In this document: piece by piece, positions 1-64,000 of the stretch
Layout of the letters: each line of letters starts with the position of its first letter
Position numbering within the stretch: the first letter of the stretch is position 1
Assembly: GCA_965200245.1 (NCBI GenBank)
Contig: CBDATS010000004.1
Coordinates: 288,001-352,000, forward strand
Source of the DNA: a bacterium
GTDB lineage: Bacteria > UBA8248
Length of the DNA stretch: 64,000 nt
Direction of reading: 5' to 3'
Translations under genes and position numbers: made by a program
Notes under the pieces: model-generated
What the model was told of the DNA's origin: nothing
Seen by the model: the letters and a program-made list of their open reading frames with translations, nothing else
The model's database searches: none

Positions 1-1
1 C

Positions 2-802
2 ATTCGCAACTACCCCGACATCCCCAAAAGAGGGAGATTCCTCTCCGTCAGCCAGAGCCACGAGGACAGCCGGAACGGCCCCATCGCCGCGCAATCGTGG
101 TTCGTCTACGATCTCATCCGCAAACACTTGGAGGGTTCGGGGTCTTCTCTTGAAAATATCCTGAACCTCACCGTCTATCTCCAGGACATGCGGGATTTCC
201 CCACCTTCCACCGCATTCACGAGCGATTTTTCCCGAAAGACCCGCCCGCCCTCACGGTAATGCAGGTAGCAGAAGTCGGCCACAAGGGGGAGAAGATCGA
301 AATCGAACCCACGGCGCTGATGAACAAAGGCAAAATCAAGCGTGAGGTCCTTCAGGGAGAAAATCCGCTCGGTGCACAGATGAGTCTGGGCATCACGGCA
401 GGCGGTCTGTTGTTCCTCTCGAACCTTGTCGGGCTGAACGAGGACGGCAATCCGATCAGCAAGAGAACCGAACTTAAGGGAGCACTCCGCAGGAAACTGC
501 CGAAAGCGTCTTCGCCAGCTACGAGAAACGCCGTACTACAAGGGCTTGCGATTCTGGATCACATGGAAAGCGCGATGCATGCCACAGACTCCGACATGAG
601 CCGGGTGACACACCTGACGCTGTTTCTCAGGAACATCGCGCATCTCTCGGCGATCGAACCTTTGTTCAAAAAGTATTTTCCGAAGCGAAGACCGGCCTTC
701 ACCGCCATTCAGATACCCGAGACCTCGCCCGTGGCGAGCACAGAAGTCTCGATGACGGCCATCGGCTGGATTGGGGACGGCGAACCGGAGATCATCGCGT
801 AA
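2..802 (+). CDS. Tandem RidA/YjgF-family domain protein (5' partial)
   Basis: Frame is open from position 2. Two Rid-like domains: LENILNLTVYLQDMRDF...FFPKDPPALT...EIE and MSRVTHLTLFLRNI...YFPKRRPAFT. Confidence 0.8.
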   Translation: MRNYPDIPKRGRFLSVSQSHEDSRNGPIAAQSWFVYDLIRKHLEGSGSSLENILNLTVYLQDMRDFPTFHRIHERFFPKDPPALTVMQVAEVGHKGEKIEIEPTALMNKGKIKREVLQGENPLGAQMSLGITAGGLLFLSNLVGLNEDGNPISKRTELKGALRRKLPKASSPATRNAVLQGLAILDHMESAMHATDSDMSRVTHLTLFLRNIAHLSAIEPLFKKYFPKRRPAFTAIQIPETSPVASTEVSMTAIGWIGDGEPEIIA

Positions 803-1165
803 GACTAGTTCGTGTCGCAGACCCTGTCCCGACGAGGTCTTCGATGAGTGTGGCGAAACCGTTGTAGTCCAACTCTCCACGATCCGCCGTCGCGCCGTCC
901 ACCATGATGGAGAGCGTTCCCTCCTTTCGCCTCAAAGTCCCCGCTACCTTGGGCGAAACGACGGAACCCGAAGATGTCGCCCAGGCATGATCGGGTGATG
1001 ACGGCACCGAAATCATGTATCGCCCGCCTGAGAATGACAAGGCGGTTGGTCCCTTGAACGCCGTATCTGCAGAATAAAGCAACAAGGGAAAAATTTGTAG
1101 ACCGACGTCTCTGGTGTAATCGTGCAGGTCAGGTTGACCGGGGCGCGCTTTCGCGTCCTGGCGGA

Positions 1166-2518
1166 TTACCCGCCGAACCGTGATTCCAGCCACTTTGCCG
1201 TCCTCAGCAGTCTGGCGTCGTCCCCCTTGGGTCCCACGAGTTGCACGCCGATCGGCATCCCGTCCGCTCCCTTGAGCAGAGGAACCGTGACGGCCGGCGT
1301 TCCGCACAAGGTCCAGATAGTGCAAAAAACGGGATTGCCCGTGGCCCCCAGCCCAAGCGGCGCCTGTCCCGGCGCAGGCGGGGTAAGGAGCGCGTCGAAG
1401 CGCTCGAAAACCTTTCCCAGCAAAGCGTTCAGCACGGACACACGCTCCACCGCCCGTGTGTAATCCACTGCGAGATAAGCTTTGCCGCGTTCCATCATTT
1501 GGCGAAGAAGATCGCTCAGTCCGTCCTTTCCGCGTTCGTATTCCGCTTCGAAGTTCCGCGCAAGGTTCGATTCCAGGATGATTTGGTGCCATTCGATCGC
1601 GCTTTGGAAAGGTTCTGGTAGTTCTACTTCTTCCACTGTCTCCTCACCCAGACTCTTCGCCAATCCCTCAAAGGCCACCTGCGCGTCTTGATCGGCCTGA
1701 TCCCAAACGTGTGTTTTCACGAACGCGAAACGCGGGGTGACGGGAGGCTCCAAAGAAACAGTCTCCAGCAGTCCCGATGCCCTGCCAGGCCGCATATCCG
1801 GGTCGCGCCCGTCGAATACCATCACCTGATCGCCCAGGAAAGCGAGGTCTTCGATCGAGCGCGCGAAAAGTCCCACGTGATCGATCGGTCTCGACTGCGG
1901 CAGCATGCCGTAGCGCGAAATCGACCCGAATGTGGGCTTGAAGCCGCAGACGCCGCAAAAAGAGGCGGGTCGTATGGTCGACCCGTTCGTCTGGCTCCCC
2001 ACCGCCACAGGAACCATGTACGAAGCGACGGCGGCAGCGGAACCGCTCGACGAACCGCCGGGCGTCCGGTCTGGATCGTGGGGGTTTTTCGTCTTGCCGG
2101 GAGAATAGACGGCGAACTCCGTCGTTACGGTCTTGCCCAGGATGACGGCACCCGCACTCTTGAGCAGGGATACGACGGCGGCGTCCTCGTTAGGTTGGCG
2201 GCCCGCGTGAAGTATGGAACCATTTTCGGTAGGCAATCCGGCGGTGTCAATGATGTCCTTGATTCCGACGGGAACCCCGTGCAAAGGCCCGAGGGCTTTC
2301 TTTTCCTCCCTGGCAATGTCGGCCTCTCTGGCCTGCCTGAGGGCGAATTCCTCATCAAGGTGCTCCCAGGCACCGATTTCCTCCTCGCACTCCGCGATGC
2401 GGGTCAGGCACGCTCTTACGAGTTCCTCGGAAGTTAATTCGCCTTCGCGTATCGCCCGTGCTGCGCGAAGAGCACTCCAATGAACGGGATTCGTCGTTTC
2501 CATTAGACTTTCCTCCAA
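1166..2518 (-). CDS. Amidase (amidase-signature family)
   Basis: GPLHGVPVGIKD, TPGGSSSGSAAAVA and GSQTNGSTIRPAS carry the Ser-cisSer-Lys triad motifs. Confidence 0.93.
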   Translation of the reverse strand: MEESLMETTNPVHWSALRAARAIREGELTSEELVRACLTRIAECEEEIGAWEHLDEEFALRQAREADIAREEKKALGPLHGVPVGIKDIIDTAGLPTENGSILHAGRQPNEDAAVVSLLKSAGAVILGKTVTTEFAVYSPGKTKNPHDPDRTPGGSSSGSAAAVASYMVPVAVGSQTNGSTIRPASFCGVCGFKPTFGSISRYGMLPQSRPIDHVGLFARSIEDLAFLGDQVMVFDGRDPDMRPGRASGLLETVSLEPPVTPRFAFVKTHVWDQADQDAQVAFEGLAKSLGEETVEEVELPEPFQSAIEWHQIILESNLARNFEAEYERGKDGLSDLLRQMMERGKAYLAVDYTRAVERVSVLNALLGKVFERFDALLTPPAPGQAPLGLGATGNPVFCTIWTLCGTPAVTVPLLKGADGMPIGVQLVGPKGDDARLLRTAKWLESRFGG

Positions 2519-2563
2519 TCTGCACGTTTCACCGTCAGGCGCATATCTCCAGTATTGTGCTCA

Positions 2564-3460
2564 TCAGGGACGCTCCGCCAAGCCCAGAAGCATTCCCACT
2601 GCAGCGAAATCCAGGTGTCCCAAACCCTCGCGCGAAGCCATGCGGTAGACCTGGTTCGCCGCCGCGCCCGAGGGACACGGAATCCCAAGTGCCATCAAAG
2701 CGGAAACAGCCAGGGACATGTCCTTGAGCATCAAGTCCACCGTAAATCCGGCTTCGAAATTCTTGCTCGAAGGCGCACCCTCGATGAGGTTGGCACACGG
2801 TGGGTCTTTTTCCATCACCCAGCTTCCGCCGCTGCTCGTGCGAATCACCTCGTGCAGAATCTTGGTGTCCACACCCGAGGCCTGGCCCATGGCGAACGCC
2901 TCCGCCGCCGCCACCATGGTGACGCCCGCGATGAGATTGTTGCAGAGTTTCGCGACCTGCCCCGCGCCATGTTCCCCTACGTGAATGATGTTTTTCCCCA
3001 GCAACTCCAGCACGGGCTGCGCCGTCTCGAAAGCCTCTTTCGGCCCGCCAACCATGATGGTAAGGCTCGCCGCCTCCGCCCCCATCACCCCGCCTGAGAC
3101 GGGCGCGTCAATCGCCACCCCGCCGCGTTCCGCCGCCGAGGCGGCGAGCTTGCGGCTCTGCGCGGGCTCTATGGTGGAGAGATCGACCAACAAGCCGCCC
3201 TCGCCTACGGCTTCCAAGAGACCACCCTCGCCCATGAATACCTCTTCCACCTCAGTTCCCGTGGGAAGGGACGTGAGCACGATCTCGCACGTAGCTGCGA
3301 GTTCCGCCGGGCTCGACGCCTCGAAGGCGCCATGAGACACAGCGCGTTCCACGGACTCGCGAACGACGTCCACAACGCCCACTTCATGGCCCGCCTTTAT
3401 AAGGTGCGGCACCATGCGGCCACCCATCGCTCCCACGCCGACAAAACCTAATCGCTTCAT
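2564..3460 (-). CDS. 3-hydroxyisobutyrate dehydrogenase-family NAD(P)-dependent oxidoreductase
   Basis: GFVGVGAMG Rossmann motif, DAPVSGG, KLCNN, LMLKDM. Confidence 0.9.
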   Translation of the reverse strand: MKRLGFVGVGAMGGRMVPHLIKAGHEVGVVDVVRESVERAVSHGAFEASSPAELAATCEIVLTSLPTGTEVEEVFMGEGGLLEAVGEGGLLVDLSTIEPAQSRKLAASAAERGGVAIDAPVSGGVMGAEAASLTIMVGGPKEAFETAQPVLELLGKNIIHVGEHGAGQVAKLCNNLIAGVTMVAAAEAFAMGQASGVDTKILHEVIRTSSGGSWVMEKDPPCANLIEGAPSSKNFEAGFTVDLMLKDMSLAVSALMALGIPCPSGAAANQVYRMASREGLGHLDFAAVGMLLGLAERP

Positions 3461-3483
3461 GAGTTATCCTCCACGAAAACTTG

Positions 3484-4876
3484 TCACGTCCTCATTTGTC
3501 CTGCTCTGGATAGAAATTTCCCCGCCACCGCGCACAGGAACCCTTCCCTGAAGGCGGGCGCAAGCAAAGTCATCCCAATGGGCAATCCGTTCGAGTAAAA
3601 ACCGTTCGGGACGGCGATGGCACATAAGTCCAGCAAATTCACAAAGTTCGTATAAATCCCCAGGTTCGTGTTCAAAGCGACGGGGTCGGCTCTTATCTTC
3701 TCAATCGTGTAGGCCGTGGGTGTCGTAGGAACCAAAATATATTCAATATCTTTCCAGAGGTTTTTTGTTTCGCGTTTCAACTCCTCCTGGCGATAGAAGG
3801 CCCGGAAAACATCGACCGCCGAATACCGGGCGGCGCCGGCAATCAACTCCCTCGTTACGGGATGCAGGGCATCGGGTTTCTCCTCGAAAAAATCCTCGAT
3901 CGCCGCCAGACGCTCCACCATCCATGGACCATCGTAGAGGAGTGTCGCTGCCTCGAATAAAGGCGAGAAATCGACTTGCCGAACTGTCGTGCCCATTTGC
4001 TCGATGCACTCAATTCCCTTTTCATAGGCGCTTTGCGCTTCAGCGTCTCCCAGAAAATCTCTTTGTCCGGGGAGAGGAACACCGGCCTGAAGACTTTCCG
4101 GCAAGTCGACCATCTTCAAAGACGACCCTGGAGGAAGCGCGCGGCTGTACGGGTCCACATCGGGCGTAGCCATCACATCGAGCACGCAAAGCGCATCCGA
4201 TGTCTCGAGAGCAAAGACAGATACACAATCGAGCGTGCGGCAAGCGGGAACCACGCCCCGCGTGCTCACCAGTCCCCGAGAAGGCTTGAGACCGATAATA
4301 TTGTTGAAGCCCGCGGGAACCCGGCCCGAGCCCGCCGTGTCCGTGCCGAGAGCGAAACTCACCAGACCTGCCGCGACGGCCACTGCCGAGCCCGAACTCG
4401 AGCCCCCCGGAACGTAATCCGCATGAAACGGATTCCCGGGCCACACCATAGGGGCTGCGCATGCCGACGAGACCCAGCGCAAACTGATCCAGGTTCGTCT
4501 TGCCGACGAAAACGGCCCCGGCGTCAATCAAAAGCGTCACGCATGGAGCGCTTTCCCTGGGTGTATAGGCGTATTCGGGACACGCTGCCGTCGTCGGAAC
4601 CCCCGCGACGTCGATGTTGTCTTTCACCGCGAAGGGAACGCCGTACAAGAGAAGTTTCTCCGCATCCGCGCTGCGGGCCTCCAACTCTCGCGCGCGAGCC
4701 AGCAAATTCTCCTCGGGTTCGACATGAATCCACACGCCATCCTCACCGCGCGCTGCGATCTGCTCACAAACCCTATGCACCACATCCTTAAGCGTCAGTT
4801 CGCCCGAGATATACGCTGTCTTGAGGCGCGAGAATCTCATCTCATCCACGCTTGGCACCGCGCCCGACTCAATCAT
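3484..4876 (-). pseudogene. atzF: Allophanate hydrolase-like amidase, frameshifted near 4435-4437
   Basis: ORF 4040-4876 gives AVKDNIDVAG..TTAACP and GKTNLDQF; ORF 3484-4527 gives NPF..YVPGGSSSGS, GTDTAGSGRVPA and YTNFVNLLD. One extra base in GCCCGGGAATCCG joins them (ARNPF). Confidence 0.8.
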
Positions 4877-6420
4877 CCACTACTATCACGGGAATCGCGC
4901 TCCACCATCTCGCGAAGCGCCGTCTTGAGAACTTTTCCGTAGTTGTTCTTTGGCAAGGCTTCGATGAAACAGCACGCGCGGGGACGCTTGAAACGCGCGA
5001 TGTGTTCGAGACACAAGCCGTCGAGTTCTTCCTCGCTAACCTGTTGCCCATCCTTGCGCACCACGAAAGCCATCACCTCCTCTCCCCAATCAGGATGTGG
5101 ACGCCCGATGACGGAGACCTCCAGAACACCCTCGTGGCGCAGCAGTACTTCCTCCACCTCGCGTGGATAGATGTTGCTGCCACCGCTGATGATGAGATCC
5201 TTGGAGCGATCCTTCAGGGTAAGAAAACCATCCTCATCCATTACGCCTACATCGCCCGTGTGAAGCCAGCCTCCCTTGAGCGCGCTCGCCGTGGCCTCGG
5301 GGTTGTCCCAATAACCTTTCATGACAACGTCACCGCGTACAAGCACCTCTCCTGTCTCGCCGGGCGGCAGGGTGTTGTCCTCGGCGTCCACCACGCGCAC
5401 TTCGACCACGGTGTGCGGCACCCCGACAGACGCAAGCCGCTCCTCGAAGCGCGGATGCTGCGTATCGACGTGCCGATCCTTGGAGACAACCGTGATGGTC
5501 ATGGGGCTTTCCCCCTGTCCGTATACCTGAACAAGTTTTTTACCCAGAGCCTCCATCGCCTTTTTGAGATCTTCCACGTACATTGGCCCACCGCCATAGG
5601 CGATGGTCTTGAGGTTCTGCGTATCCGCTCCCTTGATCGCCTCACTCTGAACGAGGCGCGTCACCATGGTGGGTGCCGCAAACATGGTGAGACCCGTGTA
5701 AGCCTCGATAAGCCGAAAAATCTCCGGTGGATCGAAGCCTCCGCTCTCGGGAACAATGTTGTTTGCCGCCTTGTAGATGTGCGGTATCGCATAAAGACCT
5801 GAGCCGTGGGACATGGGGGCGGCGTGGAGGATGCAATCGTTTTCAGAGACCGGATCGACATCGGCGAAATAACTCAAGGACATGCTGTGGAGGTTTTGGT
5901 GTGTAAGCATGGCGCCTTTCGGCCTGCACGTCGTGCCGCTCGTATAGAAGAGCCAAGCCAAGTCATCCGGTCTCTGGGGTTCGACAGGAACAGCTTCGCG
6001 CGACTGAATCGCCAGGTAATCGGAGGTATCAACCTCCATCACGCTCTCCAAAGTCCTGATTTCATCGACTAGCGGCGCGACCGTCTCCATCAAGTCGGAG
6101 GTGGCGAAGCAACACCGCGCACCCGCGTTTTCAAGGATGAAGGCCATTTCCCTTGGATGGAGTTTCGCGTTGATCGGCAACGCACAGCAACCCGCGTGCC
6201 ATATGGCGTAGAGAACCTCCAGAAACGCCGGGCAGTTCTTCATGGTGATGGCTGCGCGATCCCCGGGTCTCAGCCCAAGTTCGTCATTGAGATAACCCGC
6301 CATGGCGGCCGCCCTACGGGCGAGCGTCTCATACGTGCAATGAACCGACTCGCCATGAGATATAGCGGGCCGCTCTCCACAGGCTCTCGCAGCCCGTGCC
6401 AAATACTCCGCTATGTTCAT
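4873..6420 (-). CDS. AMP-binding acyl-CoA synthetase (ANL superfamily)
   Basis: YTSGTTxRPKG, YGQGE, GWLHTGD, DRSKDLIISGGSNIYPREVE, PKNNYGK. Confidence 0.92.
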   Translation of the reverse strand: MNIAEYLARAARACGERPAISHGESVHCTYETLARRAAAMAGYLNDELGLRPGDRAAITMKNCPAFLEVLYAIWHAGCCALPINAKLHPREMAFILENAGARCCFATSDLMETVAPLVDEIRTLESVMEVDTSDYLAIQSREAVPVEPQRPDDLAWLFYTSGTTCRPKGAMLTHQNLHSMSLSYFADVDPVSENDCILHAAPMSHGSGLYAIPHIYKAANNIVPESGGFDPPEIFRLIEAYTGLTMFAAPTMVTRLVQSEAIKGADTQNLKTIAYGGGPMYVEDLKKAMEALGKKLVQVYGQGESPMTITVVSKDRHVDTQHPRFEERLASVGVPHTVVEVRVVDAEDNTLPPGETGEVLVRGDVVMKGYWDNPEATASALKGGWLHTGDVGVMDEDGFLTLKDRSKDLIISGGSNIYPREVEEVLLRHEGVLEVSVIGRPHPDWGEEVMAFVVRKDGQQVSEEELDGLCLEHIARFKRPRACCFIEALPKNNYGKVLKTALREMVERDSRDSSG

Positions 6421-6656
6421 CTGAAGCCGCCCTCCCGGAAGTTATGCCCATGACTCGCGAAACTGCACAATTTCATGAGCGCCTTATCGATGGAAGATTT
6501 TCGCCTCATCCATGGATCGTACGCCATATCCGGAACCATGAATATGCGCTAGTATTAAAGCACATATCAGCATTTCTTGGACCGCAACCCCGGCCGGGAA
6601 AATCGTATCGGCGAGAGGAGCGAGCGTTTCCGGTTGCAGCCCATGGAGGCAAATCC

Positions 6657-7973
6657 ATGCGAAGCGAAAAAGACCTGCTCGATTCGGCGAAAAAATACAG
6701 CTTTCGGGGCCGGGTGGACAAATCCGTATTTTCGGGTCCAGTCTTCGTTCGCGGCGAGGGTTCTATCGTCGAGGACGTAAACGGCAAACAATACATCGAC
6801 TTCAACTCAGGCCAGATGTGCTCAGCCCTCGGACACAACCACCCCATCGTGACCGACGCCATCAAGAAAAGCTGCGATGAGATGATCCATGCGCACAGCA
6901 GTTTCTTCAACGAGCAGGAAATCATCCTTGCCGAACGCCTGGGCGCGCTGCTGCCACCACCATTGGAGAAAAGCCTGTTTCTGGGTTCCGGTGCAGACGC
7001 CAACGAGGCGGCGGTGACTATCGCCCGCAAATTCACTGACGGCTTCGAGGTCGCGAGTCCCCACATAAGCTTTCACGGCCTCTCCGACACGGCGCGCTCG
7101 CTCACCTTCGCAGGCTGGCACAGCGGGCACGGGCCCCTTTCGCCCGGGAGCATGGCCATGGTCGCACCCTATTGCTACCGCTGCCCCTTGAGCCAGAAAT
7201 TTCCCGATTGCGAGATCGCCTGTCTCGACACAAGTTTCGAACTCATCGACGCGCAAACGAGAAGCACGCCCGCCGCCGTCATCACCGAACCCCTGTTCAG
7301 CGCGGGCGGAGTGGTAGAGCCGCCGCCCGGGTGGCTCAGGAAGCTCAAGGAAAACTACGAGGAGCGGGACATGCTCCTCATCGTGGACGATGAGCAGACA
7401 GGACTCGGAAAGCTAGGCACGATGTTCGGCTTCGAGAAGGATGAGGTGGTACCCGATATCGTCACGCTCGCGAAACACTTTGGCGGTGGCGTGAGCATCA
7501 GTTCGGTCTCGACGAGCACCGAGGTCGAGGACAAGGTGGCCTCTACCGAGTTTGTCGTCACCCACTCACACACCAACGATCCACTAGCCTGCGCCGCGGG
7601 TGTGGCGAGCCTCGATGTCATCGAGGGAGAGGATGTGCCTGCCAAGGCCAGAAAAATCGGCGCTCACCTGAGAGAGCGCCTCACATGGCTGGGCGAGCAG
7701 TATGAAATGGTGGGTGACATCAGGGGCCGGGGTCTCCTTCAGGGGATAGAACTCGTTGAAAACAGGCGCACAAAAACACCCGCTACCAGACAGGGAAGCG
7801 AGATCAACCGCATATGCCTCGAGAACGGTCTCATATTCAGCCAGCGGCGCGGGGGGAGCGTCCTTCGCTTCGTGCCGCCGGCCACGACGACGGAAGGACA
7901 GATGGATCAGGCGATAGACATCCTCACCGACGCGATAGACAAGGCGAGCATTCGCGGCGGTGTTTCGGAATGA
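6657..7973 (+). CDS. Class III PLP aminotransferase resembling 2,2-dialkylglycine decarboxylase
   Basis: DFNSGQMCSALGHNHP, EPLFSAGG, QTGLGKLG, PDIVTLAK (PLP Lys), SHTNDP; GGAGG ribosome-binding site before ATG 6657. Confidence 0.85.
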   Translation: MRSEKDLLDSAKKYSFRGRVDKSVFSGPVFVRGEGSIVEDVNGKQYIDFNSGQMCSALGHNHPIVTDAIKKSCDEMIHAHSSFFNEQEIILAERLGALLPPPLEKSLFLGSGADANEAAVTIARKFTDGFEVASPHISFHGLSDTARSLTFAGWHSGHGPLSPGSMAMVAPYCYRCPLSQKFPDCEIACLDTSFELIDAQTRSTPAAVITEPLFSAGGVVEPPPGWLRKLKENYEERDMLLIVDDEQTGLGKLGTMFGFEKDEVVPDIVTLAKHFGGGVSISSVSTSTEVEDKVASTEFVVTHSHTNDPLACAAGVASLDVIEGEDVPAKARKIGAHLRERLTWLGEQYEMVGDIRGRGLLQGIELVENRRTKTPATRQGSEINRICLENGLIFSQRRGGSVLRFVPPATTTEGQMDQAIDILTDAIDKASIRGGVSE

Positions 7974-8010
7974 CGGCTGGTTTCTCCTTCCATGCTTTCG
8001 ATTCGGTCAA

Positions 8011-8502
8011 ATGATCCACGTCGCCATTTATCATCCGGGAATTCCGCAGAACACCGGAAACATAGGCCGCTTGTGCGTGGGGATGGATGCACATCTGCAC
8101 ATCATCGGACCTGCGAAATTCGATTTTTCGGACAGTTCCCTTAAAAGAGCGGGCCTTGATTACTGGGCCGACGTAAAACTCACGATACACGAAGACGAAA
8201 ACCTCTTTTTCGAGTGGCTGGGCCAGAGAACGCCCTGGCTCATCACGAAATTCGGTGCATCACGATTCGACAGGGTCTCATATCAAGACGAGGATATACT
8301 TCTACTTGGGAACGAAAACACCGGCTTGCCCGATGCGTGGCACGCGCGCTGGCCCGATCGGCGGATTTACGTGCCCATGCCCGGGCCGATCCGCTCATAC
8401 AACCTCGCCAATACCGCTGCCATCGTCCTCGCGCAGACGTTCGTTCAACTGAATGATGCGGACGTCACGAACCATGGTGGCGGGCATGACCCCATCAACT
8501 GA
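8011..8502 (+). CDS. trmL: tRNA (cytidine/uridine-34 2'-O)-methyltransferase, SPOUT family
   Basis: PGIPQNTGNIGRLC, LKRAGLDYW, GNENTGLP, RSYNLAN. Confidence 0.92.
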   Translation: MIHVAIYHPGIPQNTGNIGRLCVGMDAHLHIIGPAKFDFSDSSLKRAGLDYWADVKLTIHEDENLFFEWLGQRTPWLITKFGASRFDRVSYQDEDILLLGNENTGLPDAWHARWPDRRIYVPMPGPIRSYNLANTAAIVLAQTFVQLNDADVTNHGGGHDPIN

Positions 8503-8664
8503 AACTCGATGCTTCCGTTTTCCATAAACAAACACTCACCTGCAAAACAGAAAGTACCGTTGGGCGGGTAAAACTTGCAAAACCTGCAAACACCACAAAA
8601 ATGTGTTCAAATTGTGGACGAAACCGAGATATTATGAGATAGCCAAAAACAGGACTTCGACTGG

Positions 8665-9597
8665 ATGAGTCCCTGGATTACATCGACCGGAAATACATAA
8701 ATGTTATTGGCATCCGGTTGGACAAGCTCAGGAAAACAGATTCGAGTCCAGAGGGTACATATTCGTATATGGAGCATCTGCATTCTGCAAGTGTCACAAC
8801 TGCGATGTGTCTCTGAATTTCAAAGGATTTCTACAAAAAATGGACCCCTCTCTCTATGTAGACAGCACCCCCTTGAAAAATGGAAGGGAAAGAAAGACAT
8901 AATGTATACAGAGAACCCCGAACCCCGGCCGGAAATCGACCATATGGTTGCCCTGGAAAAATCGGGGGATAAAACTGCCATGGAATTTGTCCTTCGCAGA
9001 AGGATTCCCATGGATAGAATAAAGGAGTTGTTTTATACCCCCAACACGAACAAACTGATGAGGTCACATCCAAAATATCGCGATGGTTCGTATGGAGATT
9101 CGCCAAGGATAATCATACCTTATTACAACACAGCCAACGAACTGGTAGGAGTCCAAGGCAGAGCACTCACACACAATGAAGCGAGATACGTTTCCATGAA
9201 GATCATCGAAGACGAACCCATGATCTATAACCGGAACAGGATAAAATACAACGAGAGGCTATATGTCACTGAAGGAAGCTTTGATTCCATGTTTTTCCCC
9301 AATGCAATAGCCGCCTGCGGTATTGCCCTGAATTCATTGGATATAAAACACGAGGATGTGGTGTATATCCTGGATAATGAACCCAAGAACACCAATGTCA
9401 TCAACGAAGCGAGGAAACTACAGAAATCCGGCAAGCGAATGTTTATATGGCCTCCATCCATCAGACACAAGGACATTAACGACACGATAGTCAAGGAAGG
9501 GTTCAGCCAACGCGAGATGATCGATATCATCGAAAACAATATTTACGATGGGCTGTCCTTGCTAATGAAAATTTCAACCTGGCAGAATAGAAATTAG
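8665..9597 (+). pseudogene. T4 gp61-like phage DNA primase remnant
   Basis: Three frames join as LDYIDRKYINVIGIRLDKL / RGYIF...KCHNC...FKGFLQKMDPSLY / LEKWK...RIIIPYYN..GVQGRAL, YVTEGSFDSMF, LDNEP, KDIND; AT-rich. Confidence 0.8.
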
Positions 9598-9601
9598 TCA
9601 A

Positions 9602-9885
9602 TTGCACGAACTGCCCAGCCTGTATCAAACCTTCACATACAATAGCAAATACACCAGATTGCCCGAATCCGAACATCGCAGGGAACATTGGAAAGAAACT
9701 GTGAAAAGGTATCTCGATTTTTCGGTGACCACTTGAAAAACATCGGATATGAGTTGAGTGAACAAGAAAGAAATATGAAAAAGAAATCCTGGAATTCAAT
9801 GCAATGCCATCAATGCGGTGCATGATGGCTGCCGGTAAAGCCTTGGACAAGAATTATGTAGCCGGATACCACTGCTCATTTCGTC
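9602..9885 (+). pseudogene. nrdJ: N-terminal fragment of a phage-type class II (B12) ribonucleotide reductase
   Basis: Across frameshifts: LPSLYQTF..SKYTR..RREHWKETVKRYLDF and EILEFNAMPSMRCMMAAGKALDKNYVAGYHCSF. Confidence 0.72.
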
Positions 9886-10052
9886 TGGGATGGGACTCGC
9901 TGCCAAGAACCCTGCCAGGCCTCTTCTTCATGGACGAGATTGCCCATGAGGCGAAAACCGCACTTTGCTCGGAAATATCCGTACTCGAAAGTACCGCCAA
10001 CCCCATAACATATCTGACGCAGATATCCAGTCAACGATGACCATCCCAACTC

Positions 10053-11210
10053 TCACGCCCTCATCTCTACCCAACCGCGTGCCTGTGCACTTTGAAGACA
10101 GATTTCGGCAAGCTGAACGTCGCGTAATCCGGCAGAAAGATCGGCATAGAAAGGCTCATCGCCCGCCACGTGACGGATGAAGCGCTCCCAGCCGTGGCGG
10201 TAGGGGTTCTTGTAGGTATCCGTGTCGGGTTCTTCTTGCCAGTTTTCACGGTAATCCACTGAGACATCCATGGTGTCCGCGTCGCGGCCCATCAGGAAAC
10301 CGCGCACCAAAGGCGTAGTGCCCGCTGCCTGCTTCCAGCATTTTCTTAATCCCGCCACCGCGGAGCCACCGGTTCCATCTATCTGGAAGGTCACCAGGTC
10401 CTCGCGCCTGACCCTTGTGGACCACGAACTCAGAATAGCACCGCGCGCCCCGCTTTCGAGTTCTAGCAGAGTGTGCGCGTTATCCTCTACGTCGACGCGG
10501 AAGCACTCCCCCCCTTCATCGGCGCGCTCGGTCTGTCCCGTCCAAGAGAGCACCGCCACGCGCGCAATCGGCCCGAGAACCCCCTCGACAACGTAACGCC
10601 AGTGCGGGTGCATGTCCGATACGAGGCCTCCGCCGCCCGCCTTTCGATAGTTCCAGCTCGGACGCTGGCATTCCGCCTCAATGCCGTCGAACACCCACCA
10701 GCCGAATTGAATCTGAAAACCGATGATCCGGCCCAGAAAACCACTCTCTACCACCCGCCTGAGTTTCAGAAACCCAGGCAGGAAGAGCTTGTCTTCCACT
10801 GCGCCGTGCTTGAGTCCCTTGGCTTGCGCCGCACGCAAAAGCTCCATTCCCTCCTGAACGCCGGGCGCGACGGGCTTTTCAGCATAGATGTGTTTCCCTG
10901 CGTCAATGGCTTGCTTAAGGACTTCCACCCGCAAATGTGTGGACGCGGCATCGAAGAAGACGGGATAGGCCGCGTTTCCGAGGGCCGCCCCCAGGTCCGT
11001 CGTCCAAGCAAGGCCGCCGTGTTCGGCCGCCAGCCTCGCTAGACGATCTTCATTCCTGCCAACAAGCAATAGCTTCGGCAGGATTCTCTCACCGCCAACT
11101 TCGAGGCCGCCCTCATGGATAATGGGCATGAGAGAGTTTCTTAGATGCTGGAAGGAGCAGATGCCGCCCGTCGCCCCGTGCAGAATGATTCCCAACTCCC
11201 GTGTCGCCAT
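10053..11210 (-). CDS. Gfo/Idh/MocA-family oxidoreductase
   Basis: HGATGGI, GKHIYAEKP, DKLFLPG, GGG..DMHPHW. Confidence 0.9.
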   Translation of the reverse strand: MATRELGIILHGATGGICSFQHLRNSLMPIIHEGGLEVGGERILPKLLLVGRNEDRLARLAAEHGGLAWTTDLGAALGNAAYPVFFDAASTHLRVEVLKQAIDAGKHIYAEKPVAPGVQEGMELLRAAQAKGLKHGAVEDKLFLPGFLKLRRVVESGFLGRIIGFQIQFGWWVFDGIEAECQRPSWNYRKAGGGGLVSDMHPHWRYVVEGVLGPIARVAVLSWTGQTERADEGGECFRVDVEDNAHTLLELESGARGAILSSWSTRVRREDLVTFQIDGTGGSAVAGLRKCWKQAAGTTPLVRGFLMGRDADTMDVSVDYRENWQEEPDTDTYKNPYRHGWERFIRHVAGDEPFYADLSAGLRDVQLAEICLQSAQARGWVEMRA

Positions 11211-11249
11211 GTGTCAGCCCTGATCCACGCTCAAGATTTCTGAAATCTC

Positions 11250-12395
11250 CTACCCCTCGAGGCCCGCCATCAACTCCGCAGGATCGATTGGCAGTTTCAA
11301 CTCCTCACCACGCTTGGCCGAGAGGTCCATAGCCATGGTGAGTACCAAGTTGCGGTGCCCATCGGCGGCAGTCGCATGGGGAGTGCGTTTGCCCGAATAA
11401 ATCCGCTGGAACCAGGAGTTCGTCTCCTCGCGCATCGGCCCCCAGAGTTCTCCGTCATACATGTCTCCCGGGGGGAAACTTGTCAGGAAATCGACGTTGC
11501 GCCGCGCTTCCAAGTCGAAATCTTCAGGGTTGTATGCGGGTCCCTGCGAAAACTCAGACGCCATCACTACGTCGCGGTGCGTATCCTCGATGTCCACCAC
11601 CCCTTTCGTACCCACAATGCCAATTTCGAGTCCATACACTGCGCCAGGCCACTCTTTGGGCAGTGCCCAGCATATATTCATACTCCAGATAGCGCCGCTG
11701 TCCATCGTGAAAACCCCGAAGGTGGCGTCCTTCGTACCGAGTTCACTCAAAATCCCCTCGGTCGAGCGCGCAAAAATGGAAACCGGCTTGGCATCGCCCA
11801 TCAGCCACAGGCACATATCCAGACTGTGAGTGCCGGAGACGACCATGGGCGTCAGGAACCGGCGGTCTTGAGAGAGCCTCACCTCTCCGGTCGGCGCCAT
11901 ACGGTTCATGAAAGCACGCGTAACCGCCGCCGTGACGTCGCCTATCTGGCCATTCTCGACTCGATCCTTCACAGCGAGAAAACGCCTGCGAAACCGCTGT
12001 GTATAGCCCACAACGGCGTCCACGCCGGCCGATTCTATCGCCGCGAGCACAGAGGCCGACTCGCGCGCATCTGTGGCGAGTGGTTTTTCTATCAGCATGG
12101 GAAGGCCGCGCTCCGCCGCGGCGAGCGTGGGTTCTACATGCGCCCAGGTCGAGGTAGCGATGATTGCCGCATCCACCTCGGGCCGAGTGATGAGTTCGTG
12201 AAAATCGGTTGTGAAAAAATCGGCCTTGATGTCTTCCTTGAGTTTCTGCCCCACTCTCTCGTTCATATCGGAGAGGCCAATCCACCCGATTCCGGGAAAA
12301 TCATTCGCCAGCGTACCTCGCATGCGTCCTACGACCCCGCAGCCGACGATAGCCAACCCCAGTTCTTTTTTCTCCGCCATCCTTCTTCCTTTCAT
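11250..12395 (-). CDS. Gfo/Idh/MocA-family oxidoreductase
   Basis: GLAIVGCGVVG, LIEKPLA, VGYTQRFR, GTHSLD. Confidence 0.9.
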   Translation of the reverse strand: MKGRRMAEKKELGLAIVGCGVVGRMRGTLANDFPGIGWIGLSDMNERVGQKLKEDIKADFFTTDFHELITRPEVDAAIIATSTWAHVEPTLAAAERGLPMLIEKPLATDARESASVLAAIESAGVDAVVGYTQRFRRRFLAVKDRVENGQIGDVTAAVTRAFMNRMAPTGEVRLSQDRRFLTPMVVSGTHSLDMCLWLMGDAKPVSIFARSTEGILSELGTKDATFGVFTMDSGAIWSMNICWALPKEWPGAVYGLEIGIVGTKGVVDIEDTHRDVVMASEFSQGPAYNPEDFDLEARRNVDFLTSFPPGDMYDGELWGPMREETNSWFQRIYSGKRTPHATAADGHRNLVLTMAMDLSAKRGEELKLPIDPAELMAGLEG

Positions 12396-12441
12396 GATTG
12401 AACGATTCGTCTCCTGGACTTCGTGTACATAGCAAGCAAGG

Positions 12442-12472
12442 AAAAAGCCGCGGAGAGCCCGCGGCCGTTTTT
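12442..12472 (-). terminator. Intrinsic terminator downstream of the tRNA
   Basis: GCCGCGG-loop-CCGCGGC stem flanked by A and T tracts. Confidence 0.65.
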
Positions 12473-12476
12473 CTCA

Positions 12477-12553
<77 letters not shown>

Positions 12554-12560
12554 TCAATAT

Positions 12561-12593
12561 ATTTTATCTACTCCGGTGTGGACGTTCTGTCAA
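12561..12593 (-). promoter_or_regulatory. Putative sigma70 promoter of the tRNA
   Basis: Perfect TTGACA followed 17-21 nt later by TAGATAAAAT just upstream of the tRNA. Confidence 0.45.
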
Positions 12594-12743
12594 GGAGAGG
12601 GAGAATTCCGGGTAGTGTCTTATTTTGAAATTTTCTTGTGTTTCCCGCGCCTTTCAGGCTTCGGCTCGCAGGTTTTCAATCCATTCCATACCGCGAAGTC
12701 TGGTATCGATTCCAGCGGACTTGCGAGGCGTCATTATGCCGCC

Positions 12744-12899
12744 TTATGGGGCAAGATTTCTTGCCCTTATGTAGACGCCCTTGCGGGCATTTACCTGGCC
12801 TTCCGTTTGAATTTCCAATACTTCACCTGTTGCAATCCGGGCAACACGAACGGCACACCCGATAACATCTCCGGGTCTTTTCTCTCCCCGTGGGCCAAT
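12744..12899 (-). pseudogene. Remnant of a small basic protein of the GPxGxKRPxDVIG..ARIATGE type
   Basis: GPRGEKRPGDVIGCAVRVARIATGE with no start codon and an early TAA. Confidence 0.5.
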
Positions 12900-12900
12900 A

Positions 12901-13149
12901 TTATCCTCCCGTTCGCTCAATCAAGGCCCGAAGGGCAACCATAGACTCCTCGTGCTTTTTCATGAATTCCTCATGTCTCTTGGCGGAAGCATCCATGTAT
13001 TCCTCATGTCTTCTGATGGACCCTTCTGCCTGACGAGCAGACAGTTCTGCCCTTTTTTTACCCTCACTTTTCATGACGGAAATCCCGTGCCATATACCGA
13101 TAGCCACAATATACGACGGGATCAGGCTTAGAATCTGAAACCAATCCAT
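12901..13149 (-). CDS. Small membrane-anchored coiled-coil hypothetical protein
   Basis: N-terminal hydrophobic helix, three (R/K)HEE repeats, purine-rich sequence upstream. Confidence 0.6.
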   Translation of the reverse strand: MDWFQILSLIPSYIVAIGIWHGISVMKSEGKKRAELSARQAEGSIRRHEEYMDASAKRHEEFMKKHEESMVALRALIERTGG

Positions 13150-13317
13150 TTTGGATTCTTCCTATTCATGATTATTATATTTACGCAAAAAACATACAGA
13201 CAGTTTGACAGGAAAACAAGCATAATCAACTTTGGAATTTTTCAGAATGAGACGCTTCCGGATTTCGGAGGATGCAGCGGAAAGCATACTTCTTATCCAG
13301 AAAACGAAACCCGGGAT

Positions 13318-13650
13318 TCATTTTTTCGACGGAATGAACTCGTAGACGACTTCCCCTTTCTTGACCAGTCCCAGGTCTTCACGCGCAATTTCCTCGATCG
13401 CCCGCTCGTCGGAACGCAAGGATCGAATCTCCGAACGCAATTTCTTGTTTTTCGTCTTGATTTCCGATATCTCTTTTTTGAGTTCGGAAACGCGCTCCTT
13501 GTTCACGATGACGGCAAGGTACCCGTCTCGGCCCAACAATGCGGAACCGAGCAGCAAGACGATGACACCCGCGCACATCCAGAAGAATAGTCTGGCTTTG
13601 GGAGATTGGCCCCTGGTGGATGATGGTCCTGCTTTTCGCATCGTGCCCAT
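13318..13650 (-). CDS. ftsB: Septum formation initiator FtsB/DivIC
   Basis: TM helix, coiled coil, IEEIAREDLGLVKKGE. Confidence 0.85.
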   Translation of the reverse strand: MGTMRKAGPSSTRGQSPKARLFFWMCAGVIVLLLGSALLGRDGYLAVIVNKERVSELKKEISEIKTKNKKLRSEIRSLRSDERAIEEIAREDLGLVKKGEVVYEFIPSKK

Positions 13651-13676
13651 GCTCCGAGGCGCGCAAGCATAACCTG

Positions 13677-14960
13677 CTACAGTTCGGCGAACGACTCTCG
13701 CGCGGCGGCCAGCGTGGTCTCCACGCTCTCATCCGTATGGGCGGAAGACATAAACCCCACTTCGAACTGACTCGGGGCGAATGCCACACCCCATTTTAAC
13801 ATAGAATGAAAAAAATTGGCATAGCGCATCGTATCGGAACGCAAGGCGTCTGTGAAATTTCGGACGGGGCCTTCCTGAAAAAACGCGCCGAACATCGACC
13901 CGCACCGAGCGCCGGTAAGCGGAACACCCGCCGCGTGCGCCGCACTTGCAAGGCCGTCCGAGAGCGCCTCGACCTTCATTTCGAGCGCTTCGGGCAGACC
14001 GTGTTCCTCCATGATTCTGAGCGTCTCAATCCCGGCCGTCATGGCCAAGGGATTCCCGGAAAGCGTGCCCGCTTGATAGACCGAGCCAAGAGGAGCGACG
14101 CATTCCATCACGTCGCGTCTGCCCCCGTAAGCGCCCACCGGCATGCCCCCGCCGATCACCTTTCCGAGAGTCGTCAAATCAGGGTTGATTCCAAAAAGGG
14201 CCTGCGCACCTCCTCTGGCAACCCGAAATCCCGTCATCACCTCGTCGAAAATCAACAAGGCACCAGCTTTTTCGGTTTCCTCCCGCAAGACCTTCAGGAA
14301 CCCGGCCTCGGGCAGTATCAGCCCCATGTTGCCGGCGACGGGTTCGACGATGAGAGCGGCCACGTCTGCGCCACATGCTGCGAAGAAATTTCTGACCGCT
14401 TCCGCGTCGTTGAAAGGGAGCGTCGCCGTGTTTCTCGCGTACTCCTCCGGAACGCCTCCGCTATCTGGCACGCCGAGAGTTGCGCCGCCGCTGCCTGCCT
14501 TGACGAGCAGCCCGTCGGCGTGGCCGTGGTAGCAGCCCTCGAACTTGACGATCACGTCGCGGCCCGTGAAACCGCGCGCGAGGCGGATGGCCGACATCGT
14601 CGCCTCCGTGCCTGAGTTCACGAAGCGCAGCAACTCCATGGAAGGGTATGCCGCGTTCACCAGGTCCGCCAATTCGGTCTCAAGGGCGGTGGGCGTGCCG
14701 AAACTCGTGCCGCGCGCTGCCGCCTCTTGAATGGCGCGCACTACGCGCGGATGGGCATGGCCCAGAATCAGCGGTCCCCAAGAGAGCACGTAGTCGATGT
14801 AGGCGTTGCCGTCAGCGTCCCAGATTCGGTCGCCTTCGCCCTTCTCGACGAAGAAGGGCACATCGCCGACACTTCGGAATGCGCGGACAGGGGAATCTAC
14901 GCCTCCGGGAATGCGTTTCTGCGCAAGCGCAAAGAGCACCTCGGATTTGGGCCGGTTCAC
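13677..14960 (-). CDS. hemL: Glutamate-1-semialdehyde 2,1-aminomutase
   Basis: [46 protein letters not shown]; GTG start overlaps the mtnP stop. Confidence 0.96.
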
Positions 14961-15820
14961 GAGATATATTTCCCGATCAGTTGATGCAGGCGTTCTTTCG
15001 TCTTCTGCGGGACACGGTCTGGATCGGACATAAGTGTCGTCGCCAGGGAACCAGCGCAAGGACTGTCGCCATCGACTTCAGGCGCGGCTTCCATGATTAT
15101 CTTCTGCGCGAGCACCGCGTTGCTCCTGACCCGAGCGATCACGGCCTCCACGCTTACCGCCTCTTCCTCCTCGTGCCAGCAATCATAATCCGTCGCCAGC
15201 GCGATGGTGGCGTAGCTCATCTCCGCCTCGCGCGCGAGCTTGGCCTCGGGCATGTTCGTCATCCCGATGATAGAAGCGCCCCAGGCGCGGTAGCGGAAAC
15301 TCTCCGCCCGGCTGCTGAACTGGGGACCCTCCATGCACACGTACGTTCCGCCCGCGTGCGTCGTTGCGCCCGCCCGAACGGCCGCGCCCATCAGTATCTC
15401 GCTCAGCACCCCGCATACGGGATCCGCCATCGAAACGTGGGCGACGATGCCGTCGCCGAAAAACGTGCTTACTCGCATCTTGGTGAGGTCGATGAACTGG
15501 TCGGGAACCACGATGTGACCCGGATGAATCTCTTCTTTCAGACTGCCAACCGCGCTGACGGATATGAGCCACTCCACACCCAACTGCTTGAATCCGTGGA
15601 TGTTGGCGCGGTAGGGAATTTCATGAGGCAAAAAAACATGCCCGATTCCGTGCCGGGGCAAAAACGCGAGCCGCTTGCCGGAAAGCGTTCCCAAAACGTA
15701 GGGGGCCGAAGGCGCGCCGTAGGGCGTGTCGAGCGCACGTTCTTCCACATCGTCTAGTTCCGCCATCTCGTAGAGGCCACTGCCTCCGATTACTCCGATT
15801 TTCGCTTCAGTCATACGCAC
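14957..15820 (-). CDS. mtnP: S-methyl-5'-thioadenosine phosphorylase
   Basis: [42 protein letters not shown]. Confidence 0.94.
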
Positions 15821-15844
15821 ACTCTCCTTCCATCGCTATTTCAC

Positions 15845-16846
15845 CTAGGCCGCCCGAAGCATTCCCTTCTCAATCAGTATCTCGGCGATTTGCACCGCGT
15901 TCAACGCGGCGCCTTTCCTGAGGTTATCCGCCACCACCCACAGATTGAGGGTATTTTCCCGGGAATCATCACGGCGGATGCGGCCAACATATACCGGGTC
16001 TTCCCCGTCCGCATCCTTCGGCATAGGATAGGAAAATGACTCTACGTCATCCACTACCTCAACGCCCGGCGCGTGCGAGAGCAGTTTCCGTGCCTCATCG
16101 GGCGAAATGAACTCCTCGAACTCCACGTTCACCGATTCTGAATGCGCGTTGAAAACGGCAACCCGCACGCAGGTGGCGCTGACGGCAAGATGAGGCGCTC
16201 CCATGATCTTTCGCGTCTCATCGACCATCTTCTGCTCTTCTTTCGTTTGCCCGCCATCCAGAAAAACGTCGATGTGGGGCAGACAGTTGAATGCGATCTC
16301 ATGTGGCATCTTCCCGGGAACAGACGCATCCCCCTTGATTTGCGCCCGCATCTCGTCTATCGCGGCCTGCCCCGCCCCGCTCACCGCCTGATAGGTGCTC
16401 ACCACGACTCGCCTGATGCGGGCGGCGTCGTGAAGGGGTTTGAGCGCCACCACAAGCTGAATGGTGGAGCAGTTCGGGTTCGCAATGACTCCCTGGTGCG
16501 CCTCCAGCGCATCCGGGTTCACCTCCGGCACGACGAGAGGCACTCTCTCATCCATTCGGAAGGCGCTGGAATTATCCACCACTACCGCGCCGGACTTGAC
16601 GGCGACGGGCGCAAACTCCAAAGAGCGCGAAGCGCCGCAGGAGAACAGCGCGAGGTCTGCGCCAAAGAACGCATCCTCAGTCAGTTGGCTTACCGTGAGT
16701 TCGTCGTCTCGAAAGGGGATTTTCCGCCCCACACTGCGCTCGCTCGCGAGCAAGACGACCTCATCAGCGGGAAAATTCCGCTCCTCAAGAATCTTGAGCA
16801 TCTCCCGTCCCACAGCGCCGGTGGCGCCTGCGATGGCAACGCGCAT
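15845..16846 (-). CDS. asd: Aspartate-semialdehyde dehydrogenase
   Basis: GATGAVG, DNSSAFRM, ANPNCST, YQAVSGAG, DNLRKGAA. Confidence 0.96.
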   Translation of the reverse strand: MRVAIAGATGAVGREMLKILEERNFPADEVVLLASERSVGRKIPFRDDELTVSQLTEDAFFGADLALFSCGASRSLEFAPVAVKSGAVVVDNSSAFRMDERVPLVVPEVNPDALEAHQGVIANPNCSTIQLVVALKPLHDAARIRRVVVSTYQAVSGAGQAAIDEMRAQIKGDASVPGKMPHEIAFNCLPHIDVFLDGGQTKEEQKMVDETRKIMGAPHLAVSATCVRVAVFNAHSESVNVEFEEFISPDEARKLLSHAPGVEVVDDVESFSYPMPKDADGEDPVYVGRIRRDDSRENTLNLWVVADNLRKGAALNAVQIAEILIEKGMLRAA

Positions 16847-17940
16847 CACGAGTCGCCTCCCGCCAGAGCAGCAATTCGCGTGCCCATTTCGGCGCAACCC
16901 ACCGCCACAGTGCCCAGCGTATGAATGTCGGACGTTCTAAAACCCTCATCCAGCGTAGCGAAGACAGCCGCCTCTATGGCTTCCGCCACGTCCACGCGCT
17001 TTAACGAGTAGCGGCATAGCATGGCCGCCGACATGATGGCCGCAATCGGATTTGCCTTGTCCTGGCCGGTAATGTCGGGTGCGGTGCCGTGCACAGGCTC
17101 GTACAAGCCGAAACCGGTCTCGTTCAGGTTTGCCGAAGCGAGCATACCAATGGAACCCGTGAGCATGGAGGCGCAATCACTCAGGATATCGCCGAACATG
17201 TTGCCGGTAACGATAACGTCGAATTGCAGCGGATCACGAACCAGCTGCATCGCTGCGTTATCGACATACATGTGACTGGTCTCGATTTCGGGGAATTCTT
17301 CAGCGACTTCTCCCGCGACCCTGCGCCACAGGCGGCTGTTGTCGAGTACGTTCTCCTTGTCCACAGAGCAGAGTTTTTTCCCGCGCACGGAAGCCAACTC
17401 GAACGCGAGACGAACGATCTGGCGTATCTCGCCAGTGGTGTAGGTCATCGTGTCGACTGCCTTTTCCTCATCGGCAGAGATCCGCTCGATGCCCCTGGGC
17501 TGGCCGAAATAAATTCCGCTCACGCCCTCACGCACGACGAGGAGGTCTAGTCCGCGCACGACTTCCGGCTTCAGGGATGAGGCTTCCAACAGAGGATTGA
17601 ACATGACGGCAGGCCTTAAATTGGCGAAGAGGTTCAACTCCTTGCGCAAGCCCAGGATGGCCTGTTCGGGACGTTTCTCACGAGGCAGTGCATCCCACAC
17701 CGGGCCTCCCACGGCGCCGAACAACCCGGCGTCGCTGCGCTTGCAAAGTGAGATGGTTTCATCGGGCAATGGTTCGCCCGTTGCGTCATAGGCCGAGCCA
17801 CCGCAAAGTCCTTCCTCGAACTCGAAAACCACGCCGTAGCGAGCGCCCGCAACCTCCAGCACCGAGCGAGCCTGCGCCACCACCTCCTGGCCGATGCCGT
17901 CGCCCGGCAAAACGGCTATCCGATAACTGCTCACCGACAA
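16846..17940 (-). CDS. leuB: 3-isopropylmalate dehydrogenase
   Basis: LPGDGIG, ANLRP, NMFGDILSD, EPVHGTAPDI. Confidence 0.96.
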   Translation of the reverse strand: MSVSSYRIAVLPGDGIGQEVVAQARSVLEVAGARYGVVFEFEEGLCGGSAYDATGEPLPDETISLCKRSDAGLFGAVGGPVWDALPREKRPEQAILGLRKELNLFANLRPAVMFNPLLEASSLKPEVVRGLDLLVVREGVSGIYFGQPRGIERISADEEKAVDTMTYTTGEIRQIVRLAFELASVRGKKLCSVDKENVLDNSRLWRRVAGEVAEEFPEIETSHMYVDNAAMQLVRDPLQFDVIVTGNMFGDILSDCASMLTGSIGMLASANLNETGFGLYEPVHGTAPDITGQDKANPIAAIMSAAMLCRYSLKRVDVAEAIEAAVFATLDEGFRTSDIHTLGTVAVGCAEMGTRIAALAGGDS

Positions 17941-17948
17941 ATCCCCTT

Positions 17949-18557
17949 CTATTGCACTTCGCTATCAAAATTCGTGACATAGGGCAGGCGCTGCGCCACT
18001 TTCCCGGCCTGGGGTAGATTGCCTCGCAAATTGGCGAGCATGTCCCAGGTGCCCGCCAGAAAGGCAGCCTTGCGCGTCTCCTGGATTCCGATGGATATGA
18101 CGCGGTCGCCGTAACTGATCGTCGCATTCCCGATGTCTACGGTGAAGCGCGTCTCCGGTTCATCCTGGGCCAGTCGAGTCAGTTCATTCACGTCCTCCGC
18201 CGACGCCGTGCCGAGCGGTACGCCGATGGCGAAACAGTTACCCGCAAAAATCTCGGCGAACGACACCCCGATGAGTACGTCGATCCCGAAACGCTTGAGC
18301 GCCTGGGGAGCGTGCTCGCGCGAGGAGCCCGAACCGAAGTTCTTGCCCACGAACATCATGTTCGCCCCTTTGTGGGCGGGGTTGTCGACGGGGTGATCGG
18401 GCGTGTTCTCGCGCTCATCGCAGAACAGCGCCTTCTCGATGCCCTCGAAGGTGATGGACTTGAGAAAGCGGGCCGGTGTAATCCTGTCCGTATCAATGTC
18501 GTCGCGCGGCATGGGAATGGCCTTGCCGACGATTTTTTCGATTCTTTTCGTGCTCAT
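17949..18557 (-). CDS. leuD: 3-isopropylmalate dehydratase small subunit
   Basis: DIDTDRITPARFL, NFGSGSSREHAP, SFAEIF. Confidence 0.95.
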   Translation of the reverse strand: MSTKRIEKIVGKAIPMPRDDIDTDRITPARFLKSITFEGIEKALFCDERENTPDHPVDNPAHKGANMMFVGKNFGSGSSREHAPQALKRFGIDVLIGVSFAEIFAGNCFAIGVPLGTASAEDVNELTRLAQDEPETRFTVDIGNATISYGDRVISIGIQETRKAAFLAGTWDMLANLRGNLPQAGKVAQRLPYVTNFDSEVQ

Positions 18558-19966
18558 ACTTTTTCTCCCATCTCTCTGGGGTCGGCGATACAGCCCGCAA
18601 TCGCCGAGGAGACGACGACGGACGGGCTGCCCAGGTGGGTCCTTCCGCGTGGGCTGCCCTGACGCCCGATGAAATTTCGATTCGAGGTGGAGATGCTCCT
18701 CTCCGCACCCACGAGCTTGTCCGGGTTCATGCCGAGACACATGGAACACCCCGCTTCGCGCCACTCGGCACCTGCTTCGGTGAAAATTTCGTGCAACCCC
18801 TCTTCTTCGGCCTGCTGCTTCACCTGCTGGGAGCCGGGCACCACCAGCATCCTGACACCCGGGTGCACCTTGTTGCCCTTCATCAGACGCGCGCCTTCAC
18901 GCAAGTCGGAGATTCTCGAATTCGTGCACGAGCCCAGGAATGCGACGTCGACCCTCGTACCCAGAATCGAATCACCAGGCCTCAAGTCCATGAAATCATA
19001 GCCTTGTTCCGCTGTCTTCCTGTCCTCGCCTGCGAAGCTGTTCACATCGGGAAGCGGCTGTGAAATCCCGACCGATTGCCCGGGATTGATACCCCATGTA
19101 ACCATTGGCTCGATAGATTCGCCCGCAATCTCGTAGATGTCGTCATACTCCGCCTCATCGCCCGAGGCGATTTCGCGCCAGTACGCTACGCCCCGTTCCC
19201 AGGCATCTCCCTCGGGGCTGAATTCGCGGCCCTCGAGATAATCGAATGTCGTCTGGTCCGGGTTCACGTAACCGATGCGGGCTCCGCCCTCGATGCTCAT
19301 GTTGCAAACCGTCATGCGTCCTTCCATCGACATGGCGTCGAAAACATCGCCGCCGTATTCGTAGGCGAATCCCAGGCCACCCTTGATACCCAGATCGTGA
19401 ATGACGCGCAACGTAACGTCCTTGGGCGTCACACCGGAGTTGAGAACACCTGTCACCTCGATTCGCTTCACCTTCAGGCGGTTCAACCCCAAGGACTGCG
19501 TCGCCAGCACGTGGCCCACCTCGGTCGTACCGATGCCAAACCCCAGAGAACCCATCGCACCGTGTGTACTTGTGTGGCTGTCGCCACAGGCGATGGTCAT
19601 TCCGGGCTGGCTGAGTCCCAACTCCGGCCCGATCACATGAACGATGCCCTGTTTGCCGGACCCCAGGTGCAGAAAGCGAACGCCGAACTCGTTCACGTTC
19701 TGCTCCAGAGCGGCCATCATCTTCTCGGCCTGCTCATCCTCGTAGGGCCTGATCTGGCTCAGTGTAGGGATGATGTGATCCACCGTCCCTATCGTGCGAT
19801 CGGGAAAAGCGACGCCCGCACCGATTTCCTTGAGCACCGCGAACGCCTGGGGCGTCGTAACCTCATGGATAAGGTGCAGGCCGATGAAAATCTGGTCCTG
19901 CCCCGAATCGAGCTTCGCCACGGTATGGGAATCCCAAACCTTATCGTAGAGCGTGTTTTTCGACAT
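18554..19966 (-). CDS. leuC: 3-isopropylmalate dehydratase large subunit
   Basis: HEVTTPQAF, CGDSHTSTHG, GSCTNSR, CSMCLGMN, TSNRNF. Confidence 0.96.
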   Translation of the reverse strand: MSKNTLYDKVWDSHTVAKLDSGQDQIFIGLHLIHEVTTPQAFAVLKEIGAGVAFPDRTIGTVDHIIPTLSQIRPYEDEQAEKMMAALEQNVNEFGVRFLHLGSGKQGIVHVIGPELGLSQPGMTIACGDSHTSTHGAMGSLGFGIGTTEVGHVLATQSLGLNRLKVKRIEVTGVLNSGVTPKDVTLRVIHDLGIKGGLGFAYEYGGDVFDAMSMEGRMTVCNMSIEGGARIGYVNPDQTTFDYLEGREFSPEGDAWERGVAYWREIASGDEAEYDDIYEIAGESIEPMVTWGINPGQSVGISQPLPDVNSFAGEDRKTAEQGYDFMDLRPGDSILGTRVDVAFLGSCTNSRISDLREGARLMKGNKVHPGVRMLVVPGSQQVKQQAEEEGLHEIFTEAGAEWREAGCSMCLGMNPDKLVGAERSISTSNRNFIGRQGSPRGRTHLGSPSVVVSSAIAGCIADPREMGEKV

Positions 19967-20021
19967 GGTATTACCCTCGAAGTAATCTACAGATTCTTGC
20001 GCATCATGTGGAAATTGTTCG

Positions 20022-20840
20022 TCAGGAAACCGCCTTCGAGCGATCGAGACCTTCCCGCAAGGATGCAATGTAATCACGCGCCGCTCGCATTTTGCTCTCT
20101 CGCGACACCTCCGCTTCCATTACGTCGATAAGCGCGCTGCCAACGATGACGCCCTCGGCGTGCCTGGCCACCTCCACAGCCTGTTCGGGTGTCTTGATGC
20201 CAAACCCCACGAGGACGGGGCGGTTCTTTACGCGGTTGATGCGAGCCAATGTAGCACCCAAATCGGTATCCAGCGCGTCACGCGCGCCTGTGACTCCCAT
20301 CTGCCCCACATAGTAGATGAAACCGCCGCCCGCATCGTTCACCAGTTCGATGCGCTCCTGCGTGCTCGTGGGCGCGAGCATGAAGACGGGTTCGAGCGGA
20401 TAATCGTTCATGATGTCGAGAAGAGCGTCCGCTTCTTCGGGTGGAAGATCCGGTACGATAACGGCGTCGGCCCCCACCTGCGATGCACCGCGCACGAATT
20501 CCGCAAGGCCCATGGCGATGATGGGGTTGAAATACGTCATCAGGACAAGGGGCGTATCAGGTATATCCGCCCGGACTTCGCCCACCATCTCCAGCACGTC
20601 GCTCAGGCGCGTTCCAACCGCCAGCGAGCGCATGCTCGAACGCTGGATGGTGGGACCGTCCGCCAGGGGGTCGCTAAAGGGAACCCCCACCTCGAAGCCG
20701 TCCGCCCCCGCTTCGGCCATGAGGGGCAGGAGTTCGCGGGTGAAGTCCAGGTCCGGATCACCCGCCGTGACGAAGGGGAACAGGCCTGTCTGGCCCTGCG
20801 CGCGCAAACGCTCGAAACACGCCTCCAGCCTGCCTCCCAT
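20022..20840 (-). CDS. trpA: Tryptophan synthase alpha chain
   Basis: TAGDP, EVGVPFSDPLADGPTIQ, PDLPPEE, GVTG, VGFGI, VGSA. Confidence 0.96.
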   Translation of the reverse strand: MGGRLEACFERLRAQGQTGLFPFVTAGDPDLDFTRELLPLMAEAGADGFEVGVPFSDPLADGPTIQRSSMRSLAVGTRLSDVLEMVGEVRADIPDTPLVLMTYFNPIIAMGLAEFVRGASQVGADAVIVPDLPPEEADALLDIMNDYPLEPVFMLAPTSTQERIELVNDAGGGFIYYVGQMGVTGARDALDTDLGATLARINRVKNRPVLVGFGIKTPEQAVEVARHAEGVIVGSALIDVMEAEVSRESKMRAARDYIASLREGLDRSKAVS

Positions 20841-22057
20841 CAGTGCGCTTCCTCGTCATCGAGCATTTCTGACAATAATCCCTCCGCCTGATGCACATCC
20901 TTGTCTCCCCGACCCGAGAGGCATACCACCACGGTCTTGATCTCACCCGCCTCCCTCACCTCCCTAGCCAGTCGATCCAGACAGGAAATCGCATGGGCAC
21001 TCTCGAAGGCGGGAATGATACCCTCCAGCAAGGAGAGTTTCTGGAACGCCTTGAGTGCGTCGTGGTCTTCGACGGTCACGTAGCGCGCCCGCCCGGAATC
21101 CTTCAAATGGGAGTGTTCGGGACCCACACCCGGATAATCGAGACCCGCGGATACCGAATGGGCGGGTATGATCTGCCCGTCATCGTCATAGAGCAGGAAT
21201 GTCTCACAGCCATGCAAGACGCCCACGCGCCCGGCCGTCAAGGACGCGCCGTGTTCTTCGGTATCCAGACCTCTGCCGCCTGCTTCCACGCCAATGAGTT
21301 CGACGCCCTCATCATCCACAAATGGATGGAACAGGCCAATGGAGTTACTGCCACCCCCCACGCAGGCCACACATGCGTCGGGAAGCCTGCCTTCGGCTTC
21401 CAAAATTTGCGCGCGCGCCTCACGCCCGATGACGGACTGGAAATCGCGTATCATCCTGGGAAACGGATGCGGTCCCACCACCGACCCTATGATGTAGTGG
21501 GTCGTCCGCACCGAGGCCGTCCAGTCTCGAAGCGTCTCGTTCGTGGCGTCCTTAAGGGTCTTGCTGCCCGAGGTGACCGGAATCACCCTCGCGCCCAGGA
21601 GGCGCATGCGGAACACGTTGAGCGATTGCCTGCCGATGTCCTCCTCTCCCATGTAGATGTCGCAATCGAGGCCGAACAGCGCCGCCGCCGTCGCGGTGGC
21701 GACACCGTGCTGGCCCGCGCCCGTCTCCGCGATGATGCGCGTTTTCCCCAGCCTCCTGGCCAGAAGGACCTGGGCGAGCGTGTTGTTTATCTTGTGTGCG
21801 CCCGTGTGGCAGAGGTCCTCGCGCTTGAGATAGACCCTGAGCGCACCCAGGTCGTCGGAGAGACGCTCCGCCAGATAGAGCGGTGTGGGCCTGCCCACGA
21901 ATTTTTGAAGATAATCGGCGAGTTCCTCGTGATAGGCCGGATCGTCGCGGACCTCCTCGTAAGAGACTTCGAGTTCTTCCAGTGCGGGCATGAGCGTTTC
22001 GGGGACGTAGCGCCCCCCGAAGCGACCAAACCTTCCTTTCGAGATCAGTTCGCTCAT
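20840..22057 (-). CDS. trpB: Tryptophan synthase beta chain
   Basis: [46 protein letters not shown]. Confidence 0.98.
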
Positions 22058-22704
22058 ATCCTCGTTTCCTTGAGTTCCGATATCGCAGCGCGCGTGTTTT
22101 GAATGAAATCCAGGACCCGCTTCGGGTCCTTGCGGGCCAAAACCGCGCCCTCCAGTCCGCTGCTCGCATCCACTCCGTAGGGCTGAACTCTCCTCACGGC
22201 CTCAGCCACGTTTTCGGGTTTCAGGCCGCCGGACAGAATGATGGGTCTCGCCTCCGCTGCCTGACTGGCCAATTCCCAATCAAAGGTCTCGCCGGTGCCT
22301 CCGAGTGCACCCTTCACATAGGCGTCGAGCAAAATGGCGCATCCGGTGAAGTCGTCTATCTGCGCTATCGTTTCGGGTCCTTTCACCCTCAAACCCCGAA
22401 TCACGCGCAAACCCTGTTCCACGAGCCTGCGGCAATCCTCCGGTGACTCGTCGCCATGAAGCTGCGCCACGTCCAAGCCGACTCGACGCGCGATTTCCAT
22501 CACGCGTTCCGGCGCCTCGTTCACGAAGACACCGACTCGCGCCCCGAAAGGAGGCAGCGCCTCGGCCATCTTCCTCGCCTGCTCCACCTCCAGACACCTT
22601 GGAGTACCCGGAACGAAATTCATTCCCAGCGCGTCGGCACCCGCCGCCAAGGCGAATTCCGCGTCCTCGGCAGTCGTGACTCCACAGACCTTCACGCGGA
22701 TCAT
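22054..22704 (-). CDS. trpF: Phosphoribosylanthranilate isomerase
   Basis: [31 protein letters not shown]. Confidence 0.95.
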
Positions 22705-22876
22705 CCGGTGTTCCCCTTCCCGGCGGAGCGAGCATTTATAGCACAGAGTCGAAGCGCAAGCCTAGCGCGCAGGATGCCATGCGGGGGATATGGAGCAACG
22801 AGACGGGAAGATCCCATGGGATGGAGAGAGTGCGACGTGCAGGGTCTGAGGGTAAGGCTGCGAAGGGTAAGGGCCG

Positions 22877-23590
22877 CTAGCCGCCGCCCAGATACATCAT
22901 CTTGACTTCCTGATTGTTCAGGAGTTCGTGGCCGCCGCCCTCATAGCGGTTCCTGCCGAGTTCAAGCACATAGCCCCGGTCTGAAATTTCAAGGGCACGC
23001 GCGGCGTTCTGCTCAACGAGCATGATGGTAAGCCCCTCCTTGGCGAGCCCCACGATTTTCTCGAACACTTCCGTCACGAAGCGGGGACTGAGACCCAAAG
23101 ACGGCTCGTCCAGCATGATCATCGTGGGCCTCGTCATCAGGGCACGGCCCATGGCCAGCATCTGCTGCTCACCACCGCTCATCGTGCCCGCCAACTGCTT
23201 CTGCCGCTCGCCGAGGCGCGGGAATAACGTGAAGACATAGTCCATGGCGTCGTCGATTTTCTTCTGATCGCGCTCGATGTAAGCCCCCATCTCGAGGTTT
23301 TCCTGTACCGTCATCTGGTTGAAGACGATGCGCCCCTGCGGCACGTAGCCCAGACCGCGGCCCAGAATCTGGTCGGGGCGGTAGCCCACGATATTCTGCC
23401 CCTCGAACTCGATTTCGCCGCCGAGGTAGTTGATGAAACCCATGATGATCTTGAAGGTAGTGGATTTTCCCGCGCCGTTGGGCCCGATGACGGCCACCAC
23501 CTCGTCTTCGTTCACATGGAGCGACACGTCATGGAGTATCTGGATTCGGCCATAAGCCGCGTTTACATCCTTGAGTTCTAATAGCGCCAT
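22877..23590 (-). CDS. livF: Branched-chain amino acid ABC transporter ATPase
   Basis: GPNGAGKS, AGTMSGGEQQMLA, LDEPSLGLSP, LVEQN. Confidence 0.92.
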   Translation of the reverse strand: MALLELKDVNAAYGRIQILHDVSLHVNEDEVVAVIGPNGAGKSTTFKIIMGFINYLGGEIEFEGQNIVGYRPDQILGRGLGYVPQGRIVFNQMTVQENLEMGAYIERDQKKIDDAMDYVFTLFPRLGERQKQLAGTMSGGEQQMLAMGRALMTRPTMIMLDEPSLGLSPRFVTEVFEKIVGLAKEGLTIMLVEQNAARALEISDRGYVLELGRNRYEGGGHELLNNQEVKMMYLGGG

Positions 23591-24316
23591 TTATCTGTGT
23601 CCAAAATATGCTTCGATAACATCTTCATTCTTCTGAATGTCCTCGGGCAGACCCTCGGCGATTTTAACGCCATAGTCAAGCACGAAGACCTTTTCGCAGT
23701 GGTTCATGATGACGTTCATGTCGTGCTCGACAATGAGAATTGTCTTGCCCTGATCTTCCTGAAGGTGATGAATATGGTCTAACAGGTTGTTGAGCAGCGT
23801 TCTGTTGACGCCGGCGGCCGGCTCATCAAGGAGAATGAGGTCCGGGTCCGTCATCAGTGCGCGGGCGAATTCGAGGAGTTTTTGCTGGCCGTAAGAGAGG
23901 TTCCCGCCATATTCGCCGCGAAGTTTCGTGAGCGTGACGAACTCCATCAACTCCTCCGCCCGCTCGCGCGCCTCGCGCACGGGCATCTTCATGCTCGAGG
24001 CAGAGAGCATGTTCTCGAACACCGTCATCTCACGGTAGATGCGGGTAATCTGGAAGGTGCGGCTGATACCCCTGTTGAAGACTTCATAGGGTTTGAAGCC
24101 GACGATGTTCTCTCCGTTGTAGAACACCTCGCCACTGTCCGCCTCGAGAACACCCGTGAGCAGGTTGAACGTGGTAGTCTTGCCGGAACCGTTCGGTCCG
24201 ATCAGGCCAGATATCTGGCCCTTGGGCACCTGGAACGTGCATCCGTCCACCGCCTTGATTCCCCCGAAATACTTTTTCAGGTTCTGAATGTCGAGGGCAA
24301 TTTCCGTGTCGGCCAT
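23591..24316 (-). CDS. livG: Branched-chain amino acid ABC transporter ATPase
   Basis: GPNGSGKTT, RTFQ, LSYGQQK, LDEPAAG, VEHDM, AYFG. Confidence 0.92.
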   Translation of the reverse strand: MADTEIALDIQNLKKYFGGIKAVDGCTFQVPKGQISGLIGPNGSGKTTTFNLLTGVLEADSGEVFYNGENIVGFKPYEVFNRGISRTFQITRIYREMTVFENMLSASSMKMPVREARERAEELMEFVTLTKLRGEYGGNLSYGQQKLLEFARALMTDPDLILLDEPAAGVNRTLLNNLLDHIHHLQEDQGKTILIVEHDMNVIMNHCEKVFVLDYGVKIAEGLPEDIQKNEDVIEAYFGHR

Positions 24317-24337
24317 TTTCTTGCGTTGCTCCGTTTC

Positions 24338-25276
24338 TTAGTGAACCATGCCCTTTCGCGCCCAGCCCTTGTCGATAGCAAATCCCATCAGACCACGAGG
24401 CATGAAGCGGGCCACGAGGACGATAAAGATGCCGAAGGCAATGAGATGCGCCGTCGGGAACTTCACCCAGGTGATTTCCTGAACAATATACAGGACAAAC
24501 GTGCCCAGAATGGGGCCGATCACCGTTCCCTTGCCGCCAAACATGGCGAAGAGTTTCATGTAGATGGTAACGAGGATGAAAAACTCGGTTTCGGGGTCGA
24601 TGTAGAGAACCTTGTACGCCTGAATGCCGCCAGCCGCCGCCGGGAAAATGGCGGAGAGCGCGAAGGCGGAGAGCTTGTAGAACGTGGTGTTGATACCCAG
24701 ACTCTCCGCGGCAATTTCGTCCTCGCGTATGGCGTTCAGGCGGATCCCGAACCTCGAATGTCCTACCCAATAAGACACGACAATGGTAATGACCATGACC
24801 ACCAGCATGGCGAAATATGTTTCGAAGGAATTCTCCACGTTGGGCAGCCCGATCCCCTCGCCGCCGTGCGTGAGATCCTCCCACACCGTGGCCACCACGC
24901 GCGTGCCCTCCGCAGCACCAAGCATGGCAATGGCGAAATACGGGCCTTTCAGACGCAGAACCGGAAAACCGATTACCAACGAGATCACGAAGGAGACGAA
25001 TACACCCGCGAAAAGGGTCGGAATCCAGTGCCAGCCGTAGTCGACCACCAGAATGGCCGTGGCGTAGGCACCGATGCCATAGAACATGACGTGGCCGAAA
25101 GAAACGTAGCCCGTGTAACCGCTGATGATGTTCCAACTCAAGGAGAGAACGACGTACATCATCGTGAACATCATGACGGAGCGCAGATACAGATTGATTT
25201 GCGAGGGCAACGCACACAGGATGACTGTGAATATGGCCAGCATCCCGAAGTTGCGGAGGTGTTCTTTTTGGGCCAT
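24338..25276 (-). CDS. livM: Branched-chain amino acid ABC permease
   Basis: GYVSFGH, LRLKGPYFAI, AIREDEIAAESLG. Confidence 0.9.
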   Translation of the reverse strand: MAQKEHLRNFGMLAIFTVILCALPSQINLYLRSVMMFTMMYVVLSLSWNIISGYTGYVSFGHVMFYGIGAYATAILVVDYGWHWIPTLFAGVFVSFVISLVIGFPVLRLKGPYFAIAMLGAAEGTRVVATVWEDLTHGGEGIGLPNVENSFETYFAMLVVMVITIVVSYWVGHSRFGIRLNAIREDEIAAESLGINTTFYKLSAFALSAIFPAAAGGIQAYKVLYIDPETEFFILVTIYMKLFAMFGGKGTVIGPILGTFVLYIVQEITWVKFPTAHLIAFGIFIVLVARFMPRGLMGFAIDKGWARKGMVH

Positions 25277-25287
25277 TCAAAGCTCTC

Positions 25288-26277
25288 CTAGATTTCTTTC
25301 GGCCCCATCAGGCCGCGAGGCCTGATCAGCAGCACGAAAACCATCATCCCGTAAGATGCAATTTCCACCATGGCAGTGCCGTTGGGAATCATGAAGGAGA
25401 TGAGGCTCTCGATTACCGCGAGCATCACCCCTCCAATGAGCGCACCGATATAGTGGCCCCTGCCTCCGAGTACGATGATGGCGAAGGCTTGCAGTGTATA
25501 CAAGACGCCCGTTTCCGGGTTGAAGCCGAATTGAATCGACACCAAGGCGCCGCCTGCCACCGCAAGCGCCGCGGCAAGGCCTGAGGTAATCATGTAGATA
25601 TGGAAAATGTTGATGCCGCAGACCATGGCAACATCCGCGTTTTGCGCCGTCGCGCGGATTGCCTTGCCGATACGATGCAGTTTCAGAAAAACGAAAACAC
25701 TGATGGAGATGAAGGCGGCCATCACGAAGCTGATGATCTTGCTCTTGCTCACCGCGATGGATTCCGTGACTTGCAGCGCGTCGGGCGCGTAGGGGATGGT
25801 GCGGTAATCGGTGGTGAAGATTGCCTCCACGATATGGATGATCGTGAGACCCAGACCGAAAGTGATCAGCAGGGGCGTCAGTTCCGGTCCGCCGACCACG
25901 GCGTTCAACAAAAGCTTCTGGATAAGGAGTCCGATGACGAAAGCGATGGGGAGCGTAAGGAACAATGCGAGGAGCGGGTCGATCCCCACGAAGAAAAAGA
26001 ACATCCAAGTCAGATAGGCGCCCAGCATCACCAGTTCACCATGCGCCACGTTGATGATGCGCATGACGCCGAAGATGAGAGTGAGCCCCACGGCGAACAT
26101 GGCGTAAACGCCGCCCTGCATGATGCCGTTCAGAATGACGGTGGTCAGATCCGCCAGCCACTGAAGGTCGAAAAAGACGTTTTCCGTATAGATACCGACG
26201 GCAAAGGGAATCGTGTAGGCCGCGACCAAAAACACCGCCAGCCAGTATTTGCTACGGATTTCCGCTCTTTCCTGCAT
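25288..26277 (-). CDS. livH: Branched-chain amino acid ABC permease
   Basis: GLTLIFGVMRIINVAHG, GKAIRATAQN, IIVLGG. Confidence 0.9.
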   Translation of the reverse strand: MQERAEIRSKYWLAVFLVAAYTIPFAVGIYTENVFFDLQWLADLTTVILNGIMQGGVYAMFAVGLTLIFGVMRIINVAHGELVMLGAYLTWMFFFFVGIDPLLALFLTLPIAFVIGLLIQKLLLNAVVGGPELTPLLITFGLGLTIIHIVEAIFTTDYRTIPYAPDALQVTESIAVSKSKIISFVMAAFISISVFVFLKLHRIGKAIRATAQNADVAMVCGINIFHIYMITSGLAAALAVAGGALVSIQFGFNPETGVLYTLQAFAIIVLGGRGHYIGALIGGVMLAVIESLISFMIPNGTAMVEIASYGMMVFVLLIRPRGLMGPKEI

Positions 26278-26329
26278 GAGAAATTATTTCCCCGAAATAC
26301 TATTGCACAAAAAATCGGATACTTTCGCC

Positions 26330-26366
26330 TTCGCGCCGGGACCGTGTTCAACAGCCCCGGCGCGAA
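26330..26366. terminator. Intergenic hairpin between the binding-protein gene and livH
   Basis: TTCGCGCCGGG...CCCGGCGCGAA inverted repeat. Confidence 0.5.
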
Positions 26367-26410
26367 AGTTCAAGAGTGTGTATTGCATTTTCACGTTTAA
26401 CGCAACCCAC

Positions 26411-27607
26411 CTAGTTCTTGCCCCTCTCTTTCCACTTGGGCATCGGCAGCTTGTAGGGAACTTCCGATATCTTCTTGGGCCATACTATCTTGCGCTTGCC
26501 GTCGAGAATCTGGAAGGTCAATCCCTCATGCTGGTTCAGGTTGGTGTCGTCCACTTTCCAGGGACCGATGATGGTAGTGGTCTTCATCGTGCGCAGCGTC
26601 TTCCACACCTTGTCCCGATCCGCAGAGCCGGCTTTCGCAACCGCGTCACCGAAAATCTGCAGGGAGGCGTAGGACTGACCCGCGTGGTAGTTCGGCTTCA
26701 CGCCGTAGCGTTTTTCATAAGCGTCGATGAACTCCTTCATGCCGGGCCTCTTGAGGATGTCCGGTTTCGGTTCCCACTGGCTGAAGCCGAGAACGTACTC
26801 GGCCGTGTCGCCGAGTTGTTTGGCGAACTTCGGAAGACCGGGACCGACGGTTCCGGCAAAAATCTTGAGGTTGATGTTGAGTTCGCGAAGCTGGCGAATC
26901 TGCGCCGCGGCGTCCGCGAAGTAACTGTTCGAGATAAGCGCTTCCGCGCGACGTGCCTTGATTTTCTGCAGCAACGCAGTGAAATCGGTCTGTTTCCGGG
27001 GATAGTTCTCGTTCAGCACTACCTTGAGGCCGAGCTTTTTCGCCCAGTCCACGGCGCCTTCCGCCGACTGGCGCGGGAAGAGGCTGTCTTCTCCGACGAT
27101 GGCGATTCGCTTTACGCCGATGTCCTTGGCGATGTGAATCGCGCCCTTCTGGTAGTCCTGCGCGACGGCGATGATGTTGAACAGATACTTGCGGCCCTTC
27201 TTCCAGATGATGCCCGAAGACGCGCCCGGCGCCATCGTGGGATACTTGTACCTTTCCAGCACGTTGGCCACGGCGTCGGTGATGCCGCTTGAGTAGGGGC
27301 CGATGGTCAGATTGACCTTATCCTGCGTGATCAGTTTCTCATAGAGCTTGATGCTGGTCTGTTTGTCCGATTTGTCGTCCAGGATGGTGAAGTCGATTTT
27401 CTTGCCGTTCCAGCCTTTACCAGCGTTCACCTGATCCACGTACAGCTTGTAGGAGTTCACCATACGTCCGGCGGGCTCGGCGTAACGACCCGTCTGCGAA
27501 ATGGCGATTCCCAAGGTGACCTTGTCCATCGCGTAGCCTTTCTCCACAAAGGGAGCAGCCGTGAGTGCGAGAACAAAGCCGAGTCCCAATACAAGGCTTT
27601 TCTTCAT
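26411..27607 (-). CDS. Liv-type ABC substrate-binding protein (copy 1)
   Basis: Signal peptide, SQTGRYA, DDKSD, GPYSS, DFTALLQKIK. Confidence 0.9.
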   Translation of the reverse strand: MKKSLVLGLGFVLALTAAPFVEKGYAMDKVTLGIAISQTGRYAEPAGRMVNSYKLYVDQVNAGKGWNGKKIDFTILDDKSDKQTSIKLYEKLITQDKVNLTIGPYSSGITDAVANVLERYKYPTMAPGASSGIIWKKGRKYLFNIIAVAQDYQKGAIHIAKDIGVKRIAIVGEDSLFPRQSAEGAVDWAKKLGLKVVLNENYPRKQTDFTALLQKIKARRAEALISNSYFADAAAQIRQLRELNINLKIFAGTVGPGLPKFAKQLGDTAEYVLGFSQWEPKPDILKRPGMKEFIDAYEKRYGVKPNYHAGQSYASLQIFGDAVAKAGSADRDKVWKTLRTMKTTTIIGPWKVDDTNLNQHEGLTFQILDGKRKIVWPKKISEVPYKLPMPKWKERGKN

Positions 27608-27873
27608 TTCTTTTACACTCCTCTAGAAATAGAAACCAAAAAATCCTTTCGTGCTGCGGTCAAACAAAATGGAATTGCCATAGGTGCAGTAACGAACAAA
27701 TACACTCAATCCGACTGATTTCACATTCCCGAAAATTCAGTCTCTAGAAGTTCCGATTCCGCACCCAATCCCTTAATGGGTGCATCATGATACGAATATT
27801 GGTTCATATGTCAAAGGGGGTTTTTCGATAAATCGGGAGTGCCATTCCTGAGGGTATATCTCCCCCTACGAAA

Positions 27874-27907
27874 TCCCGCCCCGCGCTCAGCCAGGCGCGG
27901 GGCGGGA
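27874..27907 (-). terminator. Hairpin/terminator between the two binding-protein genes
   Basis: 13-bp stem TCCCGCCCCGCGC...GCGCGGGGCGGGA. Confidence 0.6.
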
Positions 27908-27954
27908 ATGAAAGCGTCACGCTTTGATGATACTGGCTTCTTGCGTTCCCCTCC

Positions 27955-29148
27955 CTAGTTCTTCGCCCTGTCTTTCCACTTGGGCATGGGCAGCTTGTAG
28001 GGGACTTCTGCAATCTTCTTCGGCCATACGATCTTGCGCTGGCCGTCGAGGATCTGGAAAGTCAGGCCGTCATGATCGTTGAGATTGTTCTCATCCACTT
28101 TCCATTTTCCCATGATGGTCTGGAACTGTGAGGTGCGCAGCGTCTTCCAGACCTTCTGGCGATCATACGAACCCGCCTTTTGAATCGCCTGCGTTTTAAT
28201 CTGCAGTGCCACCCAGGCGATGCCGGCGTGATAGTTCGGCTTCACGCCATGGCGCTTCACATACGAGTCGATGAAATGTTTCATGCCCGGGAACTTCAGG
28301 ATGTCGGGGCGCGGTTCCCACTGACTGAAGCCCAGCACGTATTCCGCCGTGGCGCCGAGTTGCTTGGCGAACTTGGGCAAACCCGGGCCGACGGTTCCGG
28401 CAAAAATCTTGAGGTTGATGTTGAGTTCGCGAAGCTGGCGAATCTGGGCTACGGAATCCGCGAAATAACTGTTCGAAATAAGCGCCTCCGCGCGACGCGC
28501 CTTGATTTTCTGGAGCAGTGCGGTGAAATCGGTCTGCTTGCGCGGATAGTTTTCGTTCAGCACTACCTTGATGCCGAGTTTCTTCGCCCACTCGACAGCA
28601 CCCTCGGCCGACTGCCTGGGGAACAGGCTGTCTTCGCCCACGATGGCGATTCGCTTCACCCCGATGTCTTTGGCGAGAAAAACCGCGCCCCTCTGATAGT
28701 TCTGGGCGATGGCGTTCTGGTTGAATAGGTACTTTCTGCCTTTCTTCCAGATGATACCCGAAGACGCGCCCGGGGCCAGCGTGGGATACTTGTACCTTTC
28801 CAGAATGTTGGCCACGGCGTCAGTGATACCGCTCGAATAGGGGCCGAGCGTATGGTCGACCTTGTCCTGCGTGATGAGTTTCTCGAAGAGCTTGATACTG
28901 GTCTGCTTGTCCGATTTGTCATCCAGAAGAGTAGCTTTAATCTTCTTGCCCAGCAGGCCGCCCTTGGCGTTTTGCTGATCGATGAACAGCTTGTAGGCAT
29001 TTACGAACCTGCCGGCGGGCTCTGCATAGCGACCCGTCTGGGAGATGGCCCCGCCGAAGTGAATCTCGTTCGCCGCCAGGGCCGGACTGGCGAGGAGCAC
29101 CGTCGTCACCCCAAATGCGATTGTGATGAAGATGCGAGCCACTTTCAT
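27955..29148 (-). CDS. Liv-type ABC substrate-binding protein (copy 2, close paralogue)
   Basis: Same motifs as copy 1, with long identical peptide blocks. Confidence 0.9.
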   Translation of the reverse strand: MKVARIFITIAFGVTTVLLASPALAANEIHFGGAISQTGRYAEPAGRFVNAYKLFIDQQNAKGGLLGKKIKATLLDDKSDKQTSIKLFEKLITQDKVDHTLGPYSSGITDAVANILERYKYPTLAPGASSGIIWKKGRKYLFNQNAIAQNYQRGAVFLAKDIGVKRIAIVGEDSLFPRQSAEGAVEWAKKLGIKVVLNENYPRKQTDFTALLQKIKARRAEALISNSYFADSVAQIRQLRELNINLKIFAGTVGPGLPKFAKQLGATAEYVLGFSQWEPRPDILKFPGMKHFIDSYVKRHGVKPNYHAGIAWVALQIKTQAIQKAGSYDRQKVWKTLRTSQFQTIMGKWKVDENNLNDHDGLTFQILDGQRKIVWPKKIAEVPYKLPMPKWKDRAKN

Positions 29149-29357
29149 TGTCTATCCTCCTTTCTGGTGGGAAAAACATCGAATCTCATGGCGGAAAATC
29201 CGCCCTTTCTCCAAATGTTTCCAAAGCAGGACGAAACGAAACTCTGTATGTGCGAATCAAAACCCACGAAACAGATATGCGTCAAAAACATCAAACGCCG
29301 TCTTCAGGCGTGATTCTCTGGTGGAATAGACAAATTCTAGCCGGAAGGGGAAAAATG

Positions 29358-29819
29358 TCAAACGTGCTGATTTTGCGCCTTTTGAGATTCGGCCGTCTCG
29401 GCGTCCACCGCGCAGCCCTCAACCCAGGCCACGCCGTTCTCGCCGTATTCCTTTTTCCATATCGGAACGATCTGCTTGATGCGGTCGATCGCGTAGCGGC
29501 ACGCCTTGAATGCCGCGTCCCGGTGTGCGGAGGCCGCCGCAATGCCCACCGCAATATCGCCGATTGCAAGAGTTCCCACCCGATGGGCCATCGCCAGATG
29601 CGCGACGCCGTAGCGCTCCTCGATCTCCTCAGCCACCTGGCGCATCTTCTTCTCTGCCATCTCGGGATAGGCGTGATATTCGAGATGCGTCACTCCCTGC
29701 CCCGCGCTGTGGTTGCGTACCTTGCCAACGAACGTACAGAACCCGCCCAACTCGGGGAAATCGAGACTGTCCGTCAACTCGTCCATGTCGACGGGAGATT
29801 CTGTGATGCGGCAAATCAT
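29358..29819 (-). CDS. moaE: Molybdopterin synthase catalytic subunit
   Basis: FVGKVRN, LEYHAY, HRVG, SAHR, PIWKKE. Confidence 0.93.
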   Translation of the reverse strand: MICRITESPVDMDELTDSLDFPELGGFCTFVGKVRNHSAGQGVTHLEYHAYPEMAEKKMRQVAEEIEERYGVAHLAMAHRVGTLAIGDIAVGIAAASAHRDAAFKACRYAIDRIKQIVPIWKKEYGENGVAWVEGCAVDAETAESQKAQNQHV

Positions 29820-30067
29820 GCGCAACCTCCGCTGATGGGTGGAATCAGCGCCAGTTCGTCGCCCGCATCCACTGGTGTGCCTTCGCCCGCAAACTCCTGG
29901 TTCACGGAGACGGCGATGGATTCCATGCGCCCGGAAAAAACCGGATATCGCTCGGCGAGACTCTCCCTCAAGTCGGCCACCGTGGCGCTTTCAGGCACTT
30001 CAAGGTCGATTTCATCCTCGCCCGTCACCTCGCGCGCCCAGGCGAAGCACTTGACACGGATTTTCAT
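29816..30067 (-). CDS. moaD: Molybdopterin synthase sulfur carrier
   Basis: FAWARE, AVSVNQEF, IPPISGG (followed by CA). Confidence 0.88.
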   Translation of the reverse strand: MKIRVKCFAWAREVTGEDEIDLEVPESATVADLRESLAERYPVFSGRMESIAVSVNQEFAGEGTPVDAGDELALIPPISGGCA

Positions 30068-30200
30068 GCGCTACCTCTCTCTGGATTCTGCGTATCTTGG
30101 TCTCAACCCGGGATGATAGATATTCCAACCGGCGGAATCAAGGGGGCGCTACCCATGACCGTTCTTCTTGTCCATCATTTTGGGGTGTATACTCCACTCC

Positions 30201-31361
30201 ATGAAAATCACCTCCCATCCAGAACTCTCCCAGGCCCTGGCGGATGCGCTCGAAGACGGCCCCATCCCCTTTCGTCGCTTCATGGAACTCGCCCTCTATC
30301 ACCCCCAAGGCGGTTACTATTGCCAGGAAAACCCGCGCATCGGCCCGGACGGGGATTTCTACACCTCTCCCCACCAAAGCCCCTGGATCGGGCGAATGAT
30401 TGCACCGCTGCACGAATCAATCCGCCGCCGTATGGGAGAACCGCCAGCGCTTCACGTTTGGGAATACGGCCCCGGCGAGGGGTGGCTCGCCTTCGACATC
30501 CTGGAGGGGGTTCGCCCATCCCCGGCAGACCCCCACCGGTCGTTTTCCTATACGTTCGCAGAACAAAGCCCGAAGGCCAGGACACGATTGCGGGAGAAAT
30601 TCCGGGACTCGGACGATGTTCGATTCGCCGACGCCTCCCGATATCCGCCCGAAGGCTTCGAGGGCGTCGTGCTCGCCCATGAGTTTCTGGATGCCCTGCC
30701 CGTGCACGCGCTCGTCCAGAAAGAAGGACACCTCAGGGAGAGGTACGTGATGCAGCGCAACGAGGAGTTCGTCTTCTGCGAGGGCACACTCTCAGATGAA
30801 CGCTTAAGCGGCTGGTTCCCGAATCTGGGCGTCCGGATTGCACCCGGCCATATGGTGGAGGTGAACCTTTGCGCCTTCGAATGGATGAACGAAACGGCGC
30901 GTCGAATGAAGCGGGGTGCCGTTTTGCTTTTCGACTACGGGTTTTCCGCACACGTCCTTTACGGTCCCGACCGACCGGACGGATCGCTGCGCGGCTACAG
31001 AAACCACACCCTCGTGACTGCCGTGCTCTCCCGGCCGGGGGAAACGGACCTCACCACTCACGTCGACTTCACCTCCATCCTCCGGGCAGCCGTCTCGCAG
31101 GGTATGGAGCTTGCCGGCTTCACCGATCAGACGCACTTTCTTCTGGGCGCGGGTCTTCCCCAGGCGGTGGAAAACATGGAGGGCGTGGACGATGAGAAGG
31201 CGAGGCGCGAGCGCCGGTCCATCATGGGTATCATGGACCCCACTGGTCTTGGCGGAGCTATCAAGGTGATGCTGCTTTCCAAGAATCTGGACCTGAGTGG
31301 TCTGAACGAATTCTCTATGAAGCCCGACGACAGGAAGTCTCTCGATACTCTCTTCGGCTAG
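30201..31361 (+). CDS. SAM-dependent methyltransferase, MidA/NDUFAF7 family
   Basis: FMELALYHP..GYY, GDFYTSP, EYGPGEG, HEFLDALP, FDYG, DLTTHVDF. Confidence 0.88.
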   Translation: MKITSHPELSQALADALEDGPIPFRRFMELALYHPQGGYYCQENPRIGPDGDFYTSPHQSPWIGRMIAPLHESIRRRMGEPPALHVWEYGPGEGWLAFDILEGVRPSPADPHRSFSYTFAEQSPKARTRLREKFRDSDDVRFADASRYPPEGFEGVVLAHEFLDALPVHALVQKEGHLRERYVMQRNEEFVFCEGTLSDERLSGWFPNLGVRIAPGHMVEVNLCAFEWMNETARRMKRGAVLLFDYGFSAHVLYGPDRPDGSLRGYRNHTLVTAVLSRPGETDLTTHVDFTSILRAAVSQGMELAGFTDQTHFLLGAGLPQAVENMEGVDDEKARRERRSIMGIMDPTGLGGAIKVMLLSKNLDLSGLNEFSMKPDDRKSLDTLFG

Positions 31362-33148
31362 ACTTGCACCGGGCGAATGGCGCGCAGTTCAAGCTGCACC
31401 GTGGTCTTGCCGCGCCAGCGGTTCAGGGCGGGAGAGAATGCGACATCCAGCCAACCCTTCAAACGCTCTGGCTCCTCGAGCAGTCCCCCCATGCCGAAGC
31501 CGATGGCCTCTCGCTGTGCGCGGAACTGTCGCAGGTTCAGTTTCAAGTGCCCGCCCTTGCGCCCCACGGAGCCCGGGCTTCCCGTTACCTCGACTCGGGA
31601 AGCGAAGAAGACAGGTCTCGGGTTCTCCTCCCCGAATGGCGCCATGTTCTCAAGTTGTTCCAGGAGCGGCACGTCCATGTCAGAGAGATCGACGCGGGCG
31701 TCGAGCATAAGTTCACGCTCATCCGCCCCAGATCTGCGCATCCCGCGAACCACCTCCCGGAAACGTTCCCTGAAGGCGTCTATCTTCTCCTCCGCCACCT
31801 TAAGGCCTGCGGCGCCCTTGTGTCCGCCAAACTGGATCAAGAGATCCGAACAATGCGCGAGCGCATCATATACGTGAAGATCCATGGCGGAGCGAACCGA
31901 TCCCTTGCCCACCCCGTCCTTTAGATGGATGAGAACCGAGGACCGGTGATACTTCTCCACGAGTTTCGCGGCCACGATGCCCACCACACCGGGATGCCAT
32001 TTGTCACTCGCGAGCACGATAGCCTCATCGCGGGCGCCCGTTCCCGATGCCTCCATCATGGCCATCGCCTCCTCCCAGGCCTGTTGCTGCAAATTCCGGC
32101 GCTGGCGGTTCCACTCCTCGAGCACTTCCGCGCACGATCGCGCCTCGCCCTCTTCGTCTGCGGTGAGAAGATCGACACCCAGGGAAGCCTCCCCTACCCG
32201 ACCCGCCGCGTTGAGCCTTGGAGCTATCAAAAAGGAGATGTGCCCGACGTTGAGCGTTTGGGCCTTGAGGTTCGCAGCGGCCTGTAAAGCGCGAATCCCT
32301 GCCTTTCGCCGATCCAGTGCCTCGAACCCGCCTTCAGCCACTTCGGGGGGCGAAAGAATCTCCAGCCCGTGGCGCACGAATATGTGATTCTCGTCCCGCA
32401 AGGGAACCACGTCGGCCACCGTACCCAAAGCCACGAGGTCCAAGTGTTGTTTCAGGTTCGGAAGGGGTGTTCCGAACCCGCCCTCGTGCAGTCGCCTCCT
32501 GACAGCCGTGATGAGCTTGAATGCTACCCCGACTCCGCTAAGTCCTCGAAAAGGATATCCACAGCCCGATCTGCGGGGGTTCAGGACGGCAACGGAGGAC
32601 GGCAACTCATCGGGCGGGCGATGATGATCGGTAATGACGAGACCCATGCCCATTCGCTCGGCTTCCCTAGCGGCCTCATGCGCACTGATGCCGCAATCGA
32701 CCGTCACCACCGTGTCGCAGCCCGCTTCCTTAAGCTTTTCCAGCCCCTTTCGGTGCAGGCCGTAGCCCTCGTCCAGGCGGTTTGGAATGTAGTAGGGAAC
32801 CCGCACGCCTACCTGCGAGAAAAACCGGCACAACAGCGCCGTAGCGGAGATACCGTCCACGTCGTAATCCCCGTACACGCCGATGGGACGACGGCTCCTG
32901 ATGCGTTCCAGGAGGTGGGAGACGGCCTCCTCCATCCCTTTCATCAAAAACGGGTCGTGGAGCCCGGTCAGGGGCGCGTCCAGAAACTTGAGGGCTTCGG
33001 CGGAGTCCCGGATTCCCCTCTGGGCGAGAAGCCGTCCCATGAGTGGGGGTACGTTCAATTCGCGAGAGAGTTTTTCTGCGGACTGTTCATCGAAGGGACG
33101 CGGGGTCCACCTGCGAGGAAAGACAAGCGGGCCGGTGGAGTCGATCAT
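31358..33148 (-). CDS. recJ: ssDNA-specific exonuclease RecJ
   Basis: GDYDVDG, TVDCG, TDHH, GTVADVV, PRLNAAGR, GGHKGAAG, PFG. Confidence 0.96.
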   Translation of the reverse strand: MIDSTGPLVFPRRWTPRPFDEQSAEKLSRELNVPPLMGRLLAQRGIRDSAEALKFLDAPLTGLHDPFLMKGMEEAVSHLLERIRSRRPIGVYGDYDVDGISATALLCRFFSQVGVRVPYYIPNRLDEGYGLHRKGLEKLKEAGCDTVVTVDCGISAHEAAREAERMGMGLVITDHHRPPDELPSSVAVLNPRRSGCGYPFRGLSGVGVAFKLITAVRRRLHEGGFGTPLPNLKQHLDLVALGTVADVVPLRDENHIFVRHGLEILSPPEVAEGGFEALDRRKAGIRALQAAANLKAQTLNVGHISFLIAPRLNAAGRVGEASLGVDLLTADEEGEARSCAEVLEEWNRQRRNLQQQAWEEAMAMMEASGTGARDEAIVLASDKWHPGVVGIVAAKLVEKYHRSSVLIHLKDGVGKGSVRSAMDLHVYDALAHCSDLLIQFGGHKGAAGLKVAEEKIDAFRERFREVVRGMRRSGADERELMLDARVDLSDMDVPLLEQLENMAPFGEENPRPVFFASRVEVTGSPGSVGRKGGHLKLNLRQFRAQREAIGFGMGGLLEEPERLKGWLDVAFSPALNRWRGKTTVQLELRAIRPVQV

Positions 33149-33228
33149 CGGCCCTTCACCGGTCCCAGCCCTGCTCGCCGGAAAAGGCGTCGGACAGGGC
33201 GATTCGCCGGAAGCGCTCCGCTCGCCTG

Positions 33229-34965
33229 CTATTCATCCTTACGCCCACCTTGCGAGGAGATCGATTCGCCGCCCTGAACCTGAGCCGCTTCCCCGGAATC
33301 ATCATCAGGCGATTCGGCGATCGGAACAATGCCGGGACCCAGTCCCTCGAATTCATCCTCTCCGGCCGGATCCGGACGCGGCGAGGCGCGCCTTCTCCAC
33401 CCGTCCCGGATGGAGGGCTTCGGCATGGAGCGTGCCATCATCTCGCGCGCCCCTTTGAAATGGGCACTCACGGGACGGGAAAACTTCTGGTTGTACGAAA
33501 CCATGGCGCGAACCAGCGCGCCCGTCAGGTTTTTGGGCCTGCAGGCGTTTCCGTTCATGATTACCGAGAAGGCAAGTATCTCCCCGTTCCGGGCGGCGGC
33601 ATATCCGCTGAAGGCGCGAACGCCGTTCAACAAGCCTGTCTTCACCCGTATCCGACGCGAATCCACTCCCCGACGGCGTCTTTTCCTCACCGTGCCGTCC
33701 ACGCCGAACACGGCGAGCGACGCCATGAACTCGGGCCTCAGCCTGAAGTCGTTGTGCGCCGCTTCGAGCAGGGTCGTCAGAGCGCGCGGCGAGGAACGGT
33801 TCATCCTGCTCAGGCCCGACCCGTCGGCGAGGGCGATCTCCTTCGCCGAGACGCCGGCAGAGAGCAAAAAATCCCGCACGACGCGCAAGCCTTTTTCCGC
33901 CGTGCCTGGCGCACCGTGTGTCTCTGCACCCATCGTCTTGAGAACCTGCTCGGCGACGAAGTTGTTGCTGAACTTGTTGAGGCCGCTCACCACCTCGCTC
34001 AGGGGCGGTGAAAGATGCCGCGAGAGAAGCTTCGCATCGGGTGGCGTGGCGGCCCTCCGGATTTTTCCCTTCAAGGCGATTCCCTGCCTCTTGAACTCGG
34101 CGGCAACGGCGCCCGCGGTGAAGGCGGCGGGGTCCGTGACAGGCACGCGGTATCTCCTCGTCCTGCTCCTCGCCGGAAACGAACCACTGACCTGAACGAC
34201 ATCCACTCCCTTCGAGCGCTTTCGCCCGAGCCGGATTTTCAAGCGCCTGCGCGTGGTCTTCACCTTCGCCCGAAGACGAAGCGCGCGCGAAGGCGGCTCG
34301 AGGTACACCCTGGCCGGAGCACCGACGCCATCGCCCGGGGACACGAGCACGTTCGCCAGACCGAAATTCAGGGACAAGGCCCCGTGCGGCGCGAGGTAGG
34401 GACGGATGGAGCGGCCCACCCGCCACCCCCGGCCATATTTCCTGTCGTCGAAAAACGAAGCATCCGCCACCAGGTCGCCCTCAATGCGCCTCACACCGCG
34501 CAGCTTGAGGCGGCGCACGAGGTCGCGCATCTTTTCATGCACGAACAGCGGGTCGCCGTAACCCTTGAGATAAAGGTCTCCCCGCAGCACGCCGCCTCGA
34601 ACCTTTCCTTTCGCGTAAAAATCGGTGGCAAAGCGATAGTCCGGCCCCAGGCGCGCGAGCGCCGCAGCGGCCGTGAATAGTTTGACATTCGAGGCGGGTA
34701 TCCGCTTCCTGGCGGCGTTATGTGAGTAGAGCGTCTGCGCGGTGGAAATCGAACGAATATACAGACCCAGGCGCCCGAGGCGGACACATTGCCTTTTGAT
34801 GGCGCGGCTCACCCTGCCCTGGAAGACGGCCCTGGAGACAATGCCTTTTTTCGATGCGCGCTTTTTTCCGGTGGCGGAAGCGTCCGACATCCACAAACCA
34901 GCGAGGCAGGCAACCACCACCCAAAGAGAGAACCGCAAAACACTCCCCTGCGTTCCGTATTTCAT
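33229..34965 (-). CDS. dacB: D-Ala-D-Ala carboxypeptidase/endopeptidase (PBP4, peptidase S13)
   Basis: PASNVK (SxxK), KFSNN (SxN), DGSGLSR, VKTG. Confidence 0.92.
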   Translation of the reverse strand: MKYGTQGSVLRFSLWVVVACLAGLWMSDASATGKKRASKKGIVSRAVFQGRVSRAIKRQCVRLGRLGLYIRSISTAQTLYSHNAARKRIPASNVKLFTAAAALARLGPDYRFATDFYAKGKVRGGVLRGDLYLKGYGDPLFVHEKMRDLVRRLKLRGVRRIEGDLVADASFFDDRKYGRGWRVGRSIRPYLAPHGALSLNFGLANVLVSPGDGVGAPARVYLEPPSRALRLRAKVKTTRRRLKIRLGRKRSKGVDVVQVSGSFPARSRTRRYRVPVTDPAAFTAGAVAAEFKRQGIALKGKIRRAATPPDAKLLSRHLSPPLSEVVSGLNKFSNNFVAEQVLKTMGAETHGAPGTAEKGLRVVRDFLLSAGVSAKEIALADGSGLSRMNRSSPRALTTLLEAAHNDFRLRPEFMASLAVFGVDGTVRKRRRRGVDSRRIRVKTGLLNGVRAFSGYAAARNGEILAFSVIMNGNACRPKNLTGALVRAMVSYNQKFSRPVSAHFKGAREMMARSMPKPSIRDGWRRRASPRPDPAGEDEFEGLGPGIVPIAESPDDDSGEAAQVQGGESISSQGGRKDE

Positions 34966-35020
34966 GAACTTCTTTCCGTAATCGTCATGCGGGGGGCGGA
35001 AATAACGAGGTTATCAGCGC

Positions 35021-35590
35021 TCACAAAAAAGCGAGGGCCTGCATAATCTGCTGAATCGAGGGGCGGTCGCTGGCATTTCTTCCGACATAAACGTAGCGAA
35101 CCACACCGCTCTTGTCGATGATGAAGATGGCAGGTCGGGCGATTCCTTCTCTGGGATGAAGCACACCGAACTCCTTGATGAGTCGTTTTTTCGGATCCGA
35201 AACCAATAGATATCGAATGCCCAGCTGTCGCGTCGTCTTGTTCATCTCCAGTGCGTTGTCCGAACTGATGGAGATGATATCCGTTTGAAGCCCGTCAATT
35301 TTTGCGGCATTTTCCTGGAACTCGACGAGTTGCCTCTGGCATATCCCTCAGAAGTGTCCCCGATAGAAAATCATCACGAGGTTCTTCTTGTTCTTGAGGT
35401 CCGAGAGCCTGAAACCCTGGATTTCGAACTCACGTGCCTTTTGCCCCACCTTGGGGCGATTTTCGTCAAACGGCGCTGCAGCCGCAACGCTCAGGCTCAA
35501 AAGGACAAAGGCAAGCGTCATCGACACCGGGCGCAAAGCTCGCCTGAAAGAAAACCTGCACCATCTCATCTGGGAAAACCTCCGGATCAT
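35021..35590 (-). CDS. Secreted AhpC/TSA (peroxiredoxin-like) selenoprotein with in-frame UGA at 35348-35350
   Basis: Read-through gives FYRGHF-U-GICQRQL...ISISSD...LVSDP...ARPAIFIIDKSGVVRY, in frame with ORF 35021-35245; UxxC sits at the CxxC position; start could also be 35569 or 35521. Confidence 0.8.
35314..35334 (-). promoter_or_regulatory. Putative bacterial SECIS hairpin
   Basis: GG(C)AACTC-GTC-GAGTTCC on the minus strand; G-first apical loop starts about 21 nt after the UGA. Confidence 0.6.
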
Positions 35591-35724
35591 CGAGTCAAAA
35601 AACACGGTCGGGTCGAATCTTAATCCGCTTGGAGCGGGCTGTAAACCATACGAACACCCCGCATTGACTATCGGACGCGGCGTATGCGAATCTCCGTGTG
35701 TCTCCCGCCCGCCGGTAGAATCAG

Positions 35725-37272
35725 GTGTACAACAAATCGCTCGCACCCATCGTCTTCGTGATCGCGTGCGCGTTCTTATTCGCCTGCGGGGAGAAGCGTT
35801 CCGCAAGAAACGACGCCATCATCGTCGGCATCGACTCCAACCCCACGCAGCTTGACCCGAGACTGGCGCAAGACGCCGTCTCCTCGAAATTGTTGCGCTT
35901 CATCTTCAGCCGCCTGATATCGAGAGACCACGAGGGCCGCACCGTCCTTGAACTCGCCGAGAAGTGGGAGCAGCCAACGCCCCTCGTCCACCACTTCGAA
36001 CTCAGACGAGGTGTGCGGTTCCACAACGGAGAAACCCTCACTTCATCGGACGTGAAATACACCTTCGAGTCCATTCGGGACCCTTCCCTCGCCTCACCCA
36101 AGGCGGCGGGACTCAAGAAACTCGCCCGCATCGAAACGCCCACGCCACACAGGGTCGTTTTTCATCTCAAGGAACCTTCCGCCTCGTTCGCAGAATCCCT
36201 GATGATCGGCATCCTCCCCAAAAGCGCGCGCAAGGCGGGGAATCGCTTCGCCCGAAAACCCGTCGGGTCCGGTCCGTTCGAGTTCGTGGAATTCACGCCG
36301 GATGAGCGAATCACCCTCAAGGCGTTCGCCGGCCACTTCGCGGGCAAACCCACCTATGAGCGACTCATCTTCCGGATTCTTCCCGAAGAGACCATACGCG
36401 TTCTGGAACTTGAAAGCGGCGGCATCGACTTTCTCCAGAACGCTTTCTCTCCCGACGTTTTGCCGCGCTTCGTCAAGAACAAGCGCCTCAGGATACAAAA
36501 ACGCCTGGGCACGAACTTCACATACATCGGCTTCAACATGAACGACCCGATTCTCTCCAAACTCGGGGTGCGCCGCGCGATAGCCCATGCGATCGACAGA
36601 CGGCCCATCGTGCGCTTCATCCACAAGGACCTCGTACAAGAGGCAGACAGCCTGATGCCGCCCAATCACTGGGCACACCGAAAAAGTCTCCCAAACTACG
36701 CGCACGATCCGGCCCTCGCGATGAAACTCCTGGATGCGGCGGGCTACCCCGACCCCGACGGGCCGGGACCTGCGATGCGCTTCACACTCGTCTACAAAAC
36801 CTCTCAAAACGAACTGGGCCGCCGCATCGCCACCGTATTCGGCCACCAGTTCGCCCGCGTGGGGATACGGCTGAAAATCCGCTCCTATGAGTGGGGCACG
36901 TTTTTCGGCGACATCAGAAGCGGAAACTTCCAACTCTACAGCCTGACGTGGGTCGGAATATCGGACCCGGACATCTACCGCTACATTTTCCACAGCCACT
37001 TCACACCGCCATCAGGCCTCAACCGCGGCCTCTACAGGAACGCGCGCGTGGACACGCTATTGGAGGAAGCCCACCGGTCCGCCAACCCCAGCATTCGCGC
37101 CCGCGCCTACGGCGAGGCGCAGCGTATCCTGGGCGAGGAACTTCCCTACATCAACCTGTGGCACAGCGTGAACGTGGCTGTCTTCGACAAGCGCATATCG
37201 GGTTACCGGGTGTTCCCGGACGCGGACTTCATCTCGCTGGCGAAAGCGAATCTCTTACCCCTGGCAAAGTGA
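35725..37272 (+). CDS. Peptide/nickel ABC substrate-binding lipoprotein (SBP family 5)
   Basis: Lipobox FLFAC, LRRGVRFHNGE.LTSSDV, PVGSGPF, VRRAIAHAIDR. Confidence 0.9.
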   Translation: MYNKSLAPIVFVIACAFLFACGEKRSARNDAIIVGIDSNPTQLDPRLAQDAVSSKLLRFIFSRLISRDHEGRTVLELAEKWEQPTPLVHHFELRRGVRFHNGETLTSSDVKYTFESIRDPSLASPKAAGLKKLARIETPTPHRVVFHLKEPSASFAESLMIGILPKSARKAGNRFARKPVGSGPFEFVEFTPDERITLKAFAGHFAGKPTYERLIFRILPEETIRVLELESGGIDFLQNAFSPDVLPRFVKNKRLRIQKRLGTNFTYIGFNMNDPILSKLGVRRAIAHAIDRRPIVRFIHKDLVQEADSLMPPNHWAHRKSLPNYAHDPALAMKLLDAAGYPDPDGPGPAMRFTLVYKTSQNELGRRIATVFGHQFARVGIRLKIRSYEWGTFFGDIRSGNFQLYSLTWVGISDPDIYRYIFHSHFTPPSGLNRGLYRNARVDTLLEEAHRSANPSIRARAYGEAQRILGEELPYINLWHSVNVAVFDKRISGYRVFPDADFISLAKANLLPLAK

Positions 37273-37275
37273 TAG

Positions 37276-38196
37276 ATGCGAAAATTCCTCTTCAGGCGCG
37301 TATTGCTGCTCATCCCCGTACTGTGGGGGGTGACAACGCTCGTCTTTATCGTCACCCAGGTGCTGCCGGGTGACCCGGTAGACCTCATGCTGGGCGAGAC
37401 CGCCCGCCCGGCAGATCGCGAACTAATGCGCAAGACACTTGGGCTGGACAGGCCGCTGGGCGTTCAATACGCCGACTACATGGGCGGACTCCTGCGTGGA
37501 GACCTGGGCAACTCGCTCCACCAGAAACGGGCGGTCTCGGCCATCATCTTCGAGCGCACCTACGCTTCAGCGGAACTGACGCTCGCCTCGATGGCTGTGG
37601 CACTGCTCATCTCGCTTCCGCTGGGAATCGCCGCGGCGCGAAAACAGGGCACGGCGATCGATCTGGGGGCAAGCTTTTTCGCCGTGGCGGGGGCGAGCAT
37701 GCCCGTCTTCTGGCTTGGGCCGCTGCTTATCATCGTCTTCTCCATCGGTCTGGGGTGGCTGCCCGTCTCGGGTCGGGAGGGCAGTTTCAGCCTCATCCTC
37801 CCTGCCGTGACGCTCGGCGCCGCGCTCTCTCCCATACTGATGCGCATGGCGCGATCGAGCCTCCTGGAAGTGCTGCCGCAAGACTATATCAGCACTGCTC
37901 GTGCAAAGGGCATCTCCGAGAAACGGGTGCTCTGGCTCCATGCGCTCAAGAATGCGTGCCTGCCCCTCATCACGATTCTGAGCCTTCAACTCGGCGCCCT
38001 GCTCTCTGGCGCCATCATCACCGAGACCGTCTTCGCCTGGCCTGGTGTAGGGCGTCTGGTGATCCAGGCCATCGCATCGCGCGACTACCCCCTCGTACAG
38101 GGTTGTGTACTGTTTATCGCCGCCATATACGTGAGCGCGAACTTTCTGGCCGACGTCGCCTACGCCTGGCTCGACCCGCGCGTAAGGCTCACATGA
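37276..38196 (+). CDS. Peptide ABC permease (DppB/NikB-like)
   Basis: PGDP, GDLGNS, TARAKG..HALKN, ETVFAWPG. Confidence 0.9.
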   Translation: MRKFLFRRVLLLIPVLWGVTTLVFIVTQVLPGDPVDLMLGETARPADRELMRKTLGLDRPLGVQYADYMGGLLRGDLGNSLHQKRAVSAIIFERTYASAELTLASMAVALLISLPLGIAAARKQGTAIDLGASFFAVAGASMPVFWLGPLLIIVFSIGLGWLPVSGREGSFSLILPAVTLGAALSPILMRMARSSLLEVLPQDYISTARAKGISEKRVLWLHALKNACLPLITILSLQLGALLSGAIITETVFAWPGVGRLVIQAIASRDYPLVQGCVLFIAAIYVSANFLADVAYAWLDPRVRLT

Positions 38197-39002
38197 GACA
38201 CAGCCTCTCCATCTATCTGGGCGGAGGCATCATCGCTCTTTTACTCGTCGCCACCTTGGCAGCCCCCCTTCTCTCACCGCAAACCCCCTACGAGATGGAA
38301 CTGTCCCAGGGACTGGCGGCCCCCGAGTCGGCGCATCCCTTCGGGCGGGACAAGCTCGGCCGCGACATTCTGAGCCGCGTCCTCTACGGCGGGAGAACCT
38401 CACTCATCGTAGGCTTCGCCGCAGTCTCCATATCGGTGCTGCTGGGTGTCCTGATCGGTGGAATCGCGGGCTATCTCGGCGGGGTGTGGGATGAGGTGAT
38501 CATGCGCGTGACCGACGTGTTCCTGGCATTCCCGGGCATATTGCTCGCCATCGCGCTCATGTCCGTTCTCGCGCCGAGTCTCTGGAACATCGTGATATCG
38601 CTGTCCGTATTCGGGTGGGTGGGCTACGCGCGCCTCACCCGTGCACAGGTGCTGGCGCTCCGCGAACGCGAATTCGTGACCGCCGCCCGTGCCGCGGGCG
38701 CAGCACCCGGACGCATCCTCACACACCACCTGTTCACGAACGTCATCTCGCCGGTCATTGTGGAGGCGAGCATCGGCATGGCGGGAGCGATTCTCGCCGA
38801 GTCGGGACTATCCTTCCTGGGACTGGGCATACAGCCGCCCGAACCGAGTTGGGGAGCGATGCTGGCCGAGGGACGCGACTTCCTCCTCGTCGCTCCGCAC
38901 CTGACGATTTATCCGGGAATCGCCATCGCCCTGACCGTCATGGGCCTGAACATCCTGGGCGATGGACTAAGAGACCTGCTCGACCCGACTCAGAAGAGAT
39001 AG
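38193..39002 (+). CDS. Peptide ABC permease (DppC-like)
   Basis: HPFGRDKLGRD, EFVTAARAAG, ESGLSFLGLG..PSWG, GDGLRDLLDP. Confidence 0.9.
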   Translation: MRHSLSIYLGGGIIALLLVATLAAPLLSPQTPYEMELSQGLAAPESAHPFGRDKLGRDILSRVLYGGRTSLIVGFAAVSISVLLGVLIGGIAGYLGGVWDEVIMRVTDVFLAFPGILLAIALMSVLAPSLWNIVISLSVFGWVGYARLTRAQVLALREREFVTAARAAGAAPGRILTHHLFTNVISPVIVEASIGMAGAILAESGLSFLGLGIQPPEPSWGAMLAEGRDFLLVAPHLTIYPGIAIALTVMGLNILGDGLRDLLDPTQKR

Positions 39003-39463
39003 AGGAAATACCAGCGCCGCTTTTTCTTTTCGGGCTCTTTTTTCTTGACCCCGGTGGGAGGAACTTCCTGCTTGGGCGCGGGTTGCGTTCCCTTTTCCCG
39101 TTTCAGTCGGGAGACGGGTTTTGGCTTCGGGATCCTAGCCATGTCGACCAGAGCACCGTGCGGGAACGTGGTGCCGCGCAGCTCGGCACGGAAGAACGTC
39201 TTGGGACGAACAACGTGGCACTCGAGACAGCGGGTGGCGGTTCGCAACGGACTTTTCTCGTCGTAGCGTAGCTGCTGCTTGTTGACGTGCGGAATCTCCT
39301 GGAAATCCGCGTGCAGGTGGCAACTTTGGCAGTAGGAAGTGACAACCACGTTCTCCTCCGCCCGGGGAAGAGAGCCACGTACCGCCCTTTCTATCGGCTT
39401 CTGCTGACAGGCGGTGACGAGGAGCAGACAGACCATCAAAGCCATGAGCCATAAATTCTTCAT
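38990..39463 (-). CDS. Dihaem cytochrome c lipoprotein
   Basis: Lipobox LVTAC; two CxxCH motifs (CQSCH, CLECH). Confidence 0.72.
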   Translation of the reverse strand: MKNLWLMALMVCLLLVTACQQKPIERAVRGSLPRAEENVVVTSYCQSCHLHADFQEIPHVNKQQLRYDEKSPLRTATRCLECHVVRPKTFFRAELRGTTFPHGALVDMARIPKPKPVSRLKREKGTQPAPKQEVPPTGVKKKEPEKKKRRWYFLYLF

Positions 39464-39552
39464 CCTGCCGCTCCAAGAAAATGTAACGTCTCTTCCCGCT
39501 CATTCGCACACAGTATACGAACTGTGCCTTCGTACCGCAACGAAGCCGACGC

Positions 39553-39966
39553 CTAGGCGCTTTGCCTCCGGCTGGCTATTGCCTCGCGCACGTAGGCAAC
39601 AATGTCCTCCATCGTCGCGCCCGGGGTGAAAATTTCGTCTACCCCGTTTTCCTTGAGAAAGGGGATGTCCTCATCCGGCACGATGCCGCCCCCGAAGAGC
39701 AGGACATCCTCCATGCCGTGCCCATTGAGCAGTTCACGAATCCTGGGAAACAGGTGGTTGTGCGCGCCCGAGAGAATCGAGAGACCTACGCAGTCGACAT
39801 CCTCCTGCATGGCGGTCGAGGCGATTTGTTCCGGCGTCTGGCGAATCCCCGTGTAGATAACCTCCATTCCGGCGTCCCTGAGCGCGCGCGCGACCACCTT
39901 GGCCCCCCTGTCGTGGCCGTCGAGGCCGGGCTTGCCCACAAGAACGCGTATCTTCCGCTCGCTCAT
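39553..39966 (-). CDS. Cobalamin-binding subunit, methylmalonyl-CoA mutase C-terminal domain family
   Basis: [26 protein letters not shown]. Confidence 0.93.
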
Positions 39967-40139
39967 CCTCCGCCTCCGCGATCGATGTTTTTCCACAGGT
40001 TCCAGTCCCGATTATCCTGTAAGGAAAGCCGCGTTTCAAATGAAATCCTGGAATGTGTCGACTTTTCATGCGAGTTTGCGTACCCTCGCAAAATTAATAA
40101 AGCGCATCTCGGGATTCCCACACCCTACAGGATTTTCAC

Positions 40140-42200
40140 ATGACGCCCACGCGGGAAATCTACTGGAACATAGTCCTGGGACCCCTGATCTACCTGTTCG
40201 CCGCAGCGGCCATCGGCGTGATGTCCTACGGCATATACCAGCGTGTGCGTCTCTGGAGGTTGGGCGGAGGAGAGATCAGGACCGACAATCCAGCAAAACG
40301 CCTCTGGGGCGTAGTGGACGAGTTGCTTTTCCACCGCCGGATGCTGCGGGACACCTACCCTGGCCTCATGCACTTGTTCATCTTCTACGGCTTTTTCGTC
40401 GAACTCGTCGCCACGTCGATGATTGCCGTTCAGGAATGGACGGGAATCCATTACCTGAAGGGAAACCTCTACCTGGGCTATTCGCTGCTGAGCGACGGCT
40501 TTGGACTCTTGGGGATCGTCGGCATACTCATGGCCCTTTGGCGGCGTCTGGTGATGAAGCCCGAACGAATGAACTCGGTGCTCGACGACTATCTCGCGCT
40601 GTGGCTGCTGCTGCTCGTCTTCGTCCAGGGTTTTGTCGTAGAGGGGCTGCGCATCGCTGCGACGGAACTACGGGACAATCCGTCTCTCGCCCCATGGTCA
40701 CCTGGCGGCTATGCAGTCGCCCTCACCCTTCAGGGTTTGAGCGTCGAGACGCTTAAATTCCTGCACCGCATCAACTGGTGGTTCCACTCCATCACGGCGT
40801 TCGTACTGCTTGGCTACATGGGTTTCGGGAAGTTCAATCACATCTGGTACGGCCTGTTGAACATGTTCTGCAGAAACCTGAACCCCAGCGGCAAGCTGAG
40901 CTTCATCGACATCGAGGCAACGATGGAAGCGGACCCCGAGGCCATAGAAACCCTGGGCGTGGAAAAAATCGAGGGCTACACCTGGAAAAACCTGCTCGAT
41001 CTGGACGCCTGCACGAATTGCGGCCGCTGCCAGGATGTCTGCCCCGCCTACATGAGCGGCGTGCCGCTCAGTCCCAAAAAACTGATCCAGGACATGAAGG
41101 CACACCTGAGCGAGGTGGGTCCGGCAACACTTGAGGAAAACGGTGAAGCTGGTGAGCGATCACCCCTGTTCGGTGAGCCCGGGGACGAATCCGCCGTACT
41201 TGAGGAAGAACTCTGGGGCTGCCGCACCTGCGGGGCCTGCCAGCAGGAGTGCCCTGTGTTCATCGAGCACATCCCTAAGATGGTGGATATGCGTCGCTAC
41301 CTCGTGATGATGGAATCCAAAACGAGCGAGGACGCGCGCCAGTTCCTGAAGTCCATGGACGAGCGGCTCCACCCCTGGGTGGGCGCACAGCACAATCGGG
41401 AGGAATGGTACGAGGGTCTGGACGTGAAAGTCCTCTCGAGCGGAGAGAAAGCAGAATACCTCTACTGGGTGGGCTGCACGGGCTCGATGATCGACCGAAA
41501 CATCGAGGTGTCGCGGGCGATGGTGAAGATTCTCGCCGCTGCGGGGGTGGACTTCGCCATCCTGGGTGCGGAGGAGGTCTGCACGGGCGATCCGGCCCGG
41601 CGGGTCGGGGGCGAATTTACCTTCCAAATGTGCGCGAAGCAGAACATCGAGACCCTGAACAGCTATGAGGTGGAAAAAATCATTACCACCTGCCCCCATT
41701 GCTTCAACACGTACAAGAACGAATACCCCGACTTCGGGGGAAACTACGAGGTGGTGCACCATACGCAACTCATCGCGGAACTCATCAAATCCGGAAAACT
41801 CAAGCTCAAGAAATCGCTCGGATCCCTCACCTACCACGACCCGTGCTACCTGGGCCGCCACAACGGCGTATACGATGCGCCGCGCGAGGTTCTTCACCAG
41901 ATTTCGGACGGCGGCTTCACCGAACTGGCACGCAATCGTTCGCGCTCGCTGTGCTGCGGCGCAGGTGGCGGCTACGCCTGGATGGACGATGAACCCCAAA
42001 AGCGCATCAACCACGAACGTCTCGAGGACGTGAAGGCCTGCGGGGCCAAAACAGCCGCCGTCTCCTGCCCTTTCTGTATGCAGATGTTCGATGACGCATT
42101 GAAAGCGATCGACCCCGAGAAGACCATCCGCGCCGCCGACATCGCCGAACTCGTCGCCGAAGCGATAGAAGAACAGACACCGGAAAGCTCCTTTCCCTGA
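40140..42200 (+). CDS. Membrane-bound Fe-S oxidoreductase (NarI-like TM + 4Fe-4S + CCG domains; FadF/HdrD-like)
   Basis: TM region with His residues, CTNCGRCQDVCP, CRTCGACQQECP, WVGC, TCPHC, YHDPCYLGR, CCGAGG, CPFC. Confidence 0.9.
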   Translation: MTPTREIYWNIVLGPLIYLFAAAAIGVMSYGIYQRVRLWRLGGGEIRTDNPAKRLWGVVDELLFHRRMLRDTYPGLMHLFIFYGFFVELVATSMIAVQEWTGIHYLKGNLYLGYSLLSDGFGLLGIVGILMALWRRLVMKPERMNSVLDDYLALWLLLLVFVQGFVVEGLRIAATELRDNPSLAPWSPGGYAVALTLQGLSVETLKFLHRINWWFHSITAFVLLGYMGFGKFNHIWYGLLNMFCRNLNPSGKLSFIDIEATMEADPEAIETLGVEKIEGYTWKNLLDLDACTNCGRCQDVCPAYMSGVPLSPKKLIQDMKAHLSEVGPATLEENGEAGERSPLFGEPGDESAVLEEELWGCRTCGACQQECPVFIEHIPKMVDMRRYLVMMESKTSEDARQFLKSMDERLHPWVGAQHNREEWYEGLDVKVLSSGEKAEYLYWVGCTGSMIDRNIEVSRAMVKILAAAGVDFAILGAEEVCTGDPARRVGGEFTFQMCAKQNIETLNSYEVEKIITTCPHCFNTYKNEYPDFGGNYEVVHHTQLIAELIKSGKLKLKKSLGSLTYHDPCYLGRHNGVYDAPREVLHQISDGGFTELARNRSRSLCCGAGGGYAWMDDEPQKRINHERLEDVKACGAKTAAVSCPFCMQMFDDALKAIDPEKTIRAADIAELVAEAIEEQTPESSFP

Positions 42201-42795
42201 CTAACGCGCCATCAAGACTGGATTTTCGCTCTATTTTTTTCGTCCAACCGCCATTTTCGTGGCAAATATCCATAATCGCCCCCTTGGAGTGCTTTCACTT
42301 TTGCAAAATAAATACAAAAGCAATATCATAGATCGAGCGCACCTTCGCTAGGTGTCGGTAGGTGATGATAGGCTTTGGGAATTATGGCCTAACTACGCAA
42401 ACCACGGTATATGGTATCTAATGGAAAGATATTCCGACTATATGATGTGGAATTATGGTTAAGTGTATAATCCCCATACATTGCTGAAAACAATTAATTG
42501 GTTGACTCCCAACGGATTTACCATCTAGACTAAACCCATAATTCAATCTGTGGAAGAATTGTTCCCGACGGTTGACATTATCGGTTCGACTTTTTATATG
42601 CTTGATGAAAATACCTTGTATCAGGGTGACCACAATGTCGGATTGTAGCTGGAACACCAGCTATATCTGGCACGTCGCGGATGATGCGCTACGCGGTCTG
42701 TATATGGACGAGACGGATGTCATCTTATTCGGGGACGAGAACCATACGAAGGCGTCACAGGAAGTCCCAAAACCGAGGGAGACGACAGTCTAGCC

Positions 42796-43437
42796 GTGTC
42801 GATGCCTGCCGAACCGAAGATATACCATATCGTCCATATCGATCGGTTACCTTCAATCATTGCGGAGAATGGTCTCCTTTGTGACGCGGAGATTGCCCGA
42901 CGTTCACTCCCCGGCACCAACATCGGTATGAACAACATCAAACGACGACGGCTCCAGGAATTGACTCTTGATAGTCATCCCCGTCTTCATGTCGGGGACT
43001 GCGTTCCTTTCTACTTTTGCCCGCGATCAATTATGCTGTATGTAATCCATCGCGCAAATAGTCCAGAACTTACTTATCGGGGCGGGCAAACGCCAATTAT
43101 TCACTTGGAGGCGAATTTGTATCAGGCGGTCGCCTGGGCGGAAAAGCACGGCCGACGCTGGGCATTCACGACATCGAACGCGGGCACCCGATTCTTTGAA
43201 GATTATTCCGACCTTACTCAATTGGACAAAGTTGACTGGCAAGCCGTGCGAGCTACGGACTGGCAGAATTACAAACATGAGAAACAGGCAGAATTCCTTG
43301 TCGAAAAACAGTTTCCCTAGCGGCTGGTTTCCCGCATCGGAGTAATGTCGCAGCAAGTCTATCAACAGGTCTTGGCAACCCTTGCAGTTTCCGATCACAA
43401 GCCACATGTCAAAATCGAATCCGGCTGGTATTATTGA
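42796..43437 (+). pseudogene. darT: DNA ADP-ribosyltransferase toxin DarT (DUF4433) with an internal TAG at 43318-43320
   Basis: IYHIVH, VPFYFCPRS, SNAG, KQAEFLV; FP*RLVSRIGV...GWYY continues in frame to TGA 43437. Confidence 0.88.
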
Positions 43438-43450
43438 AATCAGGAGGAGA

Positions 43451-44506
43451 ATGGCCATGATTGAATACAAGACCGGTGATATCCTCGCTGAAGAATCTGA
43501 AGCCCTGGTCAACACTGTCAATTGCGTCGGAATCATGGGGCGTGGCATAGCCTTGCAGTTCAAGCGCACCTTTCCCGAGAACTTCAAAGCCTACGCTGCC
43601 CTTTGCAAGCACAACGAGATACAACCGGGGAATATGTTCGTTTTCGAGACGAATCGATTGACGAATCCACGCTACATCATCAACTTCCCGACCAAACGAC
43701 ACTGGCGGGGCAAAGGCCGCATGGAAGACATCGAGTCCGGTTTGGCATCCCTCGTGGAGGAGATCCGGGAGCGGAACATTCGCTCAATCGCCATCCCCCC
43801 GCTTGGTTGCGGACTTGGTGGCTTGAATTGGCCGGAAGTCCGCGAACGACTCCAAGCATCTATGGCGGAACTGAATGAAGTACAAATTACCATATTCGAG
43901 CCGGGTGGAGGGCCAGCGGATGAACAACCAAACTTTTCGAGCGATATCCCGGAAATGACAACCGGTCGGGCCGCACTGGTTGCGCTGATGAGCCGCTATC
44001 TCGGTGGACTGCTGGACCCGTTCGTGACGTTGCTGGAGGTGCACAAGCTCATGTACTTCATGCAGGAATCCGGGGAGAAACTGAATCTCAGATATCAGGA
44101 AGCGGCTTATGGGCCGTACGCCGAAAATCTGCGACACGTCCTGCGCAAGGTGGAGGGACATTTCACTACCGGATACGACGACGGGGAAGATAACCCTGGC
44201 AAGGAACTTGAACTCGTGCCCGGGGCAATCGACGATGCGAACGCCTTTCTTGAAAATTACCCGGAAACGCACGCACGTTTCAACAGAGTCGCCGATCTCG
44301 TCGATGGGTTTGAATCTCCTTTTGGTCTGGAATTACTCGCTACCGTGCATTGGGTCATCAACAAGAAGGAAGCGCAGACAATCGACGACGTGATAAGGAG
44401 AACCTACGCCTGGAATGAGAGAAAAAAACAGTTCTCAAAGCGCCAAATTAAACTTGCAGTCGACGTATTGGCCGAGAAGGGCTGGATTGAAAGCCATGGT
44501 ATGTAG
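43451..44506 (+). CDS. darG: Macrodomain antitoxin DarG
   Basis: LVNTVNCVGIMGRGIALQFK, INFPTK.HWR, PPLGCGLGG; C-terminal KLMYF..YGPY and ELLATVHW. Confidence 0.93.
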   Translation: MAMIEYKTGDILAEESEALVNTVNCVGIMGRGIALQFKRTFPENFKAYAALCKHNEIQPGNMFVFETNRLTNPRYIINFPTKRHWRGKGRMEDIESGLASLVEEIRERNIRSIAIPPLGCGLGGLNWPEVRERLQASMAELNEVQITIFEPGGGPADEQPNFSSDIPEMTTGRAALVALMSRYLGGLLDPFVTLLEVHKLMYFMQESGEKLNLRYQEAAYGPYAENLRHVLRKVEGHFTTGYDDGEDNPGKELELVPGAIDDANAFLENYPETHARFNRVADLVDGFESPFGLELLATVHWVINKKEAQTIDDVIRRTYAWNERKKQFSKRQIKLAVDVLAEKGWIESHGM

Positions 44507-44698
44507 TACTTCAATACCCATATCGTCTCACCATAACCGATACTTTGATAGCGTGAACGTGAACCACCACATATCACGACTGATAGATAATGGATAAGGG
44601 GAACTATATATCAGGGTTGAGAATTGATCTTTCGCCATGCCACCTTGCATGAACGTGGACGATCCCTTCCAGATGATCGTCGAGAGTGGCTGGAGTTT

Positions 44699-44872
44699 TT
44701 AGAACAGGGCGATCGCGGCGACAATCAAGCCAGCAGCTGAAAAAATGCCCGCCAATAACCATACCTTCAAGTTTGCTACGCTAACTTCAATATCCGCCTT
44801 CGTGGCCATGCGTTTTTCGAGGAAGTCCATTTTCTCCTCCAACCTAATGATACAGTTTTCATGATCATTCAT
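44699..44872 (-). CDS. Small coiled-coil plus C-terminal TM protein (ATKxD motif, DUF1640/CCDC90-like)
   Basis: MNDHENCIIRLEEKM...MATKADIE...LKVWLLAG plus hydrophobic tail. Confidence 0.5.
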   Translation of the reverse strand: MNDHENCIIRLEEKMDFLEKRMATKADIEVSVANLKVWLLAGIFSAAGLIVAAIALF

Positions 44873-45002
44873 ACGTAAATCTTCGCCGTTTTGACGCGGC
44901 GGCGTCAATGTTATTGCTTGCGTATTTGTAAAGCATTGTTTTTTCTCTCGCCAGAAGTGGTGCGGGTGGGGTCCCACGGACAAAATTTCTAAGCTGATTT
45001 AG

Positions 45003-45191
45003 GTCGCCAAAATTGGTGAGCAGGTTGCTCCAAGAGATAAATGTATAGTAACAGAAACGGATATCGAGAAGTTGAAAGTCTGGATCCTTGGTGGGGTGTT
45101 ATCAGCAATCGTCGTTACTATAGTCATTGGCACTACTGTGGTCAAAGCGTTTTTCCAGAGCAATCGAATCCATAATCCCCTGCGGATTTAA
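45003..45191 (+). pseudogene. Remnant of a similar small TM protein
   Basis: VTETDIEKLKVWILGGVLSAIVV...; upstream in-frame TAG and no start codon. Confidence 0.4.
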
Positions 45192-45265
45192 ATATAATTC
45201 CCCTAATTTGAGATTCTGTGTCCTCGCCTATAATTTCCATTGATTTTTACGGGTTAACAGGAAAT

Positions 45266-46507
45266 TCAGGCGATAACGACGTGTTCGCGGTGTGGCTCTC
45301 CCAAGTGCGTCATCCCCGTATCGGTCACCAAGACCGTATATTCCGCGTGCACGCCGCCTTTCCCGAATTTGCCCGAGGGCAGTTCCACAGAGAGCACTGC
45401 TCCTGCGGGAAGCGGGATGTCCGAATCCGGCGGCAGAAAGGGGTCGACCAGCTTCACGGGTTCGCTCAAAGTACAAGGCAACTCGCGTGCCTCAATGCCT
45501 ATTGTGTGTCCGCAGAATGCGCCGTTGTAACGAGGCAGGCCTGATTTTTTCGCCGCCGCCACCGCCGCACGAAAAATCTCAGAAGGCTTAACACCAGCAC
45601 GGATAACGCCGAAAGCGGCCTCCAGTCCCGCCTGAATGGCATTCCACTGCGCCTTGCGCTCTGCGTTCGGATCACCGAACGAGCCGCAACAACCCACATC
45701 CGCACAGTAGTGGTTCAGCCGCATACCGGCGTCAAAGAAAAAACCGTCTCCAGACTCGAATTTTCGCTCAGATGGCGGAAAGATTGACGCCGAGCGCCTC
45801 CCGCCTCCCAGATGAAACCAACTCCATTTTCCGCCTCCCGCAGCCACGGTACGGTAGTAATGACTCGCCACCTCGCACTCGCTGAGTCCAACGGCCATCT
45901 CCTGGTGGAACGCGACTACGGCCCGTTCGTTCAAAAGTGCCGCGGTGCGCATGCGATCAATTTCTTCTTCGGTTTTTTGGAGGCGAATCAGTCGAAACAG
46001 ATTCGAGGCGTTCAAAAAAACCACGCCCGGCAAAGCCGCCTCGAGTGCACCATGCGTGCCAGGCCGAATTCCCTCGTTGTCGAGCGCCACTTTTCCGCTA
46101 GAAAGGCCCCGTTCCCGCAAAATTCTCAGCAGGGCATCCGCTGAATTTGCCTCACGCGGAGCGTCTTCGGCGATGAGAGATATGTAATTTCTCTCCTCTT
46201 CGGTGGCTCCCGCCTCATCGGACGCCATATCGAGCGCCGAGCGGGGACCATAGCCCCTCACATCCTGAATCCACGAACCCGTCGCCGCATAGTAAGTCTC
46301 ATCCTGACGGGAGAGTACCAGCGCGGGCGGGGAGGATTCGTCCCGAAAAAACAGGACGAAAGTCTCTGTCGTGGCGTCTCCATAGGTATATTGCGCCCAG
46401 CCCTGAAAACCTGAGAGATACAGGACATTGTGGCGTGTGGCCGCTATGAGCGCATCAAGATCGAACCTCTCCATATATTCGAGTGCACGTCCTTTGTGGA
46501 AAAGCAT
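45266..46507 (-). CDS. M24 (Xaa-Pro peptidase/creatinase) family hydrolase
   Basis: Creatinase-type N-domain, IRLQKTEEEI, D..D (FDAG..YCAD), GHTIG, ELP, AEYTV. Confidence 0.85.
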   Translation of the reverse strand: MLFHKGRALEYMERFDLDALIAATRHNVLYLSGFQGWAQYTYGDATTETFVLFFRDESSPPALVLSRQDETYYAATGSWIQDVRGYGPRSALDMASDEAGATEEERNYISLIAEDAPREANSADALLRILRERGLSSGKVALDNEGIRPGTHGALEAALPGVVFLNASNLFRLIRLQKTEEEIDRMRTAALLNERAVVAFHQEMAVGLSECEVASHYYRTVAAGGGKWSWFHLGGGRRSASIFPPSERKFESGDGFFFDAGMRLNHYCADVGCCGSFGDPNAERKAQWNAIQAGLEAAFGVIRAGVKPSEIFRAAVAAAKKSGLPRYNGAFCGHTIGIEARELPCTLSEPVKLVDPFLPPDSDIPLPAGAVLSVELPSGKFGKGGVHAEYTVLVTDTGMTHLGEPHREHVVIA

Positions 46508-46546
46508 GAATATCCTCTGAGAAAAATAGACGACTACGGCTGAAAA

Positions 46547-49500
46547 TCAGGCTCGCCTGAAGTCTCTGATTTGCCGTACGAGCGGAATAGTGCCGCAAAC
46601 TAAACCCGTTGCAAGCATAGCAACGCTGAAGAAAATAACAAACAGAATGAATGTGACGAAGCAGACAAACAAGAGGAATCGTTCGTATGTATAGAGTCTT
46701 TCCAAAAGCCAGCCCTGGGTTCCCGCCGAGAAAGCGATGAATCCCAGAAGCGTAATGGATGCGGAAAGTACAACGCGCAACGGACTCGCGAAAGTAAGCA
46801 GCGCCGGGTCGAACATAAACAAAAAAGGAACGATAAAGCCCACGATAGCGAAGCGCAGGGACATCATGGATGTCTTGAAATAAGGGGCTCCCGCCAGCTT
46901 GGCACCCACGAGCGAAGCTATTGCCACGGGCGGCGTAATGGCGGAGAGAATCGCAAAATAGAAGATGAACATATGGGCTGCTACCCGGTCACCCTTGGAG
47001 GCCACGAACTCCTTGACCCATTCCGCACCATAGATATGTGTGAGTTCCGGCCCAACGAGCTTGATAAGCACGGGCCCACCCAGAATAGCAAGCAACACAT
47101 AGGCAGCCGTAGTCGGCATTCCCATGCCCAAAATCGCACAGCAAACCGCAGTGAGCAGAAGCGCAACGAAAAAACCATCGAGACCAATATAATATGCGCA
47201 GCCGCCACCCGCAGCGACGCCGAACAGACATATATCCTGGGCAAGGGCCTCGATCATGAAGGCGAACTTGTTGCCCACGCCCGTGATGGTCAGAACCTGC
47301 ACAACGACCTCGATGGTGGCCAGGGTTACGGCGAACTCGGCCCCCTGCCTGCCACCTACCCGCAAGGCATCACGGATACTGAAAATCCATGTGGATGCGC
47401 CTTGCGCGGCCTGTACGTCTGGACCCGTCTCGCCCGTATTTTTCGCTCGCTGCAAGTAGGTAAACGGATTGCACGACACGGCCAACACCTGCTTCACGCT
47501 TGGCACAGGTTCATCAGCCTCGGGTTGTTGCGAACCGAACGAAAATATTACCCTTTGGACAATGAAGGCCAACCCAAAAAAGATAAGGCCGTCATAGATA
47601 AATCCGAATGGAACGAACCATTCGCCGAAGTCCGCTATGGCGGGGACAAGCGTATAAATCCCTTTTTGCGCATAATAGGCTCCCACCCAAATGATGGCGA
47701 AATACCAGGGTATCGTCGTGGAGGGTTGCACACCATTTCCCCGGAAAATGGACAGTGCACAAAGCAGAATCAGTACAATTGCGAGCCCGGCAACACCTGG
47801 AGTCCAGCCCAAAACACCCCAAAAACCCACAAAGGTAAGTGGATAAATTGCAAGCCAATTCCGCTCGATCTCACGCCAGAATTCAGCCACCCAGGAGAGC
47901 AGGCGAGCGGAAACACTCACCAGAACGAAACCTGTAACGATCATGGACAGGGCGGCCGTAATTGCTGCACTCCAGGTCGGCTTCCCATATATCCCCAATG
48001 GCAACCCGAAACCCAACTCAAAAACCGAGAGAAATGCAAATACGAAGAAGACGAATACCCAAAAAGTGACCGGCACAAAAACGAATACATCATCCGCGAT
48101 GGTCTTATCACCCCGCCTCAGCGTACCCAGAAATTCCGTCACATTCCGGTAAAACCAAATGCCCACCATGATGAATACCGACATGACACCCGCAAACACG
48201 GGCGTTCTGCCCTCAAAGAGGAAATAGACCAAAAACGCCAGAGGCACGAGATAGAACCACCCGTTCTTGAGTTCCTCTTTCCAACTCGGAATCTCGGAAG
48301 CGGGCAATGGCTGTATATTCAGCGCCCCGGCTGCAAAGTGGATGTTGATCCCCACGATGGTGAAATACAAGACCGCAGGTATGGTGGCATATCCGATGAT
48401 ATGGAAATATGGCACCTCGATGAGTTCGCTCATGATAAAGGCGCCAGCCCCCATGACAGGCGGCATAATCTGTCCACCGCTGCTAGCCGCCGCCTCTGCC
48501 GCTCCGGCAATGTGCGGGCTGAGCCCGATACGCTTCATCAAGGGAATTGTGAACGTACCGGTGGTAACGACGTTCCCGGATGCGCTCCCAGACACCGTAC
48601 CCATGAGCGCGCTCGAACCAACTGCAGCGAGACCAGCACCCGCGCGCATCTTGCCGAACAGGCCTAAAGCGAAATTCACAAAAAAACGGCCTGCACCCGA
48701 TTCGTGTAAAAATGCTCCCAGAATAAGAAACATGATGATAAACGTGGCCGAGATAACAACCAGAAAGCCCAATACGCCACCGATAAAATCCGTTGACAGT
48801 TTGGCCTGAAGCTCAATCCATGTGTGACCACCATGACCAAAAGGAGGAGCGAAAAGATTGCCCCAGATGCCATAAGCGAAGGCAATCACCGCCAAAGTCG
48901 GAAGTGGAGGACCGAAACAACGTCTCGTCAACTCAAGGGCGACAACGAGCATGACGAAACCGACACGCGCATCTCCAATTGTCGGGGCGCCCGGTCGATC
49001 GACCATCTCCTCGTGGTAGTAGAATAAGTACAGACAAGCCGTTGCTACGAAAAAAAGCATGCCTGCGTTCAAGCCAATCGTGAAACCAGCCGGAAAAGGA
49101 TGCGCGGGATATTCTTCGAATACTTCCTTGATGCGTCTTTTGGCCCAGAAAAGAGGAAATGCGAAGACAACTACCGGCCAGAGGTAGAAAGCGCTTCTCA
49201 CCTCATCACTTTGCCCGGCCCACAACCCTACTCGCCACCCAATCAGAATGAGCGCTACGAAAAACACCCCCAGAAAAACACCCGCTTTTTTCACCCCCTC
49301 GGCGGGCCTGAAAAAGATCGCGAACAAGGTCCACATCACGGGAATTGCGGAGCACGTGATCAACAACCACCAGAATGTGGGCTCATGCGTGCTTTCAGGT
49401 AAGGAATCCCAATACCAGTACAGTATGGGCGCAGGAACGAACCCCAAAACCCACAGCAAAAGCGCGAGCCATGATTTTTCAACGACCATCATGGCTATCC

Positions 49501-49861
49501 ATATGACGAACGGGAGCGCATATACCCACCAAACACTCCAATCAGACCAGCCTTCTCCCATTTCATAAACAAAGTAGTAGAAAATGACGGCGGGAAACAA
49601 AGACAAGACATACAAGACCGGGAGAAGTTTCAGTTTTCGGATCCTGTCGCCATATATCCGCGGCATCGCGCCGGCACCGCCGATGAGAAGAATGCTGTAG
49701 GCCAACAACATGTGCATGTTGGGGTGCATCTCGCCTGGCAAAGGCCGCAGGTAGACCGCGGAGATATGATAGAGCCCCGAAAGCACGCATAGCCAGGAAG
49801 TGATGAAAACCAGAGCTCTTACGAGAGGAGCTGACTGGGTCGGATCAGATTCGGCGTTCAT
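46547..49861 (-). CDS. TAXI-type TRAP fused permease (DctQM-like), unusually long (1104 aa)
   Basis: ELTRR..G, SGS..GNV.TTGTFTIPLMK, AASSGGQIMPPVMGAGAF, LGMGMPT, AAHMFIFY..ITPPV. Confidence 0.9.
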   Translation of the reverse strand: MNAESDPTQSAPLVRALVFITSWLCVLSGLYHISAVYLRPLPGEMHPNMHMLLAYSILLIGGAGAMPRIYGDRIRKLKLLPVLYVLSLFPAVIFYYFVYEMGEGWSDWSVWWVYALPFVIWIAMMVVEKSWLALLLWVLGFVPAPILYWYWDSLPESTHEPTFWWLLITCSAIPVMWTLFAIFFRPAEGVKKAGVFLGVFFVALILIGWRVGLWAGQSDEVRSAFYLWPVVVFAFPLFWAKRRIKEVFEEYPAHPFPAGFTIGLNAGMLFFVATACLYLFYYHEEMVDRPGAPTIGDARVGFVMLVVALELTRRCFGPPLPTLAVIAFAYGIWGNLFAPPFGHGGHTWIELQAKLSTDFIGGVLGFLVVISATFIIMFLILGAFLHESGAGRFFVNFALGLFGKMRAGAGLAAVGSSALMGTVSGSASGNVVTTGTFTIPLMKRIGLSPHIAGAAEAAASSGGQIMPPVMGAGAFIMSELIEVPYFHIIGYATIPAVLYFTIVGINIHFAAGALNIQPLPASEIPSWKEELKNGWFYLVPLAFLVYFLFEGRTPVFAGVMSVFIMVGIWFYRNVTEFLGTLRRGDKTIADDVFVFVPVTFWVFVFFVFAFLSVFELGFGLPLGIYGKPTWSAAITAALSMIVTGFVLVSVSARLLSWVAEFWREIERNWLAIYPLTFVGFWGVLGWTPGVAGLAIVLILLCALSIFRGNGVQPSTTIPWYFAIIWVGAYYAQKGIYTLVPAIADFGEWFVPFGFIYDGLIFFGLAFIVQRVIFSFGSQQPEADEPVPSVKQVLAVSCNPFTYLQRAKNTGETGPDVQAAQGASTWIFSIRDALRVGGRQGAEFAVTLATIEVVVQVLTITGVGNKFAFMIEALAQDICLFGVAAGGGCAYYIGLDGFFVALLLTAVCCAILGMGMPTTAAYVLLAILGGPVLIKLVGPELTHIYGAEWVKEFVASKGDRVAAHMFIFYFAILSAITPPVAIASLVGAKLAGAPYFKTSMMSLRFAIVGFIVPFLFMFDPALLTFASPLRVVLSASITLLGFIAFSAGTQGWLLERLYTYERFLLFVCFVTFILFVIFFSVAMLATGLVCGTIPLVRQIRDFRRA

Positions 49862-50160
49862 GTTTCCCCTTCTTTCTCCACCGAGGTGGATTCATCATGG
49901 CAATTCGCAAACTACCTGTTGATTCAATCCACGTCATTCTAGCGGATAGGCTTGCTGTTTTTCCAGCGACTCACAAGATTCGCCCAAATGCCTTCCGAAC
50001 TTTGTACCTGACAACTTCACCTGGCACTTGACCAAACCGCATGGTTTTGTTTAAGTATTCGCACCTCGATAAACCTTCAGGATATGAGATTTTATTCATG
50101 AGTCTCGGATTTACAACTCGAAACGATCAAGTAATTTTCACTACCCAAAAGGAGATGCGA

Positions 50161-51132
50161 ATGAGGGAATCCACACTTCGGTTGATCACGTTGGCGGCAG
50201 GTCTTGCCTTGGTTATCGGCACGGCTCCGACGGCACACGCAGCCAAAATACTCATGGGAACGTCCCAGCCCGGTGGCGCCACTTTCGAGATTGGCACCGC
50301 AATGGGCAAAGTGATCACGGACAATTCGGGCGGAAAGATTCAAGTGGAAACATCCGTAACCGGCGGTTCCACGGCAAATGTCCGGACACTTCAGAAGAAG
50401 GACAAGAACCAGGCCCTGCGCATAGGCATGGCCACGGCGCCGGCTGTCTCGTGGGGCCAAACAGGCAGGAAACCCTTCAAGAAACCTCAGGATGTACTGG
50501 CACTCGGAGCCCTTTATCCATTGACAACCGTCTACACCACATTCAAGACCACCGGAATCAAGAAATGGGCCGATCTCAAGGGCAAAAGATTCGTTGTCGG
50601 CGGTCGCGGGGGCTCGATTTACATCGTCACGCAGCTTGCCCTCAAACACAGCGGCGTAAAAGCGAAAAAAGAATTCTTCAACAACAACCAGAACTCAGCC
50701 GCCATCAAAGACCAAAGGGTGGACGCCGGATTCTTCTTCCTGAACGCGAACGTTCCCGCACCCGTGTATATGGACCTCGCTCGCACGCTCTCCGGCAAAC
50801 TTCACTTCTTCGGCCCAGATGAAGCCACTATCAAAAAGCTTGCCGAGAACGAAGCGGGCATCGTGCGCGATGTCGTGTCTGCCGGCTCCATCCCTGGTTA
50901 CGACAAGGATGTCGTAAGCTGGGGACAGATGTGGACTCTGATGACCAACAGCAAAATGAGCAATGCCAACGCATACGGGCTCGTCAAGGCTCTGTACGAC
51001 AACCACAAACAAATCACCAAATATCATCCGACCGGAAAATACGTCACGAAAAAGACAGGCCTTCGTGGCATTAAGAAACTCAAGATGCACCCGGGAGCGG
51101 CCCGCTACTGGAAAGAGTCGGGCATGAACTAA
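50161..51132 (+). CDS. TAXI-family TRAP substrate-binding protein
   Basis: Signal peptide, GTSQPGG, TGGSTAN, DLKGKR, HPGAARYWKE. Confidence 0.9.
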   Translation: MRESTLRLITLAAGLALVIGTAPTAHAAKILMGTSQPGGATFEIGTAMGKVITDNSGGKIQVETSVTGGSTANVRTLQKKDKNQALRIGMATAPAVSWGQTGRKPFKKPQDVLALGALYPLTTVYTTFKTTGIKKWADLKGKRFVVGGRGGSIYIVTQLALKHSGVKAKKEFFNNNQNSAAIKDQRVDAGFFFLNANVPAPVYMDLARTLSGKLHFFGPDEATIKKLAENEAGIVRDVVSAGSIPGYDKDVVSWGQMWTLMTNSKMSNANAYGLVKALYDNHKQITKYHPTGKYVTKKTGLRGIKKLKMHPGAARYWKESGMN

Positions 51133-51147
51133 GCATCATCGACAATG

Positions 51148-51176
51148 AAAAACTCCTGCTTCGGCGGGGGTTTTTT
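51148..51176 (+). terminator. Rho-independent terminator
   Basis: AAAAACTCCTGC-TTCG-GCGGGGGTTTTTT. Confidence 0.75.
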
Positions 51177-51267
51177 ATTGTCTCGTGATACTCGCCAAGG
51201 ACTATGGAAATGGTATGATGGCCGAACATTACCCAGAACCAGACCTTTCCATTCCCGGGAGAAGAAA

Positions 51268-51876
51268 ATGGACGCATCCGGTTTTGAAACCGTTCGTCTG
51301 GTCAAACCCGACGAGGCCGAAGATGAAGTTCTGCAGATATACGATGAAATATGTCGATTAAAGGACCCGCGCTGGCTGGGACCGTTATTTGGGTTTTTCG
51401 CACACGTGCCGGGTCTGTTGAGGGGATTTTGGGAACTGCAAAAACGCCTCGAAGTGCTGGATGGCCATATTTCACGTGAGTTGACCAATCGCATCGCCAT
51501 GGTTTGCGCGGTTGCCTCAGACTGCCCCCGCTGCGTGAATTTCCACAAAACAGATCTAATCCACCGCCTGGAACTCGATGAATATGAAGTCGAAAAACTT
51601 CATGACTTCGAGAACGCCGATTTGCCCGAAGCGGAAAAGGCGGTTTTCCGTGTTGCCAGAAAACTCACACTCAACGAACAGATGAGCGACAGTGAGTTTC
51701 AGGCGTTGCGCGAGCACGGCTTTGATGAACCCGCTATCGTGGAGATTGTCTCCGTTGCCTTGCTGGAGAGCGGCTTCGCTCGTCACGCAAGCGTACTCGC
51801 GCGATTTGAAGACGGAATGGACTGGCCTGCGCAACATACCCCATACGCCGAATATCGAAGCGCCATCGACCGCTAA
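51268..51876 (+). CDS. AhpD/carboxymuconolactone decarboxylase-family protein
   Basis: RE...IA..A...CPRCVNFH; LREHGF....IVEIV. Confidence 0.75.
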   Translation: MDASGFETVRLVKPDEAEDEVLQIYDEICRLKDPRWLGPLFGFFAHVPGLLRGFWELQKRLEVLDGHISRELTNRIAMVCAVASDCPRCVNFHKTDLIHRLELDEYEVEKLHDFENADLPEAEKAVFRVARKLTLNEQMSDSEFQALREHGFDEPAIVEIVSVALLESGFARHASVLARFEDGMDWPAQHTPYAEYRSAIDR

Positions 51877-51912
51877 GGGCTTACGGCTAGATTCGTACCC
51901 GCCAAAAAGAAT

Positions 51913-52215
51913 CTATTTCTCGCTATATATTTGTGTCAGATTATTTTTGGGAGGAGAATGTGCATTCTTCTCTTTTGTGCCTGCACGCAGATTCTTTTTC
52001 CGGTTCAAGGACGAATGGGGCAGCGCTTTCTTCAAAACGTACTTCGCAGGTGCCTCGGCGGGATAGTTGTACAGAGTAACCAGGCACGCATCGGTTTCAA
52101 CGCGAGCCTCCCCTGCTACTGCCCTGGATACGCTCATGACAACGAACACGACAAGCAACATGACTTTCAAATCACGCATCTGCAAAAACCCCGTGAAAAG
52201 CACGCCGAAATGCAT
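51913..52215 (-). CDS. Hypothetical small exported protein
   Basis: Signal-like hydrophobic stretch and basic C-terminus; no family recognised. Confidence 0.3.
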   Translation of the reverse strand: MHFGVLFTGFLQMRDLKVMLLVVFVVMSVSRAVAGEARVETDACLVTLYNYPAEAPAKYVLKKALPHSSLNRKKNLRAGTKEKNAHSPPKNNLTQIYSEK

Positions 52216-52416
52216 GCCTGGGAATCATAACACAATACCGGGAAATGATAATGCCACCTATTTCCCGATGGTTTTCGTATTGAAAAACAATTTCAACTCT
52301 TATATGGTTACCTGAAATTCAAAGACTGGAATTTTACGGATATGGTGGATGATTCAGGGCGTTCATTCGCCGATTTATCTTCAAGCTACACAACCATATT
52401 TTGGAAATGACCTCTC

Positions 52417-54375
52417 GTGCCAGAACCCAAACACCTGCTCAGAATGTCGAAAATCGACAAATCCTTCCCCGGCGTTCATGCCCTCAAGGAAGTAGATTTC
52501 GATCTCGCCGAAGGCGAAATCCACATCCTCCTGGGTGAAAACGGGGCCGGAAAATCCACACTCATCAAAATCTTGGCAGGAATGTATCAGACAGATTCCG
52601 GTCAAATCGAGATTCGCGAAGCACCCACCGTTATCCCCGATGCCAGAACAGGTCGAGACCTGGGAATAAGCGTGATCTATCAGGAACTGAACCTGGTACC
52701 CGATCTGAGCGTGGCAAAAAACATCTTTCTCGGGCGTGAACCTGTCTTGCCCGGCATCATGAAGCGTGTAGATTGGGCCAAAGTCGAGCAAGAATCCCGT
52801 GCGATCATGGAACGTTTGGGCGTAAAAATCGACGTCACCGCGCCGGTCCGATCACTAAGCGTCGCGGATCAGCAAATGGTGGAGATCGCTCGCGCTCTTG
52901 CGTTCGACTGCAATATCCTGGTCATGGATGAACCCACGTCCTCCTTGAGTGGGCATGAAATCGAGGAACTCTTCAAGGCGGTCAATCGGTTGCGTGAACA
53001 TGGTGTCGGCATAATCTATATCTCCCACCGACTTGAAGAAGTTCACAAAATTGGAAACCGCGTCACCGTCCTGCGCGACGGGCAATATATGGGCACATGG
53101 GAAGTCAAAGAGGTGGAACTCGATTTCCTGATTACGCAGATGGTGGGACGCACACTTGACGATAAATTCCCGTGGACGCCCCGCGAGCGGGGTGAAGTGG
53201 CACTGCGCGTGCGTGGTCTCACCCGAAACGGCATATTCGAAGATATCAACTTTGACCTTCACTATGGTGAAATCGTCGGTCTTTCGGGTCTCGTAGGCGC
53301 GGGAAGAACCGAGGTGGCACGCGCCGTTATGGGCGCGGACACTGTCGATAGCGGCACTGTTGAAATGACCAGAGCGACAAAAGAAAAACAGGAGATACAG
53401 AAACTCCCCCACTACCCGCTCTGGTTGGCGCTCGTGGACGTTTTCGTTTTCATGCTGGCCTTGCCCCTGTTCACCGTTATATTCCAGGTAATTTACGATC
53501 CTTTCACGCTCAACATGAATTCACCACCACCCCTGTTCAGTGGAAACTGGTTTTACGAATGGATTCTTGGCGGACCTTTGTACAACATACCGAATGGTCC
53601 CACACCCTATATTGTCGCCACCGGTCTGGCCGTCGTCCGGCAGGCCGGAATCTGGTTTCTCGAGCGGCAATACAGCTGGCGCACTCTGGCTATCGACTTT
53701 GCGAGTTGGTACGCCCTGGCGGTATGCACGATGGTCATTACAAGTTTGTTCACCCAGAATTTCGTTCTTGAATGGATCATGATCTGGGGCGGCGTCGCTA
53801 TGCTCATTATCCGGTTCTTGACGATCCTCACTCATGAACGCAAGTGGAATCCGACACTGGCCATACGACGAGGGCTCGGACTGTTGCCCGAGGACAGGAA
53901 GACCCAGGGTCTCACCCAGGTCCTTTCCGTTGCATTCAACACTACCAGCGCGAATCTCCGCCGCCTCATCAAGCGGTGGCTGCTGAATCTGAGCGTCGAA
54001 AAAAACCTCGTGGATGAACACATCCATCAACTGAAGATCATGACACCTGATCAGGAGACACAAGTCCGCTTCCTGTCAGGCGGTAACCAGCAGAAGGTCG
54101 TTCTGGCCAAATGGCTCTTCAGACGTGCCAACGTGCTCATCTTTGATGAACCGACCCGTGGAATCGACGTAGGCGCCAAATTCGAAGTCCACTCACAGAT
54201 GTTGCAATTGGCCAAAGATGGTGCCGCGGTAATGATGATTTCCAGTGAACTCCCTGAAATTCTTGGAATGAGCGATCGAATTCTGGTGATGCGTGAAGGT
54301 CGGCTCACCGCAGATATCGACAGAAGCGAAGCAACGCAGGAAGGAATCTTGCGCTACGCCATGACGGCGGAATGA
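52417..54375 (+). CDS. RbsA/MglA-type double-NBD sugar ABC ATPase with an internal ~160-aa membrane insertion
   Basis: GENGAGKST, YQELNL, MDEPT, ISHRL, GLVGAGRTE, PEDRK, LSGGNQQK, FDEPTRGIDVG, ISSELPE. Confidence 0.92.
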   Translation: MPEPKHLLRMSKIDKSFPGVHALKEVDFDLAEGEIHILLGENGAGKSTLIKILAGMYQTDSGQIEIREAPTVIPDARTGRDLGISVIYQELNLVPDLSVAKNIFLGREPVLPGIMKRVDWAKVEQESRAIMERLGVKIDVTAPVRSLSVADQQMVEIARALAFDCNILVMDEPTSSLSGHEIEELFKAVNRLREHGVGIIYISHRLEEVHKIGNRVTVLRDGQYMGTWEVKEVELDFLITQMVGRTLDDKFPWTPRERGEVALRVRGLTRNGIFEDINFDLHYGEIVGLSGLVGAGRTEVARAVMGADTVDSGTVEMTRATKEKQEIQKLPHYPLWLALVDVFVFMLALPLFTVIFQVIYDPFTLNMNSPPPLFSGNWFYEWILGGPLYNIPNGPTPYIVATGLAVVRQAGIWFLERQYSWRTLAIDFASWYALAVCTMVITSLFTQNFVLEWIMIWGGVAMLIIRFLTILTHERKWNPTLAIRRGLGLLPEDRKTQGLTQVLSVAFNTTSANLRRLIKRWLLNLSVEKNLVDEHIHQLKIMTPDQETQVRFLSGGNQQKVVLAKWLFRRANVLIFDEPTRGIDVGAKFEVHSQMLQLAKDGAAVMMISSELPEILGMSDRILVMREGRLTADIDRSEATQEGILRYAMTAE

Positions 54376-54397
54376 GCTGCTTTTGGAGGTAGATTCA

Positions 54398-55411
54398 ATG
54401 AGCGCAGCAGCCTCTATGGAAAACGAGAAGTTCATCTTCGGATATCCGGTCAAGGATATTCCATGGGAGCGGATACTCCTGATATCCGCTTTCCTGGTCT
54501 TGATGATCTTCTACACCTTTGCGACCGAGAACTTCCTGACCCTCGAAAACTTCGTGAATGTCGTGCGGCGCGACGCATGGCTCTTTTTTTTGGCCTATGC
54601 GCAGACACTGGTCATCGTTTCGGCAGGATTCGACCTTTCACAAGGCTCCATCATGAGCGTGGTAAGCGTGATGGCCTGGAGCGCGATGTTGCATTTCGGG
54701 TTTTTCGTCGGCCTCATCGCAGGCCTCGGTATCGGTCTGCTGTGTGGCACCATCAATGGTTTTTTCGTCGGCGTAGTCAGGGTGCAACCTTTCATCGCGA
54801 CATTGGGGATGCTCTTTATCGGCAGCGGCACGGCCCAGCTTTGGACCGGCGGCCTTCAAATGGGAGGCGCGCGCGAAGGCGCAACACTTCCGAAACACGT
54901 GGAAGAGGCGTATGTCTTTCTCGCGAAAGGAAATCTCGGTCCCATCCCCTTCACATTCATCTGGATAATCATCGCGCTGGCTACGATGTGGTATCTGCTC
55001 AAATACACCCGATTTGGCACGTACGTGTACGCCCTGGGCGGAAACGAGCAAACGGCGATTTCCGCGGGCATCAACTATGCCGGCATGAAAATCGCCATTT
55101 TCGGCATAGGTGGCCTTTTGTGCGGTTTCGCAGGGCTTCTTCTTTCAGCGAACGTCAGCGCAGCGGGAGAACCAAGGCTGGGCGGCGGCGATCAATTGCT
55201 CCAGTCGATCGGAGCAACCATAATCGGCGGCACGCATATTTTCGGCGGGCGAGGCGGCGTACTGGGTACGACGCTGGGTGTCTTCCTGATCATTTTCCTG
55301 GTGAATGGACTAAACATCATGGGAATCGACACCTACCGGCAACAAATCATCGTCGGTTTGGTGATTCTCGCCTCCATCTGGGTCAGCACCCTGCGTGAAC
55401 ACAAAAACTAG
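54398..55411 (+). CDS. RbsC-type ABC permease
   Basis: GFDLSQGS, PFIATLG, YALGGNE, IIGGT..FGGRG. Confidence 0.9.
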   Translation: MSAAASMENEKFIFGYPVKDIPWERILLISAFLVLMIFYTFATENFLTLENFVNVVRRDAWLFFLAYAQTLVIVSAGFDLSQGSIMSVVSVMAWSAMLHFGFFVGLIAGLGIGLLCGTINGFFVGVVRVQPFIATLGMLFIGSGTAQLWTGGLQMGGAREGATLPKHVEEAYVFLAKGNLGPIPFTFIWIIIALATMWYLLKYTRFGTYVYALGGNEQTAISAGINYAGMKIAIFGIGGLLCGFAGLLLSANVSAAGEPRLGGGDQLLQSIGATIIGGTHIFGGRGGVLGTTLGVFLIIFLVNGLNIMGIDTYRQQIIVGLVILASIWVSTLREHKN

Positions 55412-55426
55412 GGGAGATTCAATATA

Positions 55427-56422
55427 ATGGCGAAAGCAGCGGAGGCTCCGGCCAGACCTCCTGCCTCCATCTTGGCCAGTTTCGATTACGACAAATATGG
55501 TTTGCTCGTCGTATTCATCCTCATGATGATCATATTTTACATTCTTCAGTTGATGGGCTACGTGAACAACTTCATTGAAGCCCATAACCTGACCAACCAA
55601 CTCAGAAACGCTTCCTTGCTGTTCTTTATCGTGGCCGGCCAAAGCATGGTACTCCTGGTATCGGGTATCGATTTGAGCCAGGGTTCTCTGCTAAGCCTAT
55701 CGAGCGTCGTGATGGCGCAGGGCATTCTGGACTTCGGTCTCGCCGTGGGCGTGCTGATGGGTATCGGGATGGCAACGATGTTCGGTTTCATCAACGGCTA
55801 CCTCGTAGGCCGCGTGAAGATACAGCCTTTCATCGTCACCTTGAGCATGCTCTTCATCTGCGCCGGTATTGCCCTTGTGTTCACGGGCGGACGCACGATC
55901 CATCAGTTCACGGGCGAGCAAAAAGACATCCTTCAGGCCATCGGCCTCACGGATTTCTTTCATATCCCCGGCACGCTGTTCATTGCGATTGCCTTTTTCA
56001 TCATTCTCTACCTGCTGACGAAACGTACGGTGCTGGGAAGGGCGATCTACTTGACCGGCGGGAACGAAGAGGCCGCCCGCCTCTCCGGCATCGACACCGG
56101 CAAGGTAAAACTCATTTGTTACTTGATCAGCGGCATCTGCGTGGGCATCACCTCCTTCCTCTATTTGGCAAGGCTTCCGGCCACGAACGGCCTCGCAGGA
56201 TTCCAGCTCGAATTCCAGTCCCTGGCGGCCACCGTCGTGGGGGGCACGACCTTCCACGGTGGTGAGGGCGGCGTGGTGCAGGCCGCTATCGGGACGTTGT
56301 TCCTGACATTTTTGCTCAATGGTCTTATTCTCCTGGGCGTAGGTACATTCGCTCGGGAGGTGGTGGTTGGCGTTTTGCTTATTACGGCCGTGGTATTGAG
56401 TTCCCGCAAGCGGCGCGAATAG
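55427..56422 (+). CDS. RbsC-type ABC permease
   Basis: GIDLSQGS, PFIVTL, GGNEEAARLSG, VVGGT..GGEG. Confidence 0.9.
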   Translation: MAKAAEAPARPPASILASFDYDKYGLLVVFILMMIIFYILQLMGYVNNFIEAHNLTNQLRNASLLFFIVAGQSMVLLVSGIDLSQGSLLSLSSVVMAQGILDFGLAVGVLMGIGMATMFGFINGYLVGRVKIQPFIVTLSMLFICAGIALVFTGGRTIHQFTGEQKDILQAIGLTDFFHIPGTLFIAIAFFIILYLLTKRTVLGRAIYLTGGNEEAARLSGIDTGKVKLICYLISGICVGITSFLYLARLPATNGLAGFQLEFQSLAATVVGGTTFHGGEGGVVQAAIGTLFLTFLLNGLILLGVGTFAREVVVGVLLITAVVLSSRKRRE

Positions 56423-56511
56423 GAAAAATGTTCATTTGGCAGTCATTCTATCCCTTTCGCGGAGGAGACGGATTCTTCCGTGAAACCCATTCTGCGACGA
56501 GGAGACCCAAG

Positions 56512-57570
56512 ATGAAAAAACTGTTGCGCACTTTCATGATCCTCGCTTCCGTCGTCACGTTCATGTTCGTGTCGATGGCGGCGGCCCCGGACGCCGACGC
56601 CCGGGTGAAGGCAAAGAAGAAATACAAGATCGCCGTCGTCGTGCCGAACGGTGTCGACCCTTATTTCTTCTCGAAATGGTATGGAAGCGTCCAGGCTGCC
56701 AAGGAAGCCGGCGTGACCGTGACCATGTTCGACGCGGGTGGATACGAGTTCCTGCCCAAGCAGGTGGCCCACGTGGAAGACATCATCGCTGCGAAATACG
56801 ACGGAATGATCATCTGCCCAATCAGCACCAAGGGCATGGTCAACGCCGTCCACAAGGCGATGGACAAGGGCATCAAGATCGTTGTGGATAACATCGACCT
56901 CGACAGTAACCGCGTCAAAAACCGCGTCATGAAAAACAGCTATGAATTGGGTCTTCTCATTGGCGCTACCCTGGCGCACGGCATCAATTATCAAGGCAAG
57001 GTCATGATGTTGCCCGGACCAAGCGGCATCGAGATGGTAACCTCCATGGCCAAAGGCTTTGAGGAGTACATGAGCCACTACCCGAAAATCAAGATTGTGG
57101 CCAAGGAATTCACCAAGTCCAACGTTCAGCATGCATTCCAGACGGCTGAGGACCTGCTCAAGAAACACCCGGATGTAAAAGGCATATATCCCTGGGCGAC
57201 GCTCATCGCGAGAGGTACGGTGGACGCCGTAAAAGCCGCTGGTTACAAGCCCGGCCAGATCAAGATCGTGACGCACAATCTCGTCGTCGGCATCGAGAAA
57301 GACATTCGGGACGGCTGGGTTCATGCGGCTGTCCTGGCTGAGCAGATCGCCATGGCGAGAGAAGCCGTTTTCAACGTGATCGACCTGATCGAAGGACGCC
57401 AGCCTCCCGGCGCGCCACATCGCGGCGGCACGCTCAGTTACATCCAGAATTACATGGCTTACCAGCACAACCTCGACATTCTGGATCGAAGCGGCATCGA
57501 GGCTCCGAAAGAGTGGATGATCAAGCGCCAAAAGCGTGCGGCAAACATTGTGGGCGGAAAACGCCGTTAA
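56512..57570 (+). CDS. Sugar-type periplasmic binding protein (RbsB-like)
   Basis: Signal peptide, DPYF, Q...EDII...DGMII, GIKIV, LLKKHPDVKGI. Confidence 0.85.
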   Translation: MKKLLRTFMILASVVTFMFVSMAAAPDADARVKAKKKYKIAVVVPNGVDPYFFSKWYGSVQAAKEAGVTVTMFDAGGYEFLPKQVAHVEDIIAAKYDGMIICPISTKGMVNAVHKAMDKGIKIVVDNIDLDSNRVKNRVMKNSYELGLLIGATLAHGINYQGKVMMLPGPSGIEMVTSMAKGFEEYMSHYPKIKIVAKEFTKSNVQHAFQTAEDLLKKHPDVKGIYPWATLIARGTVDAVKAAGYKPGQIKIVTHNLVVGIEKDIRDGWVHAAVLAEQIAMAREAVFNVIDLIEGRQPPGAPHRGGTLSYIQNYMAYQHNLDILDRSGIEAPKEWMIKRQKRAANIVGGKRR

Positions 57571-57591
57571 GAATCATCCCTGTGGAAAAAC

Positions 57592-57621
57592 AAAAAGCCC
57601 CGCCGATTGGCGGGGCTTTTT
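57592..57621. terminator. Bidirectional intrinsic terminator
   Basis: AAAAAGCCCCGCC-GATT-GGCGGGGCTTTTT between convergent genes. Confidence 0.85.
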
Positions 57622-57641
57622 CACAAGTCGTCTTGCCTGAC

Positions 57642-58735
57642 CTACAACCCGTTCACGTATAAACTGAGTCCCATCCGCCCGGTCGACCCGCCGGGTTTGG
57701 GGTCGGAAATCCCGTCCGTCTGTACCTGTCCCATACCATCTACGGCCCGTACTGTCGCCGGATAAAATCCGTCTTCATCAAAACGCATGGGAAAGGCCCA
57801 AATAGTCCATGAGAGAGGCCCCAAGGGCTTTTTGAGAAAAGCCGGCGACCAGGACCGCAAACGCTCGCCTTGTCCGTAGGTAACTTCCACCTTGCGAATT
57901 CCCCGCGCTCCCGCAAATGCCGAACCCACAAGCCAGACTTTCGCTGTCCGTACATTGACGCGTCTTCTGGGAGCTTCGAAACGACTAAGCGTCTCGACAA
58001 TCGCCTCATCCGACCAACCGCGTCTTTGCCAATAGCCGCCATGCCCCCCGGTCGATATTTCGATGGATTCGATCCATTTTACGTTCTTCAGACCATACGT
58101 TCCCGGCACGAGGAGCCTCAAGGGGCGCCATGATCCCGTGGAAGATGATTCCCGTTCATTCTGGTGCACAGAAGCGTTCTCGGATACAGGGCCTGCTCCA
58201 TGGATATGGAGTCATGATACCCGTCCGCCGCACGAAAAATGACCCTGGCGGATACGGACCGGCGAACGCTCTCCGCTATGCCCGCCTGTTCGATAAGGTT
58301 TTTGAGCGGTATCCCCTGCCATAACGCGTTTCCTATCTGTCCCCCGCCCACGGGATTTCCGATACAGGTCATGGTCGCCCAGGTTTTCTCTTGTCTGAAC
58401 ACGCCCAATTCCGAAAAGGTAGCGGAAAAAGGCTGTTTTATCTCACCCTTGATGTTCAACCGCCATTTCCTGCGGGAGAGTCCTGGCGATGAATGGCCGA
58501 TGCTTTGCACGTAGAACGCATCGTTCGCCGTGACTTCGGGAACGACGCGCGCGGCGAACGCGAGAATATCCTCACCGGCTCTGGGCATCTCGACGGGGCG
58601 GCTGTTCAACCAGTCGAACAGGCGGCCCGTCATAGAGGCCTGCGCGTCGGGCGGAATCCCGAGCACGGCCAGGGGAGCAACTCTCCCCGCCACCCGCAAC
58701 ACATGGCGTCTGGATACGTTCATGATGATCCTCAC
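57642..58735 (-). pseudogene. Tat-exported sulfite-oxidase-family molybdoenzyme, frameshifted at 58122-58125
   Basis: SRR Tat motif, TMTCIGN (Mo-ligating Cys), GNALWQG, ADGY, HGAP | LRLLVPG..G.KNVKW, GYWQRRGW. Confidence 0.8.
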
Positions 58736-59279
58736 GCTGAAAACCGACCTGAATTCTACGAGAAAATTACCGGTTCACGAAATTTCCGCACACTGCCCCC
58801 GCACCTTCCCACAAATCCGCGCACTCTCCGTCAACACCTGTGGTGCGGCTCATGGCAGAATCCCCTCCGCCGTGACTCCCCTACATCTTATCCCAGGAAC
58901 TTCATTGCCAGAAATGTACCTGTCCCTTGACTATGGACTTTCATCTATCTTGCGGATTCTTCTCCGAGGTTCAGCTACGCCCAGAGTATTTTACTTCTGC
59001 AGTGCAAGCTTTGTCGCACTTCAATATGCTCGGAAGATAATGGGCATTGGCGGCATATATAAGCAAGCATACCGGTGGATGATTCGGGAACTGTCTGGCC
59101 AGCCTCTTTATCAGTGACTTGCACATCGAATGTTGAAGAGTTGCGGAAAACAAGAAAATAGCTGCAAGCAGAATCTCTGAACCAGCCCATAAAGAATGTA
59201 CACGCACTGCTCCGTTTATTACGACAGGCGCTCGGCAGCATGCGTATCGTTGATTCGGCAAAGACGATACTACTCATCG

Positions 59280-59436
59280 CCAGTTGTTCCGATCACTCCC
59301 GGATGAAGGCAAGCGTCGCCATCGGGAAGACCGCTTGGTCGCGGTCGAAGCCCTCGCGGGGAATCTGCGCATGGCCGTTTTCCCGCAGGTGGGTTTCGAT
59401 AACCGTATCGAAGGCCTATTCGCCGGTCGGCTTCCT
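59280..59436 (-). pseudogene. N-terminal fragment of type I restriction subunit HsdR
   Basis: KPTGE*AFDTVIETHLRENG...FDRDQAVFP...LAFIRE* resembles the HsdR N-terminus; two stops. Confidence 0.55.
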
Positions 59437-59437
59437 G

Positions 59438-59791
59438 TCACTGCCGCACTCGAATACGCGAATCCTCGACGATCCAGAGTTGCCCGGTGAGCGTCGCGTC
59501 GGGCAACACATAAAGCAGTCGTGCTCCGATTTTCAAGATATGGTCGCGGGACTGAGTGCCCGGCCGAAACACGACAAGTCCGGGATAAGTGTCGGGCGGA
59601 TATGTCCAGATGTCCGCGAAGTCCGTGTCGAGCGTCACGATGGTTCGGCCCTCGTGACTGCAGACAGATGCCAAGATCGAGCCCTGCGCTCCCCTGAGAT
59701 ACTGGTCGAGTACGGTCACCGCATCGTGCCCGGCCGCACAAAGCATGACCGCCAGATCGACGGGGAGATTCTCGTCCAACTTGAACCGCAC
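59438..59791 (-). CDS. DUF5615 PIN-like toxin
   Basis: FKLDENLP, GHDAVTV, VTLDTDFAD, GRLW-like tail. Confidence 0.85.
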   Translation of the reverse strand: MRFKLDENLPVDLAVMLCAAGHDAVTVLDQYLRGAQGSILASVCSHEGRTIVTLDTDFADIWTYPPDTYPGLVVFRPGTQSRDHILKIGARLLYVLPDATLTGQLWIVEDSRIRVRQ

Positions 59792-59801
59792 GCCGATTAT
59801 C

Positions 59802-60032
59802 CTATTGCCGGAGCACGACAACCCGTTCGTTTGCCAGCACTGCGGCATAACAAAGTGCTGCACGCACCGCTTCGCGGGAAACGGACGGATAGCTCTTTAT
59901 GATTTCATCCGCATCCAACCCGGCCGCCAGATTGTCCAGCACTGTCGTCACAAGAACGCGCGTGCCCGAGATGCACGCCTTGCCGTGACAGATTTCAGGG
60001 TCCACGGTGATGTGGTCGCGCCAGTCCATCAT
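59802..60032 (-). CDS. DUF433 antitoxin
   Basis: ITVDPEICHGKACISGTRV, YP....V.AAL.YAA. Confidence 0.9.
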   Translation of the reverse strand: MMDWRDHITVDPEICHGKACISGTRVLVTTVLDNLAAGLDADEIIKSYPSVSREAVRAALCYAAVLANERVVVLRQ

Positions 60033-60315
60033 TTACTCTCCTCTTCGCAGTACAATCACATCTATGGAGCGTCCCATGTCAGGGATTTTGCTCACAGCAC
60101 ATGGCTGTGGTGAGCCGTAAACCGGACTGTGACCACATAGTTCTCCGTGCGGCCCACGAGCGATCTCAACCGCCACGGCGATTCCGAAAATCGTGATTGC
60201 TGCTTAAGTGAACTTGTCGCACGTACCGGGGACAGCCCGTCCGCGGCTAGCTCCCGTCTCCAAGTGCGAAGCAACAAAACCATTGTCGTCCCGTTCGGAG
60301 ACAAAGATCACCTAC

Positions 60316-60646
60316 ATGTCCTTGATAGAGAAATTTGATTCCGAAGACAATTGCCGCGAATACCTTGAAGCCATACGCTGGCCAATAGGCGCATGCTGCA
60401 CCCGTTGCGGTAATATGGATATTGTCAAAATCTCCAAGCGCAATTTCTGGAGATGCCGGGGATGAGACTATCATTTCAGCATTACGAACGGGACGATCAT
60501 GCACGATCCGATCCCCCCTCCGTAAATGGTTTCTGGCGATATACCTCATGTGTGAATCCAGGAAGAGCATATCAGCCAACCAGATGAAGCGAACCCTGGG
60601 CGCAGCACGCGATTCTCTGAAGAGAATGAAACAGTCGACCAGATAG
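60316..60646 (+). mobile_element. IS1595-family transposase N-terminal remnant
   Basis: FDSEDNCREYLEAIRWP..CTRCG...WRC zinc ribbon; LRKWFLAIYLM..RKSISANQM; stop and frameshift, no DDE domain. Confidence 0.8.
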
Positions 60647-60996
60647 CAAAAAGTGAATCAGGACGTAGCGCAAGCCACTGATAGAGAGTTTTTCCCATTC
60701 TGGATAAGGGTAAAGGCAACACTGAAACGAGGAATCAATAAGTGCGAATAAATACCTTGGCATTTTCTCTTAAGCTGACCTGTGCTCGTCCAGTTATATG
60801 GCTCGACACAAGCCTCAAGGCTCGGCTCAAGCTATCCTTGTGATACACCACCCAGGAATCGTTTCACCAGAACATCTATTTGCTTTTGAGTGTAAACCTG
60901 ATGAGTATCCAAATCAGCTTGTAGTTCGGAGTGTTTGTTAGGGGCGAACCAGTCCTGCAGAAATCGGCGAGTAAAGCCCGGGGAGCAAGTGGACCG

Positions 60997-61337
60997 TCAC
61001 TTGTCCTCTGGTGGGAGCAGCGTTTCCAAAAGAGAAATCAAGCGTGGAATATCCTGCCTAACGGTCTCCCAGACACGTTCAAGGTTAACGTTAAAATACT
61101 CATGCACAAGACGATTCCGCATGCCGATGATCCGTGACCAGTGGATATCAGGGTGTGCCTCCTTGCTCTCGACACTCACACGGGATGCGGCTTCACGATG
61201 ATTTCCACTGTTTTCAGAATTGCGAACTGCACCATGCGGTTTTGCTCAAGTTCTGGCAAAGTCAAATCAGCGGCGAATTCTTTCGCCTCGTGGGCTGCCA
61301 GCAACATATCGAGCAGATAGGCCCTGTCATGCCGCAT
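60997..61337 (-). pseudogene. HepT-like (DUF86/HEPN) ribonuclease toxin, frameshifted near 61196
   Basis: YLLDML...VEII | (G)EAASRVS...W..I.GMRNRLVHEY (RxxxxH). Confidence 0.82.
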
Positions 61338-61638
61338 AAATCGTCTCGGCGGATTGAAGGATGGCCTTGCGGCGTATGTAGTTCGGGCTCCGTTCAATAC
61401 CCGCTCGTTCCACCAAATCCACCTTGCGCCCGAGCATTGCACTGAACTCGTCCTCCATATGAGCGAGGTCGAGAAGGGTGTGTCGTGCCCGCGGGTCGAA
61501 ACGTACCAACACATCGACATCGCTTTCGGGACCGAAGTCTTCCCGCAACACGGAACCGAATACCGCCAGTTCCAGTACCTGCCATCGTTTGCAGAAGGTG
61601 GCTATCCTGTCTGCAGGCAATGCAATCTGCGTGCTCAT
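61327..61638 (-). CDS. MNT minimal nucleotidyltransferase antitoxin
   Basis: FGSVLREDFGPESDVDVLV, LGRKVDLV. Confidence 0.9.
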   Translation of the reverse strand: MSTQIALPADRIATFCKRWQVLELAVFGSVLREDFGPESDVDVLVRFDPRARHTLLDLAHMEDEFSAMLGRKVDLVERAGIERSPNYIRRKAILQSAETIYAA

Positions 61639-61976
61639 GCGATGGCCTCCCCGAAAGCAATTTGCTTCTGCGCTTTCCCCGACAGTCATCTGATGATTAG
61701 GCTGAAACGTATGTGAATACCAATGTGCGGCTACCGTTGTGTCCAGAGTGGAATGTATCTCCGAAACTCGCCCGTTGCAAACGTCACAAATCGGTCGTGA
61801 ATGCGCGAGTCATTCATCTCGATAGCAGAAGAATATGAAAGATATCTTGAACAATCACGCCTCTTAAAAAATTCAAGGGAATCCCCTTTTTTCGAGTTCC
61901 TGTTCTGCGTCGGACATCCAAGGGGAGCCGGGCCCGCCAAGGACATTTCAAGACACATCTTGGACCACCTGTAATC

Positions 61977-62691
61977 ATGGCCGCAGGCTCCCCCATCGAA
62001 TGGACCGAGGCGACGTGGAACCCTGTCACTGGGTGCACAAAGATCAGCCATGGGTGCAAGCATTGCTATGCCGAGCGCATGTCACGCAAGCTGCAGCGTA
62101 TAGGCGTCGGCAAGTATGCGGACGGGTTCTCAGTCGCCGTGCACGAGTATGTCCTTGAGGATCCGATCCGGTGGCGGCAGCCGCGGCTGGTGTTCGTGAA
62201 CTTGATGTCCGACCTGTTCCACAAGTCGGTACCGACAGCCTTTTATCGAGGCGGTTTTCGAGGTCATGAACGCGCCTCCCGGCACACTTTCCAAGTGCTG
62301 ACCAAGCGCCCGGGCCGCGTCGTCCGGCTGGACCGACGGCTGCGCTGGTCGCCCAACATCTGGATCGGAACGAGTATCGAGTCCGAACAGTGGTTGGGGC
62401 GGATCGACGCACTCAAGGAAACCGGCGCTGCAACCAAATTCCTGTCGCTCGAACCCCTGCTCGGGCCGCTGCCGGACCTGCCACTCGACAGCATCGACTG
62501 GGTGATCGCCGGCGGCGAGTCGGAGCCGGGCGCACGGTCCATGGAGGCCGCGTGGCATCCGCGACAACTGCGTGAGGAACGAGGTCCCGTTCTTCTTCAA
62601 ACAGTAGGGCGGCGTGTTCAAGAAACGGACTGGCTGGACGCTCGACGGCAAGACCTAGAACCAGATACCGACGACAACAAAGGAACTGTAA
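61977..62691 (+). pseudogene. DUF5131 / phage Gp37-Gp68-family protein, degraded
   Basis: IEWTEATWNPVTGCTKISHGCKHCYA, MSDLFH, LTKRP, SLEPLLG, WVIAGGES; frameshifts and FFKQ*GG, GKT*NQ. Confidence 0.85.
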
Positions 62692-62724
62692 CCGACTCCA
62701 CCCGGACAGTTATGGGTCGCGGCC

Positions 62725-62970
62725 TTGGTACTGACATCGCTCCCGGATGCCGCACTGGTTGAGCGGTTCGTGGACACAGGTCCGTCGGATATCGGGTACC
62801 ACGTACTAGAAGGGCAAGCCTTGTTTGCCGATGACACTCCCGTCAGGTTGTTTGCGCTAGGCATCGGCAAGACAACGACGGGCTGGGTCTGGACCTATGT
62901 GAGGGACGAACGACTCTGGGGCGACGATGGTGCGCCGCATCAAGACCTGCTACCCAGCGCACACTTGTAG
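62725..62970 (+). mobile_element. IS66 transposase (TnpC) fragment
   Basis: LFADDTPV.L...G.GKTTTGWVWTYVRDER. Confidence 0.75.
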
Positions 62971-63058
62971 CACAGTTGGCTCGACTGGCCGTCGTCATCA
63001 GTGGCAGAATCTTGGGTCGTGTTCACAAATGTGTTATCATCAGCAATGAGATCAGTCT

Positions 63059-63484
63059 GTGATTGTGCGAGGTAGTATTGGATGGATGCTGAAATTATTG
63101 CAGGAAGTTTGGGAATTCGACCCGGGTAATGTCCCCGGAACCAGCCGCACGTTAGGCATCATTTCGGCAACCTCCGGGCTAGGTGTCGCAGAGATCGTCA
63201 GCGCGACGATTTACCTGCACAGCCAAGGTTACTTTGGGGGTGTGGCTTTGTGGCTACAGACGGTCGAATTAGGGTGGACGGAGCTTAAAGCAATCGGTTT
63301 CGTCACTATATTGGTGTTGCTAATAGCCTGCGTAACTATTCTTTTTGGCACAGTTGTCTTTCTCAGTTCAGAAGGACGAAGCTACATTGGCTATGCTTGG
63401 CAAGGAGCAGTAGTGGTGATAGGCGCGATTGTCCTAGTCACGATCACTAGGAGGATCACCTTTCTGTTCGACTTGGTAGGATAG
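63059..63484 (+). CDS. Hypothetical membrane protein (about 3 TM helices)
   Basis: Three hydrophobic segments; no family recognised. Confidence 0.45.
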   Translation: MIVRGSIGWMLKLLQEVWEFDPGNVPGTSRTLGIISATSGLGVAEIVSATIYLHSQGYFGGVALWLQTVELGWTELKAIGFVTILVLLIACVTILFGTVVFLSSEGRSYIGYAWQGAVVVIGAIVLVTITRRITFLFDLVG

Positions 63485-63488
63485 TAAC

Positions 63489-64000
63489 ATGCACGACTAC
63501 ACCCGGATCAACTGGAAGGCCTTGCTAGTGGCTTCTGCCTTGCTAATATCGGTGCAAGTTGGAGCACAGATGAGCGCGGCTCAAGCCGCTCCTGCCTTGT
63601 CCAAGGCTGAGGGCAGCGGGCTTAAGTCCACAGAAAAAACAACAAAGTACGCGTTTTATCCTGTGGGCTTGGCGGCAGATGGCTGGCCTGTATTCTTGCA
63701 CGGCGGTAAGAAGCTCAAGATCGGCGCGCCTGCACCCGCGGTTCCCTTGATTGGAGCGGAGAAAAGAAAATGGGCCAAGGACATCGCGACTTTCAAGTTT
63801 GACGGTGTGAAAGACAGACAGGTCTTGTACGTCTACGACTTGTCTAATAAGAAGACCGCGAAGGTTGTGCTCAACACACTCAATCCTACGGTATTGGCCG
63901 ACAAGGCCGGAAAGCTACGGACTGCGATCGGCGCCGTGTACGACACCGCGAGCATCGCGGCGACAGGGCAGGTAGATGTTTATCGCAGGGCTGCCTTACC
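63489..64000 (+). CDS. Hypothetical secreted protein (3' partial)
   Basis: MHDYTRINWKALLVASALLISVQVGAQMSAAQA signal-like N-terminus; frame open to the window end. Confidence 0.55.
   Translation, partial: MHDYTRINWKALLVASALLISVQVGAQMSAAQAAPALSKAEGSGLKSTEKTTKYAFYPVGLAADGWPVFLHGGKKLKIGAPAPAVPLIGAEKRKWAKDIATFKFDGVKDRQVLYVYDLSNKKTAKVVLNTLNPTVLADKAGKLRTAIGAVYDTASIAATGQVDVYRRAAL

Follow-up and report, generated by a model that had tools for sequence, protein, structure and literature searches.

In textbook ABC importers, the ATPase is wholly cytoplasmic and communicates with the membrane part via coupling helices alone. The ATPases of CUT2 importers, including RbsA, AraG, XylG and MglA (TC 3.A.1.2), are soluble proteins of ~500 residues without hydrophobic segments. 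They contain tandem cassettes, with a canonical NBD1, a Walker A motif without lysine in NBD2, the LSGGNQQK signature and the ISSE motif, and their operons also encode two RbsC-like BPD_transp_2 permeases and a Peripla_BP_4 binding protein. Additional segments within NBDs have been described in other ABC proteins, among them CFTR, whose NBD1 contributes Walker A to the degenerate site. The regulatory insertion of CFTR NBD1 (residues 404-435) lies in the ABC-specific antiparallel beta subdomain, between its first two strands, and is a cytosolic, mobile and phosphorylated segment of ~32 residues (PMC2217481). In type V exporters of the Wzt/TarH type, a single short cytosolic gate helix or loop inserted in the NBD is proposed to act at the membrane interface (PMC13018209). 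For the RbsA-type fused NBDs, one degenerate ATP site, site 2, has been described in RbsA and NupO (PMC11466899).

The window, by which we mean the whole 64,000-nucleotide stretch of DNA that was analyzed, contains an operon of the CUT2 type, consisting of the following genes:

52417..54375, + strand, CUT2-type double-NBD ABC ATPase gene with a nested insert (open frame, 652 aa, GTG start)
54383..55411, + strand, permease 1 (BPD_transp_2, RbsC-like; probable ATG start at 54398)
55427..56422, + strand, permease 2 (BPD_transp_2, RbsC-like)
56428..57570, + strand, periplasmic binding protein (Peripla_BP_4; signal-peptide-like segment at residues 35-53)

The ATPase, permease 1 and permease 2 genes are adjacent at all 16 loci compared, and the binding protein gene comes next at 15 of them, the contig of the other locus ending first. 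The best NCBIfam match of the binding protein is TorT, below the cut-off. An Rfam search of the 540-bp upstream region returned nothing, hence no riboswitch clue to the ligand, and the promoter and terminator scans stayed at shuffle level.

The ATPase is of the RbsA/AraG type, and its reading frame is intact over 652 aa; an alternative ATG start at 52444 corresponds to residue 10, the starting point of several relatives in the alignment. Pfam ABC_tran matches the protein with an E value of 3.5e-48 in 2-3 stretches broken at about residue 320, and the NCBIfam models AraG, RbsA, XylG, GguA and MglA each match it in two stretches with a break at ~residue 320. The scores are below every NCBIfam equivalog cut-off (550.7 against 689 for AraG, the best; 511 against 745 for RbsA; 507 against 699 for XylG), and therefore no substrate can be assigned. 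A sequence search of the PDB returned no CUT2 ATPase structure, the best match being a generic NBD with an E value of 6.5e-26. The two NBDs are laid out as follows:

52417..53166, + strand, NBD1 (residues 1-250; best Pfam stretch 23-175)
53179..53367, + strand, N-terminal part of NBD2 (residues 255-317), from the sequence and alignments with insert-less relatives
53851..54372, + strand, C-terminal part of NBD2 (residues 479-652), from the sequence, alignments and a region search

NBD1 contains the canonical Walker A GENGAGKST, Walker B LVMDEPT and H-loop ISHR, together with a degenerate signature, LSVADQQ, and these motifs are invariant columns in the alignment. The N-terminal part of NBD2 comprises the first strands, the Walker A motif GLVGAGRT (with Arg instead of Lys) and its helix, and a final strand, GTVEM, that ends at residue 317. 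The C-terminal part begins with PTLAIRRGLGLLPEDRK at residue 479 and contains EDRK (the Q-loop position, 14 residues past the insert), the LSGGNQQK signature (553-560), Walker B IFDEPTRG (DEPTRG at 577-582) and ISSE (608-611), in which Ser replaces the H-loop His. This is the motif pattern of CUT2 ATPases, documented for RbsA (PMC11466899), and it is invariant across the alignments. The first-pass annotation had read the gene as a canonical CUT2 double-NBD ATPase of 652 aa with frame and downstream motifs intact, interrupted within NBD2 at about 53368-53847. Our analysis bears this out from the sequence; all the strings it quoted are present, and the interruption corresponds exactly to T318-W477.

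The protein differs from CUT2 ATPases in its size, 652 aa instead of ~500, and in four membrane-grade hydrophobic helices. All 99 proteins from outside the family among the best 120 matches are 465-536 aa in length. The nearest insert-less relatives (P0039, P0044, P0046, P0060, P0066 and others, labelled Tectomicrobia, NC10 and Chloroflexota) are 55-60% identical in the NBD parts and share the motifs flanking the site (...G.VEI / RP.SPR..IRRGLGLLPEDRK), but they are 498-518 aa long, have a plain hairpin and fall outside the insert-bearing clade. In the alignments, ~160 residues take the place of a beta-hairpin of 8-9 residues (nine in the nearest insert-less relatives), which in NBD2 comes after the Walker-A helix and ahead of EDRK (Q-loop). 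The CFTR insertion is similar in being an extra segment of an NBD that gives Walker A to a degenerate site. Unlike that segment, the present one measures ~160 residues against ~32, is hydrophobic, shows rigid conservation and follows the Walker-A helix. It also differs from the Wzt/TarH gate element in being a predicted membrane-spanning set of helices in an importer. The parts of the insert are the following:

53368..53847, + strand, insert T318-W477 (160 aa), from alignments with insert-less paralogues and relatives
53368..53415, + strand, N-linker (residues 318-333), charged, with a predicted short helix at 319-328 and then an invariant PHYP; predicted cytoplasmic
53416..53496, + strand, helix 1 (residues 334-360), from hydropathy and a predicted helix at 335-360; mean KD 1.79; D341 invariant, outer half 345-360 nearly all invariant
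53497..53607, + strand, loop 1 (residues 361-397), predicted periplasmic, with a short predicted helix at 376-385
53608..53661, + strand, helix 2 (residues 398-415), KD 1.31, of marginal hydrophobicity; R408-Q409 invariant
53662..53685, + strand, loop 2 (residues 416-423), predicted cytoplasmic
53686..53751, + strand, helix 3 (residues 424-445), mean KD 1.39; D427 and W431 invariant
53752..53772, + strand, loop 3 (residues 446-452), predicted periplasmic; TQNF..E invariant
53773..53832, + strand, helix 4 (residues 453-472), mean KD 1.74; W453, G459 and R466 invariant
53833..53850, + strand, C-linker (residues 473-478, HERKWN), six residues after which NBD2 resumes

Hydropathy, charge distribution and predicted helices suggest that the insert is most likely a four-helix membrane bundle with both ends in the cytoplasm. 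We scanned the ATPase with 19-residue windows and calculated Hessa sums in a simple form. Membrane-grade windows are confined to the insert, where the hydrophobic segments span residues 333-356, 398-414, 426-445 and 451-471. Their simple sums are 0.43, 6.93, 1.36 and -0.19, respectively; no window in the NBD parts falls below 8 (at least 9.55 anywhere), and the transmembrane segments of the permeases, used as a control, range from -2.9 to +7.9. The sum of helix 2 (6.9) is inside the range of the weaker permease segments. The mean number of K+R residues is 3.7 in the N-linker and 1.8 in both loop 2 and the C-linker, versus 0.4 in loop 1 and 0.1 in loop 3. Loop 1 is rich in Pro/Trp/Tyr, and its length of 37 residues is constant. 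The four predicted helices and the charge pattern agree with the earlier expectation that an even number of helices returns the chain to the cytoplasm and that the Pro/Trp-rich loop faces outward.

We also considered that the insert may not cross the membrane, and may instead form a hydrophobic helical domain on the cytoplasmic side that dips into the inner leaflet or caps the degenerate ATP site in a CFTR-like manner. Helix 2 is weakly hydrophobic and bears R408-Q409, which counts against the membrane reading; the structure models are of low confidence, and the known NBD insertions, namely the regulatory insertion of CFTR (PMC2217481) and the gate helix of Wzt (PMC13018209), are cytosolic. 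However, three segments of at least 19 residues reach KD values of 2.0-2.5, equal to the best transmembrane helices of the permeases, and the charges alternate exactly as the positive-inside rule requires for four crossings. A soluble domain would not be expected to hold a 37-residue loop nearly free of K and R. We consider a cytoplasmic domain very unlikely, and by hydropathy the insert looks transmembrane, with helix 2 marginal.

AF2 modeling of the whole protein with 18 sequences gave a mean pLDDT of 58.9; values dropped below 50 in the insert and in part of NBD2, and only the secondary structure was usable. The insert alone gave a mean pLDDT of 65 and a pTM of 0.53, a low to modest confidence. 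Long helices at residues 335-360, 396-415, 421-445 and 451-477 are common to both runs. In a wide structure comparison, the insert model was best matched by 8b5l_t, a 181-residue chain of the Sec61-TRAP translocon (Z 9.2, rmsd 3.1, 115 aligned; next Z 6.3), although this Z score is below the ~13 advised for helical bundles. We take this chain to be a four-transmembrane translocon-associated subunit, and the match is compatible with the modeled insert being a four-helix membrane bundle. A Foldseek search of the insert model against the PDB gave no match at E <= 0.001, and the ESM Atlas gave no usable match to the insert.

The module might have a second activity, for instance in sensing, in conducting ions or protons or in binding a ligand, and might gate NBD2 or be gated by its conformational changes with little involvement of the permeases. 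Invariant residues within the helices include two Asp and two Arg, the outer ends carry Q, N, T and E that are likewise invariant, and loop 1 is under strong constraint. The order of elements, with TM1, a long outer loop containing a short helix, and TM2-4, is like that of small four-helix membrane proteins with a redox or sensor role. The top Foldseek row is a VKOR-like chain, but it is non-significant (E 0.37, TM 0.25) and was obtained with a query model of modest confidence. We rejected VKOR/DsbB-like cysteine pairs, as two alignments show no Cys among the invariant or near-invariant columns of the insert. Against a second activity, searches by sequence, family and fold gave no significant match to such proteins, the insert lacks an invariant Cys/His pair (H332 aside), and no free-standing homologue was found among 1.84 billion representative proteins or 51 genomes of the phylum. 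We regard this explanation as doubtful.

The insert is not peculiar to the window. A homologue search gave 20 matches, of which 17 are full-length at 643-670 aa, and all 17 carry the insert when aligned, which answers the earlier call for orthologues with the same insertion site. It was further found in 27 of the 51 genomes searched in the phylum Nitrospinota, in one copy each and in open frames of 628-710 aa; permease 1 has an orthologue in the same 27 genomes. The insert-bearing relatives are labelled Nitrospinota. No indel is present in any insert segment among the 18 aligned sequences, and 35% of the insert columns are invariant. An indel-free insert in 17 relatives and 27 genomes is therefore more than chance. 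When more divergent members were sought, a metagenome scan gave three loci at 83% identity and a contig scan of genomes gave four loci.

These data bear on whether the insert is an artefact or a selfish insertion, which could have come from chimeric assembly, from an in-frame mobile element, from an intein, or from duplication of part of the neighboring permease gene. The one observation in favor of this origin is the abrupt appearance of the insert, with no intermediate. Searched alone against the 1.84 billion representatives, the insert has no relative outside its own family and no free-standing or intermediate form, and its profile gave no such form in the 51 phylum genomes, three matches at E 0.3-0.4 being noise. 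On the other side, the 27 genomes include single-contig ones, and a 33.6-kb contig from a separate study is identical across 52400-54400. The insert is joined to its 5′ flank in an RNA-library contig (such contigs may contain DNA) and to its 3′ flank in raw DNA reads, and neither contigs nor reads show joints or indels there. The chimeric assembly that the first-pass annotation had set out to check is thus refuted. No flanking repeats were found at the junctions, the insert has no GC anomaly, and its composition is not intein-like. An intein or in-frame mobile element was rejected on these grounds, together with the presence of one copy per genome in this gene only and no relatives elsewhere. 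Duplication of a permease fragment was likewise rejected (hhalign probability 0.2% against the alignments of both permease 1 and permease 2). No Pfam family matches the insert of the window at E <= 10; with 15 inserts at the same threshold, four families appeared with one member each (PDR_CDR at 0.0023, RseC_MucC at 0.026, and others), and we dismissed these as chance matches of hydrophobic segments. Purifying selection in this frame also argues against an artefact, which we consider practically negligible.

The selection was estimated from 110-117 usable pairs out of 120, at a dS of about 0.9. The dN/dS is 0.11 for the insert, 0.07 for loop 1, 0.16 for the insert helices and 0.05 for the NBDs. 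The insert is under purifying selection, and loop 1 is its most constrained part. In a tree based on NBD columns only, all 20 proteins with the insert group together in a single clade (SH-aLRT 100) with a stem of 0.49 changes per column. The insert arose once.

These values also help to assess whether the four helices are a plain tether, which merely anchors the ATPase and raises its local concentration near the permeases with no specific contacts or regulation. An anchor needs nothing beyond the observed hydropathy and positive-inside pattern, and the catalytic motifs are all unchanged compared with the insert-less relatives. However, an anchor should allow drift in sequence and length, yet the 18 sequences remain free of indels with over a third of the columns fixed, and the outward loop is more constrained than the helices. 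A simple anchor would incur a cost by carrying four invariant charges within its helices, and the insert is never lost where the operon is present (27 of 27 genomes). We consider a plain tether unlikely.

On balance, we favor the explanation that the ATPase is a membrane-integral subunit that makes specific contacts in the transporter through its bundle and its outward loop; we infer this function from the patterns above. The ATPase of a CUT2 (ribose/arabinose-type) binding-protein-dependent importer would have turned into an integral membrane protein in this lineage, through a lineage-specific module of ~160 residues nested in the beta-hairpin after the Walker-A helix of NBD2, the domain from which the degenerate ATP site receives its lysine-less Walker A. 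Judging by the helix boundaries that we propose, the invariant charges at four positions (D341, R408, D427 and R466) would be near one membrane depth and may form a polar layer at the inner leaflet. On the periplasmic side would lie the rigidly conserved aromatic/proline loop 1 and the short loop 3 with its TQNF..E motif. The EDRK/Q-loop element meets the permease coupling helix, and the module rejoins NBD2 14 residues before this element; therefore the bundle should adjoin the permease heterodimer. Packed there, it could serve as a built-in accessory membrane subunit that fixes NBD2 to the membrane part, and the constrained outer loop may contact the periplasmic face of the permeases or the docked binding protein. 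Such contacts could stabilize or tune coupling at the degenerate site. A stronger version, which we regard as rather improbable, is that the bundle acts as a transmembrane signal wire, in which the rigid periplasmic loop would touch the ligand-loaded TorT-like binding protein and the four helices would relay this to the degenerate ATP site of NBD2, parallel to the coupling-helix route.

The first-pass annotation had suggested that this architecture was without earlier description. In line with this, no described family matches it, and the literature searched, which takes in a minority of subscription journals, yielded no account of an ABC NBD with membrane helices within it; nor did we find a solved structure described with the nested four-helix layout. 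In Nitrospinota, the main marine nitrite oxidizers, the catalytic fold has a predicted four-helix membrane module threaded through one of its loops, and strong selection maintains this module. Given the predicted topology, the NBD fold would tolerate co-translational membrane insertion in mid-domain. The insert-bearing ATPase may thus be a natural system in which to ask what purpose the degenerate ATP site serves in fused-NBD importers.

The ATPase gene (NBD, nucleotide-binding domain) is an uninterrupted open reading frame of 652 residues, and domain matches identify two permeases and a binding protein downstream of it:

52417-54375 (+), RbsA/AraG-type double-NBD ATPase
53368-53847 (+), insert within NBD2 of the ATPase
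54383-55411 (+), permease 1, RbsC-like BPD_transp_2
55427-56422 (+), permease 2, RbsC-like BPD_transp_2
56428-57570 (+), Peripla_BP_4 binding protein

All sequence strings quoted in the first-pass annotation were found in the ATPase, and the insert it described corresponds exactly to T318-W477. The Pfam match of the protein is ABC_tran. The NCBIfam models AraG, RbsA, XylG, GguA and MglA each match it in two stretches interrupted near residue 320, and none of these matches reaches its equivalog cut-off. Its motifs, the order of its domains and its operon assign the protein to the CUT2 ATPase family. A usual CUT2 ATPase is a soluble protein of about 500 residues and reaches an equivalog cut-off; the insert-bearing ATPase, longer and with predicted membrane helices, differs in both properties. 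The Walker A motif of NBD2 has no lysine (GLVGAGRT), as in insert-less relatives, and a passage in PMC11466899 describes the lysine-less Walker A of RbsA as belonging to a degenerate ATP site.

To locate the insertion point, the protein was aligned with proteins that have no insert: two paralogues encoded in its own genome (42-44% identity), a pair of same-class relatives (46-47%) and the nearest insert-less proteins of a 5.8-billion-cluster collection (55-60%). All of them share the pattern ...G.VE[IM], 8-9 residues, P...I..G.G.LPEDRK. In these alignments about 160 residues stand where the insert-less proteins have an 8-9-residue hairpin, which follows the NBD2 Walker-A helix and ends 14 residues ahead of the EDRK element at the Q-loop position. 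The protein carries a block of four predicted helices nested in NBD2, whose Walker A lacks the lysine.

The insert is continuous with its surroundings in independent records. Over 52400-54400 the window matches, letter for letter, a 33.6-kb contig of another study, though that contig may be the source of the window DNA. RNA-library contigs cross the 5′ junction (53287-53460) and cover the interior (53469-53827), with the proviso that RNA libraries can contain DNA, and raw DNA reads cross the 3′ junction (53807-53940). The contigs and reads were free of reported joints, indels and variant letters, the junctions carry no direct or inverted repeats, and the GC content of the insert is not unusual. 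That the insert is an artefact or a selfish element is almost inconceivable. The stretch 53200-54000 is also present in full in runs labelled sponge metagenome and in runs of a second study, suggesting a host-associated habitat; 38-46% of its sampled words are present in two metatranscriptome runs, and expression is possible.

When residues 315-480 alone were used as query, 20 proteins were returned out of 166 candidates: 17 of 643-670 aa and three fragments, with 60-87% identity across the insert. The C-terminal 174 residues gave a sharp break among the best 120 matches listed. The top 21, all with 75% identity or more, are insert-family members, two of them fragments and the other 19 proteins of 643-670 aa; the remaining 99 are 465-536 aa long with at most 67% identity. 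Of 51 genomes in the phylum Nitrospinota, 27 match an insert profile at E ≤ 6e-79, and each has a single copy, embedded in an open frame of 628-710 aa. A further three matches at E 0.3-0.4 are noise. Besides the genome of the window, the positives are 21 of 22 others of its genus (the exception is 79% complete), four of five of a second genus and the single genome of a third. There was no significant match in 13 genomes of six other genera of the family, and none in nine genomes of three other families. Among the phylum genomes searched, the permease 1 orthologue (at least 78% identity) is confined to the same 27. The ATPase and both permease genes lie side by side in all 16 loci examined, followed by the binding protein in 15; the remaining contig ends first.

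The family alignment contains the 17 full-length proteins and the query, with the three fragments excluded. Across these 18 sequences the insert segments are constant in length, and 35% of insert columns are invariant vs 55% in the NBD parts. The Nei-Gojobori method, applied to 120 pairs from 16 genes (110-117 of them usable in each partition; dS about 0.9), gives a dN/dS of 0.11 in the insert as a whole (four helices, 0.16; loop 1, residues 361-397, 0.07) and 0.05 in the NBDs. The insert is real, conserved and under selection. A tree was built from 82 proteins (20 insert-bearing, 58 insert-less matches of at least 480 aa, and four paralogues or class relatives; three shorter insert-less matches were left out) and 507 columns, those of the insert being removed by a requirement for 50% fill. 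In this tree the proteins with the insert make up a single clade (SH-aLRT 100, stem 0.49) and therefore trace to a single insertion event. This clade is nested in a larger, otherwise insert-less group (SH-aLRT 97), whose other members carry the record labels Tectomicrobia, NC10 or Chloroflexota; these, rather than same-genome paralogues or same-class relatives, are the nearest insert-less relatives. This placement and the long stem may be signs of a horizontal gain of the operon or of rapid change following insertion. As to the source of the insert, a search of 1.84 billion representatives returned only its own 50%-identity cluster, Pfam and Atlas searches gave no match, and profile comparison showed no similarity to either neighbouring permease (probability 0.2%).

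The membrane topology of the insert is a well-supported prediction. Mean Kyte-Doolittle values over the family are 1.79 (334-360), 1.31 (398-415), 1.39 (424-445) and 1.74 (453-472). Lys+Arg averages of 3.7, 0.4, 1.8, 0.1 and 1.8 for the N-linker, loops 1-3 and the C-linker alternate as the positive-inside expectation predicts for N-in, four crossings and C-in. Simple sums of Hessa values over the best 19-residue windows are 0.43, 6.93, 1.36 and -0.19 for helices 1-4; the permease membrane segments range from -2.9 to +7.9, the binding-protein signal peptide scores -0.18, and no window in the NBD parts falls below 8. AF2 runs of the whole protein and of the insert alone, both of low confidence (below 50 and mean 65, respectively), place long helices at all four segments and add two short ones, a charged helix at 319-328 and another in loop 1. 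It is very unlikely that the insert is a hydrophobic domain lying outside the membrane. Four invariant charges inside the helices (D341, R408, D427 and R466) would each lie 4-8 residues from the cytoplasmic helix end under the predicted topology, which suggests pairing in a single layer of a compact bundle. Foldseek found nothing significant. In a wide structural search one match stood out, a chain of 181 residues in the Sec61-TRAP translocon complex (Z 9.2, rmsd 3.1, 115 aligned; runner-up Z 6.3), which is under the level advised for helical bundles.

Such a bundle might work as a small, self-sufficient membrane device with coupling to NBD2; we regard this as distinctly unlikely. The C-linker is only six residues long, with the EDRK/Q-loop element 14 residues beyond it. 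In ABC transporters the Q-loop region contacts the coupling helix of the membrane subunit, so the bundle should adjoin the permease pair; a sequence search of the PDB found no CUT2 ATPase structure. The most fixed parts of the insert are the outer half of helix 1, loop 1 and the TQNF..E loop. This conservation pattern argues for specific contacts over simple anchoring, and a plain tether seems fairly unlikely. We infer that the insert is, somewhat probably, a built-in accessory membrane subunit. Positioned beside the permease pair, the bundle would hold the degenerate-site NBD onto the membrane part, and its outer side would touch the permeases or the docked binding protein.

The model that scores best against the operon binding protein is TorT, a TMAO-sensing periplasmic protein (E 4e-30, 104.8 bits vs a cut-off of 200), which outscores the allose, rhamnose and ribose binding-protein models; the match to CUT2 sugar-binding proteins of solved structure is no better than E 7e-21. 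On these matches, the ligand may be something other than a common sugar. Immediately upstream lies a TAXI-type TRAP system (46547-49861 (-) and 50041-51132 (+)), with a fused permease of 1104 aa vs 615 positions in the TRAP_fused model and an adjoining NMT1_3 binding protein; in 15 of 16 loci the two genes lie in synteny with the operon. Between the two systems, gene 51145-51876 (+) is weakly CMD/AhpD-like (Pfam E 8e-4, below cut-off) and occurs in 13 of 16 loci (one partial), and is therefore a variable passenger. The 540-bp gap 5′ of the ATPase gene has no Rfam match. Downstream, a SorA/SoxC-like sulfite-dehydrogenase (Mo-enzyme) gene, 57642-58735 (-), is split into two overlapping ORFs (205 and 175 aa). 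Near 58118-58125, just past the HGAP codons and beside a C run, the window is one base short vs compared locus L009, and the pieces share one frame in the 15 loci where both were found; the split reflects either a genuine frameshift or a mistake in the assembly.

The window's genome encodes three more CUT2-type double-NBD ATPases (contigs C4, C8 and C5; loci L014, L015 and L016), all without the insert and 36-46% identical to the insert-bearing ATPase over its first 317 residues. Several sugar-type ABC systems in this organism contrast with reports on Nitrospina gracilis. Passages of Nitrospina/Nitrospinota genome papers mention at most a putative sugar ABC transporter of unknown specificity (PMC3578206, PMC10839748, PMC8026999). 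Full-text literature searches returned no account of an ABC NBD with membrane helices nested in it. The regulatory insertion of CFTR (as outlined in PMC2217481) and the gate helix or loop of Wzt/TarH (as outlined in PMC13018209) are short and cytosolic, and thus different in kind from this insert. The insert-bearing ATPase is a new variety of an already known transporter type.
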